In this document: positions 1-64,000 of the stretch, one piece after another
Position numbering within the stretch: the stretch's first letter is position 1
Layout: every line of letters starts with the position of its first letter
Assembly (NCBI GenBank): GCA_050633245.1
Contig: JBOEGD010000001.1
Location: 64,001-128,000 of the forward strand
Length of the DNA stretch: 64,000 bases
Source: Calditrichia bacterium
GTDB taxonomy: Bacteria; Calditrichota; Calditrichia; RBG-13-44-9; J075
Reading direction: 5' to 3'
Position numbers and translations under genes: made by a program
The notes under the pieces: generated by a model
Database searches by the model: none
What the model was told of the DNA's origin: nothing
What the model saw: only the letters and a program-made list of their open reading frames with translations

Positions 1-70
1 ATCAACAGCCATATCCTTTGGCCGTATCACTTACAACACATAGAAAATATGCTTTTTTGGAGGCCTTACA

Positions 71-1387
71 ATGAACCGTTGTGTACTAACCTTTTTATTT
101 GCCTTCCTGTTCCAATCACTACTTTTTGCTCAGGCTTTCAATGGCAACTATAGTTTGCAAGGTAATCAACTTATGCTCAGCCAATCAGGGCAAACAGTTA
201 CCGGCACGTTACAAACTACAGATGGCGGACGCTTTACGATCCAAAGTGAGATTGCCGGAGGCGAAGCACTGGGAAGTTTAACCGGCCCCGAAAGCACAGA
301 GTTTTTTGGCGCATACTTTGAAGGCGGTGGTCTTACAGTTATCATCGCCCCATTGGTTTTGGGCATCCCCGACTTAGAAAGTGGTCAGCTGTTTCAATTT
401 CAGCGTTCTGCGGCACCGGCAGCTGATCCGCCAGCTGCGAATTCAGCAAAGCCCGCTTCTGCTCAGTCTACGCCTGAAGTCGCTGCGACGCCTTCTACTC
501 CCGTTAAGCCGCTACGAGAAAATGGCACGGCTGGACTTAAAGCAGGCGAACGATATTCTTCCGGCACGCGTGTAAGGGACTCGGGATCAGGTGTTTCATT
601 TGTCTTGCCCGAAGATTGGTTTGGCGGCGTTCCGGCGAACAGCGATGGTTTTCTACTTGGCTCAAATACCATTGCCGGGGTTGGTATTGTCTACATGCGT
701 CAGCAAACAACCCTGCAGCTTGCCGAGCAGCTATTAAATGCACCGCAGGATTTAGGAGATGGCGTTATTCTCCAGCCTACCGGAGAGGTGAAGCGCAGCA
801 TGAATCGCATTGAGATTGAGTACTCAAATGGTACTTACTTCGGAAAGGCCATTGCACGGGTTGGGAAGTTTGGCAATGGAGCTGCTGCTTTCTGGGCAGG
901 TCCAATTGCAGATAAACAGCGCTATGCCAAGCTTACCGGACAGGTTGCAGGCTCATTCAAATTTTTAAAGCCAACGAAAAGCAGTGCAGCAGTAGAGTGG
1001 GACAGTTGGCTGCGCGGCACTATGCTCAGGCAGCTCAGCAGCAGTTCCAGTAGTGGGTATGGTGATGGCAGTTATTCCGGTTCCAGTTCATCAACTACGC
1101 TGCATCTATGTAGTAATGGACGCTATTCTTACTCGAGCAGCTCCAGTTTTTCTGTGGATGCCGGTGATGCTGGATTTGGCTACAGCGGCGGCGGTGCCTA
1201 TGGACAGAGTGGAGACAGCGATTCAGGAACCTGGAAAGTGCAGGGAAGTAGCGGGCAGGTGGTGCTCGTTTTAACAAGTGATGAGGGGGGCGAAGCCGGT
1301 ACTTATGTCTTAAGCAGCAACAGTGAAAACCATACTTTGGTTAACGGCGAACGCTATTTTCGCGTAGATAGCGATTGGTGCGAATAA
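71..1387 (+). CDS. Secreted hypothetical protein (signal peptide, Pro/Ala linker, Ser/Gly-rich C-terminal beta domain with two Cys)
   Basis: 438-aa ORF with GGAGG RBS upstream; signal peptide ending LFA-Q; APAADPPAA..PSTP linker; no recognised catalytic motif. Confidence 0.8.
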   Translation: MNRCVLTFLFAFLFQSLLFAQAFNGNYSLQGNQLMLSQSGQTVTGTLQTTDGGRFTIQSEIAGGEALGSLTGPESTEFFGAYFEGGGLTVIIAPLVLGIPDLESGQLFQFQRSAAPAADPPAANSAKPASAQSTPEVAATPSTPVKPLRENGTAGLKAGERYSSGTRVRDSGSGVSFVLPEDWFGGVPANSDGFLLGSNTIAGVGIVYMRQQTTLQLAEQLLNAPQDLGDGVILQPTGEVKRSMNRIEIEYSNGTYFGKAIARVGKFGNGAAAFWAGPIADKQRYAKLTGQVAGSFKFLKPTKSSAAVEWDSWLRGTMLRQLSSSSSSGYGDGSYSGSSSSTTLHLCSNGRYSYSSSSSFSVDAGDAGFGYSGGGAYGQSGDSDSGTWKVQGSSGQVVLVLTSDEGGEAGTYVLSSNSENHTLVNGERYFRVDSDWCE

Positions 1388-1649
1388 TAAAGTTGTTGGC
1401 AGATTGCGCAATCTGTTTCAGAAAATGTAATCCGGCTAACTTTACAGTTGCATATTCGGCCGAAATTTAGTATTTATTGGGTGTTAGACAAGGAAGTCTA
1501 AACACATAAATGCAATGAGGTCATTATTCTACAAAATCACCGCAAAGCGCGATCGATCATTATCGCCACCTTCCGGGATGAAGCAAAATCGTGGATGTCT
1601 TGTTTTTGCGATTCATCAATTAAAACTCCCAACTCTTTAGCTATTTGCT

Positions 1650-2138
1650 ATGCGAAAAATAAGCGATAAGATTGTGTCTCGGCATGAGCTCAATGAAGCT
1701 CGCGCGATGCTGAAGGCAAACGGGAAAAAGGTGGTTTTTACAAATGGGTGCTTCGATATTCTTCATCGTGGACATGTTGAGTACCTGCAGGATGCCGCGG
1801 CTCTTGGTGACGTGCTGGTTATTGGCTTGAATGACGATGCGTCTGTGCGCCGCTTGAAGTCGGCCGATCGACCAATTGTTGCAGAAGAGGATCGTGCTTT
1901 TTTATTGGCTGCTCTGGAAATGGTAGATTATGTTACTCTGTTCACGGATGATACACCGCTCTCATTAATTACGTCTTTGCTGCCGGATGTGCTGGTAAAA
2001 GGTGGCGATTATAATCGCAACACCATTGTTGGCGCTGATGTGGTTGAAAAAAATGGTGGGCAGATTTGCGTAATACCTCTAACTCCCGGACGTTCTACGA
2101 CCGGTATAGTTGAGCGGATTAAAAAACGAATTAAATAA
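1650..2138 (+). CDS. rfaE2: D-glycero-beta-D-manno-heptose 1-phosphate adenylyltransferase
   Basis: VFTNGCFDILHRGH (HxGH), GLNDDASVRRLK, PDVLVKGGDY and STT motifs. Confidence 0.95.
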   Translation: MRKISDKIVSRHELNEARAMLKANGKKVVFTNGCFDILHRGHVEYLQDAAALGDVLVIGLNDDASVRRLKSADRPIVAEEDRAFLLAALEMVDYVTLFTDDTPLSLITSLLPDVLVKGGDYNRNTIVGADVVEKNGGQICVIPLTPGRSTTGIVERIKKRIK

Positions 2139-2161
2139 CTGTCTTGGAGATTCAAACATCT

Positions 2162-4030
2162 ATGAAGTTTATCACCGCCTCGATATGTATTCTGTTATTC
2201 GCAAGTGGCTGTAGCCAATTTTTAAATAAAAACAAAGAAGCGATCACACCGGAAGCCAAGCGACAAATGACGTTGCAAAAAGAGCTGAACATTGTGGACG
2301 TTTATTATAATCTTGCCGTTAGTAATCAGGCCGAGCAGGATACGCTTGATGCCGAGTATTGCTATCAGTTCGCACTGAGCCTCCTGGACAGCCTTGCCGA
2401 AAACTACGATCAGGACTCTACCTTTCTCGCCATGCAGCACACGGTTAGCTTGTCTTACGATCGTTATCTCGACGAACTCAATACTTTCTCGGAAGACTCA
2501 CTCGAAGCAAGTGCGATTTTAGCTGACTTGGCTAAGCTTTATTCCGAGAGCAATGACAGTTCCTATCGTCCAACCGGACGGGCAGAAGGTGACATGCCGC
2601 TGGTTCTGAATCGCAAGGTTGAGAATGCTATAAAATATTTTACTAAAACGCGCAAGGGGCGCCGCGTTATGAATACGTGGTTAACGCGCGCCGGGCGTTA
2701 TGAGAAACTTGTCAAAAGTTCATTGCACGAATTGGGCGCTCCAACCGATTTATTTTATCTCGCGATGATTGAAAGTGGCTTTCGTCCTACTGCGCGCTCT
2801 TGGGCTCGTGCTGTTGGCATGTGGCAGTTTATCTCAGCTACCGGACGAGCCTATGGCCTTAAACACAGCTGGTGGTACGATCATCGGCGTGATCCCGTTT
2901 TGGCAACCAATGCCGCCGGGCGACATCTGCTCGATCTGAAGAAACGGTTTGGCGACTGGTATTTAGCAATTGCCGGATACAATTTTAGTCCGGGAAAAAT
3001 CGCTCGTAGACTACGACAAAAGAGTATCAACGAGTTTTGGGATTTGCCAAGACTACCGCGTGAGACTCGCAATTATGTGCCTACTTATCTTGCTGCCGTG
3101 ACAATTGCGCATGACCCGCCTGCTTATGGATTTGAAATTACCCCCGCAGAGCCGCTGGTTTTTGATACCGTTACTGTAAAGGAATGTGTTGATCTGAACG
3201 TTGTCGCTGATATCATTGGAAGCACATTTAAAGAGCTAAAAAATCTGAACCCGGCACTGTTGCGCTGGTGTACGCCTCCGGATGTCAACAGCTGGGTGCT
3301 AAACCTGCCGGTTGGCAGCCGCGAACTTTTCACTGCAAAATATGCCGACATCCCCAAAGGTCAAAAAGTGAAGTGGCTGCACCATCGTGTGCGTAATGGT
3401 GAGGCTCTTTCTACTATCTCACGACGCTATGGCGTGGCAATGAGTGAAATAAAGCGATTCAACAAAATCCGTGGTACGCTGATTCGCGTCGGGCAAAACC
3501 TGGTAATTCCCGTACCGCAGAACAAGCCGTACTACAACAAATATGTAGCCTCTACGCAGACGAGAAAAAAGGCAAAAAAGACCAGAAAAAAGACACCATT
3601 AAAGCACATTAAAACTGTTGATGGTAAGGAAAAGAACCATTATCGCGTGCGTAAGGGCGATTCTCTATGGGAAATTGCCAAGGACTATAATGTCTCTGTA
3701 ACCGATATACGTCAATGGAATGGCATGGGACGTTCTCGTCTTATCAAGCCAGGGCAGGATCTGGTTATCTGGCTAGAGCCAGGGGGCAAGAAGCCGGCAA
3801 AGACGACCAAGCCGGTACTCATCGACTTAACGCCTGAGAAAAAGGCTACAGATACGCGGATTGCAGCATCTGGCAGTACTGGAAAGATGGCTACCCATAA
3901 AGTTCGCAGTGGTGATACGCTTTGGGACATCGCACAGGCTTATAACGTTTCAATCGCAGACATTAAACGCTGGAACGGAATGCGGTCGAACAAGATCAAG
4001 CCTGGGCTTGAACTGAAGATCTACAAATAA
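2162..4030 (+). CDS. mltD: Membrane-bound lytic murein transglycosylase D-like lipoprotein with 3 LysM domains
   Basis: Lipobox FASGC; SLT motifs AMIESGF, GMWQF, AGYN, ETRNYVP; LysM repeats HRVRNGEAL, YRVRKGDSL, HKVRSGDTL; start moved to ATG 2162. Confidence 0.92.
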   Translation: MKFITASICILLFASGCSQFLNKNKEAITPEAKRQMTLQKELNIVDVYYNLAVSNQAEQDTLDAEYCYQFALSLLDSLAENYDQDSTFLAMQHTVSLSYDRYLDELNTFSEDSLEASAILADLAKLYSESNDSSYRPTGRAEGDMPLVLNRKVENAIKYFTKTRKGRRVMNTWLTRAGRYEKLVKSSLHELGAPTDLFYLAMIESGFRPTARSWARAVGMWQFISATGRAYGLKHSWWYDHRRDPVLATNAAGRHLLDLKKRFGDWYLAIAGYNFSPGKIARRLRQKSINEFWDLPRLPRETRNYVPTYLAAVTIAHDPPAYGFEITPAEPLVFDTVTVKECVDLNVVADIIGSTFKELKNLNPALLRWCTPPDVNSWVLNLPVGSRELFTAKYADIPKGQKVKWLHHRVRNGEALSTISRRYGVAMSEIKRFNKIRGTLIRVGQNLVIPVPQNKPYYNKYVASTQTRKKAKKTRKKTPLKHIKTVDGKEKNHYRVRKGDSLWEIAKDYNVSVTDIRQWNGMGRSRLIKPGQDLVIWLEPGGKKPAKTTKPVLIDLTPEKKATDTRIAASGSTGKMATHKVRSGDTLWDIAQAYNVSIADIKRWNGMRSNKIKPGLELKIYK

Positions 4031-4182
4031 GACCAATGCTTGAAAAGACTGTTACTATAGATTGAACAGGCTGCCTTGCGTAGCCTTACCCGTGAGCCTA
4101 TGGCCCTCTGAATCTGTCAATTCTGGCGTAGGCTTATCCTTCCACAGACATAGATCCGCTTCGAGCTCGGTATTTCCGTTGT

Positions 4183-4330
4183 AAGGAGGGTATATGCCTC
4201 ATCGCATTCGTCCAGTTTAGTATTCACCTGATTTCCGAACGAATTATATAGTGCAGAACTATATCCATTGAAAAAAGCACACCACACATAACTCACGCCA
4301 CATAGTAACCCACGACTTAAGTCCTGCGCT
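4183..4330 (+). pseudogene. Possible eroded 5' fragment of an IS200/RAYT-type Y1 transposase with a degenerate REP-like hairpin
   Basis: AAGGAGG RBS, ATG at 4194; with frameshifts it reads MPH..FVQFSIHLI..TNY..AELYP, resembling TnpA N-termini (MPQS..QIYIHLVFSTK.R..ELY.Y); GTAACCCACGACTTAAGTC at about 4305. Confidence 0.35.
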
Positions 4331-4483
4331 GCTCGTTGACAATGAGCCCAAATAGGCTATTGAACAAATCAGCTTTTTTCGCTACATTAGAATGTGACAA
4401 AATTTCTCACCGTTTCAATCAAGTACAAAAATAAAAACAACTTCCGACAATAGAACCGCATCAGGCACAGGAGAAGGACAAAT

Positions 4484-5458
4484 ATGAAGAAAATCGGCAT
4501 ACTCTTCGGTAAGGAAAACACCTTTCCACACGCATTTGTAGAGCGTGTAAATTCAAAGAAAGTTAAAGGCATTGAAGCCGAATTCGTCAATATTGACAAA
4601 GTTATGCAGGGCGTTTGTGATGAATATGCCGTGATCATCGACCGTATCTCACAGGACATTCCGTTTTACCGCGGCTACCTGAAAAATGCCGCCTCCGCTG
4701 GTGTCGCGGTCATTAACAACCCGTTCTGGTGGAGTGCTGACGATAAATTCTTCAATAATGCGCTTGCCCAAATGGTTGGCGTGAAGGTGCCGAAAACGGT
4801 GCTATTGCCATCCAATCAACATCCGCCGGATACCGATCAGATGTCGATGCGTAACTTGGCGTATCCGCTAAATTGGGATGCAATTTTTGAGTATATCGGT
4901 TGGCCAGCCTTCTTTAAGCCCTTCTCCGGCGGTGGCTGGAAGAATGTGTACAAGTGCGATGATCGCGATGCATTTTTTAAGGCTTATCACGAAACCGGTC
5001 AACTTGTAATGATGCTGCAGGAAGAAATTGACTTTACGGATTATTACCGCTGTTACTGCCTTGGACGCAAGGAAGTCCGCCTGATGGAATATAATCCCAA
5101 GCAACCGTATCATTTGCAGTATGTTAAAAATCCTGCACCAATACAGGCCAAGATGAAAAAAACACTGGAAGATGCCGTATTAAAGCTTTGTATTGGACTT
5201 GGTTACGATTTCAATACGGTTGAGCTTGCAATTCGTGACGGCGTTCCATATGCCATCGACTTCGGTAATCCGGCCCCGGATGCAGACTACTATTCCGTTG
5301 GTGAAGAAAATTTCGAATGGGTTGTTGAAAACGCAGCAAACATGGCTATCGAGCGGGCAAAAGCTCACAACCCGAAAGGCATGAATCTGACCTGGGGGGC
5401 ATATGTATCCGCCGCGGTCAATAATTCTCGAATCAACAGCCGATCCATCAAAAAGTGA
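4484..5458 (+). CDS. RimK/glutathione-synthase-like ATP-grasp ligase
   Basis: VINNP..DDKF, VPKT, FFKPFSGGGWKNV, MLQEEI and AIDFGNPAP ATP-grasp motifs; AGGAGAAGGA RBS. Confidence 0.85.
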   Translation: MKKIGILFGKENTFPHAFVERVNSKKVKGIEAEFVNIDKVMQGVCDEYAVIIDRISQDIPFYRGYLKNAASAGVAVINNPFWWSADDKFFNNALAQMVGVKVPKTVLLPSNQHPPDTDQMSMRNLAYPLNWDAIFEYIGWPAFFKPFSGGGWKNVYKCDDRDAFFKAYHETGQLVMMLQEEIDFTDYYRCYCLGRKEVRLMEYNPKQPYHLQYVKNPAPIQAKMKKTLEDAVLKLCIGLGYDFNTVELAIRDGVPYAIDFGNPAPDADYYSVGEENFEWVVENAANMAIERAKAHNPKGMNLTWGAYVSAAVNNSRINSRSIKK

Positions 5459-5462
5459 GAAC

Positions 5463-6590
5463 ATGTATATGGCAGAAGAGAAACTGTTTACACTGGGAAT
5501 AGAAGAAGAGTTTCAGATCGTAGATCCGGAATCCCGGGAGCTGCGATCTCATATTCAACAGATCATTAAAAGCACGAGTGCTCCGAGACTTGCAGAGCAG
5601 CTTAAACCTGAAATGCATCAGTCCGTGGTAGAGATTGGAACACACGTTTGTCAGGATATCAATGACGCGCGTGAAGATCTCCACGAGCTTCGCCATGAAT
5701 TGGCTAAAACGGCCATCGAAAATGGCATGCGCATCGCTGCTTCAGGAACGCATCCCTTTTCTCACTGGAAAGACCAGCTAATTACCGAGCATCCACGCTA
5801 TCGTACGATTGTCAAGGATATGCAAATGGTCGCTCGTGGTAATCTAATATTTGGTCTTCATGTACATGTTGGAATAAAGGATCGCGAAAAAGCAATCCAT
5901 ATTATGAATACGGCCCGTTACTTTTTACCACATATTCTGGCACTGTCTTCGAACTCTCCGTTTTGGATTGGCCGAAATACCGGCTTTAAGTCGTATCGTG
6001 TAAAGGTTTTTGATCGTTTTCCCCGCACCGGAATCCCGGATTATTTCAGCAGTCTGGCAGAATATGAGAGCTATTTAAAACTACTTGTTAAGACCAACTG
6101 TATTGAAGACGGGAAAAAAATCTGGTGGGATTGTAGACTGCATCCGGTTTTTGATACGCTTGAATTTCGTATCTGTGATGTGCCCATGCGCGCCGATGAG
6201 AGTCTTGCCATCGCTGCGGTGTTTCAGGCTATTGTTGCCAAACTTCACCTACTGCAAAAGCAAAATCTGGATTTCCGGCTTTATCGTCGCAACTTACTTA
6301 TGGAAAACAAGTGGCGTGCCTGTCGTTATGGGCTCGATGGTAAACTCATTGATTTTGGTAAGCAGGAAGAAGTCGATTGCCGCGCACTTATCGATGAGAT
6401 CCTCGAATTTGTAGATGAAGTTGTAGATGACCTTGGAACAAGAAACGAGATGAACTACATCAAGCAAATGATGGAAACGGGTAGTGGTGCAGACCGACAG
6501 CTGGCTATCTTCGAGCAGTCGAATGATCACAAGAGAGTTGTTGACTATATTATCAATGAAACGCACTATGGCCTTGGTTTGGATGCCTGA
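5463..6590 (+). CDS. ybdK: Carboxylate-amine ligase, YbdK/GCS2 (glutamate-cysteine ligase-like) family
   Basis: TLGIEEEF, EMHQSVVE, GTHPF, GLHVHVG, SPFW, WWDCRLHP, TLEFRICD; start moved to ATG 5463 (or 5469). Confidence 0.9.
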   Translation: MYMAEEKLFTLGIEEEFQIVDPESRELRSHIQQIIKSTSAPRLAEQLKPEMHQSVVEIGTHVCQDINDAREDLHELRHELAKTAIENGMRIAASGTHPFSHWKDQLITEHPRYRTIVKDMQMVARGNLIFGLHVHVGIKDREKAIHIMNTARYFLPHILALSSNSPFWIGRNTGFKSYRVKVFDRFPRTGIPDYFSSLAEYESYLKLLVKTNCIEDGKKIWWDCRLHPVFDTLEFRICDVPMRADESLAIAAVFQAIVAKLHLLQKQNLDFRLYRRNLLMENKWRACRYGLDGKLIDFGKQEEVDCRALIDEILEFVDEVVDDLGTRNEMNYIKQMMETGSGADRQLAIFEQSNDHKRVVDYIINETHYGLGLDA

Positions 6591-6612
6591 TAATCCGCTA
6601 GCTTATTACAAT

Positions 6613-6636
6613 GTTGCCCTCAGCATAGAGGGCAGC
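6613..6636 (+). other. Intergenic stem-loop without U-tract (possible mRNA-stabilising or processing hairpin)
   Basis: GTTGCCCTC-AGCATA-GAGGGCAGC. Confidence 0.5.
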
Positions 6637-6668
6637 TTCATCGACGACCTGAATAACGGATAAACTTC

Positions 6669-7853
6669 ATGATTGAATCGATTCGTCAGGCATTTATCGA
6701 TGCCTTCGACCCCGCCGTTTATAATCAATTTATTAAAGACATTCACACGAGTAATCAGGAAAGTTTGGTGTTCAGGGTATCTGAATCCCCTCTGTTCTTA
6801 TCCGATGAACTGACGAAGAAACTGATTTCTGCCTCTAAGGATGTGCTGGAAGTCTTGCGTCAGCCGGGCTACTCGGCTCAGGTTGAAAATGCCATTCCAC
6901 CCGGAATGCATGTTGCAGGCGAAACGAAGCACACCAATTTCCTTCAGGTAGATTTTGCTATTTGCCGAGACGCAAATGGCGAGCTCTCCCCACAGCTTAT
7001 CGAATTACAGGGCTTTCCCTCTCTGTATAGCTTCCAATGTTATCTGGACGATAAAATCAGACAATATTTTGATATTCCTGCCGGATTCACCCCATTCTTT
7101 AGCGGCCTCGATTCTGTAGCGTATCATCAGCATTTCTCGAAGCTGTTGCTGGGAGATAGTGATCCTGAAAACGTGGTGGTGCTCGAAATTGATCCATATA
7201 AGCAAAAAACGCGTATCGATTTTTATCTTACAGAATCATTCTACGGCGTCAAAAGCGTTTGTCTGAGCGATATTATTCAGCGTGGTAGAAAACTCTTTTA
7301 CAAACGTGACAATCGTGAAGTACCGATTGAACGCCTCTATCACCGCTTCATATTCGACGAGTTGGAAAAACGAAAAGATATAACGTGTGGATTTAATTTT
7401 GAAGATGATTTGGATGTAACCTGGGTTGGGCATCCGAACTGGTTTTTTAAAATCAGTAAATATACGATGCCATTTATAAACAGCCCATATTGCCCGGAAT
7501 GTAACTTTTTAAGTGATTTGGAAACCTGGCCTGATGATTTGGAGAACTATGTATTAAAGCCGCTTTTTTCTTTTGCCGGAAGTGGAGTTATTGTAGATGT
7601 CGATCGGAAAACCCTGGATAGTATTACGGATCGACAAAACTTTATTCTGCAAAAGAAGGTTGAATATGAACCCTTTATGAAAACACCTGATGAGCCAGCC
7701 AGGGCAGAAGTGCGTATGATGTTCCTGTGGGATGACGAGCCAATTTTAGTGAATAATCTGCTTCGCCTTAGCAAAGGCAAGATGATGGGTGTCGATTATA
7801 ATCAAAATAAGACCTGGGTCGGTTCATCACTTGCATATCATCACCCGGTATAG
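6669..7853 (+). CDS. Circularly permuted ATP-grasp (GSP-synthase-like fold) peptide ligase
   Basis: The DF..LIELQ acidic motif precedes YVLKPLFSFAGSGV and FILQKKVEY, i.e. permuted ATP-grasp order. Confidence 0.7.
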   Translation: MIESIRQAFIDAFDPAVYNQFIKDIHTSNQESLVFRVSESPLFLSDELTKKLISASKDVLEVLRQPGYSAQVENAIPPGMHVAGETKHTNFLQVDFAICRDANGELSPQLIELQGFPSLYSFQCYLDDKIRQYFDIPAGFTPFFSGLDSVAYHQHFSKLLLGDSDPENVVVLEIDPYKQKTRIDFYLTESFYGVKSVCLSDIIQRGRKLFYKRDNREVPIERLYHRFIFDELEKRKDITCGFNFEDDLDVTWVGHPNWFFKISKYTMPFINSPYCPECNFLSDLETWPDDLENYVLKPLFSFAGSGVIVDVDRKTLDSITDRQNFILQKKVEYEPFMKTPDEPARAEVRMMFLWDDEPILVNNLLRLSKGKMMGVDYNQNKTWVGSSLAYHHPV

Positions 7854-7861
7854 TTCGCTCT

Positions 7862-8872
7862 ATGAATGAAAAGCTCAACTTCGATCCTGAATTACGAGAA
7901 GGTGCCTCAAATGCTGTGCATGTGTGTCTGCAAATTCAGCCGCATGAACGCGTTACCATTATCGGGGGGCATGAGTGTAGTGAAATAGTAGCTGCTCTGG
8001 TCGAGCAACTGGGACAACTTGAAGCCCGCTATCACATTATGTTTCTCGAAGATTATTGCAAACGACCATGTACGCGGCTCCCTCAAGAGTTCTTCGCCGA
8101 TCTCGCCACGTCTCAGGTAAGTATTTATGCTGCCGCCGCCCGTCCGGGAGAGTTGGCCGCTCGCTGTCAATTAACTGCATTTGTCAACGAGCACAGTATT
8201 CGTCATGCACACATGGTGAATATTACCCGTCAAATTATGCTACAGGGCATGCGGGCAGACTTTTTAAAGGTCGATAAGTTGAGTGCCGACCTCATCGCCA
8301 AAGCACGCAGAGCCGAAAAAATATATGCAAAGACCGCTGCCGGAACGGATATCGAAGCTCAGTTTATCCCTGAGCTCAAATGGGTTAAGACCAGCGGGAT
8401 AATTTCTGTCCAGAAATGGGGGAATTTGCCTGGCGGAGAGATCCTGACATCGCCGGCAAGAGTTGATGGCGTGTTTGTCGTAGATGGTGTGGTCGGTGAT
8501 TTTCTTTGCGAACAATATGGCGATCTAAACGAATATCCTCTGAGAATTGAGATCGAGAACTCCCGGATTCGGAATGTTGAGTGCAAAAACAATGAGCTAC
8601 TGCGAGACTTCAACGCTTATACGACAACAGACGAAAACAGCAATCGCGTCGGTGAATTTGCGATCGGAACCAACATCGCGATAACAGAACTGATTGGCAA
8701 TATTTTACAGGATGAAAAAATACCGGGAATTCACATTGCTTTTGGGGACCCCTACGGTGAGCATACCGGGCAAAACTGGCAATCTAAAACACATATTGAC
8801 TGCGTTGGTCGCAATTTCGATATTTGGCTGGAGCAAGAAAAGGTAATGGAAGACGGAGCATTTATTTTCTAA
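7862..8872 (+). CDS. Peptidase M29 (aminopeptidase T / thermophilic metalloprotease-like)
   Basis: NLPGGE, VGEFAIGTN, ILQDEK..GIHIAFG and SKTHID metal-binding motifs. Confidence 0.85.
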   Translation: MNEKLNFDPELREGASNAVHVCLQIQPHERVTIIGGHECSEIVAALVEQLGQLEARYHIMFLEDYCKRPCTRLPQEFFADLATSQVSIYAAAARPGELAARCQLTAFVNEHSIRHAHMVNITRQIMLQGMRADFLKVDKLSADLIAKARRAEKIYAKTAAGTDIEAQFIPELKWVKTSGIISVQKWGNLPGGEILTSPARVDGVFVVDGVVGDFLCEQYGDLNEYPLRIEIENSRIRNVECKNNELLRDFNAYTTTDENSNRVGEFAIGTNIAITELIGNILQDEKIPGIHIAFGDPYGEHTGQNWQSKTHIDCVGRNFDIWLEQEKVMEDGAFIF

Positions 8873-8888
8873 CAGCTGCCAAATCAGA

Positions 8889-10109
8889 CTATTCCCGGCC
8901 ACTTTTGCTTAGTGGAATAACTCGAACCTCAGTACCGGCCTTTAACATCTCCCCTGCATTTACGCGAATAAATCCGGATGCACCGCTGATCGAGCTAATC
9001 ATATGCGAGCCCTGTCGCGCGAGCGGGCTTATTTCCGGCAGCGCGTTGTCCACATGCTGAATAGCGACCCTCATTAAGTGCGCGCGATCCATTGTATTGT
9101 GAATGTCTTCTGCTAAACATCCGATAAAACCATCCTGCTTAAAGGGATGTCCACAAAGATAGCGTATCACCGGATGAACGTAGACCATGTAGCTCATGTA
9201 GGACGATACCGGATTGCCGGGGAGTCCAAACAATAAAGTATCACCTCTTTGCGCGAAAAATAGCGGCTTACCCGGCTTCTGCCTGACTCGCCAAAAGATT
9301 TCATTGAATCCACATTCTGCGGCGGCGTCTTTTACCAGATCGTGCGGACCGACTGAAACACCACCTGAAAATAGAATGATACCGGCATTCGATGCCGCAT
9401 CTTCAATCGATTTAACAGTGTCAGAATAGTTGTCTGAAACATGCGAGCTAAGCCCGATAGTGCCACCAGAATCGGTGACGGCACATGAAAGCATTAGTCT
9501 GTTCGAGTCACGAATCTGACCGGGAGCCGGCTTTTCGTGAAAAGGTACCAGTTCGGTGCCTGTGGCGATCACCGAAACGGAAGGTGCTTTAAAGGTAGAG
9601 ACCTTAGTGATTCCCTGAGAGGCGAGGATTGCCAACTGGGGTGGTCCCAAAACACAACCCGCCAGCAGCAGCTTCTCTCCTGCGGTAAATTCTTCGCCCT
9701 CATTGCGAATATGCTGATGAGGCTTGTTTACCTTCAACACATTAATTGTGGTCTCTGTTTCATGAATCACCTCAATGGGAATTACTGTATCAGCGCCGGG
9801 CATGAGCCGCGCACCCGTGCTTATTCGCGCTGCATAACCAGAGGTTAACACCTCATTCATCGGGATACCGGCCTGACTTTCACCAGCGATATGTAATGTT
9901 ATGGGGGTTTCAGGTGTTGCATCTTTCACATCTTCCCATTTTGTAGCATAACCATCCATCGCACTATTGGTAAAAAGTGGGGCGGGCTCTACAGCCACAA
10001 TATCTTCGGCAAGAAGATAACCGGAGCAGTTTGCAATATCTCTTTCTTCCAACAAAGGTTTTGGAAGGGCATCCTGAATTTGTTGAAGTGCCTGCTCAAT
10101 CGTCAGCAT
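8889..10109 (-). CDS. moeA: Molybdopterin molybdotransferase
   Basis: SAMDGYA, ISTGA, TGTEL, DSN, SGGVSVG..D, QKPGKP, GLPGNPVS. Confidence 0.95.
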   Translation of the reverse strand: MLTIEQALQQIQDALPKPLLEERDIANCSGYLLAEDIVAVEPAPLFTNSAMDGYATKWEDVKDATPETPITLHIAGESQAGIPMNEVLTSGYAARISTGARLMPGADTVIPIEVIHETETTINVLKVNKPHQHIRNEGEEFTAGEKLLLAGCVLGPPQLAILASQGITKVSTFKAPSVSVIATGTELVPFHEKPAPGQIRDSNRLMLSCAVTDSGGTIGLSSHVSDNYSDTVKSIEDAASNAGIILFSGGVSVGPHDLVKDAAAECGFNEIFWRVRQKPGKPLFFAQRGDTLLFGLPGNPVSSYMSYMVYVHPVIRYLCGHPFKQDGFIGCLAEDIHNTMDRAHLMRVAIQHVDNALPEISPLARQGSHMISSISGASGFIRVNAGEMLKAGTEVRVIPLSKSGRE

Positions 10110-10581
10110 CTAAACCTCCTTTTATGGAATCGGGCACCGGGCCTTTCAATATACGCTGCATTAACAGTGCGTCTTCACCATTTTTGTAATATCGTGGTCG
10201 AACCCGAACGGTACTGAAACCGAATTTACGATAAAGGGCGATAGCTGCATGATTGCTTTTACGAACTTCCAGGAGAGCAATCTCGGAATCAAAGGCTTCA
10301 TTCAACAGCTGCGTCATAAAGTAGCTGCCCCAGCCCTGTCCCTGGTATTCCGGAAAGATTGCAAACGTGGCAATATGAAATTCTTCATAGAGCTTCCAGA
10401 TTACCGAGTAGCCTATCATAACATGATCTTTTGTAATTACTACCGGGAGAGAAAAGCGATTCCTTGATACTTCAAACTCATAACTTCTTCGAGACCAGGG
10501 GTCAGTAAAAAGTTCAACCTCGCGGGGCATGATATAATCGAGATCGTCCAACGTCATTCGTCGGATATGGACTTTGGCCAT
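10096..10581 (-). CDS. rimI: Ribosomal-protein alanine N-acetyltransferase
   Basis: GNAT QGQGWG, LEVRKSN..AIALYRKFGF, RYY..GEDALLM; ATG overlaps the tsaB stop (TAATG). Confidence 0.92.
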   Translation of the reverse strand: MAKVHIRRMTLDDLDYIMPREVELFTDPWSRRSYEFEVSRNRFSLPVVITKDHVMIGYSVIWKLYEEFHIATFAIFPEYQGQGWGSYFMTQLLNEAFDSEIALLEVRKSNHAAIALYRKFGFSTVRVRPRYYKNGEDALLMQRILKGPVPDSIKGGLDADD

Positions 10582-11303
10582 TACATAATCCCTTGAAAGG
10601 GTCTCATGTAATGCGGTTCGCATTCTGCTACATCAGAAAAGGTAGATGTGGAGAAGGACGTATGCGCAAGCTTGGCCAAAACGGATGCATGAGGAACCTG
10701 CGAGGAAGAGCGGAGTATTTCCGATCCCTCTGGAAGAGCAGGGGCTAGTACTTCCTGCAGTGAGCTTGCTGCTCCTCCGATGCAGGAGACCGGTTCAGAA
10801 ATAAATGTTGTAATATCAGCTATGGCAAGAATCTGCGGTGGTTTAATCGAAATCAACTTCTCTTGTTCGTTTCGATATAGCGCAGTATAGATATCGCCTC
10901 TGCGTGCATCAACCACGGGCATCATTATCCTTTTGGAGGATGTATACTCACTGGCCCAAAGCTGAAGCGTCGGTATTTCGATGATAGGAAGGTTTGCGGC
11001 ATGAGCCAGACCCTTGGCATAGCTATAGCCAATTCGCAGCCCGGTGAATGAACCTGGGCCCGCTGAAAGGGCAATTGCTTCAATGTCATGGACAGTATTG
11101 TTGAAAAGTTGTAACAGATGGTCAACTATTCCGGCAAGATGTTCGGAGTGACCATTCGATATGGCAAGTGTTGTCTCGGCTAATAACGTTTCGCCGCGTG
11201 AAAGACCACATACACATGTTGGTGTGCTGGTGTCCAGCAGCAGCAGAAGCGGCTGACTGGACAATTCCAAGGCTTGTTTTGCTCTTCTCTTCATTAGACC
11301 CAA
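10581..11303 (-). CDS. tsaB: tRNA threonylcarbamoyladenosine biosynthesis protein TsaB
   Basis: LDTST, HSE, GPGSFTGLRIG, DARRG, P.YMR; exact start uncertain. Confidence 0.95.
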   Translation of the reverse strand: MGLMKRRAKQALELSSQPLLLLLDTSTPTCVCGLSRGETLLAETTLAISNGHSEHLAGIVDHLLQLFNNTVHDIEAIALSAGPGSFTGLRIGYSYAKGLAHAANLPIIEIPTLQLWASEYTSSKRIMMPVVDARRGDIYTALYRNEQEKLISIKPPQILAIADITTFISEPVSCIGGAASSLQEVLAPALPEGSEILRSSSQVPHASVLAKLAHTSFSTSTFSDVAECEPHYMRPFQGIM

Positions 11304-11305
11304 CT

Positions 11306-13126
11306 CTAGCCAAATTCATGTAGCGGCTTGTTCTGACGTGCGCGTTTCCTGTCGTTTTCGTCAAGATAAATCTTGCGTAGTCGAATTGATTCTGGCGTAA
11401 TCTCAACCAGTTCGTCGTTATTAATATACTCAAGAGCTTCTTCAAGTGAAAAAATCACCGGAGGAGCAACCTTTACTGCTTTATCGCTTCCCGATGCGCG
11501 CATATTCGTCAACTTCTTAGAACGCTGAATATTAACTTCAAGATCATTGTCTTTGTTGTTTTCACCAATTACCTGTCCTTTATAAACCACATCACCCGGT
11601 TTGATAAAGAATGTGCCGCGATCCTGCAGAGCATCAATGGCGTAGGGGGTAGATGGCCCGGCAGCCATTGAGATAAGCGCACCGTTAACTCGCTGCGGAA
11701 TTTCTCCACGATGCGGTCCGTAGGCGTGGAAGCGATGGTGCATTACTGCTTCACCGGCGGTTGCTGTAAGCAGCCGATTTCGAAGTCCCATCAACCCTCG
11801 TGAAGGAATTAGAAATTCAAGGTGCTGCATATTGCCTTTGCTGTTCATCTCGCGTAGCTCGCCACGTCGCTGCCCGGCAAGCTCTATAACCTTACCGGAA
11901 TAATCGGCGGGTACATCTACGACCAGTACTTCAATTGGCTCATGCTTTTTGCCATCAACATCGCGGAAGATTACCTGAGGTTGACCAACCTGAAGTTCGT
12001 ATCCCTGACGTCGCATATTTTCCATGAAAATAGAAAGATGTAGAATTCCACGACCATAGACCTTAAAGCGATCTGGTGAACCGGTTTCTTCAACGCGTAA
12101 CGCCACGTCGATTTGCATTTCTTTTTCCAGTCGCTCACGAAGTTGACGAGACGTTACAAACTGGCCTTCTTTGCCAAAGAATGGTGAATTGTTCACCATA
12201 AACATCATGCTTATCGTTGGTTCGTCAATGGTCATGCGACCAAGTGCTTCCGGAGTTTCCGGATCGGCAAGAGTATCGCCGATTTCTATTCCTTCAACAC
12301 CCACAATCGCGCAGATATCGCCATTGTTAACGTGCTCTACAGTTTCTCGTCCAATCCCTTCAAAGCTCTGCAGCTTTTTTACCGAGACGGCCTGCGACTT
12401 ACCATTCTGTTTCAGAATGACAAGCGGTTGGTTTTGACGAACGTCTCCGCGATGCACGCGGCCGATGCCGACACGACCAATATAGTCATTATAATCGATG
12501 CTGGTAATCTGCATTTGTGTCGGCCCCTCAATAAATTTCGGTGCCGGGACTTTTTCAATAATCGTGTCGAAAAGAGCTTCCAGGTTATCGGTGCGCTCAT
12601 CAGCTTCATTGGCTGCCCAGCCATCGCGTCCACTTGCATATATGGTTGGGAAGTCCAGCTGATCGTCGTTGGCATCAAGCTCAACAAACAGATCAAATAC
12701 TTCCTCTAGCACTTCTTCCGGGCGGCTGTCAGGGCGATCAATCTTATTGATTACTACCAGTGGCTTTAGACCCAGCAGTAGTGCTTTTTGCAGAACGAAG
12801 CGAGTCTGTGGCATAACGCCTTCAAAGGCATCAACAAGAAGTAAGATTCCGTCAGCCATTTTAAGAACGCGTTCTACCTCGCCACCGAAATCGGCGTGAC
12901 CCGGGGTATCTATCAGATTAATCTTATACGATTTATATTTAACCGAGATGTTTTTTGACAGGATAGTAATTCCACGTTCGCGTTCCAGGTCATTGGAATC
13001 TAGAAAACGTTCTTGTACAACCTGATTGTCTCTGAAGATGCTACACTGTTTTAACATCTGATCAACGAGCGTCGTTTTGCCATGATCAACGTGGGCAACG
13101 ATTGCTACGTTTCGTAAATTTGACAT
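11306..13126 (-). CDS. typA: Translational GTPase TypA/BipA
   Basis: [43 protein letters not shown]; start moved to ATG 13126. Confidence 0.98.
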
Positions 13127-13513
13127 AGTATTTCCGATCTTATAAGTAAATATTAACTGGCAGAAAAAATAGCATTCAAAGCCGGAAGTCAAGTAAAATA
13201 AACTTTAGTTGAGAACGACGTAACAACGGACACATCGTATTTGAGAGTGAATTTACGAGAAAGATTGAAAATTATTCTTCAGGTGTTGAAATATCAATGC
13301 TTGCAAAGCAGGTAGTAACAAATTACATTTTAATTCGTAAACTGAAACCAAGCTCATATTTTTACGCTAGATAGATGCCTCGAAAGTTAAGATTTCGCAC
13401 CAAACGGCCGCGTTTCAGATGGATTTCTAAATAGATATGTTCGATATAAACATCAGCTGCATTCTGTAACCGAACGCACCTTACTCGCCTTCTTGGCAAC
13501 TCGGGAATGACTT

Positions 13514-16330
13514 ATGTCTTACCAGAAAAGACATTCACAGTTTTTCAGGATCATTTTTGCTACCGTTGTGGCAATTTTACTGATCGTTGTTATCCGCTCG
13601 CTTTATTTTAAGGCTAGCACACCGGATGATGAAAACCTGTTTCGCACCACTCCCGGAAGTGTTTTGGTTACTGAGCCAATCACTGGACGACCTGCCCCTG
13701 ATGATTCAGAAGATCCGGACGAATCGGTTTCCATTGAAACAATGATTTTGCCCGGAGAGGTCATTCGCTCTGTCGACGGTGAACTTTTTCGACAGCTATC
13801 AACTCTTGAAGCTTATTTGACCGGCCTGGACAGCCTGGACGAATTGAACTTTGAGGTGTTCGATCCCAGAGATGCCTCAACTCGCAATGTATTAATATAC
13901 TACGGGGATCTTCCGGCAAATGGTTTTCGCGGTCTTTCGTCGAGTGTGTATGTTATTACTGTGTTCGAGGATGGTGCTTCCGATCGTGCCGGGCTGCGTG
14001 TTGGCGACTTGATTGTTAGCATAAATGAACAGTTCTTCAAGAATATGCACGATGCAGATCGGATTCTTAAGGAAGCCCGTTCAGACAAAAAAATTGAATA
14101 TCAGGTTATACGTGGTAATGAAGACATTACCTTTGATATTGTTCTTGCTACGGTTGGCCTGCACCTTCCGGTTTTACTCTTCTTTTTCTGCGGTATGTTT
14201 ATGATTTTGACCGGGGCTTTTATAGGTCTTGCGCGCCCCCAATTTCGGGCAGCTCGTTACCTGGGGGTCGGATTTGTCATAACCGGCTTTTTTATCGCAT
14301 TTTTGGAAGCGACCAGAACTATAAAAGATGAGTTTATTGAGGTTCGGGCTTTTGTCCTTGTCGCTACCATTTTATTTAGCTTGCCATTATGGCTTCACAT
14401 TGCACATTACTTTCCGTTAAAGCATCAAGCCATGCTCGATCGCCGTTGGATTCGGACGACCGGCTATGTTATTGCAGCGGTTGGAGTTCTTGCCATATTG
14501 ATCATAGATGAAGCTTTCTTTGGCTTCTTTTTGTTGGTATTGATTCTCTACAATGCCATTGTTCAGTTTATGTATAGAAAAAAAGCTTCGCCGGAATACA
14601 CTGAAATTTCCAAAGTGCTCAAGCGTTTTAATATTTTAGCTGTCTCTGGTATTGCCCTTACCCTGGGTTTTATTGTTTATACGCATTGGGGAACATTTGA
14701 TATTGGTGGAAATAAGTTCGGGTATATCGGAATTCCTTTGCTGCTTTATCCTCTATCTACCTTATTTGTTATTGGTCGCTATAATCTTATCGATCTGGAC
14801 CTTCGCGTTAAGAGAAACATCCAGTACAGTGCCTTTTCTACAATGTTAGGCGTTCTTGCAGTCCTTGCTTTGGGATGGATGCTGATGAATCTTCCACAAA
14901 TGGAGTTGCCCTTGCCCAATATCCAGTTTCAGGGCAGTTTTATTGAGATAAGCGATGAGCCCATGCTTGGGAAAACCCGTCAAACTATGGAAAAAGGCGT
15001 TTTGATGTTTCTGGCAATTTTGTTGAGTTTTCTAATTGTTAGAGCACGTCGTAAGGGGCAGGCTTTTATCGATAAGAAGTTTTTCCGTGGAAGTTATGAT
15101 TACAGATTGGCATCCCGTGAGCTTGCTGAAGTAATGTCTAGTGAATTGAACATGAAGGGCCTGGCGGAGGGCATTGTTCAGAAGCTGACTCAATTGATGA
15201 AAGTGAAGCAAGCCGGAATACTCTTTTACCGCAATGAATCAGAATGTAGTGCCTCCGAGTCCGCTGGTTTGACTGCGGATCGTTGGCAGTCTTTTGTTAG
15301 TGGAATACAAAACTCTTTTACTGACGTGTTGAAAAGTGATGTCGAAGAACTGCATTTCAGTGTTGAATACTTACCTAGTTCTCTGCGAGAGCACTTCTCA
15401 GAACATGGTTTTCGGCATATTATCGCGATCCGTTCGAAGGACAAATTTGTTGGAACACTTTTGATTGGTGAAAAACTTTCTGAGTCGCCTTTCCACAATG
15501 AAGACCTGCTGTTTTTAACTTCGATTTCTAAACAGGCTTCTGTTTCTATCGAAAACTCTTTCTTGTATGATGAGCTGGCAGAACGTGAGCGTATGAAACA
15601 CGAATTGGCCATTGCCAGAAGAATTCAGCTGGCTTCCTTACCGCAACATACTCCTGTCGTTGCAGGGCTGGATATTGCCGGAATATCCGTGCCTGCTCTT
15701 GAGGTAGGCGGAGACTACTTCGATTATCTAAACGGCAATCCGGACGATTTGACGATTATCGTTGGTGACGTCAGCGGAAAAGGAACCTCTGCTGCTCTTT
15801 ATATGTCTAAGGTGCAGGGGATAATGCGATCCCTGTATGATTTTGGCTTATCCCCGCGCGATCTGTTTATCAGGGCAAATCAATTACTCATCGACAGCAT
15901 AGAAAAGCAGTCTTTTATTACAGCACTTGGCGTGTCGATTAATCCATCCACACGACAGCTTCGTCTTGCCAGAGCAGGGCATGCACCGCTATATCATTAT
16001 CAATCTAAAAGCAAGCGTGTGGAAGAGTGGTTGCCAAAGGGAATAGGTATGGGACTTGCCAATTCTGAGAAATTTGCCGTGGAGATTGAAGAGACGACAC
16101 TTAGTTTTGATGAGGGTGATATTTTCTTGCTGATTACGGACGGGATTACCGAGGCTCAAAGCGATGGTGGTGAAGAGTATGGCGAGGAGGGGCTGGAGGC
16201 CATTCTTGCTGAAGCAAACGGTGCCAGTGCAAAGAAAATTCGCGATAGTATCGTTGCTTCTGTTAATCAGTTTACCGGCGATATGCCCCAACATGACGAT
16301 CTGACGATTGTCGTCGTGAAGGCGGTTTAA
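13514..16330 (+). CDS. Membrane sensor phosphatase: PDZ domain(s), multi-TM region, GAF domain, SpoIIE/PP2C domain
   Basis: DGASDRAGLRVGDLIVSIN (PDZ); several TM helices; GAF region ending SIENSFLY; VGGDYFD, GDVSGKG, AGH, TDGITEA, DDLT. Confidence 0.9.
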   Translation: MSYQKRHSQFFRIIFATVVAILLIVVIRSLYFKASTPDDENLFRTTPGSVLVTEPITGRPAPDDSEDPDESVSIETMILPGEVIRSVDGELFRQLSTLEAYLTGLDSLDELNFEVFDPRDASTRNVLIYYGDLPANGFRGLSSSVYVITVFEDGASDRAGLRVGDLIVSINEQFFKNMHDADRILKEARSDKKIEYQVIRGNEDITFDIVLATVGLHLPVLLFFFCGMFMILTGAFIGLARPQFRAARYLGVGFVITGFFIAFLEATRTIKDEFIEVRAFVLVATILFSLPLWLHIAHYFPLKHQAMLDRRWIRTTGYVIAAVGVLAILIIDEAFFGFFLLVLILYNAIVQFMYRKKASPEYTEISKVLKRFNILAVSGIALTLGFIVYTHWGTFDIGGNKFGYIGIPLLLYPLSTLFVIGRYNLIDLDLRVKRNIQYSAFSTMLGVLAVLALGWMLMNLPQMELPLPNIQFQGSFIEISDEPMLGKTRQTMEKGVLMFLAILLSFLIVRARRKGQAFIDKKFFRGSYDYRLASRELAEVMSSELNMKGLAEGIVQKLTQLMKVKQAGILFYRNESECSASESAGLTADRWQSFVSGIQNSFTDVLKSDVEELHFSVEYLPSSLREHFSEHGFRHIIAIRSKDKFVGTLLIGEKLSESPFHNEDLLFLTSISKQASVSIENSFLYDELAERERMKHELAIARRIQLASLPQHTPVVAGLDIAGISVPALEVGGDYFDYLNGNPDDLTIIVGDVSGKGTSAALYMSKVQGIMRSLYDFGLSPRDLFIRANQLLIDSIEKQSFITALGVSINPSTRQLRLARAGHAPLYHYQSKSKRVEEWLPKGIGMGLANSEKFAVEIEETTLSFDEGDIFLLITDGITEAQSDGGEEYGEEGLEAILAEANGASAKKIRDSIVASVNQFTGDMPQHDDLTIVVVKAV

Positions 16331-16893
16331 AGAGTCTTTACTTCATTATAGCGAAAGCAGTCGGTAACGTGGTCGTTAACCATACCCACTGCCTGCATAA
16401 ACGCGTAACAAATTGTAGACCCCACGAATTTAAATCCGCGCTTTTTTAATACCTTGCTCATTTTATCAGACACGTCTGTTGTTGCCGGAACGTTGGATAA
16501 TAGTTGGTAGTTGTTCTGTATTGGTTTTCCATCAACGAACTGCCAGATATAATCTTTAAAGCTGCCAAACTCCTCTTGAACCTCCAGGAAGAGCTTGGCA
16601 TTTGTTACAGCTGCATTCACTTTAAGCTTATTTCGGACGATTCCGGGATTTGAAAGAAGTTCTTCAATCTTGTGATCGTCGTATTGGGCGATTTTAACAG
16701 GATTGAAGTTATCGAAGGCTTTCCGATAATTTTCTCTCTTCTGTAGAATTGTAATCCAGCTTAGACCGGCCTGAGCTCCTTCGAGAATCAGAAACTCAAA
16801 TAGCATCCGGTCGTCATACACCGGAACTCCCCATTCTTTGTCGTGATAGTCTTTGTAGATTTGTTTATCACCACACCACCCACATCGCTTCAT
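16327..16893 (-). CDS. tag: DNA-3-methyladenine glycosylase I
   Basis: RCGW, YHDKEWG, LEGAQAGLSW, GFKFVG, NDH..DC. Confidence 0.96.
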   Translation of the reverse strand: MKRCGWCGDKQIYKDYHDKEWGVPVYDDRMLFEFLILEGAQAGLSWITILQKRENYRKAFDNFNPVKIAQYDDHKIEELLSNPGIVRNKLKVNAAVTNAKLFLEVQEEFGSFKDYIWQFVDGKPIQNNYQLLSNVPATTDVSDKMSKVLKKRGFKFVGSTICYAFMQAVGMVNDHVTDCFRYNEVKTL

Positions 16894-16923
16894 TCGTTTT
16901 CTCCGAAATAAGTCAGGTTTGTT

Positions 16924-17382
16924 CTAGTTGTTTGTGCCACCAAACAGTTCATTAGCACGTCGCTGCATTTCCTCATCGGATAGCTCTTCCAATAGTTGAG
17001 AAAGAACCCAGATATGCCCGAATGGGTCTTTCAGCCGCCCGGAGCGATAACCATAAAACTGATCGGCAACGGGAAACAATACTTCTGCGCCGGCTTCTTC
17101 CGCAGTTTTTGCTACAGCATCTGCGTCCTCAACATTAAGATTAAGCACGACCGGCGTGCCGCCCAGAGTCTCTGGAGAAGTATTACCAAACTCAGGCATC
17201 TCATCTGCAAGCATGATAACGGAATCGCCAATGGTCAGCTCTGCATGCATAACTCGTCCCGCAGAATCAGTCATACGTCCGGCTGTTTCTTTAGCTGCAA
17301 AAGCTTTTTCGTAAAACGCAATAGCTTCGGCAGTGTTCTTAACGGTAATGTACGGATTTAATGCGGGTCTGTTCCTGGACAT
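16924..17382 (-). CDS. VOC/glyoxalase superfamily protein (PhnB-like)
   Basis: AIAFYEKAF, HAELTIG, DQFYG.RSG.LKDPFGHIW; GGGAGG RBS. Confidence 0.9.
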   Translation of the reverse strand: MSRNRPALNPYITVKNTAEAIAFYEKAFAAKETAGRMTDSAGRVMHAELTIGDSVIMLADEMPEFGNTSPETLGGTPVVLNLNVEDADAVAKTAEEAGAEVLFPVADQFYGYRSGRLKDPFGHIWVLSQLLEELSDEEMQRRANELFGGTNN

Positions 17383-17428
17383 TGTGGATCCTCCCTTTTT
17401 TCAAACATTTAATGATACATCCCAACTA

Positions 17429-18448
17429 TTAAATAGCAACTCGGAGATAGTGTGCCCAGTATCCCTGCCAGCGATTGTATTGATTAGCAATTAGTGAGAT
17501 ACGTTTGGGCAGACTGTCTCCGTAAAAATGTGTTGCTGCTGTTATAAGTCCTCTATCGGTTATGGGGGCGCGTTCCATTCGGCCGAGGCCCTGCAACAGA
17601 ATAAAGCTGGCTGCCCAGGTATCAAGGCCGTCGAGGCGCTGCAGCCAATCGCTTACATCGTCATAAGGTGCCTTAGTCAAAAACTCATCATCTATTTCGT
17701 GAAATGCGCGTGCTGCTGCAAGGAGTTGATTTGCCGCCCCATCATTAAATAAAAATGACGTGAGCTCTTTTGCCGATGTATAGGCCAGGGCGTCTGCTTC
17801 TGGGAAGGCGTAATATCGACGATTTTCCATATGAATTTGTCGACCAAAATGTCTCATAAGCCTGCGTTTTATCAGGCGAGCTTCAGCAACGCTGGTGTTA
17901 CCGGCAAGCAGCGCCCAGCAGGCACTCTCGAATGGCGTTAGGAACTTAACCTGATGAAAGCCATACAGCCGTTGGATAATCGGCTGAAAGTGAGGATCGC
18001 TATAGCCAATGCGATAAAAGGAGTTGAGATCATCCGTAAGGCTAAGAAAAAAGCGAATTCTATCTAGTGCCAGATGCCGTGTATTCTGAGAGATTGCTTT
18101 TTCTGAGAACAGCGTATACGATAAGAGCGGAGAATCCACCGTACCGGCTGAGGATACTTGAAAGAGAATAGCCTGATTATTTATGGAAATTGCTTTTAAC
18201 AGCGCTTTTCTTTCGGCGGACGTTTCCGAAAGTGCCAAACCGAGATAGGCCATAGATTGCTTAATATCGAATGGGGGAGTGGGGTAAAGGTTGCCGGTTT
18301 GTGAAAACAAAGGCTGAAGCGAGGTATGAAGCGAATCGCCATCGGCTGTTTGGTTGCCGACAGATGTGTTTACCTCGTTGTTTACGGCAGCAGCCCGTGC
18401 TGAGACAAGATTCAAGGTGGTCTGCTCATTCACAGAGCGTGTGCCCAT
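17429..18448 (-). CDS. alkA: AlkA-like DNA-3-methyladenine glycosylase (HhH-GPD), divergent
   Basis: PPFD, PFESACWALL, YAFP, HhH-like LDGLDTWAA..LLQGLGR, PITDRGL (catalytic Asp position), WQGY. Confidence 0.8.
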   Translation of the reverse strand: MGTRSVNEQTTLNLVSARAAAVNNEVNTSVGNQTADGDSLHTSLQPLFSQTGNLYPTPPFDIKQSMAYLGLALSETSAERKALLKAISINNQAILFQVSSAGTVDSPLLSYTLFSEKAISQNTRHLALDRIRFFLSLTDDLNSFYRIGYSDPHFQPIIQRLYGFHQVKFLTPFESACWALLAGNTSVAEARLIKRRLMRHFGRQIHMENRRYYAFPEADALAYTSAKELTSFLFNDGAANQLLAAARAFHEIDDEFLTKAPYDDVSDWLQRLDGLDTWAASFILLQGLGRMERAPITDRGLITAATHFYGDSLPKRISLIANQYNRWQGYWAHYLRVAI

Positions 18449-18912
18449 CAGCTAATCTCCCGAATAACCTGTATAACCTTTCCGAGAACGGTAAAACCCG
18501 GTGTCTCGGGATCGATAATAAGAATGCGATCGGGTTCGTCCGTGCTTTCAAGGCGTATTCTGTTGTGGCTGTTTGAGTAGCGGCGTATCAGTACTTTCTC
18601 TCCCAACGTAACTGCAACAACATCACCATCAACGATATGCTCTCGCGATGCAATAACAGCATTGTCGCCTTTACAGAGCCCGGCGCCTTTCATGCTATTG
18701 TCTGAAACCAGCATGCTAAAACGCTTAAGCGACTCCAGACGATTGACGATATGTTTCGCCAAATCACCGGGAGTTCCATCCGTCTGTTCCATTAAAAATT
18801 CCACCCGAGGCAGCTGCAGAAATTCTTCATTCTGCACATCTGCCTGTTTTGGTGTCATTTTTTTCTTAGTGACCGGCGTTCCGGCCTTTGCTGAACGTTT
18901 AGTTAACCACAT
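18448..18912 (-). CDS. LexA/UmuD C-terminal (peptidase S24) domain-only protein, predicted inactive
   Basis: VSDNSM.GAGL..GD, GDVVAV, VLIRRY (K to R), VLGKVIQVIR; no HTH and no Ala-Gly cleavage site. Confidence 0.75.
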   Translation of the reverse strand: MWLTKRSAKAGTPVTKKKMTPKQADVQNEEFLQLPRVEFLMEQTDGTPGDLAKHIVNRLESLKRFSMLVSDNSMKGAGLCKGDNAVIASREHIVDGDVVAVTLGEKVLIRRYSNSHNRIRLESTDEPDRILIIDPETPGFTVLGKVIQVIREIS

Positions 18913-19522
18913 TGCGAATCAATCCAACCACTTTGCCCTGAATATTCCAGTCGCCCTGCGGACGAATGTCTTCATAAGCCGGGTTTTCAGCTTTCAGATA
19001 GCGCTGGCCACCATCGTCAATTAGCCGTTTTACAGTAACTTCACCGTCAATTAATGCCACAACAATTTGGTTGGCTTCAGAAACGTTGGCAGACTTTACA
19101 ATGACCAAATCGCCATCCATAATACCGGCGTTGATCATAGAATCTCCACGAACGCGCAGCGTAAAGTAGTTACCTTCTGTCTTAATCAGATTACGCGGAA
19201 TACTTACATATTCATCAATGTTTTGTTCTGCAAGAATCGGGTGACCGGCAGACACCTGACCGATTAACGGCAGATTAATAATACTGCCCGGAGGTGGTGC
19301 CTGGTAGCGTTTATCTACAATGCGCAGACTGCGTGCCGTGGTTCCAGTCTTTTCGAGATAACCTTTGCGAATGAGCGCTTCAAGATGGCGAACAACACCA
19401 TGCTTGGATGCGATACCAAAATTATCTGCTATTTCCTGATAGCTCGGTGGATAGCCATACTCTGAAAGATATTCGGAAATAAATTTCAGCACTTCCTCCT
19501 GCCGATTGGTCAGGCCCTTCAT
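18899..19522 (-). CDS. lexA: SOS repressor LexA
   Basis: LTNRQ..GYPPSYQEIA winged HTH; VSAG cleavage site; GDSM (Ser) and TVKR (Lys); AAAGGA RBS; start moved to ATG 19522. Confidence 0.97.
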   Translation of the reverse strand: MKGLTNRQEEVLKFISEYLSEYGYPPSYQEIADNFGIASKHGVVRHLEALIRKGYLEKTGTTARSLRIVDKRYQAPPPGSIINLPLIGQVSAGHPILAEQNIDEYVSIPRNLIKTEGNYFTLRVRGDSMINAGIMDGDLVIVKSANVSEANQIVVALIDGEVTVKRLIDDGGQRYLKAENPAYEDIRPQGDWNIQGKVVGLIRNVVN

Positions 19523-19601
19523 ATGTTGTGTCCTTTCGAATATTGCACATAGTGTATCGCCAGGCTGATAAAGTCCGTTGTTGGCAGCGGGCGTATACAT
19601 A

Positions 19602-19641
19602 AGTTCACTTTAACAATACAACGTAAAATAGGTATTGTCAA
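19602..19641 (-). promoter_or_regulatory. sigma70 promoter of lexA with an overlapping candidate LexA operator
   Basis: Minus strand TTGACA(19641-19636)-17 nt-TATTGT(19618-19613); imperfect palindrome TGTTA-AAGT-GAACT at 19615-19602. Confidence 0.6.
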
Positions 19642-19776
19642 GAAAAAAAGTCAAAAAAGATGTAGATTTGTTCACTATTCTTGGCTGTGGAGTAAAAAAG
19701 AACGAAATAACGTATTTTATTGAAGTTAGCACTGGACTTAAAGCTGTTGATATTTGCATGGGGTTATCGTAATTTC

Positions 19777-19832
19777 AGAAGCGAGATGCAAGAAGCGAGA
19801 TGCAAGAAGCGAGATGCAAGAAGCAAGATGCA
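19777..19832 (+). repeat. Tandem 14-mer (2x7) repeat AGAAGCGAGATGCA x4
   Basis: Three exact copies plus AGAAGCAAGATGCA. Confidence 0.95.
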
Positions 19833-19859
19833 AGAGGTAAGAACCCGGAACCATTATTT

Positions 19860-19929
19860 TTCACTGTTCACTTTTCACTGTTCACTGTTCACTGTCATTC
19901 ATAATTCATCAATAATAACTCATCAATCA
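19860..19929 (+). repeat. Heptamer tandem repeats (TTCACTG x5, then degenerate TCATTCA/TAATTCA-type units)
   Basis: Read directly; one TTCACTT variant; runs up to the ATG at 19932. Confidence 0.85.
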
Positions 19930-19931
19930 CA

Positions 19932-20702
19932 ATGTCTTTATACGTTCAAATACTCGGTAGTGGAACATCAATGGGCGTGCCAATGGCCGGCTGCACCTGT
20001 GCAACATGCCTGTCAGAAGATCCCAAGGATAAACGTTTGCGAACCAGTGCACTTATTCGTGCCAATGATAAACAAGTGCTCATCGATACCTCTGTCGACT
20101 ATCGTCAGCAGATGATTCGCGCCAAAGTGAAGCACCTCGATGCCGTCGTTTATACCCACCATCATGTCGATCATATATTAGGTATGGATGATTTGCGCAG
20201 TTTTATGCTGCTGAACAAGACAGATATGCCGCTTTACGCCATGGCCGAAACGACAGAGAATATTAAGCGCGTGTTTAGCTACGCTTTTCAAACAACTAAC
20301 TATGGTTCGCTTCCACAGCTTAAGTTGAATCTCATCGATGAAGCACCATTCGAAGCAGCAGGCATTCCGTTTATGCCGGTTCCGCTGATGCACGGCAAGA
20401 TGCCGGTGATGGGCTACCGAATCGGTAATTTTGCTTATTGTACAGACGTCAGCTTTATTCCGGAATCTTCTTTTGCTCTTCTTAAAAACCTTGATGTGTT
20501 GATATTAGATGCTCTGCGATACAAAACGCATCCTACACATTTTAGCGTGGACGAAGCAATCGCCGCAGCTAAACGTATCGGAGCAAAAAATACCTACTTT
20601 ACCCACATTTCGCATGATATTCAGCATGCCACGGCGGAATTACCGGAATCGATCCATCTCGCTTACGACGGCCTTTCCTTCGAGCTGGATTCTTTATTAT
20701 GA
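19932..20702 (+). CDS. Metallo-beta-lactamase fold hydrolase, PhnP/YycJ-like
   Basis: LGSGTSMGVP..GC.C..C, THHHVDHILG, H, YCTD, H.THF, THISH, AYDG. Confidence 0.92.
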   Translation: MSLYVQILGSGTSMGVPMAGCTCATCLSEDPKDKRLRTSALIRANDKQVLIDTSVDYRQQMIRAKVKHLDAVVYTHHHVDHILGMDDLRSFMLLNKTDMPLYAMAETTENIKRVFSYAFQTTNYGSLPQLKLNLIDEAPFEAAGIPFMPVPLMHGKMPVMGYRIGNFAYCTDVSFIPESSFALLKNLDVLILDALRYKTHPTHFSVDEAIAAAKRIGAKNTYFTHISHDIQHATAELPESIHLAYDGLSFELDSLL

Positions 20703-20812
20703 CAGCCAACGCTAAAAAATCCACTTTGTTTTCCACAGCGCGGATCAATTTACCAACCACTTGGTTTCAGTATATTGATTTACATTTTATTATAGCTCGG
20801 AAAGCTTTTGGG

Positions 20813-22207
20813 ATGCGATTACTTCTATTTCCACTTTTAACCATTTTGCCGATGTGGGCGCAAACAAGCGCAACTCTCAGTACCGCTCAATATCGCGCGA
20901 TCTACAGTGCGGCGCAGCTCATCGAGGCAGCTGATGCATGTGAGCTCGACTGGAAACCCTACCATGAAGCGTTTGTTAATGCACAGAAAAAGAAGGCATT
21001 GGCTGAAGGCTGGTCTTTGGGAACTCAGGCACGAGCCACACTGCAATTGCGGGAAATACGCGAGGGGTTAGCTGCTCAGCTGTCTGCGGCGTGTTCGCAA
21101 GAACGACAAGATTCGCTTTCGATTCGCCTGGAAGTTGAAAAAGAACGGCTTACGGCTGAGGCAGATCCGGGTGATGACAATTGGGTGTTGAAGCCACGGG
21201 GAAAAAATTGGCTGCATATTTCAGGAACACAGCCCGTGGTTGATGAAGCTGTCTATAGCCTGGATGGCTCGGAAATAAGCGGCAATTTTAAGAAATTACC
21301 CTTAGGTAGCGCCCTGCGTCAAAATGGTCGCATCACCTGGATTGAAAATCCTGTTGGAGCAGAAAAAACCTATGCTCGGAGATGGATTGCTCCCAATGAT
21401 CTAAAAAGTGTCGCGCCAGAGTTTCTTAACCTCAGACCACTGTTCTATTACGATGAAGATCTTGAAGTATTAGCAACTCAGGCAAGATTAGACCACAGCG
21501 TTTTTGAAAAAGCTCTCAATGCCTATCAATCAGGTGACATTGAAAAAGCACGCAGACACCTTGAAGAGGTGGAAGAGGATACTTTCGTGCGTAGCTCAAC
21601 TGAATTCTGGTTGTTGCGGGCATATATAGAAAATCAAAAGGGGCGAACTTCAAAAGCTCGTAGCTATGTTAGCAGTTTATCTGAAAGCATAAACCGAAAC
21701 TCTCGTACAGAGTTATTGATGCGTAATTTGTTATTCGAACTCGGCGGGAAATCTTTCGATCTTGGCGGGAGCTCTAATGGGACGACCGAGAGTCGATCGA
21801 ATTATAACGCGATTATACTTGAAATAGCCCGCAATGATTCCATTGAAGTGTTGGGCATCTATTCTGACGGAGCAGTTATGCTGGCCTTTAGCGAAAGTGG
21901 TGGGATTGTTCTGGAACGATATCATAGAGAGCGGCTGATTTGGGATGTTCAACTTGCGGCAATTACTCTTGTGAGAAAAGGCTCGTTGCTTGAGTTTGGA
22001 GTTCGTAATAATATGTCCGGCAGGAAAAATTTGAAGCTTCCGGAACAGGGCTCGGTTAAAATGACGTTGCTGAATGGGCGGACTCAAAACTCCAAAGTGT
22101 TCCCAATCCGGATGCTTGATGAGAGTATTGACATACTGTGGTTCAAGGTCCGCGGTCTATTAAATGTTTTGAAAGACACGTATTATATTGCCGAAATAGA
22201 TCGCTAA
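20813..22207 (+). CDS. Exported hypothetical protein with a TPR-like helical pair
   Basis: Signal peptide from ATG 20813 (MRLLLFPLLTILPMWAQ); ALNAYQSGDIEKAR..FWLLRAYIE TPR-like segment; ORF track start is 20699. Confidence 0.7.
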   Translation: MRLLLFPLLTILPMWAQTSATLSTAQYRAIYSAAQLIEAADACELDWKPYHEAFVNAQKKKALAEGWSLGTQARATLQLREIREGLAAQLSAACSQERQDSLSIRLEVEKERLTAEADPGDDNWVLKPRGKNWLHISGTQPVVDEAVYSLDGSEISGNFKKLPLGSALRQNGRITWIENPVGAEKTYARRWIAPNDLKSVAPEFLNLRPLFYYDEDLEVLATQARLDHSVFEKALNAYQSGDIEKARRHLEEVEEDTFVRSSTEFWLLRAYIENQKGRTSKARSYVSSLSESINRNSRTELLMRNLLFELGGKSFDLGGSSNGTTESRSNYNAIILEIARNDSIEVLGIYSDGAVMLAFSESGGIVLERYHRERLIWDVQLAAITLVRKGSLLEFGVRNNMSGRKNLKLPEQGSVKMTLLNGRTQNSKVFPIRMLDESIDILWFKVRGLLNVLKDTYYIAEIDR

Positions 22208-22217
22208 AGGATTCTCA

Positions 22218-23672
22218 TTGAGCATTGCAAAACAAATTTCCCGGCTGGCGCAGCACTCGGCAATCTACGCGATCAGCACGGCTATCCAGAAGCTGGCAGG
22301 CTTTATCTTACTGCCGGTTTATACCAATACCGCATATATCGCTTCACGCAGTGAATTCAGTGACTACGCAACCATCTTTGCGTTTACTGCCTTCATGCAT
22401 TATTTCTACGCTTACGGTATGGATAGTGCGCTGCTGCGTTACTTCTTCATCGGTGAACGCGATCGCAAAACCGTCTTTTCCACCACATTCTTTGTCTTGA
22501 TTGTCAGTAGCCTTGCCACGACAAGTATTCTTTTGTTCTTCAGCGAATCTGTTGCAAGCATGCTCTTTGGAAGCGGTTCATATGTCCTTTTTGTGCAGCT
22601 TGCTGCTGCCACGCTATTTTTTGACGTGCTGGGAAATATGCCCTATCTGGTGCTGCGAGCAGAAGAAAAACCGCTTCAATATACCGCCTTTCGCGTGCTG
22701 CGCTTTGCGCTGGAGCTCGGATTAAATATCTACTTTGTGGTCTTCCTGCGAACCGGTGTCATTGGTATAATGTATACCATCCTCATTGCTTCCATTGTGA
22801 ACTTCCTGGTGACGCTGCCGGTAACACTGCGATATTTACGCGCCGTTTTCGATACCGCACTCTGCAAGGAAATGCTTGCCTTTGCGCTTCCATTTCTGCC
22901 AAATGGAATTGCCTTTACGATGATCGAGTTAATTGATCGCTTTATCATTCCGGCAGTATTAGACAAAGATGCGCTGGGACTGTATTCAGCCAACTATAAG
23001 TTTGGAACGATTCTGCTGCTATTGGTAATTGCATTTCGCAACGCCTGGCAGCCCTTTTTTTTGAAAGTTGCCAAGCAGGAAAATGCCAAATCTATTTATT
23101 CTCGCGTACTGACCTATTTTTGCCTCGGAGCCGGGATTATTGTCATTGGCGGAACGTTTTTTATTGATGACCTGCTAACGACCGAGTTTGCCGGTCGATC
23201 TTTTCTCGGTAAAGCCTATTGGGATGCCACCGGTTTAATTCCTATCATCTTACTCTCATATTTGTTTTTTGGGATGTATGTTATTTTTACTCCGGGCTTC
23301 TATATCGAGAAGAAAAGTCGCTACATGGTCATATTCACTGGAAGTGGTGCAGCAGTTAATATTATTGCGAATCTAATTCTCTTGCCAAAGATTGGCGTGT
23401 TTGGCGCCGCCTGGGCCACCGTCTTTAGCTATGCCACCATGGCACTTACCATATATATTGCCACTCAACGCATTTATCCCATCCCCATCGAATGGGGTCG
23501 CATATTGAAATGCTTTCTGCTAATTGCTGCAGCTATGTCAGTTCACTATCTCTTTCCCATGGCGTTGTTATGGCGAATTCTGCTGTTTATAGTTGTCGGA
23601 ATAGCCTTTTTGGGTATTCTGGAACGCTCGGAGCGTTCCGTCGTTAAATCGGTTATCACTAAGTTTTTTTAA
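22218..23672 (+). CDS. Polysaccharide flippase (Wzx/MOP superfamily)
   Basis: LLPVYT, IDRF, GLYSANYKF..AWQP, GAAWAT; many TM helices. Confidence 0.9.
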   Translation: MSIAKQISRLAQHSAIYAISTAIQKLAGFILLPVYTNTAYIASRSEFSDYATIFAFTAFMHYFYAYGMDSALLRYFFIGERDRKTVFSTTFFVLIVSSLATTSILLFFSESVASMLFGSGSYVLFVQLAAATLFFDVLGNMPYLVLRAEEKPLQYTAFRVLRFALELGLNIYFVVFLRTGVIGIMYTILIASIVNFLVTLPVTLRYLRAVFDTALCKEMLAFALPFLPNGIAFTMIELIDRFIIPAVLDKDALGLYSANYKFGTILLLLVIAFRNAWQPFFLKVAKQENAKSIYSRVLTYFCLGAGIIVIGGTFFIDDLLTTEFAGRSFLGKAYWDATGLIPIILLSYLFFGMYVIFTPGFYIEKKSRYMVIFTGSGAAVNIIANLILLPKIGVFGAAWATVFSYATMALTIYIATQRIYPIPIEWGRILKCFLLIAAAMSVHYLFPMALLWRILLFIVVGIAFLGILERSERSVVKSVITKFF

Positions 23673-23721
23673 CAGGTGGTCGAAGATTTAAAGAGGAAAA
23701 CCTAATAAAGCAGGAATAAGG

Positions 23722-24126
23722 ATGAAACACAGTCGCCCCAACTTGTTCTGGAATATACTCTTTTGGCTCTACGCTATTGCCCTTTTTGTGGTGATCTTCT
23801 TAGCTTATCACGGTATTATTCCGCTGCGCATTACCGGTATTCCCAACTACGACCTTTACTTGCACTTCTCTTTAATGGGGATGCTGGCCTTCCTTGGACA
23901 TCGAGCGTTAAACCGCCGCTATACCGGATTATTTCGCTTTGCTGTTCCGCTGGCTCCTTTTCTTGTCTCTCTGTTTTCTGTGGTCGAAGAGTTCCTACAG
24001 CTACTTTCTGCAATGCGTATTTTTGAGTTTAGCGATATGATGGCAAATCTGGGCGGGGTCTGGTGTTTTTATCTGCTGGATCGGCTTTGGCAGGTTCTAA
24101 CAGAAAACCGCCGTCACCTGACGTAA
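23722..24126 (+). CDS. VanZ-like membrane protein
   Basis: D..LHF..MG.LA, EEFLQ....R.F...D..AN..G. Confidence 0.8.
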   Translation: MKHSRPNLFWNILFWLYAIALFVVIFLAYHGIIPLRITGIPNYDLYLHFSLMGMLAFLGHRALNRRYTGLFRFAVPLAPFLVSLFSVVEEFLQLLSAMRIFEFSDMMANLGGVWCFYLLDRLWQVLTENRRHLT

Positions 24127-24246
24127 TTCTTCATTGCATCCTGACCCACTTCGGCTTAAGTTATTGCGCAGCACGTCATCAGCTAAAATCTGATCAGGCA
24201 TATTTTTTAGGCACTGCCTGCGAACATGCAAGACCCCGGATCATAC

Positions 24247-26385
24247 ATGTCTGAAAATACTCTGCGCATTGCCTTTCTATGGCATTTCCATCAGCCGAAC
24301 TATAAAAATGCACGTGGGTTTTATCACCTGCCGTGGTTGCGTTTTCATGCCACAAAAGATTATCTGAATTTTGCTCTCCTGTTTAAGTCTTTCCCGAAGC
24401 TAAAACAGAACGTAAACATTGTGCCGTCTCTGTTAATTCAGCTGGAGGACTATATTCAGAATAATGCCCGGGACAATATCTGGTTGCTCAGCGAGAAACC
24501 GGCTGATGAGCTGGATGCTGCGACGCGACAGTCTATTCTGGAACACTTTTTTGTGGCAGATGAAGAGCGTATGATTCGCCCTTACCCGCGCTACCATGCA
24601 TTATATCGGCGCTATGCCGAAGAGCTCTCGCAACTGGAGCCTCGGGAACGCGTAATTCATTTTGATACGCAGGACTATCTCGATCTGCAAATTTGGTATA
24701 ATCTAATCTGGTTTGGAGAAGTTGTGCGCGAACGTCCGGGTATTGCCGGCTTATTCGACAAGGCACAGCGCTTTTCTGAGAAAGACAAAGATATTCTTTT
24801 TACAGAAACGGTCGCGGTGCTTTCGGAAGTAACGGATGCCTTTCGCGAACTGTGGGAATCCGGGCAGATTGAGCTCTCTACGTCACCTCTTTTTCATCCT
24901 GTTTTACCTCTGCTGATAGACAATACCATTGCTCTGGAAACCAATCAGGATATTGTGCTTCCCAAGACGCCGCAACGCTTGCCAGACGATGCGGAGAACC
25001 AACTCGTTGAGGGTATGGCTAAATTTACAGACGTGTTTGGTGCGGCACCGGCCGGAATCTGGCCTCCTGAAGGTGGAGTGTCTGCCGAAGCGATGCGTAT
25101 GATTGCGCTACAGAACGTTCGCTGGAGTGCAACGGATGAAATTATTTTAAAGCGCAGTCTGGACGTCAAGCGTTTAGGAAGTCAGCTTTATCAGCCACAT
25201 CGTTACAAGGCCGGTGGAAGAGAAATCTCGATGTTCTTTCGCGATCACTATTTATCCGATACTATTGGCTATGTGTACTGCAATTGGGATAGTGCGCGTG
25301 CGGTAAATGATTTTATCAGCAGATTGAGACATATTCGCAATTTAATCCTTGCTGAAAAAGGTGGGAAGAAGCTCAAGGACCATTTAGTGACGATCATCCT
25401 GGATGGCGAAAACTCATGGGAGCACTACCCGGAAAACGGCCATCGCTTTTTGACTGAGCTGTTTACGCGCTTGTCGACTGAGAGTGAGCTGGAAACCATC
25501 TGCTTTTCAGACTTCCTCGATAGTGAGCCCGTTCTGCCTGAACTTCCCGAGTTAAAACCAGGCAGCTGGATATACGCCAGTTTCGACTATTGGATAGGCA
25601 CACCGGAAGAAAATAAAGCATTGGAATTGCTAACGCAAACCCGACAGTTTTTGAAGGAGACTGAAGAGCGTGGCGTTATTCCGGCCAATGATCTTGCTGC
25701 TGCCTGGAGACATATTCATTCTGCGCAGGGTTCAGACTGGTGCTGGTGGTACGGAGATGATAAGGCTTCCTTTCAGGCGCTGGCGTTCGATCAGCTGTTC
25801 AGAGAGCAGCTGATGTGCGTATATGAGCTATGCAATGGTGAAGCGCCAACCGAATTGTTTCAGCCTATCAAACGCACGCAACATGATGAGTTTAATCTTG
25901 TAGGAACGCGACAGCCTATTTCACCAGTTATTGGAGAGGCGACAGCCAAGGATTGGGAAGGGGCGGCTGTTTACGATTGTAGTAGGGATGCCCATGATGC
26001 GATGCGGCGAACGGCACGTATTCTGGAGCGCTTATATATTGGTTTTGATGATGAGATGCTTTATCTTCGTGTCGATTTTTCTCGCAAACTTGAACTGCTG
26101 TTTGAATTTGTTCTGGGAATAAAAATGCCTTCTAAAATAACGTTGGTGCTTTCTCCCCTTCGCGGCGTAGTTGAGCGTTTTGAAACGATTGGCAAGGTGA
26201 AGCAAAAGACGGTTTTAGCGCCAAGGTTTTCGGTTGGTGATTCGTTTGAAGCGGCCATTGCATTGAAGGATATTGGCCTGCAACCGGGCGAGCCATTTGG
26301 ATTTCAATTCCTGGTAAAATTAAATCGCCAGCATATTGAAGTGTTTCCTCAGAATAAACTGCTGGAATTGGAACTACCGTTGTAA
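24247..26385 (+). CDS. Glycoside hydrolase family 57 (amylopullulanase/alpha-amylase-like)
   Basis: WHFHQP, PWLRFH, HPVLPL, WPPEG (nucleophile Glu), ILDGEN (acid/base Asp), GSDWCWW. Confidence 0.92.
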   Translation: MSENTLRIAFLWHFHQPNYKNARGFYHLPWLRFHATKDYLNFALLFKSFPKLKQNVNIVPSLLIQLEDYIQNNARDNIWLLSEKPADELDAATRQSILEHFFVADEERMIRPYPRYHALYRRYAEELSQLEPRERVIHFDTQDYLDLQIWYNLIWFGEVVRERPGIAGLFDKAQRFSEKDKDILFTETVAVLSEVTDAFRELWESGQIELSTSPLFHPVLPLLIDNTIALETNQDIVLPKTPQRLPDDAENQLVEGMAKFTDVFGAAPAGIWPPEGGVSAEAMRMIALQNVRWSATDEIILKRSLDVKRLGSQLYQPHRYKAGGREISMFFRDHYLSDTIGYVYCNWDSARAVNDFISRLRHIRNLILAEKGGKKLKDHLVTIILDGENSWEHYPENGHRFLTELFTRLSTESELETICFSDFLDSEPVLPELPELKPGSWIYASFDYWIGTPEENKALELLTQTRQFLKETEERGVIPANDLAAAWRHIHSAQGSDWCWWYGDDKASFQALAFDQLFREQLMCVYELCNGEAPTELFQPIKRTQHDEFNLVGTRQPISPVIGEATAKDWEGAAVYDCSRDAHDAMRRTARILERLYIGFDDEMLYLRVDFSRKLELLFEFVLGIKMPSKITLVLSPLRGVVERFETIGKVKQKTVLAPRFSVGDSFEAAIALKDIGLQPGEPFGFQFLVKLNRQHIEVFPQNKLLELELPL

Positions 26386-26386
26386 T

Positions 26387-26425
26387 TGATGAATGATGAG
26401 TTATGATTGACAATTGACAATTGAC
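26387..26425 (+). repeat. Degenerate heptamer repeats (TGATGAA/TGACAAT type)
   Basis: TGATGAATGATGAGTTATGATTGACAATTGACAATTGAC. Confidence 0.7.
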
Positions 26426-26433
26426 CAATATGG

Positions 26434-26510
26434 TTCCGATTTCCGATTTCCGATTTCCGATATCCGATTTCCGATTTCCGATATCCGATTTCCGATTTCC
26501 GATTTCCGAT
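26434..26510 (+). repeat. Heptamer tandem repeat (T/A)TCCGAT x11
   Basis: Nine TTCCGAT and two ATCCGAT units; the two variants are 21 bp apart. Confidence 0.97.
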
Positions 26511-26564
26511 TTCTAAATAGACACAAAAAAATTACTATTTGCTTAAATAATACAGGATATACTT

Positions 26565-26891
26565 ATGCCAAAGAAAGAAATTGTGTTTAGCATTGAGTTG
26601 GACGATAATAAAATGCCAAAGTCTATTGAATGGCAAGCAACTGATGCACCATTTAAAGGAAAAAAGGCCTGCTCAGCCATGATGATTTACCTATGGGACC
26701 GCGATAATGAAGCGCCGATGAGCATGGACTTATGGACAAACGAAATGATGATCCATCACATGAACGGTATGGTGTTCAATAATATGATGAGTATGGCCGA
26801 TACCTATCAACGGGCCACACGGAACGATGATGGTGCCAACGCCATGCGCGAGTTTGCCAAGCAGTTCGCCGAAAAATCCAAGAACAAGTAA
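26565..26891 (+). CDS. gldC: Gliding motility-associated protein GldC family
   Basis: EI.F.IELD.N.MP..I.W.ATD, WD....MDLWT..M, MADTY.RAT. Confidence 0.85.
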   Translation: MPKKEIVFSIELDDNKMPKSIEWQATDAPFKGKKACSAMMIYLWDRDNEAPMSMDLWTNEMMIHHMNGMVFNNMMSMADTYQRATRNDDGANAMREFAKQFAEKSKNK

Positions 26892-26944
26892 AAACAGGGC
26901 AATCGTCGTATTTACCAATCGCGATTGCCGATTTATGGTAACAT

Positions 26945-29881
26945 ATGTCAAATTTGAAATTAGCTGACTTTTTTGCAGACCTGACAAGAATCACCGAGGG
27001 AGAAGTGCGTACCGATGACTATACCCGCCTTCTTTACAGTACCGATGCGAGTATGTATCAGGTTATGCCGCATGGCGTCTTTTTCCCGCGCCATGTGGAA
27101 GATATTCATGCGGCCATGGAGCTGGCACATTCCTATCGCGTCCCCGTTCTACCCCGTACTGCCGGGAGTAGTTTAGCAGGACAAGCAGTGAATGAGGCGT
27201 TGATAATCGATGTAACTCGTCATCTTGATTCCATTGTTGAAGTAAACGTCGAAGAAAAATGGGTGCGCGTACAGCCCGGCGTAGTACTCGATCACCTCAA
27301 CTCACATTTGTCAGCTTATGGCCTGAAGTTTGGCCCGGATCCTGCGAGCGCAAATCGTGCGGGAATGGGTGGAATTGTTGGGAATAACTCAACAGGCTCT
27401 CACTCTATTTTGTATGGGATGACGGCCGATCATGTGCTGGAAACCGGCGGTGTGCTAAGCGATGGTAACGGATTTCATTTCAAGCCTATCGATGCAGATA
27501 TGCTGCGTCAAAAGGCAAGCCAAAGTGGATTGGAAGCGTCAATCTATCGCGGAATGTCTGAGATTCTCATGCAGGATGCAAATCGCGCTGCAATAAGTGC
27601 CGGGACCGCCAAACACTGGCGTCGCTGTGGCGGTTATAATTTGGATCGGTTTGTGGAATCCGATCTGAGTTATGGCTATCCGCGTCGGGATACACGCTTT
27701 AATTTGTCCAGCCTTATTTGCGGTTCGGAAGGTACTCTCGGTGTTATGACCGACATTAAAGTGGGGCTCGTTGATGTGCCGAAGTCCACGGGCTTTGTGT
27801 TGTTGATGTTTAACGAGCTGAAAGCAGCGCTTGCCGCTGTGCCGACAATCCTCGAAGCAAACCCGTCGGCCATTGAACTGATCGATCATGTTTCACTGCG
27901 CATGTGTCGTCAGATGCCCGAACTTGCACGAATGCTGCGAAGTTTTGCCGACGATAGTGTTTACTGCATCCTGGCTACGGAGTTCTATGGGGCAACGGAG
28001 TCAGAGATTCAAGGCAGTGTCGCCAATCTGCGAAAGAGGCTCGCCGGTGCATCCATTAAATGCGATTTTAAACAGCTTAAAGATCCAAGACTCCAACAAA
28101 ATGTCTGGGCAGTGCGCAAGGCAGGACTTGGTTTGTTAATGAGCGTACGAGGCGATTATAAGCCAGTGCCGTTTATTGAAGACTCTGCTGTTCCACCGGA
28201 AAATCTCGTTGAATATGTGTCAGGAATTGAGAACTTCTGTAAGGATCTCGGTACAGATGTTATTTACTACGCTCATGCGTCTGCCGGTTGCCTGCATATT
28301 CGCCCGATGATAAATGCCAAACTGGGAAGTGAAGTCGAAAAACTCCCGAAGATTTCGCAATTTGCGGTGAAGATGATTCGTCAATATGGCGGAGTTGTCT
28401 CCAGTGAACATGGAGACGGCAAAGCGCGCAGCTGGCTGAATGAATCGTTTTACGGGCCTGAACTGTATGGGATTTTTAAGCAGGTTAAAGGTCTGTTCGA
28501 TCCACATAATTTGATGAACCCCGGTAATGTGGTCGATGCACCTGCAATGACAGAGAACCTGCGCTATGGGGATGGATATTCTTCCCTTCCGGTAGAAACC
28601 CATTTCGATTTTTCGGATCAAGAGGGGTTTGAGCGTGCGGTGGAGATGTGTAATGGCGCCGGTGTTTGTCGTAAGTTAAAGGGGGGCACGATGTGTCCCA
28701 GCTTTATGGCAACGCGCGATGAAGAACACAGTACGCGTGGACGAGCCAATGCGTTGCGTGGTGTGCTTTCCGGTCGGCTTGATGCTGGCGAGCTCACCAG
28801 CGCACGCATGTATAAGGTGATGGAACTTTGCATTGGTTGCAAGGGCTGTAAGGCCGAATGTCCTTCGTCAGTTGATATGGCGCGCATAAAGTCTGAATTT
28901 ATGGCAGCTTATAATAAGCGGCATGGGCTTTCTCTGCGTAGCCGTCTGATGGGTGGCATCGCGCAAACGAGTCGACTTACCGCCGGTTTGCTGGCACCGC
29001 TGGCAAATGGTATGATGAAGTTGTCGTTCAGCAAACTTATGCTGGATAAAATGCTCGGTATCTCATCACGCAGAAGCCTACCAACCTTCGCCAGACAGTC
29101 CTATCTACAGTGGTATAAGAAGCGTCGGCCTGCTGCCGGCTCCGCCGGGCGTGTCGTGCTCTTTCACGATACGTTTAATACCTACAACGATCCGCATATC
29201 GCCATAGCCGCGACTGAAATTCTTGAAGCAGCAGGTTATGAAATCGTTTTGCCCGGCCATCGCTGCTGTGGGCGACCTATGATTTCACTCGGCATGCTGG
29301 ACGAGGCAAAAGCTCTGGCGGAAGACACCGTTTCTAAACTTGCCGGCTATGCACGCGAGGGATTACCGATTGTTGGTCTCGAACCGAGCTGCTTATTGAC
29401 GCTGCGAGATGAGTATTTGCACTTGCTACCGAATAATGCTGATGCCCGACTGGTTGCGGAAAAAAGCATGCTGTTTGATGAGTTCTTTTTACAGATGAAG
29501 GAATCAAATACCCTGCCTCAGTTTACACAGCAAGAGCGCGAAGCAGTAACGATTCACGGGCACTGTCATCAAAAGGCGCTATGCGGGATGAAAGAGCAGA
29601 CTCAGATGTTAACAGCTGCCGGTTACGATTGTCATTTGCTTGACACCGGTTGTTGCGGAATGGCCGGTGCTTTTGGCTACGAATCGGAACATGTCGATAT
29701 CTCGCTAAAAATGGCCGAGCTTAATTTGTTACCTGCCCTGCGTGAGTTAAAGCCGGATGCTCTCATTGCCGCAAGCGGAACGAGCTGTCGTCATCAAATT
29801 ACCGATGGCTGTGGCAAATATGCCCTACACCCTGTTGAACTGGTAAAGCGTCGCCTGAAGAGTGGCGACCAAGAAAAGTAG
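26945..29881 (+). CDS. FAD-linked oxidase / 4Fe-4S / CCG-domain fusion (GlcD-GlcF, YdiJ-like 2-hydroxyacid dehydrogenase)
   Basis: YSTDAS.Y, GSSLAGQ, GSEGTL, SSEHGDG, CNGAGVC..CP, CIGCKGCKAECP, two CCG motifs. Confidence 0.92.
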   Translation: MSNLKLADFFADLTRITEGEVRTDDYTRLLYSTDASMYQVMPHGVFFPRHVEDIHAAMELAHSYRVPVLPRTAGSSLAGQAVNEALIIDVTRHLDSIVEVNVEEKWVRVQPGVVLDHLNSHLSAYGLKFGPDPASANRAGMGGIVGNNSTGSHSILYGMTADHVLETGGVLSDGNGFHFKPIDADMLRQKASQSGLEASIYRGMSEILMQDANRAAISAGTAKHWRRCGGYNLDRFVESDLSYGYPRRDTRFNLSSLICGSEGTLGVMTDIKVGLVDVPKSTGFVLLMFNELKAALAAVPTILEANPSAIELIDHVSLRMCRQMPELARMLRSFADDSVYCILATEFYGATESEIQGSVANLRKRLAGASIKCDFKQLKDPRLQQNVWAVRKAGLGLLMSVRGDYKPVPFIEDSAVPPENLVEYVSGIENFCKDLGTDVIYYAHASAGCLHIRPMINAKLGSEVEKLPKISQFAVKMIRQYGGVVSSEHGDGKARSWLNESFYGPELYGIFKQVKGLFDPHNLMNPGNVVDAPAMTENLRYGDGYSSLPVETHFDFSDQEGFERAVEMCNGAGVCRKLKGGTMCPSFMATRDEEHSTRGRANALRGVLSGRLDAGELTSARMYKVMELCIGCKGCKAECPSSVDMARIKSEFMAAYNKRHGLSLRSRLMGGIAQTSRLTAGLLAPLANGMMKLSFSKLMLDKMLGISSRRSLPTFARQSYLQWYKKRRPAAGSAGRVVLFHDTFNTYNDPHIAIAATEILEAAGYEIVLPGHRCCGRPMISLGMLDEAKALAEDTVSKLAGYAREGLPIVGLEPSCLLTLRDEYLHLLPNNADARLVAEKSMLFDEFFLQMKESNTLPQFTQQEREAVTIHGHCHQKALCGMKEQTQMLTAAGYDCHLLDTGCCGMAGAFGYESEHVDISLKMAELNLLPALRELKPDALIAASGTSCRHQITDGCGKYALHPVELVKRRLKSGDQEK

Positions 29882-29952
29882 AGATTTCTGCCTAATCTGA
29901 CCGTATATTATCCTCTTATAAACTTACTGAACGAATAAAAGGAAATACTCTC

Positions 29953-30576
29953 ATGTTGTCGTTTCAAGAGATGATAACGTATGCTCCGGTTGCAACTCTG
30001 GTTCTAATCTCTACCATCGCTATCAGCCTACATGCCCTATATAACGATCAGCAGTTGCTGTATCGCATGATGCTGCATCCTTACAGTGTCTTTCGCAACA
30101 AGCAGTATGAACTACTGGTGACGCACGGTTTTATACATGCAGACATTGCGCATCTGGCGTTTAATATGTTCACATTCTACTTCTTTGGTATCGCACTGGA
30201 ACTTCACGTGGGACATATTGGCTTCATCATTGTCTATTTTGGGTCGATGTTGGCGAGTGCCTTAATAACCTCCTGGCAGCGAAAAAACAATGAGGAACAT
30301 CGTAGCCTTGGTGCTTCGGGTGCTGTATCCGGCGCCTTGTTGGGGTTTATCCTCTTCCAACCAACGGCATCACTTTACATGATGTTTATTCCGATACCGA
30401 TTCCGGCCTGGCTGTTCGCAATTGCATATATTGGTTATAGTTATTATGCGTCTCAAAATCAGCGTTCGAGGATTGATCATGCAGCGCATTTGTGGGGGGC
30501 GGTAGCTGGTGTGGTACTTACTTTGTTAATAAAGCCGTCAGCGCTCGGCACCTTTATAAGTCAGATGTTTGGTTAA
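29953..30576 (+). CDS. Rhomboid family intramembrane serine protease
   Basis: FIHAD..HLAFNM, GASG (Ser), AHLWG (His). Confidence 0.95.
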   Translation: MLSFQEMITYAPVATLVLISTIAISLHALYNDQQLLYRMMLHPYSVFRNKQYELLVTHGFIHADIAHLAFNMFTFYFFGIALELHVGHIGFIIVYFGSMLASALITSWQRKNNEEHRSLGASGAVSGALLGFILFQPTASLYMMFIPIPIPAWLFAIAYIGYSYYASQNQRSRIDHAAHLWGAVAGVVLTLLIKPSALGTFISQMFG

Positions 30577-30587
30577 AACATCTGACT

Positions 30588-30893
30588 TTATCGTTCGATG
30601 GGAAAAAGCTGATACAGCTTGATATAGTGAAACAGTTCATAAATCTGATCATTTATTCCCTTCACACGCATCTTTCTTCCTTTGGACAGACAGTCCTTGA
30701 AGAATACAATTAGCTTGCCGATTGCAGAGCTGGCGATAAATGTTACGAAGGACATGTTAAAAACCACCTCAGTATAATCAAGCGCCAACAATTCCTGCAG
30801 ATTCTCCCGTAGTTCATCAGACATTTCATTGCCGATGGCACCAGTCATGGTTACATGAAGAATATTACTTTCCTGTTGAAATGAAAACTGCAT
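30588..30893 (-). CDS. STAS-domain anti-sigma-factor antagonist
   Basis: VVFNMS.VTFIASSAIG (phosphorylatable Ser region); AAAGGA RBS before ATG 30893. Confidence 0.85.
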   Translation of the reverse strand: MQFSFQQESNILHVTMTGAIGNEMSDELRENLQELLALDYTEVVFNMSFVTFIASSAIGKLIVFFKDCLSKGRKMRVKGINDQIYELFHYIKLYQLFPIER

Positions 30894-31193
30894 CTTTGCT
30901 ATCCTTTTTGCTATGAAGACTTTTGTTTGTATTGAAATCTTCGACCGATTCAGTACTTCCGTTAGCACAAATATTCAACTAAGCCGCTCGCCTGAATTTG
31001 CTCTTTGCTACATCTTGTTGTATTAAAAGGATCGGCATGAATTGTGGCGGGTTAATAAAATAGTAAAGAGAATATTCACGACTGAATAGACTTCCTGCTT
31101 TTGTTTGTAACGATAGAAGAAAAGAAAAAGCCGCTCGCAAATAAATGATGACGGCTCTATCAGAAGGCAGGAAAAATAAGCGGGGAAATGCAG

Positions 31194-32006
31194 CTAGTTA
31201 CCGCCTGGAAAAACGGGGTCTGGAATTCCGGGTGTTGTATCGCCTGGATCACCACCACTATCGGCCGGATTAGCCAATAGAAAATATGCCGCAGCTCCTG
31301 CTACGACAGCTCCACCACCTGCAACAAATAGCCATACTTTTTTGCCATTTCCTTGCTGCGCTTCTTCGAGCACTATCGGCTCTGCTGGTTCTTTAACTAC
31401 CGATTTGCTTCGTTGAAGCACGACATAAAGAGATTTCGATTCACCGGGGTTTAAGCGAATAAGGTTTTCATAAGCTTCATAACCCTTCTTTTGCACACGA
31501 ATACGATAGGTAGCAGCAGGCAGCCGCCGATTTTGCTGCACCGAAAGGTCTACCAACTCATCATTGATATATACCAGTGCATCCTCCGGCACCATTTTTA
31601 GATTCAATTCAGACAATGCTTCTGAGCCTGTAGAGCGATCGCTGCTGCCAAGAATGTCCGCGCGATAGGCTTTTACTTCCTTGGGTTTAAAAAAGATGCG
31701 TTTGGCAACCGCAACGAATCCCTTTGCTCGAATGGTGATACGATGCGTTCCCGGAGCCAATACGATGTGCCAAGTGCCCGGACTGCGCTGCTCGGTAGAG
31801 TAGATCTGATTATTGGTCTCGAAGCTGAGATCAGGGATTTGCGATGTAACAATAAGTAATGCCCGTTCTGGATTACGAATAATTGTAGTTCGCATCTCCT
31901 GAGACTCACTAATATCTTTCAGCGCCATCTTACCCAAAATTTGCTGCGCGTAGAGCGTGGAAGACAAACACAATCCCAATGAAATGAGGAATAAGAAACG
32001 TTTCAT
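31194..32006 (-). CDS. PEGA-domain exported protein with C-terminal TM anchor
   Basis: Signal peptide; PEDALVYIND..TYRIRVQKKGY (PEGA); C-terminal WLFVAGGGAVVAGAAAYFLL helix and Pro/Gly tail. Confidence 0.8.
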   Translation of the reverse strand: MKRFLFLISLGLCLSSTLYAQQILGKMALKDISESQEMRTTIIRNPERALLIVTSQIPDLSFETNNQIYSTEQRSPGTWHIVLAPGTHRITIRAKGFVAVAKRIFFKPKEVKAYRADILGSSDRSTGSEALSELNLKMVPEDALVYINDELVDLSVQQNRRLPAATYRIRVQKKGYEAYENLIRLNPGESKSLYVVLQRSKSVVKEPAEPIVLEEAQQGNGKKVWLFVAGGGAVVAGAAAYFLLANPADSGGDPGDTTPGIPDPVFPGGN

Positions 32007-35000
32007 TATTTTACCAACATTGCTTTAATGACTTTTGAGTAACTTTCTGCTTCAAAGCGGATAAAATACAGTCCGCTTGCTACCGGTATTCCACGGCTGC
32101 TGTTGCCGTCCCACGTTACAACATGGCTACCGGTTTCGAAGTAGCCACGTATAACCTCTGTAACTTGCTGACCGAGTAGATTATACACTGCCAACCGAAC
32201 ATCGCCCGACTTTGGCAGGTCGAAGCTGATTTGAGTGCTACCATTAAATGGATTCGGATAGTTCTGATGTAGTGCAAATTGCTTTGGCAGCGCTGCGGCA
32301 ATTTCACCGGTCTTTCTTGCGATATAACTCGCATTACCAACGATAAGATAATAGCGGTTTTCACCTGTGTTTTTTAACGGGATCGCAGCGGTCGGTATGT
32401 CGGCGAGGTCGATCGTCTCGTTCAACGTCACGTCTATTAGACGAACTTGCCAGCCATTTGGCAGGTCTTTAGACACAAAGCTCAGCTCCGTGTGCTGTTT
32501 TGAACTTGACTGAGCCTTAAACTCCCACACTGCACCCTCGCGATTTAGCGGACGAATATCACTGGACAGCGTGCGTTCTGCCTGAGTAAGGAAAAGGTTA
32601 TCTATATTGCCTACCGCCAGTGGCTCTTCCTCATCCAGAAAATCGAAGGCCTCGTTTGCTTCAGCGGCCATTCCTATAATGTTATATTCATCCATCCCAA
32701 TTGGGCTGTTCAGGGAGAGTTGAATGCTCCAGTCCAGAAAGCTACCGGTTTTGCCCTTCGGCGCAATTTCATTTCCCAGAGTAATCGCGTCGCCGAGCAG
32801 AACGTCCTGGCTATTCTTGTTGAAGATTGCGAGAGCCTGATAAGGCTTTGCCTGCGAAATGATGGTCGTTGGTGCCAGCTGATCTGTCAGTCGCGACCAG
32901 CTATTGCTTCTTGAGGTCCAGATCGAGCCGATAACCTGCGGAGCATCAATGATAATGTCACTGGCAAAGTTGAACGGCCAGGGAATCAGGTTCCAGCCGG
33001 GCTGTAGAATAGTCGAATTAAAAACGTCTACATCATTGCTTTGTCCACTGCTGCTAGTGAGCTGCTTTTCAGTATCTGACTTATGATAGACGAAGTAGGC
33101 TCGACCAGCGCGAATGCTATTGACAGACTGCAGAGCATTATTTGCGTAGGTATAAGCAGCCCAGTTGGTTGGCTCTCCATTGTCATTAAACTGCTGATTA
33201 CCAAAGAGGCCGGTGAGGGAAATCGTCTCTGTGCTATTAAAAGGCAGGGCTACGCTATTCCAGCCATTTGCCGGCAGACCATCAGGATAGCCACCGTCGC
33301 TGATAATGGTGCTGAAATTGGTGATACGGATATTGACATCATAAACCCCGCCTTCAATCGGTGCAGTGACAACCCCGGCGCTATTTTCTGCCTGAATGCG
33401 AAACCATAGCCCTTTGGCGGTGCTCGCAGAACCCGGAAGCGTAGCCGTATAGGTATCATCACCAGAAGAAATCATACTGATGTTGCTTGCTGTCAGCAGG
33501 TCGTTATCAACTCCGTAATGGAGCGTAACGCTTGGCGAGGTTCCGTTTACCTGAACCTGAACCGTGATAGGGTTTCCTTCTTGCGGTGTTAACGGATTCG
33601 TTATAATGGATGAGGTAATAATTGATGGTGCTGTAACAATCCCTGAGCCCTCTGTCGTTGCATTAATTTCCTGAGAAGCGATCGATTCTCCCCATTGATT
33701 AAAGGCGGTTACAAAATAGTAATAGGTCGTTTCTTCAGATAACTGTTCATCGCGAAACCCGGTAGAGGGGTGTGAGATTGAATCAATTTGCGTAAAACCG
33801 GCCCCGCTGTTTAACGAGCGATATATACGATAGCGGGTTGGATTTCCATTGCTTGCCGCCCAGCTTAGGTCAATCTCGGATGTTGATAGTGGATTGGCAT
33901 CAGGATTTAAGGGCTGAGTCGGCGGGCCGAAAGTGGTACCAGAGGCTGTATTGGATTGAGGTGATTCTCCGGATAGGTTCACAGCCGCTATCTGATAAAA
34001 ATAGGTTGTGGATGGTGTCAAACCGCTATTGACATATCCCGCTACCGGATGAACCGTTGAATCAATTAATACGAATCCTGACTGAGGCAGGAGTGAACGA
34101 TAAATACGATACCGCAGTGGATTGCCGCTGCTTGTTGCCCAACTTAACAATACCTGTGTGTTCGAAACTGTTCCCGCAATAAGATCCGTTGGAGCCGTCG
34201 GTGTACCACTTCCCGGTGTTGTCGCATTTACCTCGATAGACGGTAAGGATGTGCCCCATTGGTTAAGGGCAGATATTTGATAATAATACGTCGTGAATTC
34301 GGTGAGAGCGGTATCGCTATAGGCTGTTTGCGGATGATCCAATGAATCGATCGCCGTAAATGGGCCACCGCTGGATAACGCGCGAAAAATACGGTAGCGA
34401 GTGGGTTGGCCACTGCTTACTTCCCAGCCCAGGTCGATTTGGCTGGATGAAAGGGCCGTTGCTGTTAATCCCGCAGGAACGGTTGGCGCACCGAATGTGG
34501 TTGCGGTTGCCTCTGCAGAAGCCGGTGATTCACCTCCCGCATTTACCGCGCTAACGCGATAGTAGTAGGGGGTAGATGGATTAAGTTCGGCGCTTACATA
34601 GATTGTTTGCGGGTGATTAATCGAGTCGATTTTAACGAATCCTGTTCCGGATGTGAGCGACCGATATATGCGATAGCGAACCGGGTCGCCGCTGATACTC
34701 GCTACCCATTCAATTCTCAGCTCGGACGTCGAAATTGGTGTTGCCGATAGCTCTTGAGGCGCCGCCGGTGCTCCGATATTACCAGTTGTTGCATTCACTT
34801 CATCAGACGGAGGTGATTCCCCCCAGATATTCTGTGCGGTTATTTGATAATAATAAGTTGTAGAGGCATCGAGATTGATGTCACTAAAGCTACTGTCCGG
34901 TGCACTAACCGAATCGATGAGCGCGAATCCGGCGCCCGGTGTCAGGGATCGGAAAAGGCGATATCGTTCTGCACCGCGAACTGCTTTCCAATTCAGGTCG

Positions 35001-38000
35001 ATCTGTGAAGCTGAAATTCCTTGCGCAAGCAGGCCCAGTGGGCGCGTCGGGATGAGTCCGGGTGTATCGACGCTGTCCTCATTCGAGAAGCCAGACTCTC
35101 CCCAAATGTTTCCTGCTGAAACCACATAGTAATAACGTGTCTCTGGTTCAAGCGTATTGTCATTATAGGCTATGGCAGGATGGTCCACAGAGTCTAGCAG
35201 GGTATAGCTTTCTGCTGATACCAGTGACCGATAGAGGTAGTATTTCTGTGGCGTGCCGACGGAGGCCGTCCACGTTAACGCCGCTTGTGTTGGTGATAAA
35301 ACGCTTGTTTGAAGGGCGGTCGGTGCATTAGGTGCTACCCCATTCGTTGTTTCATTAACCTGATTGCTGATCGCAGAGCCACCAAAATTATTCGACGCAT
35401 CAATCTGATAAAAATATGCCGTGGCTGGAAGAAGGCCTCTATCGGTATAAGAAGCAAGTGGGTGGAGAACAGAGTCGACCTTCACGAAGGAGCCGCCAGA
35501 AGATGGCGCGCGATAGATTCGATAATATTGTGGGTTTCCGTCTCCGCTGGTGCTCCAGGCCAGGCCAATACTATCGCTACCTACGCTCGTGATTTGTAGA
35601 TTGGATGCCGGAAGCGGTGGTCCGAAAGTTGTTGCTCCTGATGTGTTCGACGGTGCCGATTCCCCAATTGAATTCACTGCGCGAACCTGATAGTAGTACG
35701 TTGTAGAGGCATTGAGGCCGATATTGCTGAAAGCAGTCGTTGGATGATCTACCGAGTCGATGACGACAAACGCTTCTAATTCAGTAAGCGAGCGATAGAT
35801 ACGATAGCGGATAGGCGTTCCGCTGCTGGCTGTCCAGTTGAGATCAATTTGCGTCTCTGATATTGGTGTGCCTGCCAATGCCTGGGGTGGTGTTGGTGCA
35901 CCAGCCGGGGGTGGTGTGGCTGAAACGCTGTCTGAAGCCAGCGATTCCCCCCAAATGTTACGGGCGCTAACGCGATAATAGTATGTGGTTAATGGCACCA
36001 CGTTCGTATCACTGTAACTCTGTGTCGGGGCCAGAGTCGAGTCCAATAATGTATAGACACCGCCGGGGACAAGGGAACGAAATACACGATAATCAGTGGG
36101 ATTGTTAAGGGCAGCCCCCCAACTGATTGTAATGGAGTCTGTCAGCACCTGTGCTACCGTCAATCCGTTCGGAACTGAGGGTGCCAAACCAAAGGTTGTC
36201 GCATTGACTTCCGGGGAGAGCGCTGATCGCCCCCAAATGTTGACGGCTTGAATGGTATAGTAATATGTTGTTAACGCGGTAAGATTGCTGTCAATATAGC
36301 TGAATGTGTTCTGGGTGATCGAATCCAGAGGAGCAAAACCACTACCCGGCGTAAGCGAGCGATAAATAACGTAGCGCTGCGGCAGGTTCGTTGCTGCTGT
36401 CCATGATAATGCAATACGGCTGTCCGATTGTGTTGTTGCATTCAGACCAGGTGGAATACCGGGTGGAAGACCATTTGTTGTCGCGAGGGCTTCTCCGGAT
36501 TGCCCGGATTCCCCCCAGACATTTGCTGCGCTCATTTTATAGAAATATTGCGTTAAAGTCGGTAAGCCAATATCGCTATAGTTGGTAATAGCTGCGTCGA
36601 CTGAATCGTGAAGAACAAACCCGCTCCCGGAAGTAGTTGAGCGATAAACATAATATTTTTCAGGCAAATTAAGGCTGGCATTCCAGCTAAGATCTATTTG
36701 ACTGGAGGATGTTGCTGTTGCAAGAAGCCCTGTCGGAACCGATGGCGCTACGCCATTTGTCGTTGCCGTTGCCTCATTTGAAAAGCCAGACTCGCCGCCA
36801 TTATTAACTGCTGAAATTCGATAGTAGTAGGTTGTTAAAATACCCAAACTATTGTCCTGATATGTTGTTAGTGGATGAGCGGCAGAGTCTACCAGTACAT
36901 AACCACTTCCAGAGCTAAGCGAACGATAGATAAAATAGGTGCGTGGGGCATCATTGTTTGCCTGCCAGTCTAATCGAATAGAGCTGATGGACAGTGCAGT
37001 TGCGCCTAAATTCTGTGGAGGCGCTGGAGGGAGTATGGTAACGCCTTCCTCTATTGTTATGCGCTGATTGCTATTAATACCGGCAAGCTGCGAGCTGAGT
37101 CCGCTTGGCCAATCGACGAAGATGGAATCTACGGTTAACGAACTTCCCAGTCCAAAATGAGCCGTAATATCGTTCTGGCTTTTGGCACTGGTCTGCCCGC
37201 TTATTTCGCGAATTTGCCAAAGTGGTTGTCCGCCGCCTTGCGTCGTGCGTATTCTGATTCTTGCGCCGATTGCAGTGCTGTTAGAAACGGTTCCAACGAG
37301 ATTCACCTTTATCCAGCGATTGCTGTTGCCATTATTGCGATAAAGAAAGTTTGTTTCTTCATCGTTTGCCACGAAAAGGTCGAGGTCCCCATCATTGTCA
37401 TAGTCTGCCCATGAAGACCCTTCAGATTCACCGGCATCACTAACAACGTTGATGCCGCTAACAGCGGTGAAGTTTAGATTGCCGTCATTGCGATAAAGGC
37501 CATTGTTCTGGCTATTGTTATTCGCAATAAAAATATCGAGGTCGCCATCATTATCATAGTCTGCGACCGAACAATCTTCGGTATCATTACCGAGTAGATC
37601 AATCTCAGGCGCACGCGAAAAACTTCCACTGCCATTGTTTTGATAAAGAAAGTTTATCGCATCGCCGTCAGGTCCGTCATTTGCTACAAACAGATCGAGG
37701 TCGCCGTCATTGTCGAAGTCAGCCCAGAGAGCACTTTCAGAATCTCCTCCATTATTAACCACCGGGCCACTGGTTACCGAAGAAAAGGTGCCGTCACCAT
37801 TATTCTCGTAAAGGAAGTTATTTTCATTCGATCCATTGCCGTCATTGGGAACAAAGAGATCGAGGTCGCCATCGCTATCGATATCGCCCCATATACCGCC
37901 ACTGGATCTGCCGTTGTCTGTGACCACAGGCCCCGATGTAACGGCAGTAAACGTACTATTGCCATTATTTCGGTAGAGTTGATTGCTCTCCGCTATGTTC

Positions 38001-38518
38001 GCGATAAACAGATCGAGATTGCCATCGTTGTCATAGTCCACCCAACTAACGCCGCGAGCATCAGTATTGTCGGTAACCAGTGTTCCGCTGGTAATGCGAG
38101 TGAAGGTATTGTTACCGTTGTTTCGATAAAACAGACGGTCTACATCGCGAATAGCGACAAATAAGTCGAGATCCCCATCATTATCAAAGTCTCCCCAACT
38201 GGCGCTGTTGCTCAAGCCCAAATCGCTGGCGATAGCTCCGGAAATCGTTTTGCTAAAGGTGCCGTTGCCATTATTGCGATACAGATAATTGACGGTGTCT
38301 ATATCTGTGAGAAAGAGATCGACATTGCCATCACCGTCATAGTCGCCCCAAGCGGAACCGCGCGATCCGCGCTGATCGCTGATAATATCGCCGGTATTAA
38401 CCCGGGTAAATGTTTGGGCGTCGATAAAGTTTGATGTCAGTATCAGGATGAAAAACAACTTGAGGCACCCTTCAAATTGCTTGCGGGGCGGCAAGAAGTT
38501 GTAATGGTTCATGATCAT
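32006..38518 (-). CDS. Large surface protein: 7 FG-GAP-like blades + ASPIC/UnbV, 12 FN3 domains, C-terminal FlgD-Ig/T9SS type A-like sorting domain
   Basis: Seven (W/V)xD(Y/F/I)DxDGxxD(L/I)F repeats; NSTAIGA..HFGLG..WPSG; twelve P..P..L..W..Y.YRS..YYY...N..GES-type repeats; QNYPNPFN..YNLLGQ..WDG..SGLY. Confidence 0.92.
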   Translation of the reverse strand: MIMNHYNFLPPRKQFEGCLKLFFILILTSNFIDAQTFTRVNTGDIISDQRGSRGSAWGDYDGDGNVDLFLTDIDTVNYLYRNNGNGTFSKTISGAIASDLGLSNSASWGDFDNDGDLDLFVAIRDVDRLFYRNNGNNTFTRITSGTLVTDNTDARGVSWVDYDNDGNLDLFIANIAESNQLYRNNGNSTFTAVTSGPVVTDNGRSSGGIWGDIDSDGDLDLFVPNDGNGSNENNFLYENNGDGTFSSVTSGPVVNNGGDSESALWADFDNDGDLDLFVANDGPDGDAINFLYQNNGSGSFSRAPEIDLLGNDTEDCSVADYDNDGDLDIFIANNNSQNNGLYRNDGNLNFTAVSGINVVSDAGESEGSSWADYDNDGDLDLFVANDEETNFLYRNNGNSNRWIKVNLVGTVSNSTAIGARIRIRTTQGGGQPLWQIREISGQTSAKSQNDITAHFGLGSSLTVDSIFVDWPSGLSSQLAGINSNQRITIEEGVTILPPAPPQNLGATALSISSIRLDWQANNDAPRTYFIYRSLSSGSGYVLVDSAAHPLTTYQDNSLGILTTYYYRISAVNNGGESGFSNEATATTNGVAPSVPTGLLATATSSSQIDLSWNASLNLPEKYYVYRSTTSGSGFVLHDSVDAAITNYSDIGLPTLTQYFYKMSAANVWGESGQSGEALATTNGLPPGIPPGLNATTQSDSRIALSWTAATNLPQRYVIYRSLTPGSGFAPLDSITQNTFSYIDSNLTALTTYYYTIQAVNIWGRSALSPEVNATTFGLAPSVPNGLTVAQVLTDSITISWGAALNNPTDYRVFRSLVPGGVYTLLDSTLAPTQSYSDTNVVPLTTYYYRVSARNIWGESLASDSVSATPPPAGAPTPPQALAGTPISETQIDLNWTASSGTPIRYRIYRSLTELEAFVVIDSVDHPTTAFSNIGLNASTTYYYQVRAVNSIGESAPSNTSGATTFGPPLPASNLQITSVGSDSIGLAWSTSGDGNPQYYRIYRAPSSGGSFVKVDSVLHPLASYTDRGLLPATAYFYQIDASNNFGGSAISNQVNETTNGVAPNAPTALQTSVLSPTQAALTWTASVGTPQKYYLYRSLVSAESYTLLDSVDHPAIAYNDNTLEPETRYYYVVSAGNIWGESGFSNEDSVDTPGLIPTRPLGLLAQGISASQIDLNWKAVRGAERYRLFRSLTPGAGFALIDSVSAPDSSFSDINLDASTTYYYQITAQNIWGESPPSDEVNATTGNIGAPAAPQELSATPISTSELRIEWVASISGDPVRYRIYRSLTSGTGFVKIDSINHPQTIYVSAELNPSTPYYYRVSAVNAGGESPASAEATATTFGAPTVPAGLTATALSSSQIDLGWEVSSGQPTRYRIFRALSSGGPFTAIDSLDHPQTAYSDTALTEFTTYYYQISALNQWGTSLPSIEVNATTPGSGTPTAPTDLIAGTVSNTQVLLSWATSSGNPLRYRIYRSLLPQSGFVLIDSTVHPVAGYVNSGLTPSTTYFYQIAAVNLSGESPQSNTASGTTFGPPTQPLNPDANPLSTSEIDLSWAASNGNPTRYRIYRSLNSGAGFTQIDSISHPSTGFRDEQLSEETTYYYFVTAFNQWGESIASQEINATTEGSGIVTAPSIITSSIITNPLTPQEGNPITVQVQVNGTSPSVTLHYGVDNDLLTASNISMISSGDDTYTATLPGSASTAKGLWFRIQAENSAGVVTAPIEGGVYDVNIRITNFSTIISDGGYPDGLPANGWNSVALPFNSTETISLTGLFGNQQFNDNGEPTNWAAYTYANNALQSVNSIRAGRAYFVYHKSDTEKQLTSSSGQSNDVDVFNSTILQPGWNLIPWPFNFASDIIIDAPQVIGSIWTSRSNSWSRLTDQLAPTTIISQAKPYQALAIFNKNSQDVLLGDAITLGNEIAPKGKTGSFLDWSIQLSLNSPIGMDEYNIIGMAAEANEAFDFLDEEEPLAVGNIDNLFLTQAERTLSSDIRPLNREGAVWEFKAQSSSKQHTELSFVSKDLPNGWQVRLIDVTLNETIDLADIPTAAIPLKNTGENRYYLIVGNASYIARKTGEIAAALPKQFALHQNYPNPFNGSTQISFDLPKSGDVRLAVYNLLGQQVTEVIRGYFETGSHVVTWDGNSSRGIPVASGLYFIRFEAESYSKVIKAMLVK

Positions 38519-38557
38519 GTCCGGTCTTTTATATCATTTTCTGAATTTTTGTTGTCT

Positions 38558-39907
38558 TTATAGTTCTTCGTCAAACTGAATAACTTCGCCTGAGCGGATG
38601 TAAGGATAGAAAATTAACTTTATCATTTTTATCGAACTCGATTCACTTTCCAACGACAGCTTCCATTCTAAAAAGTGATAAGAGTTGCCAGCTTGTTTTC
38701 CAAACACGTAAATAATGCCGCGAATTTCGCTGTTTTCTTTCGTAACATCAATTCGAGTTGGATACAGATAAATGCTGCCTTCCTGACGGAGGGCATGGAA
38801 AAAATCAGGGACGCTGGCCAATTTCTCCAGAGGCAAATTGCGAACGTCATAGCCACGGTATTGAAGCGTACCGCGTGCTGTAAATGAACTGGACGGATTT
38901 ACTATCTGAGAATAGAGTTCCTTTAGGGCAGCGTTGAGTGTCGGCAATGCTTTTTCCACGTCCAGATTTGAGCCGATATAAGGCAGAGCCAGACTGCTAT
39001 TGAACTTTAGTGACGCGTTATCAGCCAGCGTCAACCTGAGTTGAGGTGTTATCTGATTATCATTCAGTAAGTAGCGAATGCTCTTGATTTCCTGCACCTT
39101 TTGAGTTGGGTAAGGAACTGTTAGCGTCGTGCCGCTTAGTTTAGCATCCGGATAGTAACGCTGCCAATCCTGCAGTGTTGTGGCAGGGGCGATAGTTCTG
39201 CTACTCATCGTAGCCAGCAGAGACTCGTACAGCTTTTCTTGCTTTTCTGCAGTATTCTGAGGAGCAGGTAGATGCTCTGGAAGCTCTACAGTAACGCCGC
39301 GCAAATTTTGGGCGTCCATCTGAATTCGAATCTTCTTCTCGCTGGACTGAATACCAAATTCTCGCATTTCAAAAACACCGGGAAAATCTTTTACTAAACG
39401 TGCTGCGATACTACTCTTTGAACCGAGTTGTCGATACGATACGCTAACCTGACGAAAAAAGAATAGATCCATTAGCGCAGCAGAATCGCCGGCATCAATG
39501 CGATAAAGAAACTGACCAACCCAACGAGCTGCGTCTGGAATATCTGTCAGTTTGCTGATTTCCGGAAGGAAGCGCTCGACGTGTTGAATCTTCTTTTGAG
39601 AGTTCGTCTCGAAAATAAGTAAATAGCTGATCTTGGTTCCGGGAAGAGACAGTTCGAGTAGCTTCTTGCTGCCTTTGCTTTCAGCGTGTTCTATAACCGG
39701 AGACGGGTATTTCATCTGAAACCGCTGAAAGATTGCCTTCTCGTAGGAGTCAATAAACCAGTCATCCGGCTGATTCCACACCTGTTTAGCCCAACGTTTT
39801 AAGTTCTGGGATGTTTCCGAGGTTTTGGTCGTTTCGGACGCTTGAAATGCAAACAGCGAACACATTGCTATTAGCAGAATGGTTTTTATTGGGGTCTTTA
39901 AAATCAT
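38558..39907 (-). CDS. Exported hypothetical protein
   Basis: 449-aa ORF with signal peptide, 3 nt from the upstream gene. Confidence 0.75.
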   Translation of the reverse strand: MILKTPIKTILLIAMCSLFAFQASETTKTSETSQNLKRWAKQVWNQPDDWFIDSYEKAIFQRFQMKYPSPVIEHAESKGSKKLLELSLPGTKISYLLIFETNSQKKIQHVERFLPEISKLTDIPDAARWVGQFLYRIDAGDSAALMDLFFFRQVSVSYRQLGSKSSIAARLVKDFPGVFEMREFGIQSSEKKIRIQMDAQNLRGVTVELPEHLPAPQNTAEKQEKLYESLLATMSSRTIAPATTLQDWQRYYPDAKLSGTTLTVPYPTQKVQEIKSIRYLLNDNQITPQLRLTLADNASLKFNSSLALPYIGSNLDVEKALPTLNAALKELYSQIVNPSSSFTARGTLQYRGYDVRNLPLEKLASVPDFFHALRQEGSIYLYPTRIDVTKENSEIRGIIYVFGKQAGNSYHFLEWKLSLESESSSIKMIKLIFYPYIRSGEVIQFDEEL

Positions 39908-39910
39908 GTA

Positions 39911-40888
39911 TTACTCAATTATATCGAAGTCAAAAATACTTACTGTGGATCCATCCTCAAACTGTTCCGGTTGCCAGGCTCTTACGTGCACAATCGGTTC
40001 TTCCGGCTGCACGAAATCCATCATTAGAAATAGATAGCCTTCATCGCTATAGTTACTGGAATTCCAGCGTTGCTTTAACTGCACGCCATAAATTTGATTA
40101 AAGCGCGGGTGACGATTGATTATGATATCGTCAAAGTTGATTTGCACAAACTCATTTGCCCGGAAGGCTTGCGATAAACGGCGCAGATAGTCGTGCTTCT
40201 TCAGCAGGAGAAAGCGAATTTGCTCGTCGCTTAGAAAGCTCTTTTGCAGAAAATCAGAATCCTGTTCCTGCACCTTTACCACGTTGCCTACGATGATCAG
40301 TGCGTCGTCAGACAATGTGCGCTCGATAAACACCGAATCTTTTCGATTGTAGGCAGTGCGATAGAGTTCTATAAAGTGCAGGATCTTTTCGCGATAGGCC
40401 AAGTCGTTTAGTTTACGTCCCTGCTCGATGATCTCCAGATAACGCTGCTTCTTCACCGTAAACTTGGTTGCTGTTATTTGTCCACTGGCGTTAAAGGTAA
40501 ACACGAGGTATTGATAAGGAACGGAGTTCTTACTCGACTTGGTGAGACGTACCTTAAGATCTCGTATCTCGAAACTGCCGTCCGATTTAGCAAGTAGAAA
40601 ACTGGTGTATTCAGATTCATTGGCATAAACTCCCGCTTCGTGGATCAGACTTGTGAAATCGTTGAACGCACCATTACTGAAGTGGTTGGTTACTCTACTG
40701 AGTGAGCTGCCGGTTTCATGATATTGATTCGCCGCATTTAAAACGTCATTCAGTGCAACTTCTACTTTTGCACGTAAGTCGGCTTCGCCGCCGTATTGAA
40801 CAACAACGGTTGTTCGCATACCAAAAGCAGCGAGTGGTAGTAAAAGGGCCAGGGCAAAAAGATTGGTAAATCCCCGCATTTTCTTCAT
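39911..40888 (-). CDS. Exported hypothetical protein with NTF2-like C-terminal domain
   Basis: Signal peptide; FIELYRTAYNRKD..LSDDALIIVG..YGVQLKQ.W.S..YSDEGYLFL..DF..PIVHVRAWQP; start 40888 or 40879. Confidence 0.75.
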   Translation of the reverse strand: MKKMRGFTNLFALALLLPLAAFGMRTTVVVQYGGEADLRAKVEVALNDVLNAANQYHETGSSLSRVTNHFSNGAFNDFTSLIHEAGVYANESEYTSFLLAKSDGSFEIRDLKVRLTKSSKNSVPYQYLVFTFNASGQITATKFTVKKQRYLEIIEQGRKLNDLAYREKILHFIELYRTAYNRKDSVFIERTLSDDALIIVGNVVKVQEQDSDFLQKSFLSDEQIRFLLLKKHDYLRRLSQAFRANEFVQINFDDIIINRHPRFNQIYGVQLKQRWNSSNYSDEGYLFLMMDFVQPEEPIVHVRAWQPEQFEDGSTVSIFDFDIIE

Positions 40889-40890
40889 CC

Positions 40891-42813
40891 TTACTGATTT
40901 GAATAAAGCTCTACCCAAACATCAATCTTGCCTTTAAAATGTTCAGATAAGCTCGTATAGGTTGCACTATTATCAACGCTTGCGAACACGCCATCCTTAT
41001 AGTAAAGGACATCGTGAATCTTACTCTGGTCGATTATTAGAATATATTTATCATTTTCATTAAAAAACTGGTCACGCTTTCCATAAGCCAGCCTGCCTTC
41101 GCTCTTATTGCGTTTTAGCCAACTCTCTGCTTCTATTGGCGTTTTTAAGTCACGTATCTTTTTTGCGAACGCTTTGCCTTCTGCCGGTATTAAAACACGT
41201 TCGGGTGTTGAAAGTTCAATTGAAGCAGATTGTTCTGCTGTCAATTCAGATACTTCTTTATTCGCTGTCCGGGCATAGTAAAACGACAGAAATAGCACGA
41301 GTGCTGCAAGTGCCGCAAAAACCAGATACATTGGTTTTTTAGACGCCTTGGGGTTTGCTGTGCTAACGATGCGTTCTTCAGAAACCTCTTCTGCCAGATT
41401 CGTGACGGTTGGCGCATCGGCGGTCATTTTTGTGGTAACGCTGAACAGGCGATGCGTTTCGTCCAACTCGGCCAGATCGCGAAGGCCCAACTCCTTTAAT
41501 TCAAATTGAGGGTGTTGAACCACGCCCTTAAAAACGGATTCGGTGATAAGAATGCTGCCCGGAGAAGCAATGTCACTCAGAATACCGGCTGTGTTATGAT
41601 CATTTTCGCTGAGCTCTTTGGTCATCAACGTGATGTTACCGCGATGTAGGGCAATTCGAGCACTTGCTCGGGGAAGTGGTGATTTGGAGAGGCCAAAGCG
41701 ATTGAGAGAATGTTGAATTTCAAGTGCGGACTGCACGGCATTAAACGATTGATTGAAGTGACTGTATAGTGCGCCGTTTTTCTCGGCGATCAGTTCGCCG
41801 CCGTGTTCACGAATGGCGCGAATAATCGCTGCTTGTGGTCCGGTGTCCGATAATCCCGGTCCCGGCAATGCCGGAATACCACCGGGCTCAACCACTGTTG
41901 CGCACATCATTGTGGCATCGCGTTGAATGGGTTTGGTATAATCTGCATCATGATGCAGGCTGGCCGGCTCGGCTATGGGTAATAGTGTTTTCTCACGTCG
42001 CAGATCCAACAGCACTTCATCCATAGATTGATAACGGTTATTGGCATCCTTCTCGAGCAACTTGCTTAAAATCTTCTTTATTCCAATAGGTACTTTTTGT
42101 CTGAACTGCAGTATCGGCCGCGGTTGGCTATTCATTATGGCATACAAAACGGCGGCCTGGCCTTCACCCTGAAACGGACGATTACCGGTTAACAGTTCAT
42201 ACATCAAGATGCCAAAAGAAAATATGTCGGAGCGATGATCGACCGGAAGATCGGCGACCTGTTCCGGAGAAAGATAGTGCAGCGTACCAAAGGTTGTTCC
42301 GGCCATCGTGATTTCCGGAGCCTGGATAAATTTAGCGGTACCGAAATCTAGGATCTTGATACGCCCCTTTGTATCGAGAATTAGATTTTTGGACTTAACG
42401 TCTCTGTGAATAATTCCGGCAAGATGTGCCTCGCGAAGTCCGTCTGCAATTTGCAGAGAAATATCGATAACTTTTTGCAATGACTGTTCGCCCGAGCGGA
42501 TAACGCGATCCAACGTTTGCCCACGCACATATTCCATCGCGATATAATAGCTGTCCTCAAACTCGCCAAACCCAAATATTGTAACGATGTTTGGGTGATT
42601 GAGGGCCGCCGCAGAACGCGCTTCTCGTAAAAAACGAGTGCGGGCATCTGCCTCTTTTATGTAGCGTGTGGATAAGAATTTTAGTGCTACTCTACGGCTA
42701 AGCTGTAGCTCTTCGGCAAGATATACCTCGCCCATGCCACCTTCGCCAAGAAGGCTGTCTATTCGATATCCGTCTACAGTTTTTCCTATCATAAGCATGT
42801 CTGTGGTGTTCAC
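40891..42813 (-). CDS. Hanks-type Ser/Thr kinase + degenerate class III cyclase domain + TM + extracytoplasmic domain
   Basis: LGEGGMGEVY, VALK, HRDVKSKN, DFG, GTLHYLSPEQ; HGG..AV.SALEIQ..RIALH.G..ASPGSILITE; TM LVFAALAALVLFLSFYY; start may be 42798 or 42792. Confidence 0.9.
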   Translation of the reverse strand: MNTTDMLMIGKTVDGYRIDSLLGEGGMGEVYLAEELQLSRRVALKFLSTRYIKEADARTRFLREARSAAALNHPNIVTIFGFGEFEDSYYIAMEYVRGQTLDRVIRSGEQSLQKVIDISLQIADGLREAHLAGIIHRDVKSKNLILDTKGRIKILDFGTAKFIQAPEITMAGTTFGTLHYLSPEQVADLPVDHRSDIFSFGILMYELLTGNRPFQGEGQAAVLYAIMNSQPRPILQFRQKVPIGIKKILSKLLEKDANNRYQSMDEVLLDLRREKTLLPIAEPASLHHDADYTKPIQRDATMMCATVVEPGGIPALPGPGLSDTGPQAAIIRAIREHGGELIAEKNGALYSHFNQSFNAVQSALEIQHSLNRFGLSKSPLPRASARIALHRGNITLMTKELSENDHNTAGILSDIASPGSILITESVFKGVVQHPQFELKELGLRDLAELDETHRLFSVTTKMTADAPTVTNLAEEVSEERIVSTANPKASKKPMYLVFAALAALVLFLSFYYARTANKEVSELTAEQSASIELSTPERVLIPAEGKAFAKKIRDLKTPIEAESWLKRNKSEGRLAYGKRDQFFNENDKYILIIDQSKIHDVLYYKDGVFASVDNSATYTSLSEHFKGKIDVWVELYSNQ

Positions 42814-43030
42814 ATTATTTGTGACTATAATTATGACACAAAGTCACAGGTTTTTTTATGAAACCAAGGAATTTCTCTTTGTTGGAAATCAGGGGCGGTT
42901 TATTGATTAGATTTGCTGCAAATGTACGCTATTTGCGAAGCAAAAGGAATGGCTTTTTAAGTATTTAGGCAGGCTGAAATTTGGAAGGGAGTGGATCTCA
43001 AATATGTTGAAATCCACTCGCGAATCGATA

Positions 43031-43576
43031 CTAGTTTTTACTCTCTTCTTTATGATGCTCTTTACCATCGGTGTCCTTATGGCTTTTTTCCATATGAGCC
43101 TTTTCTTTGGGACCAAAATAAGTGGCAGCAAAGGTATTCAGCGTTGCAGTAAGCATCTCAGCATTCTTGGCATCGGTGGTTTGCTTGCACTTCATTGCGT
43201 AAAAAAGCATCTGATGCAGGAGGGCACACTGATTTAAATATTTGGCATGTGCTTTCTTATCCTTCGGACCGGCAGGTTTAATGCGTTGGGTTAACCAATA
43301 CGCAGAAACCGCTTCCTGAATAAGCTGAGCATGTTCTTCTTTATTGTTTACCCAACGAACCAGTTGATTATAATTAACCGGGCTTTTTCCGGATAGCTCG
43401 GAGATTTGTGCCATAGACTTACTGATTGTTGTGATATGCTGACGAATTTCATCGATCTGAAGTTGGTCACCATAGATTCCACATGGAACCTGGCAGTGGG
43501 CCGATGCCGATGATATACTCAACAGCAGCGCTATTGCAGTGGTTAGCAGTGTCTTTGAAAGAATAGAAGACTTCAT
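43031..43576 (-). CDS. sodN: Nickel superoxide dismutase precursor
   Basis: Ni-hook HCQVPCGIY after a 26-aa leader; RWV.NKEEHA; YWLTQRIKP; KCKQT. Confidence 0.95.
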   Translation of the reverse strand: MKSSILSKTLLTTAIALLLSISSASAHCQVPCGIYGDQLQIDEIRQHITTISKSMAQISELSGKSPVNYNQLVRWVNNKEEHAQLIQEAVSAYWLTQRIKPAGPKDKKAHAKYLNQCALLHQMLFYAMKCKQTTDAKNAEMLTATLNTFAATYFGPKEKAHMEKSHKDTDGKEHHKEESKN

Positions 43577-44111
43577 ATACTTCCTTTCTAAATTCTGATG
43601 TTATATATATGTGTGAGATTCGTTTTGTTAGGATTACGCTGATAAATATTGTGGATTCCTTGTGATAAGTCAATTCCTTTCTCTGAAATCGATAGCGTGC
43701 CAAACCGATTCAAAGAGTCTGCCTGGAGAGCTGCAATTACATGCGTTATAGCGGCTGTCTCGTGAAAAACTGCAAATTGCCTTGCCTCGTCTTCAATAAT
43801 TTGTATATTCTTCAACCTTAAACGATGAGTATTTAGAAAAGACTATTGTATCGTTAGGTGTTCTTTTTGAGCCCTTATTCCTTGTCTCAAGCAGGATATA
43901 GCTATCTGTGATTTGCATCTTTTTATTTATAGATCCCCTTGCTATGTTTAGCTGCTGAATGGATACAATCGAATAAAAGTAATTATCTAAAACCATGCTA
44001 TTATCTATTCGATGGTGATTATGATAAATTGTAATTTACATTCAATCAACGTGTTAAGTTACCATGCCGTGAATGTTGGCTGGTATACAACAGGAGAAAA
44101 ACGGTTCTATT

Positions 44112-46421
44112 ATGGGTAAGAATCTGGTAATAGTTGAGTCCCCTGCCAAAGCAAAAACAATCAATAAATATCTCGGTGATGAATTTCAAGTACTCGCGTC
44201 TTATGGACACGTGCGTGATCTGGTTCCTAAGGAGGGAGCTGTTGATACAGACACCTTCTCTATGAAATACGAGATTATTGACAAGAATAAAAAATATGTC
44301 GATGCGATTTGCAAAGCGGTCAAAAAAGCCGATTCATTAATTCTGGCAACTGACCCCGATCGCGAAGGCGAGGCTATTTCCTGGCATGTATATGAATTAC
44401 TGCAAGATAAAAAGCTGATAAAAGATATGCCGGTTAAGCGTGTTATCTTTCACGAGATCACCAAAAGCGCGATCAAGGAAGCGATGTCTCATCCGCGCAC
44501 GCTTTCTATGGATTTGATTAATGCACAGCAGGCACGTCGTGCATTGGATTATCTGGTGGGATTTAACCTTTCGCCGCTACTTTGGAAGAAAATCCGGCGC
44601 GGACTCTCCGCCGGGCGTGTGCAAAGCCCGGCCTTGCGTATGATTGTGGAACGAGAGCTGGAAATTGAGGCCTTCGTTGAGCAGGAATATTGGAGTATTG
44701 AAGCGGACGTTGAGAAAGCCAAAAAGCCGTTTCTTGGAAAGCTTTCTCACTATGAAGGCCGCAAGCTAAAGCAATTTGATATTAGTGATGGTGAATCGGC
44801 TGCAGATGTAAAGAAAAAGCTTATTGCCGAAGCAAATGGCAAGCTTGACGTTCTCTCTGTCGAAAAGAAAAAGCGCAAGCGCAATCCTACTGCACCCTTT
44901 ATTACCTCAACACTTCAGCAGGAAGCATCTCGTAAACTGGGATTTTCGGCACAACGCACCATGCGTTTGGCACAGCAGCTTTATGAAGGCGTTGATGTCG
45001 GTAGTGGTGAAGTGGGCCTCATTACCTATATGAGAACGGACTCGGTAACCCTTTCCGGTGAAGCCATTACCGAAATTCGCGAGTTGATTGGCCAGCGTTA
45101 TGGACAAGACCAGATGCCGGATAAGCCCCACACCTATAAAACCAAATCTAAAAATGCTCAGGAAGCGCACGAGGCCATTCGCCCGACGTCTGTAAAACGC
45201 ATTCCAGATGAAATAAAGACCCGTCTTACGCCCGATCAGATGAAGCTGTATGACATGATCTGGAAGCGCACCGTTGCCAGTCAGATGATTTCTGCCACGA
45301 TCAATACGGTTGCAATCGAACTTGGTTGCGGAGAAGGAAATATTTTTCGCGCTACGGGCTCGACAATTGCAGATCCCGGTTTTATGGCTGTCTATCAGGA
45401 AGGCAATGACGAGAATAAGCCCGAGGTAGAAGGCAATCTACTGCCCGAGCTGGAAAAGGGCGAAGTTGTTGATCTGAAGGAAATTCGTTCTGAGCAGCAC
45501 TTTACCAAGCCGCCGGCAAGATTCTCCGAAGCCAGCCTTATCAAATCTCTTGAAGAATACGGTATTGGTCGCCCATCAACATACGCGGCAATTATTGGAA
45601 CGCTGATCGCCCGCGAATATGTGACTTTGGAATCCCGCCGCTTCTTTCCGACAGATGTCGGTCGTATTGTGAATGGGTTTCTAACCGGACACTTTGATAA
45701 GTATGTCGACTTTGATTTTACTGCTCAGCTGGAAGATGATCTGGATGCTGTCTCTCGTGGCGAGAAAGAGTGGAAGCCATTGATGCGCGACTTCTGGGGA
45801 CCATTCCACAGTCGCATTGATGAAAAAGAAAAGATCCCACGTGAAGAACTGGTTGAAATGCGACAGCTTGGTACCGATCCGAAAACCGGTCGTCCGGTAA
45901 CTGTGCGTTTGGCAAAGTTTGGAACGGTTGTGCAAATCGGCACGAAAGATGATGAAGAGAAGCCACTGTTTGCCGGGCTGAGACCGGGACAGACCATGCA
46001 GGCGATTACGCTTGATGAAGCCATGCGCCTGTTCGACCTGCCCCGTGAACTGGGTGAAACAGCAGAAGGAGAGCCGGTTTCTGCTAATATTGGTCGCTAT
46101 GGTCCTTATATTCGCTATGGCAGCAAGTTCGCATCTCTTGGTGAAGAAGACGATCCCTATACCGTCACACTCGAACGTGCTCTGGAAGTTGTGAAAGAGA
46201 AAAAAGAAGCGGATGCCAATAAAGTTATCAAACTTTTTGAAGGCACAGAAATCCAGGTATTACGCGGCCGTTATGGCCCATACATCACCGATGGCAAGAA
46301 GAACGCACGTATTCCCAAAGGCAAAGAACCTGAAGAATTGACGCTCGAAGAATGCCAGGAGTTAATTGAAAAGGCCCCTGAAAAACGCGCACGCGGTAGA
46401 GCACGTAAGAAGAAGAGCTAA
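44112..46421 (+). CDS. topA: DNA topoisomerase I
   Basis: LVIVESPAKAKTI, ATDPDREGE, SAGRVQ, GLITYMRTD (catalytic Tyr), QEAHEAIRP; C-terminal GRYGPY repeats. Confidence 0.98.
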   Translation: MGKNLVIVESPAKAKTINKYLGDEFQVLASYGHVRDLVPKEGAVDTDTFSMKYEIIDKNKKYVDAICKAVKKADSLILATDPDREGEAISWHVYELLQDKKLIKDMPVKRVIFHEITKSAIKEAMSHPRTLSMDLINAQQARRALDYLVGFNLSPLLWKKIRRGLSAGRVQSPALRMIVERELEIEAFVEQEYWSIEADVEKAKKPFLGKLSHYEGRKLKQFDISDGESAADVKKKLIAEANGKLDVLSVEKKKRKRNPTAPFITSTLQQEASRKLGFSAQRTMRLAQQLYEGVDVGSGEVGLITYMRTDSVTLSGEAITEIRELIGQRYGQDQMPDKPHTYKTKSKNAQEAHEAIRPTSVKRIPDEIKTRLTPDQMKLYDMIWKRTVASQMISATINTVAIELGCGEGNIFRATGSTIADPGFMAVYQEGNDENKPEVEGNLLPELEKGEVVDLKEIRSEQHFTKPPARFSEASLIKSLEEYGIGRPSTYAAIIGTLIAREYVTLESRRFFPTDVGRIVNGFLTGHFDKYVDFDFTAQLEDDLDAVSRGEKEWKPLMRDFWGPFHSRIDEKEKIPREELVEMRQLGTDPKTGRPVTVRLAKFGTVVQIGTKDDEEKPLFAGLRPGQTMQAITLDEAMRLFDLPRELGETAEGEPVSANIGRYGPYIRYGSKFASLGEEDDPYTVTLERALEVVKEKKEADANKVIKLFEGTEIQVLRGRYGPYITDGKKNARIPKGKEPEELTLEECQELIEKAPEKRARGRARKKKS

Positions 46422-46422
46422 T

Positions 46423-46728
46423 ATGAAATTTCTACCTTGGTCGGAAGATCACTGGCTTAGCAGAGAAGGAAAACTTCTTCCCTGGGATAAGCTGGAACAT
46501 TTTGCAATCGCCTTTTTAGGTGTATTTCTTGGCATTCTACTGCTGGGAGTTAATGTTCAGCTGGTGCTGATTTTAGCCGGTGTCGCGGGCGTGGCGTGGG
46601 AAATTAAAGATGGCTTTGTTGCGTATAACGATGCCGGCGATATTCAGGGATTTTCCTGGAAGGATATCGTTGCTGATTTTGCCGGCATTGGATTGGCTTA
46701 CGCTTTAACACTTCTACAAGTCGGCTAA
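46423..46728 (+). CDS. Small membrane protein, YfiM/DUF2279-like
   Basis: DKLEHF, WEIKD, GFSWKDIVAD..G; ATG immediately after the topA stop. Confidence 0.7.
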   Translation: MKFLPWSEDHWLSREGKLLPWDKLEHFAIAFLGVFLGILLLGVNVQLVLILAGVAGVAWEIKDGFVAYNDAGDIQGFSWKDIVADFAGIGLAYALTLLQVG

Positions 46729-47639
46729 TACATTTGTCTGCGCTTGCTCAGATAGCGCATGATCGCGGTATCAAAACTTTCCGTGGTCAAAATATTGTGA
46801 AAATCAACCTTCATGCTGTGGCAAGACTGTTTCAGCTCCTCATAAAAAGAATCTACCATCTCGCGATAGCTTTGTCTTATAAGATACGGCTGTGTTTTTA
46901 GCTCCTCACCGGTCTCCATATCAATAAATGTGCCCTCATCCTCAAAGTCGAAAAAGCGATCTTTCGGATCGAGTATGTTAAAGACAATCACCTCATGGTT
47001 GTAGTAACGAAAATGGCGCAGACCTTCCAGAATCTTTTCGGCATCCTCATATAAGAACTCCGTTAACAGGATAACCAGACCCGGTCGTTTTAGCTTTTCT
47101 GCCATCGTGTGCAGGGTTTGACTAACAGCTGTAGGCGACTTTTGTGGCTTGGCATCCTGCAGCGCTTTCAGCAGAAACTTACTGTAAGACTGCGTGCTCT
47201 TTGGTGGAAGATAGCGATGTAGTTTGTCTGAGAAGAGTGCAAGACCAACCGCATCACGTTGTTTCAGCAGAAGATAAGACAGAGCGGCGGCGAGGTAGCG
47301 TGCATAGTCGAGTTTGGTAACGCTATGGCTGGTATAGCCCATCGAACCTGAAATATCTACCAGAATATTGGCTTTTAGATTGGTCTCTTCTTCATACTGC
47401 TTAATGTAATAGCGATCGGTTCGTCCATAGACCTTCCAGTCGATATCGCGGATATTGTCTCCGGGCATATACTGACGATGTTCGGAAAACTCCACGCTAA
47501 AACCGTGAAATGGACTCTTATGCAGACCGACCAGAAATCCTTCAACGATGAAGCGGGCAATCAGTTCGAGATTCTTAACACGGGAAACGACCTCAGGCTT
47601 AAGATAGTCCTTCGGGTTGTTCGATTTCTTTGCTGCCAT
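46725..47639 (-). CDS. DUF58 (MoxR-associated, vWA) protein
   Basis: GLHKSPFHGFSVEFSEHRQY.PGD..RDIDWK, EEETN, DISGSM; GGAG RBS before ATG 47639. Confidence 0.93.
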   Translation of the reverse strand: MAAKKSNNPKDYLKPEVVSRVKNLELIARFIVEGFLVGLHKSPFHGFSVEFSEHRQYMPGDNIRDIDWKVYGRTDRYYIKQYEEETNLKANILVDISGSMGYTSHSVTKLDYARYLAAALSYLLLKQRDAVGLALFSDKLHRYLPPKSTQSYSKFLLKALQDAKPQKSPTAVSQTLHTMAEKLKRPGLVILLTEFLYEDAEKILEGLRHFRYYNHEVIVFNILDPKDRFFDFEDEGTFIDMETGEELKTQPYLIRQSYREMVDSFYEELKQSCHSMKVDFHNILTTESFDTAIMRYLSKRRQMY

Positions 47640-47717
47640 AAGGTCTCCGTTGAGTATTCCTATTCTGATACGCTTAAAGATAGGAGATGGTTCTGCATCT
47701 TCCAAGGTAAAAGACGG

Positions 47718-47755
47718 GCAATGGTAGCGTGGGTTTTAACCCACGCTACCATTGC
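47718..47755. repeat. Palindrome with perfect 18-bp arms and GTAG...CTAC core (REP-like)
   Basis: GCAATGGTAGCGTGGGTT-TT-AACCCACGCTACCATTGC between divergent genes. Confidence 0.8.
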
Positions 47756-47846
47756 AAAATAGCTAATTCATTTTGTATCTTAAACGCCGAATATGACATC
47801 AAAAAGACGTTAAACGAATATGTTATTGAGATGATCAGGAGAGAAA

Positions 47847-48794
47847 ATGACTACCGAAAAGCATCACAAACTTATTATTATCGGATCCGGACCTGCAGGA
47901 GACACGGCGGCACTCTATGCTGCACGAGCTGAATTGAAACCACTGGTAATTGCCGGCAATCAGCCCGGTGGTCAGTTGATGATTACAACGGATGTTGAGA
48001 ACTATCCAGGATTTCCCGAAGGGATTATGGGGCCGGAAATGATGGAGCGCTTTCGTCAGCAGGCCGAGCGTTTTGGAACACAATATGTCTATAAGATGGT
48101 TACGGGGGCAGACTTTTCCTCACGTCCATTTAAGCTCGACGTTGAAGGTGAAGCCTATACTGCCGATGCCGTTGTTATCGCTTCCGGTGCTTCAGCAAAG
48201 CTGCTGGGTCTGGATTCTGAATCTGAGCTGATGGGGTATGGCGTTTCTGCCTGTGCAACTTGTGATGGCTTTTTCTTCAAAGAGAAGCATGTTGTTGTCG
48301 TTGGCGGTGGTGATACCGCAATGGAAGAGGCTGGTTTCCTTACTAAATTTGCCTCACGCGTAACGGTTGTTCATCGCCGCGATGAACTGCGTGCATCAAA
48401 GATTATGCAGCAGCGGGTGACTGACAATGAGAAGGTTGACTTTCAGTGGAACAAGAGTGTCGTTAAGATGCTGGGAACGAAAGAGAGTGGTGTTACCGGT
48501 GTGCGTCTTAAAGATTCAATAACCGGTGAAGAGAGCGACTTTGCATGTGACGGTGTTTTTCTGGCTATTGGGCACAAGCCAAATACCGATATCTTTGCAG
48601 ATGAGCTTACCAATGATGATCATGGATATCTGGTGACCGAGAAGGGCACCACGAAAACGAATATCCCCGGCGTCTTTGCTGCAGGTGATGTACAGGATTC
48701 GATTTACCGCCAGGCAGTAACTGCGGCAGGCTCTGGATGTATGGCTGCTATCGATGCAGAACATTTTTTGACGGAGCTTGAATTCTCAAAATAG
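47847..48794 (+). CDS. trxB: Thioredoxin reductase
   Basis: IIGSGPAG, GGQL..T..VENYPG, CATCDG, GGGDTAMEEA, GDV..YRQAVTAAG. Confidence 0.98.
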   Translation: MTTEKHHKLIIIGSGPAGDTAALYAARAELKPLVIAGNQPGGQLMITTDVENYPGFPEGIMGPEMMERFRQQAERFGTQYVYKMVTGADFSSRPFKLDVEGEAYTADAVVIASGASAKLLGLDSESELMGYGVSACATCDGFFFKEKHVVVVGGGDTAMEEAGFLTKFASRVTVVHRRDELRASKIMQQRVTDNEKVDFQWNKSVVKMLGTKESGVTGVRLKDSITGEESDFACDGVFLAIGHKPNTDIFADELTNDDHGYLVTEKGTTKTNIPGVFAAGDVQDSIYRQAVTAAGSGCMAAIDAEHFLTELEFSK

Positions 48795-48819
48795 CTTTGC
48801 TGAAATTAAAATGTGTTAG

Positions 48820-48858
48820 AAAAAAGGCCGTCCCGAATTTTACGGGACGGCCTTTTTT
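48820..48858. terminator. Bidirectional rho-independent terminator
   Basis: AAAAAAGGCCGTCCCG-AATTTTA-CGGGACGGCCTTTTTT between convergent genes. Confidence 0.92.
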
Positions 48859-49087
48859 ATGCAAACTCGGTGAGTCTCGAGAATATTTCTTCTTCGGTTG
48901 GAAAGCGCTTTTCCTGTTTCTTTGAAAAGATGAGCTCTCCGTTAACTTCTACTTCGAAAACACCTCCGCTACCTTCAATGAGCTCTGTTGCATGTTGATA
49001 GCGATCTTTTATCGAATCCGCCAAACTGGCGGCCCTTGGCAGGTAGTTTCACATACCGCAATATTCTATACGAATAGATTTTATCAT
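48857..49087 (-). CDS. Rdx/SelW-family selenoprotein (CxxU), 76 aa
   Basis: MIKSIRIEYCGM-U(TGA 49051-49049)-NYLPRAASLA..ELIEGSGGVFEVEVNGELIFSKK..RFPTEEEI; AAGGAG RBS; SECIS-like hairpin. Confidence 0.93.
49018..49048 (-). promoter_or_regulatory. Bacterial SECIS-like element
   Basis: Stem CCGCCA-GTT-TGGCGG (49032-49018) starts 16 nt after the in-frame UGA; G at the loop start. Confidence 0.75.
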
Positions 49088-49232
49088 AGCCATCTCCTTT
49101 GACTGTCGTTAAACCAATTGACTGGTATTGTATTTTGTGCATAATGAACTAAGTATGCAGTAAATGAAAATAAGGCTTTAGAGGGGGAAAAAGCAAATTT
49201 TGGTGATAATTCTATTTGCAGGTATTCTCGCA

Positions 49233-49268
49233 AAGCCTCCACTTTAAATATTGTTAAAGTGGAGGCTT
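49233..49268 (-). terminator. Stem-loop downstream of the Na/Pi cotransporter
   Basis: AAGCCTCCACTTTAA-ATATTG-TTAAAGTGGAGGCTT; 15-bp arms; short U-tract. Confidence 0.7.
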
Positions 49269-49279
49269 GCTAATTCAAA

Positions 49280-51022
49280 TTAATTTTCTGTGGGGCGTCC
49301 ATGTCTGTCGCTCAAAACTTCTTCACCGTGTATTGCTTCACCAATGTTCAACAGGTGGTCTTTCATACGACGATAAGAATTTGCGATGTCCATATATGTA
49401 GTACTCACCAGAGGCTCTACCTGCTCCTCGGATAATCGTTGCCAATGTGTATCGCGTAGTGTGCGAACTTCTTCATTAATCTCATTACTGCGCAAACGAA
49501 TGCGGTTGAGATAGTCGGATGGGCCGTTTACCAGGCCGGCGTGAACGAGATCGAAATAACCTGAGACGCTGGTATGCAAACCGAGAAGTTCTGTTCTCTG
49601 CCGTTTTGAGAGCTTTATTGTGTGGCTTCGCAAGCGCAGATAAAGCTTAAGAATGTCAACAATGTCGTCACTAACCGATTCATATTCATCAATCAGACGA
49701 AGCTGTGATCGCCCTTCTTTAGCGGTCTCGCTGCTAATTTGCTCAGAAAGGATAGCGGTTAAGAATGTGGTAATTTCTTTTTGTACGTCATCAATAATTT
49801 CTTCGCGTTCGAACAGCAACTTTATGACTTCTTCACGCTGTTTCTTATCAGGCTTTTTCAACGTTATTGCCAGCTTTAGATTCTCCAACATGGTTTTAAC
49901 ATGTTTGTCTGTACGCAAAATCTCTTGTCTGGAACGCTCGATGGCAGTAACCGGAGTAGCCTTCTCCTTGAACTCCAGGTGAGTTAAGTGATCGCTACGT
50001 GAACCGCGTTCCTTATTCACATATTTCTCAAGAAAGTTTGCGAAGAAGGGAATAAAGCCAATAAATAAGAGCGTATTAATAATATTAAACCCGGAATGAA
50101 CAGAGGAAATCGCCACTGTTACCCAAGTAAATGTCCCGTCAGGATCCTGATAAGTCAGATCGAATCCAGGGAAAATAAACTCCAATATTGTCGTGAGAGC
50201 CGGCAGATAAATACCCAGATAGATAAGCGTAATCCAGGCGCAACCTAATACATTAAAGAAGATGTGAAAATAGGCCGTGCGTTTGGCATTAATGTCGTCT
50301 GCACCAAGAGATGCCAGATAAGCAGTGATAGTTGTTCCGATATTTTCACCTAAAACCAGCGCTCCGGCCGTTGCGAAGTCGATTACGCCGGTACTTGCGA
50401 GAGCAATGGTAATTCCGAGTGTTGCAGAGGAGGATTGTACAATGATAGTTAAAACACAACCAACAAGCGCTGCTTTCAATACACCAAGATAGCTGGTTGC
50501 CTCAAACATGTGGAAAGCCTGTTCGAACCACGGTAAATCTTTAACCGGCTTAAAACCGTCTTTCATTATTTCAAGACCAAAGAAAACCATGCCGATACCC
50601 ATAATGGCAAGGAATATATAGCGTGCTTTTTCCTGCTTTAGAAACAACCAGCCAAAAGCAGAGAAACCTAGTAAGGGTAAGCCATACTTGCCGATTTTTA
50701 GAGCGAGTATCCAGCCGGTTATTGTGGTGCCAATATTAGCTCCCATAATCACGCCGATTGCACTGGATAATGCCATAAGCTGGCTATTAACAAGGCCGAT
50801 GACCATTACGGATGTAACAGAACTGGACTGCACAAGCATGGTAACGAAGGCACCAATTCCTACAGCCAGAAAGCGATTTGAGGTAACTCTGTTTATTCCC
50901 TGACGAATGCGCGGTCCGGCGATAACCTGAAGGCCTTGCTGCATGTTTTTCATGCCGAGTAAAAAGATGCCCAAACCACCGGCAAGGCTGAAAATAAGCT
51001 TAAAAATTAATTCGGATTGCAT
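49280..51022 (-). CDS. Na+/Pi cotransporter (YjbB/NptA family) with C-terminal PhoU-like domain
   Basis: Two repeats QSSS..GANIGTT and QSSSA..GENIGTT; C-terminal helical ESVSD and RMKDH; start moved to ATG 51022. Confidence 0.93.
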   Translation of the reverse strand: MQSELIFKLIFSLAGGLGIFLLGMKNMQQGLQVIAGPRIRQGINRVTSNRFLAVGIGAFVTMLVQSSSVTSVMVIGLVNSQLMALSSAIGVIMGANIGTTITGWILALKIGKYGLPLLGFSAFGWLFLKQEKARYIFLAIMGIGMVFFGLEIMKDGFKPVKDLPWFEQAFHMFEATSYLGVLKAALVGCVLTIIVQSSSATLGITIALASTGVIDFATAGALVLGENIGTTITAYLASLGADDINAKRTAYFHIFFNVLGCAWITLIYLGIYLPALTTILEFIFPGFDLTYQDPDGTFTWVTVAISSVHSGFNIINTLLFIGFIPFFANFLEKYVNKERGSRSDHLTHLEFKEKATPVTAIERSRQEILRTDKHVKTMLENLKLAITLKKPDKKQREEVIKLLFEREEIIDDVQKEITTFLTAILSEQISSETAKEGRSQLRLIDEYESVSDDIVDILKLYLRLRSHTIKLSKRQRTELLGLHTSVSGYFDLVHAGLVNGPSDYLNRIRLRSNEINEEVRTLRDTHWQRLSEEQVEPLVSTTYMDIANSYRRMKDHLLNIGEAIHGEEVLSDRHGRPTEN

Positions 51023-51290
51023 AATTGTATTCTTCTCTTGGGTTTTCAGACTAGTATGAAGATGCCTGCGTGTTCGATGTGTGCCGTGCTGAAGGCGAGA
51101 GATAATACCAATAACGGACAACTTTGTCAAATATTAAATAAAATGTAACAGCTAAAAAAACGAATATTTGGTGTCGAATTGCGGTTGCGGAAAATTTCAT
51201 TTTGCATACCATGTCGTTAATCACAGTCCAATGGATAAATATCACGAATATTAGGCCTGTCAAGAATGATCATAGAGAGCGAAAGGTATT

Positions 51291-53303
51291 ATGGCGTCGT
51301 TCAGAAATCCGCCACCGGAAGGGTTCATTTTCCCAAACGCCAGCGAGAAGCGTTTTCTCGAAGTACTGGAAGACCTGCCATCGCGCTGGGCCTTCTGGTA
51401 TGAGCCCACGGTATATGGTGGTCAACGTCCCGATTTCGTGATCTGGGTTCCAGCCGAAGAGTTTCCTACTATCTTCCTGATTGAACTGAAAAGCTGGCGC
51501 AAGAATTTCGTTGCGCAGGCCGACCTAACCCATGTGCATATGCGAAACAATCGTGTAGAATACAACCCCATTAGCAAACTGAAGATGGTGCGCAATAATC
51601 TGAACGAAGCATTAATGCACCACTTTCGCTCTGCTCCAGGCCTCGAGAAGGTTGCGGTCATTCCGCTGCTCATTCATTGGGCAGTAGACGTGAAGGACGC
51701 ACACCCACTGCTTCAAGGTGACTCAGAGGTCGATGTACTTGGACGATCGCAGGTGAAAAACCCCGATGATCTGGCAAATGAGCTCATCAATATTACAAGC
51801 AACTACTATAGCTTTGTGGAAGAACTTCCGCCTGTGGTAAGCTCGTCTATCAAACGCGCAATTTTTTCCTGTGTCGATTTAGCTGTTCGCGTTGAAAAAG
51901 CATCCGGGCAGATTCTCCCCGCTGTTATGAAGGAAGAGAGCGAAGGCGCACCACCTAAAGAAGCAAAGCTGGAATACGATCGGCCGATTGCCCCCATGCT
52001 GGATGAGTTTCAAGTAACGGCAATTCGCAATCGTAGCTTGGGGCATGCCTTATTAAGCGGCGTTCCGGGAACCGGTAAAACCATTATGCTGCTTGGAAGA
52101 ATGCGCTGGTATCAGCAGCATAACCCGAAAGAACGACAGCTTTTTGTGGTTCACCAAAAAGTTTTGATTAAAAATTTACAGCAGAAGTATCAGCATCAAT
52201 TCGCTGGCGGCAAGCTGCCGCGCAATATCAGCTTTTTTCGATTTAAGGACTGGTTTACACGCACCTATGAAGGAGTTTATGAACGCTTTCAGGCATATGA
52301 AGGCGATCAGATGGCATTGCTCGATGAGCTTGTTGAAGAGGCCATCGCCGAAAAACTTACGTTGAAGAAAAAAGCAGTAGAGGTATATGGGCATATTTTT
52401 GTCGATGAGGCGCATCAGATGCCGACTCGGTGGATTCACCTGCTTACACGTTTCGCCAAAGCAGAGCAGGAACACAAGCCCAATATCTGGATCGCCTACG
52501 ACAATGGTCAGGGTATTTACAGCGACCGGCGCTTCGAGGGGCGCAAGGTTGGTCTCAATTTTCAGGGAAGATCGCGAAACTTTCATCGGGTATATCGCTG
52601 TGGTTTACTTCCCTGGGCATTTGCAGCCTGTTGTCACCCGGAGGCATTCAATACATATCGGAAGCGGAACTCTGCAGAATATCTCGAATTTACTCATTTG
52701 GGAGAATCGCCTCTTGCCATTGTACAGCCAACACTTGAACAGCAGGCGAAACAGTTAGCCAAGACCATCCGCAAGAAACAAAAACGTGGGGAGTTGAAAC
52801 TTGCCGACGTAACGATCTTCTATGCGGTGGCCGGATTTAGCGAGAAAAACAGCTATCCCGACGAGATGACAAAAGCTGCGCTCGATAAAGCATTTGAAGA
52901 ACTTGGCGGTATTGAGTGGGTGGCCATCCACAAATCCCGTGCAGACTGGACAAGCGACAAGGTCCGGGCGTGTACCTTTACATCATCTCAGGGAATTGAT
53001 GCGCCGGTATCTGTGCTCTACGGAGCGGAATCGTTTCAAATCTTCTCGGAGAGTGATTGGGTAAATCCGGATGCGTTATTCTATACGGTTTTAACCCGCG
53101 CGACGAAGACAATTATTCTCACCTACAACAATTTATCGAAAGACTCTGACTGTCGGTTTCAGCAAGCGTTGTTTACAGGGACGCGGAAGGCGAGCAAATT
53201 ATTACCGACCTTGAAGCAGGTAGAGCCTGTAGAGGCAAAGGATGGCAGGATGGTTTATCGTATTAAGTGGACAAATCTCGATCAGTTTATCCAATCCCAT
53301 TAA
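51291..53303 (+). CDS. NERD-like nuclease fused to an SF1 (UvrD-like) helicase
   Basis: SE..F, RPDFVIW..IELKSW (PD-ExK), NP; GVPGTGKT, VDEAH, AYDNGQGIY, TFTSSQGID, YTVLTRA. Confidence 0.85.
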   Translation: MASFRNPPPEGFIFPNASEKRFLEVLEDLPSRWAFWYEPTVYGGQRPDFVIWVPAEEFPTIFLIELKSWRKNFVAQADLTHVHMRNNRVEYNPISKLKMVRNNLNEALMHHFRSAPGLEKVAVIPLLIHWAVDVKDAHPLLQGDSEVDVLGRSQVKNPDDLANELINITSNYYSFVEELPPVVSSSIKRAIFSCVDLAVRVEKASGQILPAVMKEESEGAPPKEAKLEYDRPIAPMLDEFQVTAIRNRSLGHALLSGVPGTGKTIMLLGRMRWYQQHNPKERQLFVVHQKVLIKNLQQKYQHQFAGGKLPRNISFFRFKDWFTRTYEGVYERFQAYEGDQMALLDELVEEAIAEKLTLKKKAVEVYGHIFVDEAHQMPTRWIHLLTRFAKAEQEHKPNIWIAYDNGQGIYSDRRFEGRKVGLNFQGRSRNFHRVYRCGLLPWAFAACCHPEAFNTYRKRNSAEYLEFTHLGESPLAIVQPTLEQQAKQLAKTIRKKQKRGELKLADVTIFYAVAGFSEKNSYPDEMTKAALDKAFEELGGIEWVAIHKSRADWTSDKVRACTFTSSQGIDAPVSVLYGAESFQIFSESDWVNPDALFYTVLTRATKTIILTYNNLSKDSDCRFQQALFTGTRKASKLLPTLKQVEPVEAKDGRMVYRIKWTNLDQFIQSH

Positions 53304-53728
53304 CCAAATGAAACGCTGTCGCTAAGTTCATTTTGGTCGTCTTCCTGACGCGGGAAGTGTTTATTCAGCTCTTTGCCCGCCAGTTGCACAGCAGCGCAAA
53401 TTCCTTCACAAAATGCTCCATTTTGAAGATGATTTTGCATTTCATTACATAGATCTTGCCAGAACTCCAGCGGCACATGCTGATTAATTCCGCTATCGCC
53501 AATAATTGCAAATTTACAACTCTTCATCGCCAGATAAATAAGCACGCCGTTACGGTCTTTGGTCTGGTGCATGTCCAGCTTATTAAATACTGCTGCTGCG
53601 CGAGGTGTTTGATTGCGCCAACAGCGTCTTTCGACGTGCACGCGAATCTCACCGGAGGTTGTTGCCTCGGCTTCACGGATGGTTTTAACAATCCGGGCTA
53701 TTTCGCTATCTGTGAAGTATGTTTGCAT
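53300..53728 (-). CDS. TPM-domain protein (short)
   Basis: AE..TSGEIRVH, T.DRNGVLIY, FAIIGD.GI, D.NEL.D. Confidence 0.9.
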   Translation of the reverse strand: MQTYFTDSEIARIVKTIREAEATTSGEIRVHVERRCWRNQTPRAAAVFNKLDMHQTKDRNGVLIYLAMKSCKFAIIGDSGINQHVPLEFWQDLCNEMQNHLQNGAFCEGICAAVQLAGKELNKHFPRQEDDQNELSDSVSFG

Positions 53729-53752
53729 AGTAAAAGTTCAAAGTGTGTGTAT

Positions 53753-53821
53753 GCGTGGGTCAAGCCCCACGTTACTTGTTACTTGTTCAATTTTGAGAGA
53801 CGCAATGTATTGCGTCTTTAC
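53753..53821 (-). repeat. Two REP-like palindromes separated by a GTTACTT heptamer duplication
   Basis: Minus strand GTAAAGACGCAATACATTGCGTCTC and GTAACGTGGGGCTTGACCCACGC. Confidence 0.6.
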
Positions 53822-53848
53822 TTCTGTCAGCGCAGCGGTCTGTTTGCA

Positions 53849-54769
53849 TTACCAACCGCCGCTCGCTCCGCCACCGCCTGACATACCACCGAATCCGCCA
53901 CCGAATCCACCGCCTCCTCCACCGCCGAAGCCACCAAAGCCTCCGCCGCGACCACTATTGCGGGATCCGCCTGTCCAAATAATCGGTCCGCCCCATGGAC
54001 TTTGGCGATAACCTCGTTTGGAATAGGTCTCGGATGAATTTCGCCGTGCGCGCAGTATCATAAAAATAAAGATTAGAAAAATGATCAATGGTATAAAGTC
54101 CGCCAAAGAAGGCTCCGGCTGTTTGTGCTGCACCGGAATTTGATATTCTCCTTCAACGGTACCGCTAATGGCGTTAACGCCTTCAAGAAGCCCACCATAA
54201 AAATCGCCTTCGCGAAAACGCGGAGCAATAATATAATCCAGGATCTCACCAGCCAGCGCGTCGGTTAATACGCCTTCCAGGCCATATCCCGTTTCAATTC
54301 GAAAGCGACGATCGCCCAAAAACACAACCAGCAACACGCCATTGTCCTCAAATTCACGTCCCGGCTTCCAGGCATCGAATATTCGGGTTGCGGCATCTTC
54401 CAGATTAGAACTTTCTGGAATCTTGTTGGCAATCAGTACGAAAATTTGTGTTGATGTGCGGTCTGCCAGTGACTTTAATTGGTTCTTCAGAAAATCGTGT
54501 TCGCTGGCCGTGAGTGTTGATGTTAAGTCGGTAACATGGCTTTTCGGCTTGGTCGGTATACCCGAAAAAACCTCTGCTTCTTTTTTTTCAAATGGATTAG
54601 ATGGCAGGCCTGGCAATACCTGAGCGCCGGTAACAGTCGTAACATTCTTTGTGCTGTCCGACTTCCAAGACCAATCTAATTCTGCATCCTGACTAAATAG
54701 CAGAATCGGGAAAAGCAGAACAGCCATCATAAGATGACTGTTGCGAAGCTGTATGTGCATCATAGACAT
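53849..54769 (-). CDS. TPM-domain (YgcG-like) membrane protein with Gly-rich tail
   Basis: DNGVLL..DRRFRIETGYGLEG.LTD; TM helix; GGGFGG..GGGGASGGW. Confidence 0.92.
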   Translation of the reverse strand: MSMMHIQLRNSHLMMAVLLFPILLFSQDAELDWSWKSDSTKNVTTVTGAQVLPGLPSNPFEKKEAEVFSGIPTKPKSHVTDLTSTLTASEHDFLKNQLKSLADRTSTQIFVLIANKIPESSNLEDAATRIFDAWKPGREFEDNGVLLVVFLGDRRFRIETGYGLEGVLTDALAGEILDYIIAPRFREGDFYGGLLEGVNAISGTVEGEYQIPVQHKQPEPSLADFIPLIIFLIFIFMILRARRNSSETYSKRGYRQSPWGGPIIWTGGSRNSGRGGGFGGFGGGGGGGFGGGFGGMSGGGGASGGW

Positions 54770-54771
54770 TC

Positions 54772-55368
54772 TTAGAACTTGACCTTTGGTGCTTCCTGAG
54801 CGCCTTCAGCACTTTGGAAATAGGGCCGTTCCTGAAATCCGGTAAATCCGGCAATGATATTGGCCGGGAAAAGTCTAACACCGGTATTGTAGACCTGGAC
54901 GGTCTCATTAAAGCGTCGCACTTCAGTGGCAATGCGGTTTTCAGTGCCTTCCAGCTGACGCTGTAAATCTCTGAAGTTTTGGTCAGACTTTAATTCCGGA
55001 TATTTTTCCACGACAACCATTAGACGCTGTAGCGCCGAGCCGAGGCTGCTTTGTGCGGCCTGAAACTTCTGCAGCATCGCTGGGTCGTTCAGCATATCGG
55101 GAGAAAGATTTACCATGCCGCCCATTTTGGCACGTGCTTCGGTAACTTGAACCAGCACTTCCTTTTCCTGTTCGGCAAAGCCTTTAACGGTTTCCACAAG
55201 GTTTGGAATCAAATCGTAGCGGCGTTGGTATTGGGTTTCAACTTGCGACCAGGCTGTGTTAACGCCTTCATCGCTGGTTACAAAGCCGTTATACAGGCCT
55301 TTTCCCCATGAAAATAGCAGAAATCCTATAACGGCGATAACGCCTAACGCGATTAACTTTTTCATCAA
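54772..55368 (-). CDS. lemA: LemA family protein
   Basis: YN..V..DE.V..AWSQV..QYQRR.DLIPNLV, YPELKS, LEGTENRI, FPAN. Confidence 0.96.
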   Translation of the reverse strand: MMKKLIALGVIAVIGFLLFSWGKGLYNGFVTSDEGVNTAWSQVETQYQRRYDLIPNLVETVKGFAEQEKEVLVQVTEARAKMGGMVNLSPDMLNDPAMLQKFQAAQSSLGSALQRLMVVVEKYPELKSDQNFRDLQRQLEGTENRIATEVRRFNETVQVYNTGVRLFPANIIAGFTGFQERPYFQSAEGAQEAPKVKF

Positions 55369-55515
55369 GAGCCCTTTCTAAAAAGGTGTATAAAGATTGT
55401 TCAAAACTGTCAGGGGCTTTTTAAGACCAATAGATTTACTAAATGGTCACAGTGGTAGGAATGTAGCACTTGCAGTTGGATTAGCAAATAGAGGAAAGAA
55501 TATCGTTTCAGAAGG

Positions 55516-55543
55516 TGTAGCCCGCAGAAGTTTGCGGGCTACA
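55516..55543. repeat. GTAG...CTAC palindrome just downstream of clpP (REP-like or terminator)
   Basis: TGTAGCCCGCA-GAAGTT-TGCGGGCTACA. Confidence 0.65.
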
Positions 55544-55548
55544 AAAGA

Positions 55549-56139
55549 TTACTTAAGCTTGCTTTGGGAAGAAATAATTTGTCCCACAAGGCCATACTTT
55601 TTAGCTTCGGTGGCGGACATCCAGAAGTTGCGCTCAGTCTGTTTTTCAACCTTTTCGATCGGCTGACCGGTTTGCTTGGCAAATGTCTCATTGAGTCGAC
55701 GACGCATCTTTACGATTTCCTGAGCTTCAATACCGATGTCTGTAGCCTGTCCCATTGCCCCACCACTTGGTTGGTGCAGCAAAAAGCGGGTGTTCGGCAG
55801 GCAGTAGCGATCTTCTATCGGAACACTGACATAAATCAAGGCACCGGCACTGGCTACCCAGCCCGTTCCGACAATTTTAACCTTTGGCTTTACAAAACGA
55901 ATCATATCGAATATGGTATCGCCAGACTCTACGTGCCCACCCTGCGAATTTATAAAAAGCTTAATATCATCATCCGACTCCGAGGCAAGGACTAACAGTT
56001 TCTCACTAACTTCACGCGCCAGCTTTTGATCAATTCCGCCACTGATCATAATGGTACGATTTTCCATAAGGCGGGCGGCCAGGCCTTTTGGAGGAGCGTC
56101 TTGTTTCTTTTCATCACCAGCATCCAAATAGCTGCTCAT
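55549..56139 (-). CDS. clpP: ATP-dependent Clp protease proteolytic subunit (secondary paralog type)
   Basis: FINSQGG, VASAG (Ser), LLHQP (His), ERNFWM (Asn at the Asp position), YGLV. Confidence 0.93.
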
Positions 56140-56324
56140 AGTGGGTCTCTCCTAGTGTTTCCAGTATATTTGTATGTTATATAATCTCTTGTCTACTCTG
56201 TTTGGAAGATCATAAAACTAGGCATAGATCGTCCGCTGTGCAATAGAAAATTGAGCCGTATTGCTCTAGTATTAGAATCGGTCAGGGGTTGATTCCCTTT
56301 AGTGCTGATTCATCTGATTTGCGA

Positions 56325-57170
56325 TTAAGCAAGATCGTGTCGTTGTGAGAATCCATTTGCAATCTTATACACGCAAAGCAATGTAAATACAATGATGAAT
56401 GCCACGGTTACACCCTGAAGGTGTTCGAAGAACAGATTGGGAAAATAGCCTGGATTCCAGATGGCATGGCTAATTGCCAGGATATCTTGCTTGCTATCAA
56501 TTTTGGCTAAAAGGCTGCCAAGGGTTGTAGGCAGATTAACGGCAGAAACATCGCTGGACAAACCGACTGAGATAATAAAATCTATGCTGCACTGTAGGAA
56601 TATGGTAATTCCAAATATGGATATCAGTTTATTGAAGATGTGGCTGAGACTGTTTTTCCACAGTACTTCGCGGTTTACAATGCGACTTTCTTTAATTCCA
56701 CAAACCAGCATGGCATTGAAAAAGTCTCGTTGTCTGAAGTAGGCGATTCGCTCGCGAATCAAGTCACTTAACTCGAGAAATACGAACAGGCTGATGCAGA
56801 AGGCAATGAGTATTAAAACGGTCCATTTGCCGGACAGCCACTGCTTCTCCAAAAGTAATGTAATAACGACGTAACCCATTAAAACGCCGACGATCTGTGG
56901 AATTGAACGCAACAGATTCAATACAAAGCTCAACACAAGATAGGGGAGGCGTACGCGTTGCTTTTCTAGGAAGTAAAGTGAAATGCCGCTAACCCACCCC
57001 AACACAAGACACATTGCAATTGTAGTGAAGGCAATAATCAGCGTATTGACAAATCCGCTCTGGACCTGAGCAAATGCCGGCTTGTTCAGGAATGAGAAAT
57101 CCCACAGCCACAGCAGCGCCATGCCGCTTAGCCAGACTGTGAACCAAATTGTATCGCGTTGTTTTAGCAT
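56325..57170 (-). CDS. ABC transporter permease, OppC/DppC-like, divergent
   Basis: TM helices; LRSIP; EAA-like loop DFFNAMLVCGIKESRIV; PTTLGSLL. Confidence 0.75.
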   Translation of the reverse strand: MLKQRDTIWFTVWLSGMALLWLWDFSFLNKPAFAQVQSGFVNTLIIAFTTIAMCLVLGWVSGISLYFLEKQRVRLPYLVLSFVLNLLRSIPQIVGVLMGYVVITLLLEKQWLSGKWTVLILIAFCISLFVFLELSDLIRERIAYFRQRDFFNAMLVCGIKESRIVNREVLWKNSLSHIFNKLISIFGITIFLQCSIDFIISVGLSSDVSAVNLPTTLGSLLAKIDSKQDILAISHAIWNPGYFPNLFFEHLQGVTVAFIIVFTLLCVYKIANGFSQRHDLA

Positions 57171-57177
57171 GTTTTAA

Positions 57178-57244
57178 GATTGCTGAATTATGATTGCTGA
57201 ATTATGATTTAGTAGAGAAGTCAGACCGCTGCCCGCTGCCCGCT
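57178..57244 (+). repeat. 14-mer GATTGCTGAATTAT x2 and heptamer CCGCTGC x2.7 between the permease genes
   Basis: Read directly. Confidence 0.8.
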
Positions 57245-58359
57245 CACCGATTATCATAGCGCCTGGTTTCCGTGCCATACCAAATGTCTGCCACAATATC
57301 AGTTGTTTTAACCACCAGGAAAATTCCCAACAGAATCGCAAATATTACATCATACTGTTTAAACAGAATGTTCTGTAGCAATTCGTAACAAAGATGCCCT
57401 TGAATATTTAACGCCATCTCGATAATAACCAGTCCGGTAATAACAAACGACGCTTGTTCTTTTAAGGTGGACAGATATTGATACCGCGCGTTGATAAAAA
57501 TATGGTGGAGCACATGACCATGAAACGATTTGCGCACTGCCAAAATCTGTCTGAGCTTTATGCTACCTTCAGAATTTATCTTATACGAGCTGTCCAGCCC
57601 TTTTACCAAAGCCGTGTTCACGTAGCCTTTTTTACTCTCACCTACCAGTAAGGAGTAAAACTTATGGGCGTAGGTTATTAAAAGTCCATTAGACAAAACG
57701 CCCAGTATTACCATAAAAAGCAGGCTGTCGGCATTAAAACTAGGCTTAATTGAATAGGCAATAACATAGGCCGGTGAAAACAGAATGAGATATAGGGCTC
57801 CTCGCCCAGCCGCTTTGGTTAAAAGAATAAATATCGTTTTAAACTGCTCTATGAGTTGCTTGCCGGATTCCGGGCGTTTAGCGCTGCTTAAAAAGTCTTT
57901 TAAGCGCATGATAAAAGAATCATTGCCCTGTTTCAAGCGTACAAAGCGGTAGACACCCAGCGTCTGCACGCCATAGTAGGTCAGTAGCATTACCAGCACG
58001 TAAACCAGAATAAATTGCCAGTACATGCCTAACAGTTCTCCCCAGCGCTTGGCACTTAAGCCTTCACCGGTTCGAACTTGTCTGGTTGCCGCGGTGATTT
58101 GTGCCGAGCGATAGGCATCGATATCGCTTAATAGCTGCTCGCCATCTGTTTCTGGTTCAAAGGTCTGTATTGCTTCTGCAAGCATGCTGCGATGCAGAGG
58201 ATTATCCAAATCTAAAAAGGGGAGTTCTAAATAACCCTCCAGGAGTTGGTTTTCCTGAAATGTCGCTTTCGGAGCGTTCTGGAAATGTTGAATAAGAACA
58301 ATAAATACCAGTCCAACCAGAACGATAGCAAAAAGATGTTCGGCAAGCTGTCTTCTCAT
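57244..58359 (-). CDS. ABC transporter permease, OppB/DppB-like, divergent
   Basis: ESKKGYVNTALVKGL (EAA loop), HIFINA, TGLVIIEMALNIQG, DIVAD. Confidence 0.75.
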   Translation of the reverse strand: MRRQLAEHLFAIVLVGLVFIVLIQHFQNAPKATFQENQLLEGYLELPFLDLDNPLHRSMLAEAIQTFEPETDGEQLLSDIDAYRSAQITAATRQVRTGEGLSAKRWGELLGMYWQFILVYVLVMLLTYYGVQTLGVYRFVRLKQGNDSFIMRLKDFLSSAKRPESGKQLIEQFKTIFILLTKAAGRGALYLILFSPAYVIAYSIKPSFNADSLLFMVILGVLSNGLLITYAHKFYSLLVGESKKGYVNTALVKGLDSSYKINSEGSIKLRQILAVRKSFHGHVLHHIFINARYQYLSTLKEQASFVITGLVIIEMALNIQGHLCYELLQNILFKQYDVIFAILLGIFLVVKTTDIVADIWYGTETRRYDNR

Positions 58360-59234
58360 TTGCCTGCACCACCGGACTTTGGCTCAATTAAAATGCCACT
58401 ATCGACGAGCGTCGCGCTAAATAAAGAGCCTGCGAGCGAGCGCTGTAGTTTCTCCATCAGATCGTTTGTGCTGGCGCTCGCTGTGCTCTCTGGAAAAAGG
58501 TGTATCAGTAAGGATGATTTGTCTGCGCTGTTCAGCTGCCATTGCGGTGCTGAAAGTGTTTTATTGTGCTTTCTGTTGAAATGCTCGTATAGTTTTGCAT
58601 AAACAGCATTGGCTTCAGATACGCTCCTTTCGATTCCGGCGCGAATAGTGGCAATGTCCGTTGTCCTTTTTGCTGCCTTAACGCCTTTCCATATCCGTCC
58701 GGGTCGGTTTGGAAGCTTAACCCAGCCAAATCGTGTGGGAATGCCAAGCGTTTGCACAAAACTATAGCCGCGATAACGCAACAGACGCTGAAGTTGCTGA
58801 TCGTTTTGCAGATCGAAGCTTTTTGATGATGCGCCGGGAATGTTATTCGTCTGAAGACCGCTTACGTCGAGGATTTGCAGGCTGTCAGTTACAATCTCTA
58901 CATTGCGAAGCACAGTAATGCTTCCTGCTTTTTCCTGATTTCGATATGTTTCTGCAGATTCCTTTACCAGAAAGAATATATCTCTTCCAACCTTTATTTT
59001 GCTGGCCGGCGTAAAGGCATCGCTTAGCATTGTTTCTTTTTCCTGAAGTTGTAACGGGATATACGATGCAAATAAGCGCTGTTCGGAAGTTGTGATTGCC
59101 TGCTCGTATTTGTTGTAGATGACGAGTTCGGAAGGTGACTCAATCAGTAAAAAATCGGCCTGTTCCTGGCCCCAAATAGATAGGCTGTAGAACAGGCAGA
59201 AATATAAAATGCGTATGGGAAGTGAATTACTCAT
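58356..59234 (-). CDS. Exported hypothetical protein within the ABC operon
   Basis: Signal peptide from ATG 59234 (MSNSLPIRILYFCLFYSLSIWG); overlaps both neighbours. Confidence 0.7.
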   Translation of the reverse strand: MSNSLPIRILYFCLFYSLSIWGQEQADFLLIESPSELVIYNKYEQAITTSEQRLFASYIPLQLQEKETMLSDAFTPASKIKVGRDIFFLVKESAETYRNQEKAGSITVLRNVEIVTDSLQILDVSGLQTNNIPGASSKSFDLQNDQQLQRLLRYRGYSFVQTLGIPTRFGWVKLPNRPGRIWKGVKAAKRTTDIATIRAGIERSVSEANAVYAKLYEHFNRKHNKTLSAPQWQLNSADKSSLLIHLFPESTASASTNDLMEKLQRSLAGSLFSATLVDSGILIEPKSGGAGK

Positions 59235-60957
59235 CTTTTTGTTCGAGCCACTGCTCAACGGTGGATAACTGTGATGCGACTCCGTAAAGATTAATGCTGC
59301 GATCGTCGAATTGAGTTGTAAAGTAAGCCATCGAGGGTAGCGAGAACATCCAGCTTCCCAGAGCAAGATCCTGATCTAATTCATCGAGGAAAACAGCATA
59401 CTGCTGCTTGTCACCAATTTGATTGGTGTACATGAACCCATACATATATTCCAAGAATTTGCTGATATCTGCCTGGTCCGGGCCGGCTTTGGTCGCATCG
59501 AGTCGACAAAAATTGCTGCCATTAAACGATTTGCTGCTTGCGACCAGCTCGCCATTGCGGTTTTCGGTAACCAGGTTAATCTTAAATGTTTCCAAGTCCG
59601 GCTCGCGTAGAAAAATGCTGTAGAGATCGAAGAGAAACGTGCTGCGATATCCGTCGATGGCGACCAGAACAGCATCATAGTTTCCGCTCTTAATGACATC
59701 ATTTTGAACGGCAGATGCGCTAATTCGACCGCTGAATAGTGTTGGGTCGTTCATAATCTCGACTAATTCGCTTAGTTCTTCACGATGTCCATTGTTTATG
59801 GACGTCACAATGCGCAGGCTATCTGGAAGGATGGCCAAATTCGCCGCCTCGCGGCCTCGCAATGGCAGAACGACTTCTTCGTCCACATAATAGCTGGAAG
59901 AAGGAAAAATGCTGTAATTCAGATAATCGGCATAGTTATCAAAGTTGCCCTTATAGTCGTTGATATGTTTTTGCTGTTCGGTATTCACTTTGTAAAAGCG
60001 ATTGATCAGCTTGCGATTATCGAGAAGGCGTCGAGCTTCTTTGCGCTGATCGCGATTCAGGCGTTCGGTATTAAACAGAACGGCAAAAAAGGTTGTGCTG
60101 ATATTCGATTTATAAAAATAGTCTTCCGGATCTTCCAGAATTGGCGATTTGGCACCAAATGGCGTATCGAGAAGCACATTAAAGCTATTATTGCTAAGCT
60201 CGGTTGTGAATGTGCTGTTGTCAATAAACGGCTGTAGAACAACGCGAGGTATAGCTGCCGTTCCAGCAGGGTTTTGAACATAGCTGTTGACGTTGTCTTG
60301 TGCTTTGGCAGCCAAATAAGGGCCGCTTCCAATGGTATAAGTAGACTGAGTCAACTTTTCGGTTGCCGGAAGAATCTTAAACGAAAAGATATTCTTGATA
60401 TCTGTTTCCGTCCAGATACGATCCCCCTTTAAACGAAAACGAATCTCGTTATTATTGTCCGGGCCTTCAAAATCAAAACTTTCAACAGCCTGTGAGACCA
60501 GAATGTAGTCCGGGGAAAGGCTGCCAAGCCGCTGAATACGTTGTAGCGTAAAGCGTAGATCCTCAGCTGCGAATAACTTCGGGGCTGCTTCCTGAACCGA
60601 AATCTCATCATCTTCTTGTGTCAACGTATAGCTGCTGTGCCACTTCTTACGTGTATTCAGTCGGATAGTAACAATATTGTCTTCCGAGATATCGATCAGC
60701 TCACCCATTCCGTCTTCATAAACCACACCGCTGGAGTTGGCTGAAATATTGAACAACCCATCGAACAATACTTCGTCCAGCTTGTCTGATAGCGGAACGG
60801 CATGTGGCAGATGGGGGTCGATGACTGGTTTCTGGTGCGAAATATAAGGAATAACAATCTGCCCCCTTAAATCAGTTCGCAGGAAATACCATAGTCCTGC
60901 GGCTACCAATAAGGCGATTACTATCCCGATAATTATGTTGCGCTGAGTAGGAGTCAT
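59227..60957 (-). CDS. Family-5 (OppA/DppA/NikA-like) solute-binding protein, TM-anchored, divergent
   Basis: IDPH..LFDGL, TIRL..KWH, AEDLRFT, IGSGPY, LFNT; N-terminal TM helix with no lipobox. Confidence 0.75.
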   Translation of the reverse strand: MTPTQRNIIIGIVIALLVAAGLWYFLRTDLRGQIVIPYISHQKPVIDPHLPHAVPLSDKLDEVLFDGLFNISANSSGVVYEDGMGELIDISEDNIVTIRLNTRKKWHSSYTLTQEDDEISVQEAAPKLFAAEDLRFTLQRIQRLGSLSPDYILVSQAVESFDFEGPDNNNEIRFRLKGDRIWTETDIKNIFSFKILPATEKLTQSTYTIGSGPYLAAKAQDNVNSYVQNPAGTAAIPRVVLQPFIDNSTFTTELSNNSFNVLLDTPFGAKSPILEDPEDYFYKSNISTTFFAVLFNTERLNRDQRKEARRLLDNRKLINRFYKVNTEQQKHINDYKGNFDNYADYLNYSIFPSSSYYVDEEVVLPLRGREAANLAILPDSLRIVTSINNGHREELSELVEIMNDPTLFSGRISASAVQNDVIKSGNYDAVLVAIDGYRSTFLFDLYSIFLREPDLETFKINLVTENRNGELVASSKSFNGSNFCRLDATKAGPDQADISKFLEYMYGFMYTNQIGDKQQYAVFLDELDQDLALGSWMFSLPSMAYFTTQFDDRSINLYGVASQLSTVEQWLEQKDE

Positions 60958-61024
60958 AAAAACAATCCTTTACTTAACAAGTCTGAGTTCCGGTAATAAA
61001 TACAATTGCATGTGCAGACAGTAT

Positions 61025-63376
61025 TTAGTTTTTACGGATAATTGTGCGTTGAGCCATTACGCTTACTTCCAGAACCTTATAGGCGCTGTGTGTAAAGCGA
61101 ACTTCCAAAATATTTTGCCCCTCTTTATTTACCTGAAGCGGCGTTATCTGGCATTCATAGTCATTTGCTTTGGTAGGAGCGGTAATAGAGAATCGACCTT
61201 CGTTTTTTACCGGCTCTTTATTCAGGGTGATGGATTTATACCACTGCACCGTTTCTGCAGATTTTGCCAGCTCTCGGGGTAACTTCATATTAACGTCGAA
61301 TACCGGGAACTTTGCATCCGATGGAATCTGAATGTTTATCCGAAACATATATTCGTTGGTGGCAGACTGCTTGTCGTTTACCGGCACCACGTAAAGTTTA
61401 CGATAGCTTTTTGGCTTGCCCAGATACTTCGGCGTAAAGGGGGCACATTCGGCAATCAGGTTTAGAATCTTGCGCTCGTTCCCTTTGTAGTTTTTGCCGT
61501 GTTCAACTACTGCACGCGCCCGTAAAACTCCATTGTCCTTAATGTTGGAAGTGAAGTCGCGGTAGAGCGTTTCAATAGCACTCTTGGGAAATTGCTGGAG
61601 CTTAAAACTTTCTAAAGCCTTCCGCAGCGTCTCATTATTTTGCGCCAATACGTTATTGCCACCAGCCGAGTAGGTCATTTCATACACCGGTTTAAACGCA
61701 TCGCTCTCGTATAGTGCGGCTACATTTGTATAGGTAGACAGATTGTCGTTTATGAAATTTCGCGCATTTTCCTTTGAGGCGGCAGCAATTCCCTGAACAA
61801 GTTTCTCTTCATAGTTTTTGAGCAAACGCGTTTTCTCTGGCAACACCTTGTCATAGTTAATAAAGTCTGTATCGTTGCTCAGCGCCCGCAGTTTATCTTC
61901 CATGCCTGCCCAGTTGCCTGCATTTAGCATTTCCTGAATGACGCCTTCCTGTCGATTCAGCGAGAGTCTGTCCAGATCGGGATATTGATTCGCCAGAAAG
62001 CTGAGATCGCGATTGCTCTTCAATAGCTGGATAATTGACTGAAAATCATTGTTGTTGCGAGAGCGGTTAATACTGCTGACGATCTGGCTTGCGCGGTTCA
62101 TGTCGTTACGCAGGCGCTGAATACGATCGGCTGCCAAAGTTGCCTGGCTATTCATATTGCGTGCAGCGGCATAAGAACCGTAGCTACCATAAGATTCTTT
62201 ACGCGGCATCTTTAACCGATCGAGCCGACGCATTAAGCTGGGATAAAACGAATCGTCCGGCCATTGTTGTTCGCGTCGCAGCTCTGCATCGACTGCTGCT
62301 AGTTCGGTTTCAGCTGTTTTAATTGCTTCACTATTTGCATTAAAGCTCTCGATAAAGCGGATCATATTGTTGAAGCTGGCGTCAGGTGTACGTCCCGTTG
62401 CGCGATAAAGCCCTTTGGCATCTTCAATTGGAAAAGGAATTGGCGTGGTGTCCTGCTTTTTGCGTAGATTTTTGTCATATCCCTGTCCAAGCGTTGCAAG
62501 ACGTTCACTGATTGCTTTCTGAGCTTCAGCAACAACATTGGATGGATATTGTGAGGAGTTCTCAAAAAACTGCTTCAGTCCGGGAATAGATTCAACGAAA
62601 CCATTCACATCATTTCCAGCAGATTCTGTTTGCTGAAAGAGCTGTAGTACCGTGCGATACTGCGCTTGGAATGCCAGCTCGTCTTCAATGTTGCGCTTTA
62701 GTCTGAGGTAATTGATATAGTTCTTATCATTATTTGCCTGCATCGATTGCGGAATGAGGTTCTCAATATCCTGTAGAGCGCCTTGTGCACCCTGCAGACG
62801 ATTCGTTTTGGCGCTGACGTCACGCAGTTCACCTTCGGTATCGAGTTCACTGGAGCTGATGGCAGTTCCGAGTGATTCAAAAACCTGACGATCGACGCGG
62901 CTTTCGTCGAGAGTGCTAGTCAGTGTTTCCTGGCCGGTTTCGCTTTTATAGCGCCATACCGGAACGTAGCGATATTCTGTGTTTAACTTGGTATCTGTTG
63001 TTACATTGTCAACAATCCAGAAGTAGGTTGGTACTGTATTGTCCAGCGAATATACACCCAGTCCGTCATTCTCTGAACTTGCATCGGTCATGCGGATCAT
63101 AGACTTGTCTTTATCCAACTGTCGTGTCAGATAAAAGTCTACGTTGTTATCTTCCGGCACCTTAACAACAAGATAGTAGTTATCCCTTTGAATCGCGGGA
63201 AACTTAACGTGGTAGCTTTTTTCTTTTTTAACTTCGAACTTTTCATCTTTTTTCGCCAACGGTAAATAATCCGCTTCCACAGCGACAACTTCCGGTTTGG
63301 GCTTGAGTTCCTTATACGGTCCACAGCTGAAGGCGATAGCGAATAGCAGTAGACATAGGGTTGATCTCAGCATCAT
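61025..63376 (-). CDS. Large hypothetical lipoprotein (beta-rich ends, helical middle)
   Basis: Lipobox AFSC; AAAGGA RBS before ATG 63376; long ORF heading the ABC operon. Confidence 0.8.
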   Translation of the reverse strand: MMLRSTLCLLLFAIAFSCGPYKELKPKPEVVAVEADYLPLAKKDEKFEVKKEKSYHVKFPAIQRDNYYLVVKVPEDNNVDFYLTRQLDKDKSMIRMTDASSENDGLGVYSLDNTVPTYFWIVDNVTTDTKLNTEYRYVPVWRYKSETGQETLTSTLDESRVDRQVFESLGTAISSSELDTEGELRDVSAKTNRLQGAQGALQDIENLIPQSMQANNDKNYINYLRLKRNIEDELAFQAQYRTVLQLFQQTESAGNDVNGFVESIPGLKQFFENSSQYPSNVVAEAQKAISERLATLGQGYDKNLRKKQDTTPIPFPIEDAKGLYRATGRTPDASFNNMIRFIESFNANSEAIKTAETELAAVDAELRREQQWPDDSFYPSLMRRLDRLKMPRKESYGSYGSYAAARNMNSQATLAADRIQRLRNDMNRASQIVSSINRSRNNNDFQSIIQLLKSNRDLSFLANQYPDLDRLSLNRQEGVIQEMLNAGNWAGMEDKLRALSNDTDFINYDKVLPEKTRLLKNYEEKLVQGIAAASKENARNFINDNLSTYTNVAALYESDAFKPVYEMTYSAGGNNVLAQNNETLRKALESFKLQQFPKSAIETLYRDFTSNIKDNGVLRARAVVEHGKNYKGNERKILNLIAECAPFTPKYLGKPKSYRKLYVVPVNDKQSATNEYMFRINIQIPSDAKFPVFDVNMKLPRELAKSAETVQWYKSITLNKEPVKNEGRFSITAPTKANDYECQITPLQVNKEGQNILEVRFTHSAYKVLEVSVMAQRTIIRKN

Positions 63377-63490
63377 ATACATTCCTTTAAATTTGTGAAA
63401 GTCGTTTTTATACATGCAAAAAATAAGCCTAAATCTTGCGATTGCTGCTTTTAGGCGTAATTTCTTTGGATGTTTTTGCAGTGTTCGCGG

Positions 63491-63519
63491 GGCGGGCGTT
63501 CTATTATTGAACGCCTGCC
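63491..63519. promoter_or_regulatory. Inverted repeat upstream of the lipoprotein/ABC operon
   Basis: GGCGGGCGTTC-TATTATT-GAACGCCTGCC. Confidence 0.45.
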
Positions 63520-63849
63520 GGGCAAATCGTTCCCATGATTTAATTAGATTGATAATTATTTCACAGAAAGCCTGTTAAACTTTGGCGAGCTAACTAGCAA
63601 TATCATCATAGTGTTGTATACTCTTCGAATGCGAAAAAGATACAAATGTTAAGATGGTAACACAAGCGGCGTTTTGTGCATTTATAGCTATCTGATTCTT
63701 CTGTTAAAGTTTTTTCTGTTTGAAGCCGACTCTCAATAAGTGTCAAAATAAACCTCATCGTATGATTCCTTCAGGCGATTCAGACTGTGCCAGGATTGCA
63801 CATAAAAGCTGTATGCCGACCAACAGGAAATTGTTGAAAGGAGACCGCC

Positions 63850-64000
63850 ATCGGTACCTACAATGTACTTAGTGATTATATCGGAAACGCCATGAAGCTG
63901 GCAGAAGTTTTACGGCTTGATGATGATACCTACTGTGGACGCATTCTGGAATGCCAGGGTGTTATTGCATTTGGAACTTCCAGCGAATTATGTCTGGAAA
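63850..64000 (+). CDS. hicB: HicB-family antitoxin, 5' part (runs off the window; apparent ATC start)
   Basis: (I)GTYNVLSDYIGNAMKLAEVLRLDDDTYCGRILECQGVIAFGTSSELCLE; AAAGGAG RBS. Confidence 0.7.
   Translation, partial: MGTYNVLSDYIGNAMKLAEVLRLDDDTYCGRILECQGVIAFGTSSELCLE

Follow-up and report, generated by a model that had tools for sequence, protein, structure and literature searches.

A head-less, apparently inactive paralog of the LexA C-terminal domain coupled to lexA in Calditrichota

The lexA operon of a Calditrichia bacterium encodes, immediately after lexA, a second protein with the fold of the LexA C-terminal domain (CTD) that carries no DNA-binding head and appears unable to cleave itself. 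The gene accompanies lexA in nearly all of the phylum Calditrichota, and its product most likely serves as an intrinsic partner by which the response to DNA damage is adjusted. Bacteria's textbook damage switch is LexA/RecA*, and, to our knowledge, its known protein modulators (DinI, RecX, UmuD and phage anti-repressors) are either unrelated to LexA or active peptidases. Our searches of the open-access full-text literature turned up no account of a lexA operon that encodes an inactive LexA paralog without a head.

Organization of the lexA operon

The window (the whole 64,000-nt stretch of DNA that was analysed, positions 64,001 to 128,000 of contig JBOEGD010000001.1) contains the paralog as a 154-aa ORF at 18448..18912 (−) in its six-frame ORF list. 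An earlier sequence-only reading had compared short motifs of this protein with those of the adjacent LexA; all of the motifs that it quoted are present in the listed ORFs, those of LexA being located in the ORF at 18899..19600 (−). The features of the operon are as follows.

19613..19641 (−): sigma-70-like promoter of the lexA operon (TTGACA, 17 nt, TATTGT; 10/12, the top minus-strand match in the region)
19593..19608 (−): putative LexA operator, GTGAAC-N4-GTATAC, immediately past the −10 hexamer
18899..19522 (−): lexA, 207 aa when counted from the Met at which all orthologues align; the frame remains open up to 19600
18448..18912 (−): head-less, apparently catalytically dead S24 paralog (LexA C-terminal domain), identified by profile, alignment, AF2 model and conservation
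17429..18448 (−): HhH-GPD-like (Ogg/AlkA-like) gene, 339 aa, with Pfam and NCBIfam matches all below cut-off
16924..17382 (−): Glyoxalase/VOC-family gene (Pfam Glyoxalase, E value 5.6e-13)
16327..16893 (−): tag, encoding 3-methyladenine DNA glycosylase I (Pfam Adenine_glyco, E value 2.9e-86), probably the last gene of the operon

The neighbouring LexA scored 218 bits against TIGR00498 (cut-off 111) and returned both LexA_DNA_bind and Peptidase_S24; its Ala-Gly site, Ser and Lys are invariant across 24 Calditrichota LexA sequences. The lexA stop and the ATG of the paralog overlap by 14 nt, and the TGA of the paralog has one base in common with the ATG of the next ORF, the HhH-GPD-like gene, whose matches to Pfam HhH-GPD (E value 0.0067) and to the NCBIfam models ogg (E value 1.7e-11) and AlkA (E value 2.6e-5) are every one below cut-off.

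The proposal that the paralog is coupled to lexA was borne out well beyond the window, as the gene adjoins lexA phylum-wide. Both genes were called in 46 loci; lexA lies upstream on the same strand in every one, directly adjacent in 45 and with two ORFs inserted in the other. The gap between them has a median of 17 nt (30 loci), with the two genes overlapping in the window. The paralog is constant after lexA, whereas all genes further downstream vary between loci. The Glyoxalase/VOC gene lies downstream of the paralog again in L007 and L015, and also in L059, a longer stretch of the same genome as L015.

The promoter ahead of lexA carries a GTGAAC-N4-GTWYAC box. Of 19 regions upstream of related lexA genes, 16 have, by eye, GTGAAC-N4-GT..AC at the same site and another has a GTGTAC variant; a TTGACA-N17-TAnAAT layout, likewise read by eye, lies upstream of lexA in related loci. 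The whole 6.35-Mb genome has just two occurrences of the strict operator pattern. These patterns suggest that LexA binds the GTGAAC-N4-GTATAC box as a putative operator and that lexA and the paralog are co-transcribed and SOS-induced. One LexA-repressed transcript would then encode both proteins, often with translational coupling, and the paralog would be SOS-inducible at a fixed ratio to LexA because both would be made from that same transcript.

An S24 fold without head or catalysis

The paralog belongs to the Peptidase S24 fold (Pfam PF00717: E value 1.1e-10, 41.6 bits against a gathering score of 23.3, residues 63–147), and S24 is its only Pfam family. The claim that it has no helix-turn-helix held, in that LexA_DNA_bind is matched in LexA and unmatched in the paralog (Pfam). 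Against TIGR00498, the paralog reached 48.7 bits (cut-off 110.95) over profile positions 114–202 only, and it thus falls outside the LexA repressor family. The AF2 model of its C-terminal domain has a pLDDT above 90, and the top Foldseek matches of the model are LexA CTDs (E value 6e-7), with UmuD' behind them (E value 2.5e-4). LexA and the paralog account for both of the S24 domains in the 6.35-Mb genome.

When HMMER aligns the paralog with LexA of E. coli (1jhf among others), the match is gapless from paralog residue 65, equivalent to E. coli 111, and paralog S73 falls on Ser119 and R110 on Lys156. The reported replacement of the catalytic Lys extends to the whole family, as this position is Arg in the window paralog and in 40 of 40 aligned orthologues. 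The Ser motif, said to be kept, is indeed present in the window paralog but not in the family, where Ser occupies the position in only four of the 40 orthologues and is otherwise replaced by G (15), R (11), A (6) or H, Q, T and C (one each); the nearest relative (88 % identity) has Thr. The loss of the Ala-Gly cleavage site was likewise confirmed: the window paralog reads L-P-R-V-E-F-L-M-E-Q where its LexA reads L-P-L-I-G-Q-V-S-A-G, leaving no Ala-Gly after LP, and only one of the 40 orthologues (L033, Ala-Gly-x-Pro) keeps the pair. Neither the Ser-Lys dyad nor the Ala-Gly/Cys-Gly scissile bond of active S24 autopeptidases (LexA, UmuD, cI) was found. With Lys lost in 40/40 and Ser in 36/40, the description of the protein as apparently dead is strengthened, and, judged from its sequences, the family is one of pseudo-peptidases. 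The N-terminal arm is nevertheless strongly conserved and carries an F-x-x-hydrophobic-P motif (F31 in 36/37, P35 in 37/37).

Conservation across the phylum

Of 86 Calditrichota genomes searched with a family profile, 71 have the paralog (E ≤ 1e-22). Among the other 15, in which no clear paralog was detected, nine have no LexA match, three have lexA cut by a contig end, two have the paralog split or cut, and the remaining one has only a 155-aa S24 protein below cut-off. A complete lexA with downstream DNA but no paralog was seen in none of the 86 phylum genomes. The paralog has a dN/dS of 0.025–0.22 (six congeneric pairs), compared with 0–0.09 for lexA (five pairs with usable dS). It is under purifying selection and is not decaying, which answers the check on conservation and dN/dS across relatives that had been suggested from the sequence.

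These data bear directly on whether the gene is a functionless relic of a tandem lexA duplication. The head, cleavage site and catalytic dyad have all been lost, and the paralog diverges more quickly than lexA (37–53 % against 60–74 % identity), as might be expected of a relic. However, its open frame is kept phylum-wide at the low dN/dS given above, family-specific residues such as Arg110 (40/40) are invariant, and the one split copy lies in a 62 %-complete assembly. This explanation is close to refuted.

The source names of 10 clusters carry Calditrichia or generic labels only. Two outlying head-less S24 proteins with the Lys-to-Arg change were also followed: P0034 had no matches in scans of named genomes, and P0026 had four (37–41 % identity, in Clostridia-group and Streptomyces records), which may be ordinary LexA genes. 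Public annotation lists the paralog proteins as 'S24 family peptidase', 'hypothetical protein' or even 'LexA', labels that conceal the distinction between the paralog and LexA.

A possible pairing with LexA

Our preferred reading, held tentatively and at somewhat less than an even chance, is that the paralog is a head-less and non-cleavable subunit of LexA type, which modulates the SOS response by pairing either with LexA or with a second copy of itself. A complex model of LexA 76–207 with paralog 25–154 scored 0.65, against 0.00 for the best of three controls, which do not separate a LexA:paralog heterodimer from a paralog homodimer; the mark applied to such scores is reached by 58/80 solved complexes and 2/110 mismatched pairs. 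At least 74 % of the contacts agree between runs, and the partners have a pLDDT of at least 70. The predicted interface joins LexA 198–207 with paralog 145–154, plus paralog 77–80, 83, 85 and 96–98, and in the model it coincides with the canonical LexA dimer surface. The 19 interface positions of the paralog are less variable than the other 68 CTD positions (1.29 vs 1.87 bits, permutation p 0.012) and are more often identical to the LexA consensus (11/19 vs 13/68, Fisher p 0.0025), although this interface was defined by the complex model itself, so that the enrichment is not an independent test, and its residues AG[IL], GD and V..IR are conserved in S24 proteins generally. The heterodimer with LexA proposed in the sequence-only reading thus gains support at the level of a model, from the score and from a conserved, LexA-like interface, but the pass may reflect likeness to solved LexA CTD homodimers rather than binding. 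Across 46 LexA/paralog pairs, the contacting tail residues of the two proteins showed no clean co-variation, and the alternation of Asp/Glu with Gln/Thr/Ser follows phylogeny. The N-terminal arm lies outside the predicted interface, and neither it nor the invariant Arg110 is explained by a LexA partner.

Mechanistically, the paralog would keep the LexA dimerization surface, consisting of the C-terminal strand plus the AG[IL], GD and G-D-[IV] loops. A LexA:paralog dimer would have a single DNA-binding head; alternatively, the paralog would pair with itself. Dimerization with LexA could affect repression if the paralog acts as a RecA*-insensitive, non-cleavable LexA subunit: the amount of operator-competent LexA dimer would shift during and after damage because the paralog would survive RecA*-induced cleavage and LexA would not, and the shifted amount would set the SOS threshold or the shut-off time.

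A more speculative extension, possible although we would not count it as likely, is a two-subunit SOS switch with hysteresis in Calditrichota, in which expression of lexA would always be accompanied by that of an uncleavable head-less subunit, blind to RecA*, with which LexA forms mixed dimers. The paralog would outlive LexA during induction, build up and trap newly made LexA in one-headed dimers, giving a built-in timer or memory of a kind that is achieved elsewhere, if at all, by unrelated factors. In lineages with a DUF6504–polymerase cassette, it might double as a permanently 'activated' UmuD'-like subunit. If mixed dimers do form, the paralog would be a natural dominant-negative subunit and would offer a simple, testable model for the evolution of SOS thresholds and shut-off times. 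A paralog welded to lexA phylum-wide would amount to a new regulatory layer, a pseudo-enzyme derived from the repressor itself.

Alternative roles

The main rival, which we regard as unlikely, is that the paralog is a UmuD-like accessory, a constitutively 'processed', non-cleavable subunit of a translesion module; with equal reserve, its dimer might bind the DUF6504 protein, the linked Y-family polymerase or both, or else Pol IV generally. In E. coli, UmuD'2 binds UmuC and UmuD2 binds DinB. The gene order lexA > paralog > DUF6504 > small protein > Y-family polymerase occurs in 13 of 20 loci of more distant families, with the polymerase confirmed by IMS, IMS_C and IMS_HHH, and two further families have DUF6504 and the small protein after the paralog at 13 of their 17 loci. 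From its context, the DUF6504 protein is probably a standalone ImuB-C, and the available portions of two published accounts describe standalone ImuB-C with DinB/PolY and lexA as a putative mutasome (PMC3765255; PMC6511836). In the window genome, the DUF6504–polymerase pair has its own promoter followed, by eye, by a perfect GTGAAC half-box. The conserved arm motif, for which the LexA-partner model does not account, would also fit a UmuD-like role. However, where the cassette is split, the paralog stays with lexA and not with the polymerase, the pair of the window genome lying ~144 kb away, and most loci of families f2 and f3 show no polymerase within the fetched stretch. Eleven paralog-bearing genomes, including one closed and three that are 97–99 % complete, have no DUF6504 match; none of the five of these that were tested has a cassette-type polymerase, and the housekeeping-type Pol IV orthologue is the only one they retain, except that two also have a divergent third polymerase. 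Profiles favour LexA over UmuD (TIGR00498, E value 6.5e-13; NF007621, E value 2.2e-8), as does the fold, with LexA CTDs ranked above UmuD'. The paralog falls outside both the UmuD and HumD families (NF007621, 34.2 bits, cut-off 110; NF051876, 15.8 bits, cut-off 120), and the residues required for UmuD-type RecA*-stimulated self-cleavage appear to be absent from it. There is no UmuC in the genome: its two IMS genes score 363 and 316 bits with Pol IV models and 100 and 110 bits with UmuC (cut-off 431; NCBIfam), and neither adjoins the paralog, leaving it without the UmuC partner expected of a UmuD. The earlier remark that there is no umuC nearby therefore applies genome-wide. The lack of umuC agrees with the conclusion drawn from that remark, that a functional UmuD is unlikely, but the dismissal was too quick in view of the Y-family polymerase behind DUF6504 in distant families. 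Should the paralog serve the DUF6504/Y-family cassette, it would be a subunit hitherto missing from the ImuB-C-type mutasomes, which are poorly understood, and UmuD-like function would be possible without self-cleavage.

It is improbable, in our view, that the paralog is instead a ligand of the RecA* filament, a non-cleavable pseudo-substrate dimer that occupies the groove and either acts as a brake by negative feedback, in competition with LexA, or stabilizes filaments in the manner of DinI or head-less LexA in vitro. A precedent is found in the available portions of a cryo-EM study, in which LexA lacking its head and unable to be cleaved binds to RecA filaments in stoichiometric amounts and, as DinI does, makes them longer (PMC9926225). 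The residues for the RecA F203 pocket (E. coli F111, L113 and V153) are still hydrophobic in the paralog (65, 67 and 107), a profile search found DinI (PF06183) nowhere in the genome, and a LexA-like cleavage-site loop is kept in some lineages, L033 with its Ala-Gly-x-Pro among them. The pocket positions also belong to a core β-strand, however, which makes their hydrophobicity weak evidence, and RecX is present in the genome. Moreover, in the paralog G-x-[K/R] stands in place of E. coli D150, D151 and E152, the acidic patch whose partners on RecA are K232/R243/K245, with Lys or Arg at the E152 position in 36 of 40 paralog sequences, and charge reversal at these positions weakens RecA-mediated cleavage, according to the same portions of that study (PMC9926225). 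The RecA of the genome still has F203 and the basic patch, and with the acidic patch replaced in the paralog the suggestion that the paralog decoys RecA* is weakened. We give even less credence to a role as partner or regulator of the downstream base-excision enzymes (the HhH-GPD-like protein and Tag), with the place after lexA reflecting shared SOS regulation only, which we consider very improbable. The HhH-GPD-like gene shares the one-base stop/start overlap with the paralog and comes directly after it at 9 of the 14 loci from the family to which the window belongs, and tag lies downstream of the paralog in many related loci; yet among the fetched loci the HhH-GPD-like gene is confined to the window's own family, and the position of tag varies, the paralog remaining constant while everything downstream changes.

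Comparison with known systems

The closest counterpart of the paralog is the LexA CTD itself, with which it shares the S24 fold, the GD and C-terminal strand motifs, a predicted C-terminal-strand dimer mode and a gene position beside lexA; it also retains, as hydrophobic-P-[LR]-x-[GE], part of the strand that holds the cleavage site in LexA. In contrast to LexA, it lacks the wHTH head, the Ala-Gly site, the Ser-Lys dyad and the acidic RecA* patch. A 3-residue insertion (TPGF) also sets it apart, as does a Gln, Thr or Ser that is specific to the family and lies in the last strand.

UmuD/UmuD' (and MucA, RumA and HumD) are likewise head-less S24 proteins of ~140–150 aa with an N-terminal arm and SOS regulation, the latter being probable for the paralog. 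Over much of the phylum, the operon of the paralog also includes a Y-family polymerase. Unlike UmuD, the paralog appears unable to self-cleave and scores under the UmuD/HumD cut-offs, the polymerases are Pol IV-like with no UmuC, DUF6504 and another small gene stand between paralog and polymerase, and the paralog goes in every case with lexA, not with the polymerase. The same gene logic as in lexA–imuB-C–polY operons (GeoPolY-like), as set out in the available portions of Aravind et al. 2013 and Timinskas and Venclovas 2019, is seen in most Calditrichota families, where the small β-rich cassette protein matches Pfam DUF6504 (26.2 bits, cut-off 24.2). A head-less S24 gene is not among the genes described in those portions.

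DinI and, in the available portions of the cryo-EM study, the head-less non-cleavable LexA fragments used in vitro are small proteins, SOS-induced or engineered, that modulate RecA* from within its groove, and they offer a possible functional analogy (PMC9926225). The paralog has no sequence relation to DinI and lacks the acidic groove-binding patch.

Dominant-negative LexA variants that poison dimers are familiar from E. coli genetics and embody the same concept, a LexA-type subunit that dimerizes but contributes no DNA-binding head. Whereas those variants are laboratory mutants, the paralog would be a natural, separately encoded and conserved subunit of this kind.

Gene organization and domain content of the paralogue

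The lexA paralogue lies in a compact gene row on the minus strand (window positions 16327–19641), where its ATG and the lexA stop overlap by 14 nt and its TGA shares one base with the ATG of the HhH-GPD-like gene. The row comprises:

18899–19600, minus strand, lexA ORF (start aligning with all orthologues at 19522)
18448–18912, minus strand, paralogue (154 aa)
17429–18448, minus strand, HhH-GPD-like gene (339 aa)
16924–17382, minus strand, glyoxalase/VOC gene
16327–16893, minus strand, tag

Peptidase_S24 is the sole Pfam domain of the paralogue (E value 1.1e-10, above the gathering score), while the neighbouring LexA carries LexA_DNA_bind alongside S24 and satisfies the lexA equivalog model; the paralogue is thus head-less. 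In an ungapped HMMER alignment to Escherichia coli LexA, S73 and R110 of the paralogue fall on Ser119 and Lys156, and the loop where LexA carries Ala-Gly does not contain it; the four motif comparisons made in the sequence-only reading were therefore all correct. An AlphaFold2 model built from 22 family members resolves the domain with pLDDT >90, the first 60 residues being poorly defined, and in structure it most closely resembles LexA C-terminal domains (E value 6e-7), followed by UmuD′ (E value 2.5e-4) and lambda cI.

The HhH-GPD-like protein falls under every curated cut-off (Pfam E value 0.0067; ogg and AlkA models far below threshold) and has ~46 additional N-terminal residues relative to its orthologues. 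It represents a divergent family of glycosylase-like proteins that is particular to lexA operons of this kind.

A conserved family of pseudo-peptidases

The paralogue is present in 35/41 related genomes, with a profile match at E ≤1e-22 in 71/86 Calditrichota genomes. When 1.8 billion representatives were searched exhaustively with the profile, 14 clusters matched at E ≤1e-30, and about a dozen further head-less clusters of ~140–150 aa ranked above the first ordinary LexA proteins; the ESM Atlas contains one 98-member cluster, most commonly from Calditrichota. Forty orthologues, each from a different genome, have Arg in place of Lys without exception; Ser is retained in just four of them (Gly in 15, Arg in 11, Ala in 6 and other residues in 4). 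In an 88 %-identical relative, the Ser position is Thr. The dN/dS of the paralogue is 0.025–0.22 (six congeneric pairs); that of lexA is 0–0.09 (five congeneric pairs with usable dS). As Lys is replaced throughout, Ser mostly lost and dN/dS low, the family is a conserved pseudo-peptidase under purifying selection and not a relic, and the Ser of the window copy is incidental. Ala-Gly is kept in a single orthologue (L033), the loop of which still reads as a LexA-like cleavage site, showing that the paralogue descends from LexA. Family-specific invariants among the 40 orthologues include F31 and P35 of the arm, G104, R110 and a C-terminal strand, L-G-x-V-x-x-[VI]-[IV]-R-E.

Three head-less metagenomic S24 proteins of ~120–135 aa (P0026, P0034 and P0035) likewise carry the Lys-to-Arg replacement; two of them, P0026 and P0034, also have a TPGF motif and keep Ser, and scans of named genomes yielded no placement for these two.

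Linkage to lexA and its promoter

In all 46 loci where both genes were called, the paralogue lies downstream of lexA in the same orientation; the two are adjacent in 45, with two small ORFs inserted in the other, and the median gap is 17 nt (30 loci). Fifteen of the 86 genomes lack a clear paralogue: nine of these also lack a LexA match (including one single-contig and one 96 %-complete genome), in three lexA sits at a contig end, in two the paralogue is split or cut and one has only a sub-threshold 155-aa S24 protein. Among the 86 genomes, we saw none with a complete lexA and downstream DNA yet no paralogue. The earlier description of a dead, head-less LexA paralogue coupled to lexA is confirmed, and this state is established for the whole phylum.

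Upstream of lexA, GTGAAC-N4-GT..AC directly follows a TTGACA-N17-TAnAAT promoter in 16/19 loci (a variant occurs in one more), and the window itself has a promoter of this layout. From this promoter, its box and the gene layout, we infer that lexA and the paralogue are probably co-transcribed and SOS-induced. The strict GTGAAC-N4-GTWYAC pattern has two matches across the 6.35-Mb genome. Its sole other exact match (C1:52750–52765, within L031, G000:C1:51250–54265, on the window's contig) precedes two small ORFs and an ORF that runs off the locus end, which is presumably integrase-like; this locus may mark a mobile element under SOS control.

Two short tandem arrays lie close upstream of the lexA promoter (window 19780–19900, minus-strand reading): in one, a 7–8-nt unit with GTGAA(C/A), the word of the LexA-box strong half, is repeated about five times, and in the other an 11-nt unit recurs four to five times. 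In genomes G012 and G008 (L021:1954–2823 and L022:1954–2823), LexA has 289 aa, and BLASTP detects, ahead of the usual N-terminal DNA-binding region, a weaker second copy of it, suggesting that the winged-helix head was duplicated. Two overlapping ORFs separate lexA and the paralogue in genome G071 (L052:3940–5515), and a similar pair lies downstream of the operon at L053:4853–6662; we take these to resemble a TcmP/Gp37-Gp68 (DUF5131) pair.

Downstream genes and the polymerase cassette

Only the paralogue accompanies lexA throughout, while all genes downstream of it change, which favours a LexA-directed role. The HhH-GPD-like gene follows the paralogue in 9/14 loci of the window's own family, often with VOC and tag. 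Two sister families show lexA, paralogue, optional tag, DUF6504 and a ~100-aa protein without a Pfam match (13/17 loci; a Y-family polymerase within the locus in two), and more distant families show lexA, paralogue, DUF6504, an optional small protein and a Y-family polymerase (13/20 loci). We infer that DUF6504 is ImuB-C. A ~100–120-aa protein without a Pfam match almost always follows DUF6504 in lexA operons (L016:3059–3361, L033:4440–4736, L034:4902–5267 and related loci) and could belong to the ImuB-C/Y-polymerase module as a component not yet described.

In the window genome, the DUF6504–polymerase pair lies ~144 kb from the paralogue on the same contig (L004, G000:C1:225018–228458). The DUF6504 gene (91 aa, 26.2 bits vs 24.2) and a Pol IV-like Y-family polymerase (431 aa) share one strand, with a four-helix-bundle gene (TIGR02436) between them on the other; the former is preceded by its own TTGACA promoter, then a GTGAAC half-box. 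NCBIfam scores both IMS genes of this genome as Pol IV and neither as UmuC, so the lack of a nearby umuC noted in the sequence-only reading holds genome-wide.

Candidate functions

In the best-supported mechanism, which we favour tentatively, the paralogue would act as a LexA-type subunit that cannot be cleaved and is probably insensitive to RecA*; it would dimerise through the LexA interface that it has kept, and modulate SOS repression. Complex prediction for LexA 76–207 with paralogue 25–154 scored 0.65, against 0.00 for the top-scoring control among three; at least 74 % of contacts agreed between runs, and partner pLDDT was at least 70. Of solved complexes, 58/80 reach the mark for this score, as do 2/110 mismatched pairs. 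The predicted interface, antiparallel C-terminal strands and adjacent loops, is that of the LexA dimer. Since LexA dimers are already solved, the score would reflect likeness rather than binding, and a mixed dimer and a paralogue homodimer fit alike; the heterodimer proposed earlier is supported at model level. Variability is lower at the 19 interface positions than at the remaining 68 of the domain (1.29 vs 1.87 bits, permutation p 0.012), and the former are enriched for the LexA-consensus residue (11/19 vs 13/68, Fisher p 0.0025), which suggests that the dimer surface is the part of LexA that the paralogue kept.

The main rival, a UmuD-like accessory of the DUF6504/Y-family polymerase module, strikes us as possible but rather unlikely. 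In most families, gene order links the paralogue to DUF6504 and the polymerase, which speaks for this role, as does the conserved arm motif; however, the paralogue remains beside lexA where the cassette is elsewhere or missing. A DUF6504 match is absent from 11 paralogue-bearing genomes, four of them 97–99 % complete or closed, and the five tested hold only a housekeeping-type Pol IV orthologue, with a divergent third polymerase additionally in two. Less likely still, and in our view improbable, is the RecA* ligand or decoy of the sequence-only reading. PMC9926225 describes an acidic patch of LexA (E. coli D150, D151, E152) pairing with a basic patch of the RecA groove. RecA of the window genome retains F203 together with the basic residues. 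The paralogue family has G-x-[K/R] in place of the acidic patch, with Lys/Arg at the E152 position in 36/40. As the hydrophobic pocket positions are still hydrophobic, RecA* binding appears weakened rather than excluded. None of these models accounts for Arg110, which never varies, or for the arm motif.

Relation to known systems

Our literature search found no description of such a gene, although the supplementary tables of two comparative papers might list it as a neighbour. As an S24/LexA-family pseudo-enzyme, the paralogue should be of real interest to SOS specialists. The order lexA, paralogue, DUF6504 and polymerase matches the lexA-imuB-C-polY arrangement, a type of putative mutasome described in PMC3765255 and PMC6511836.
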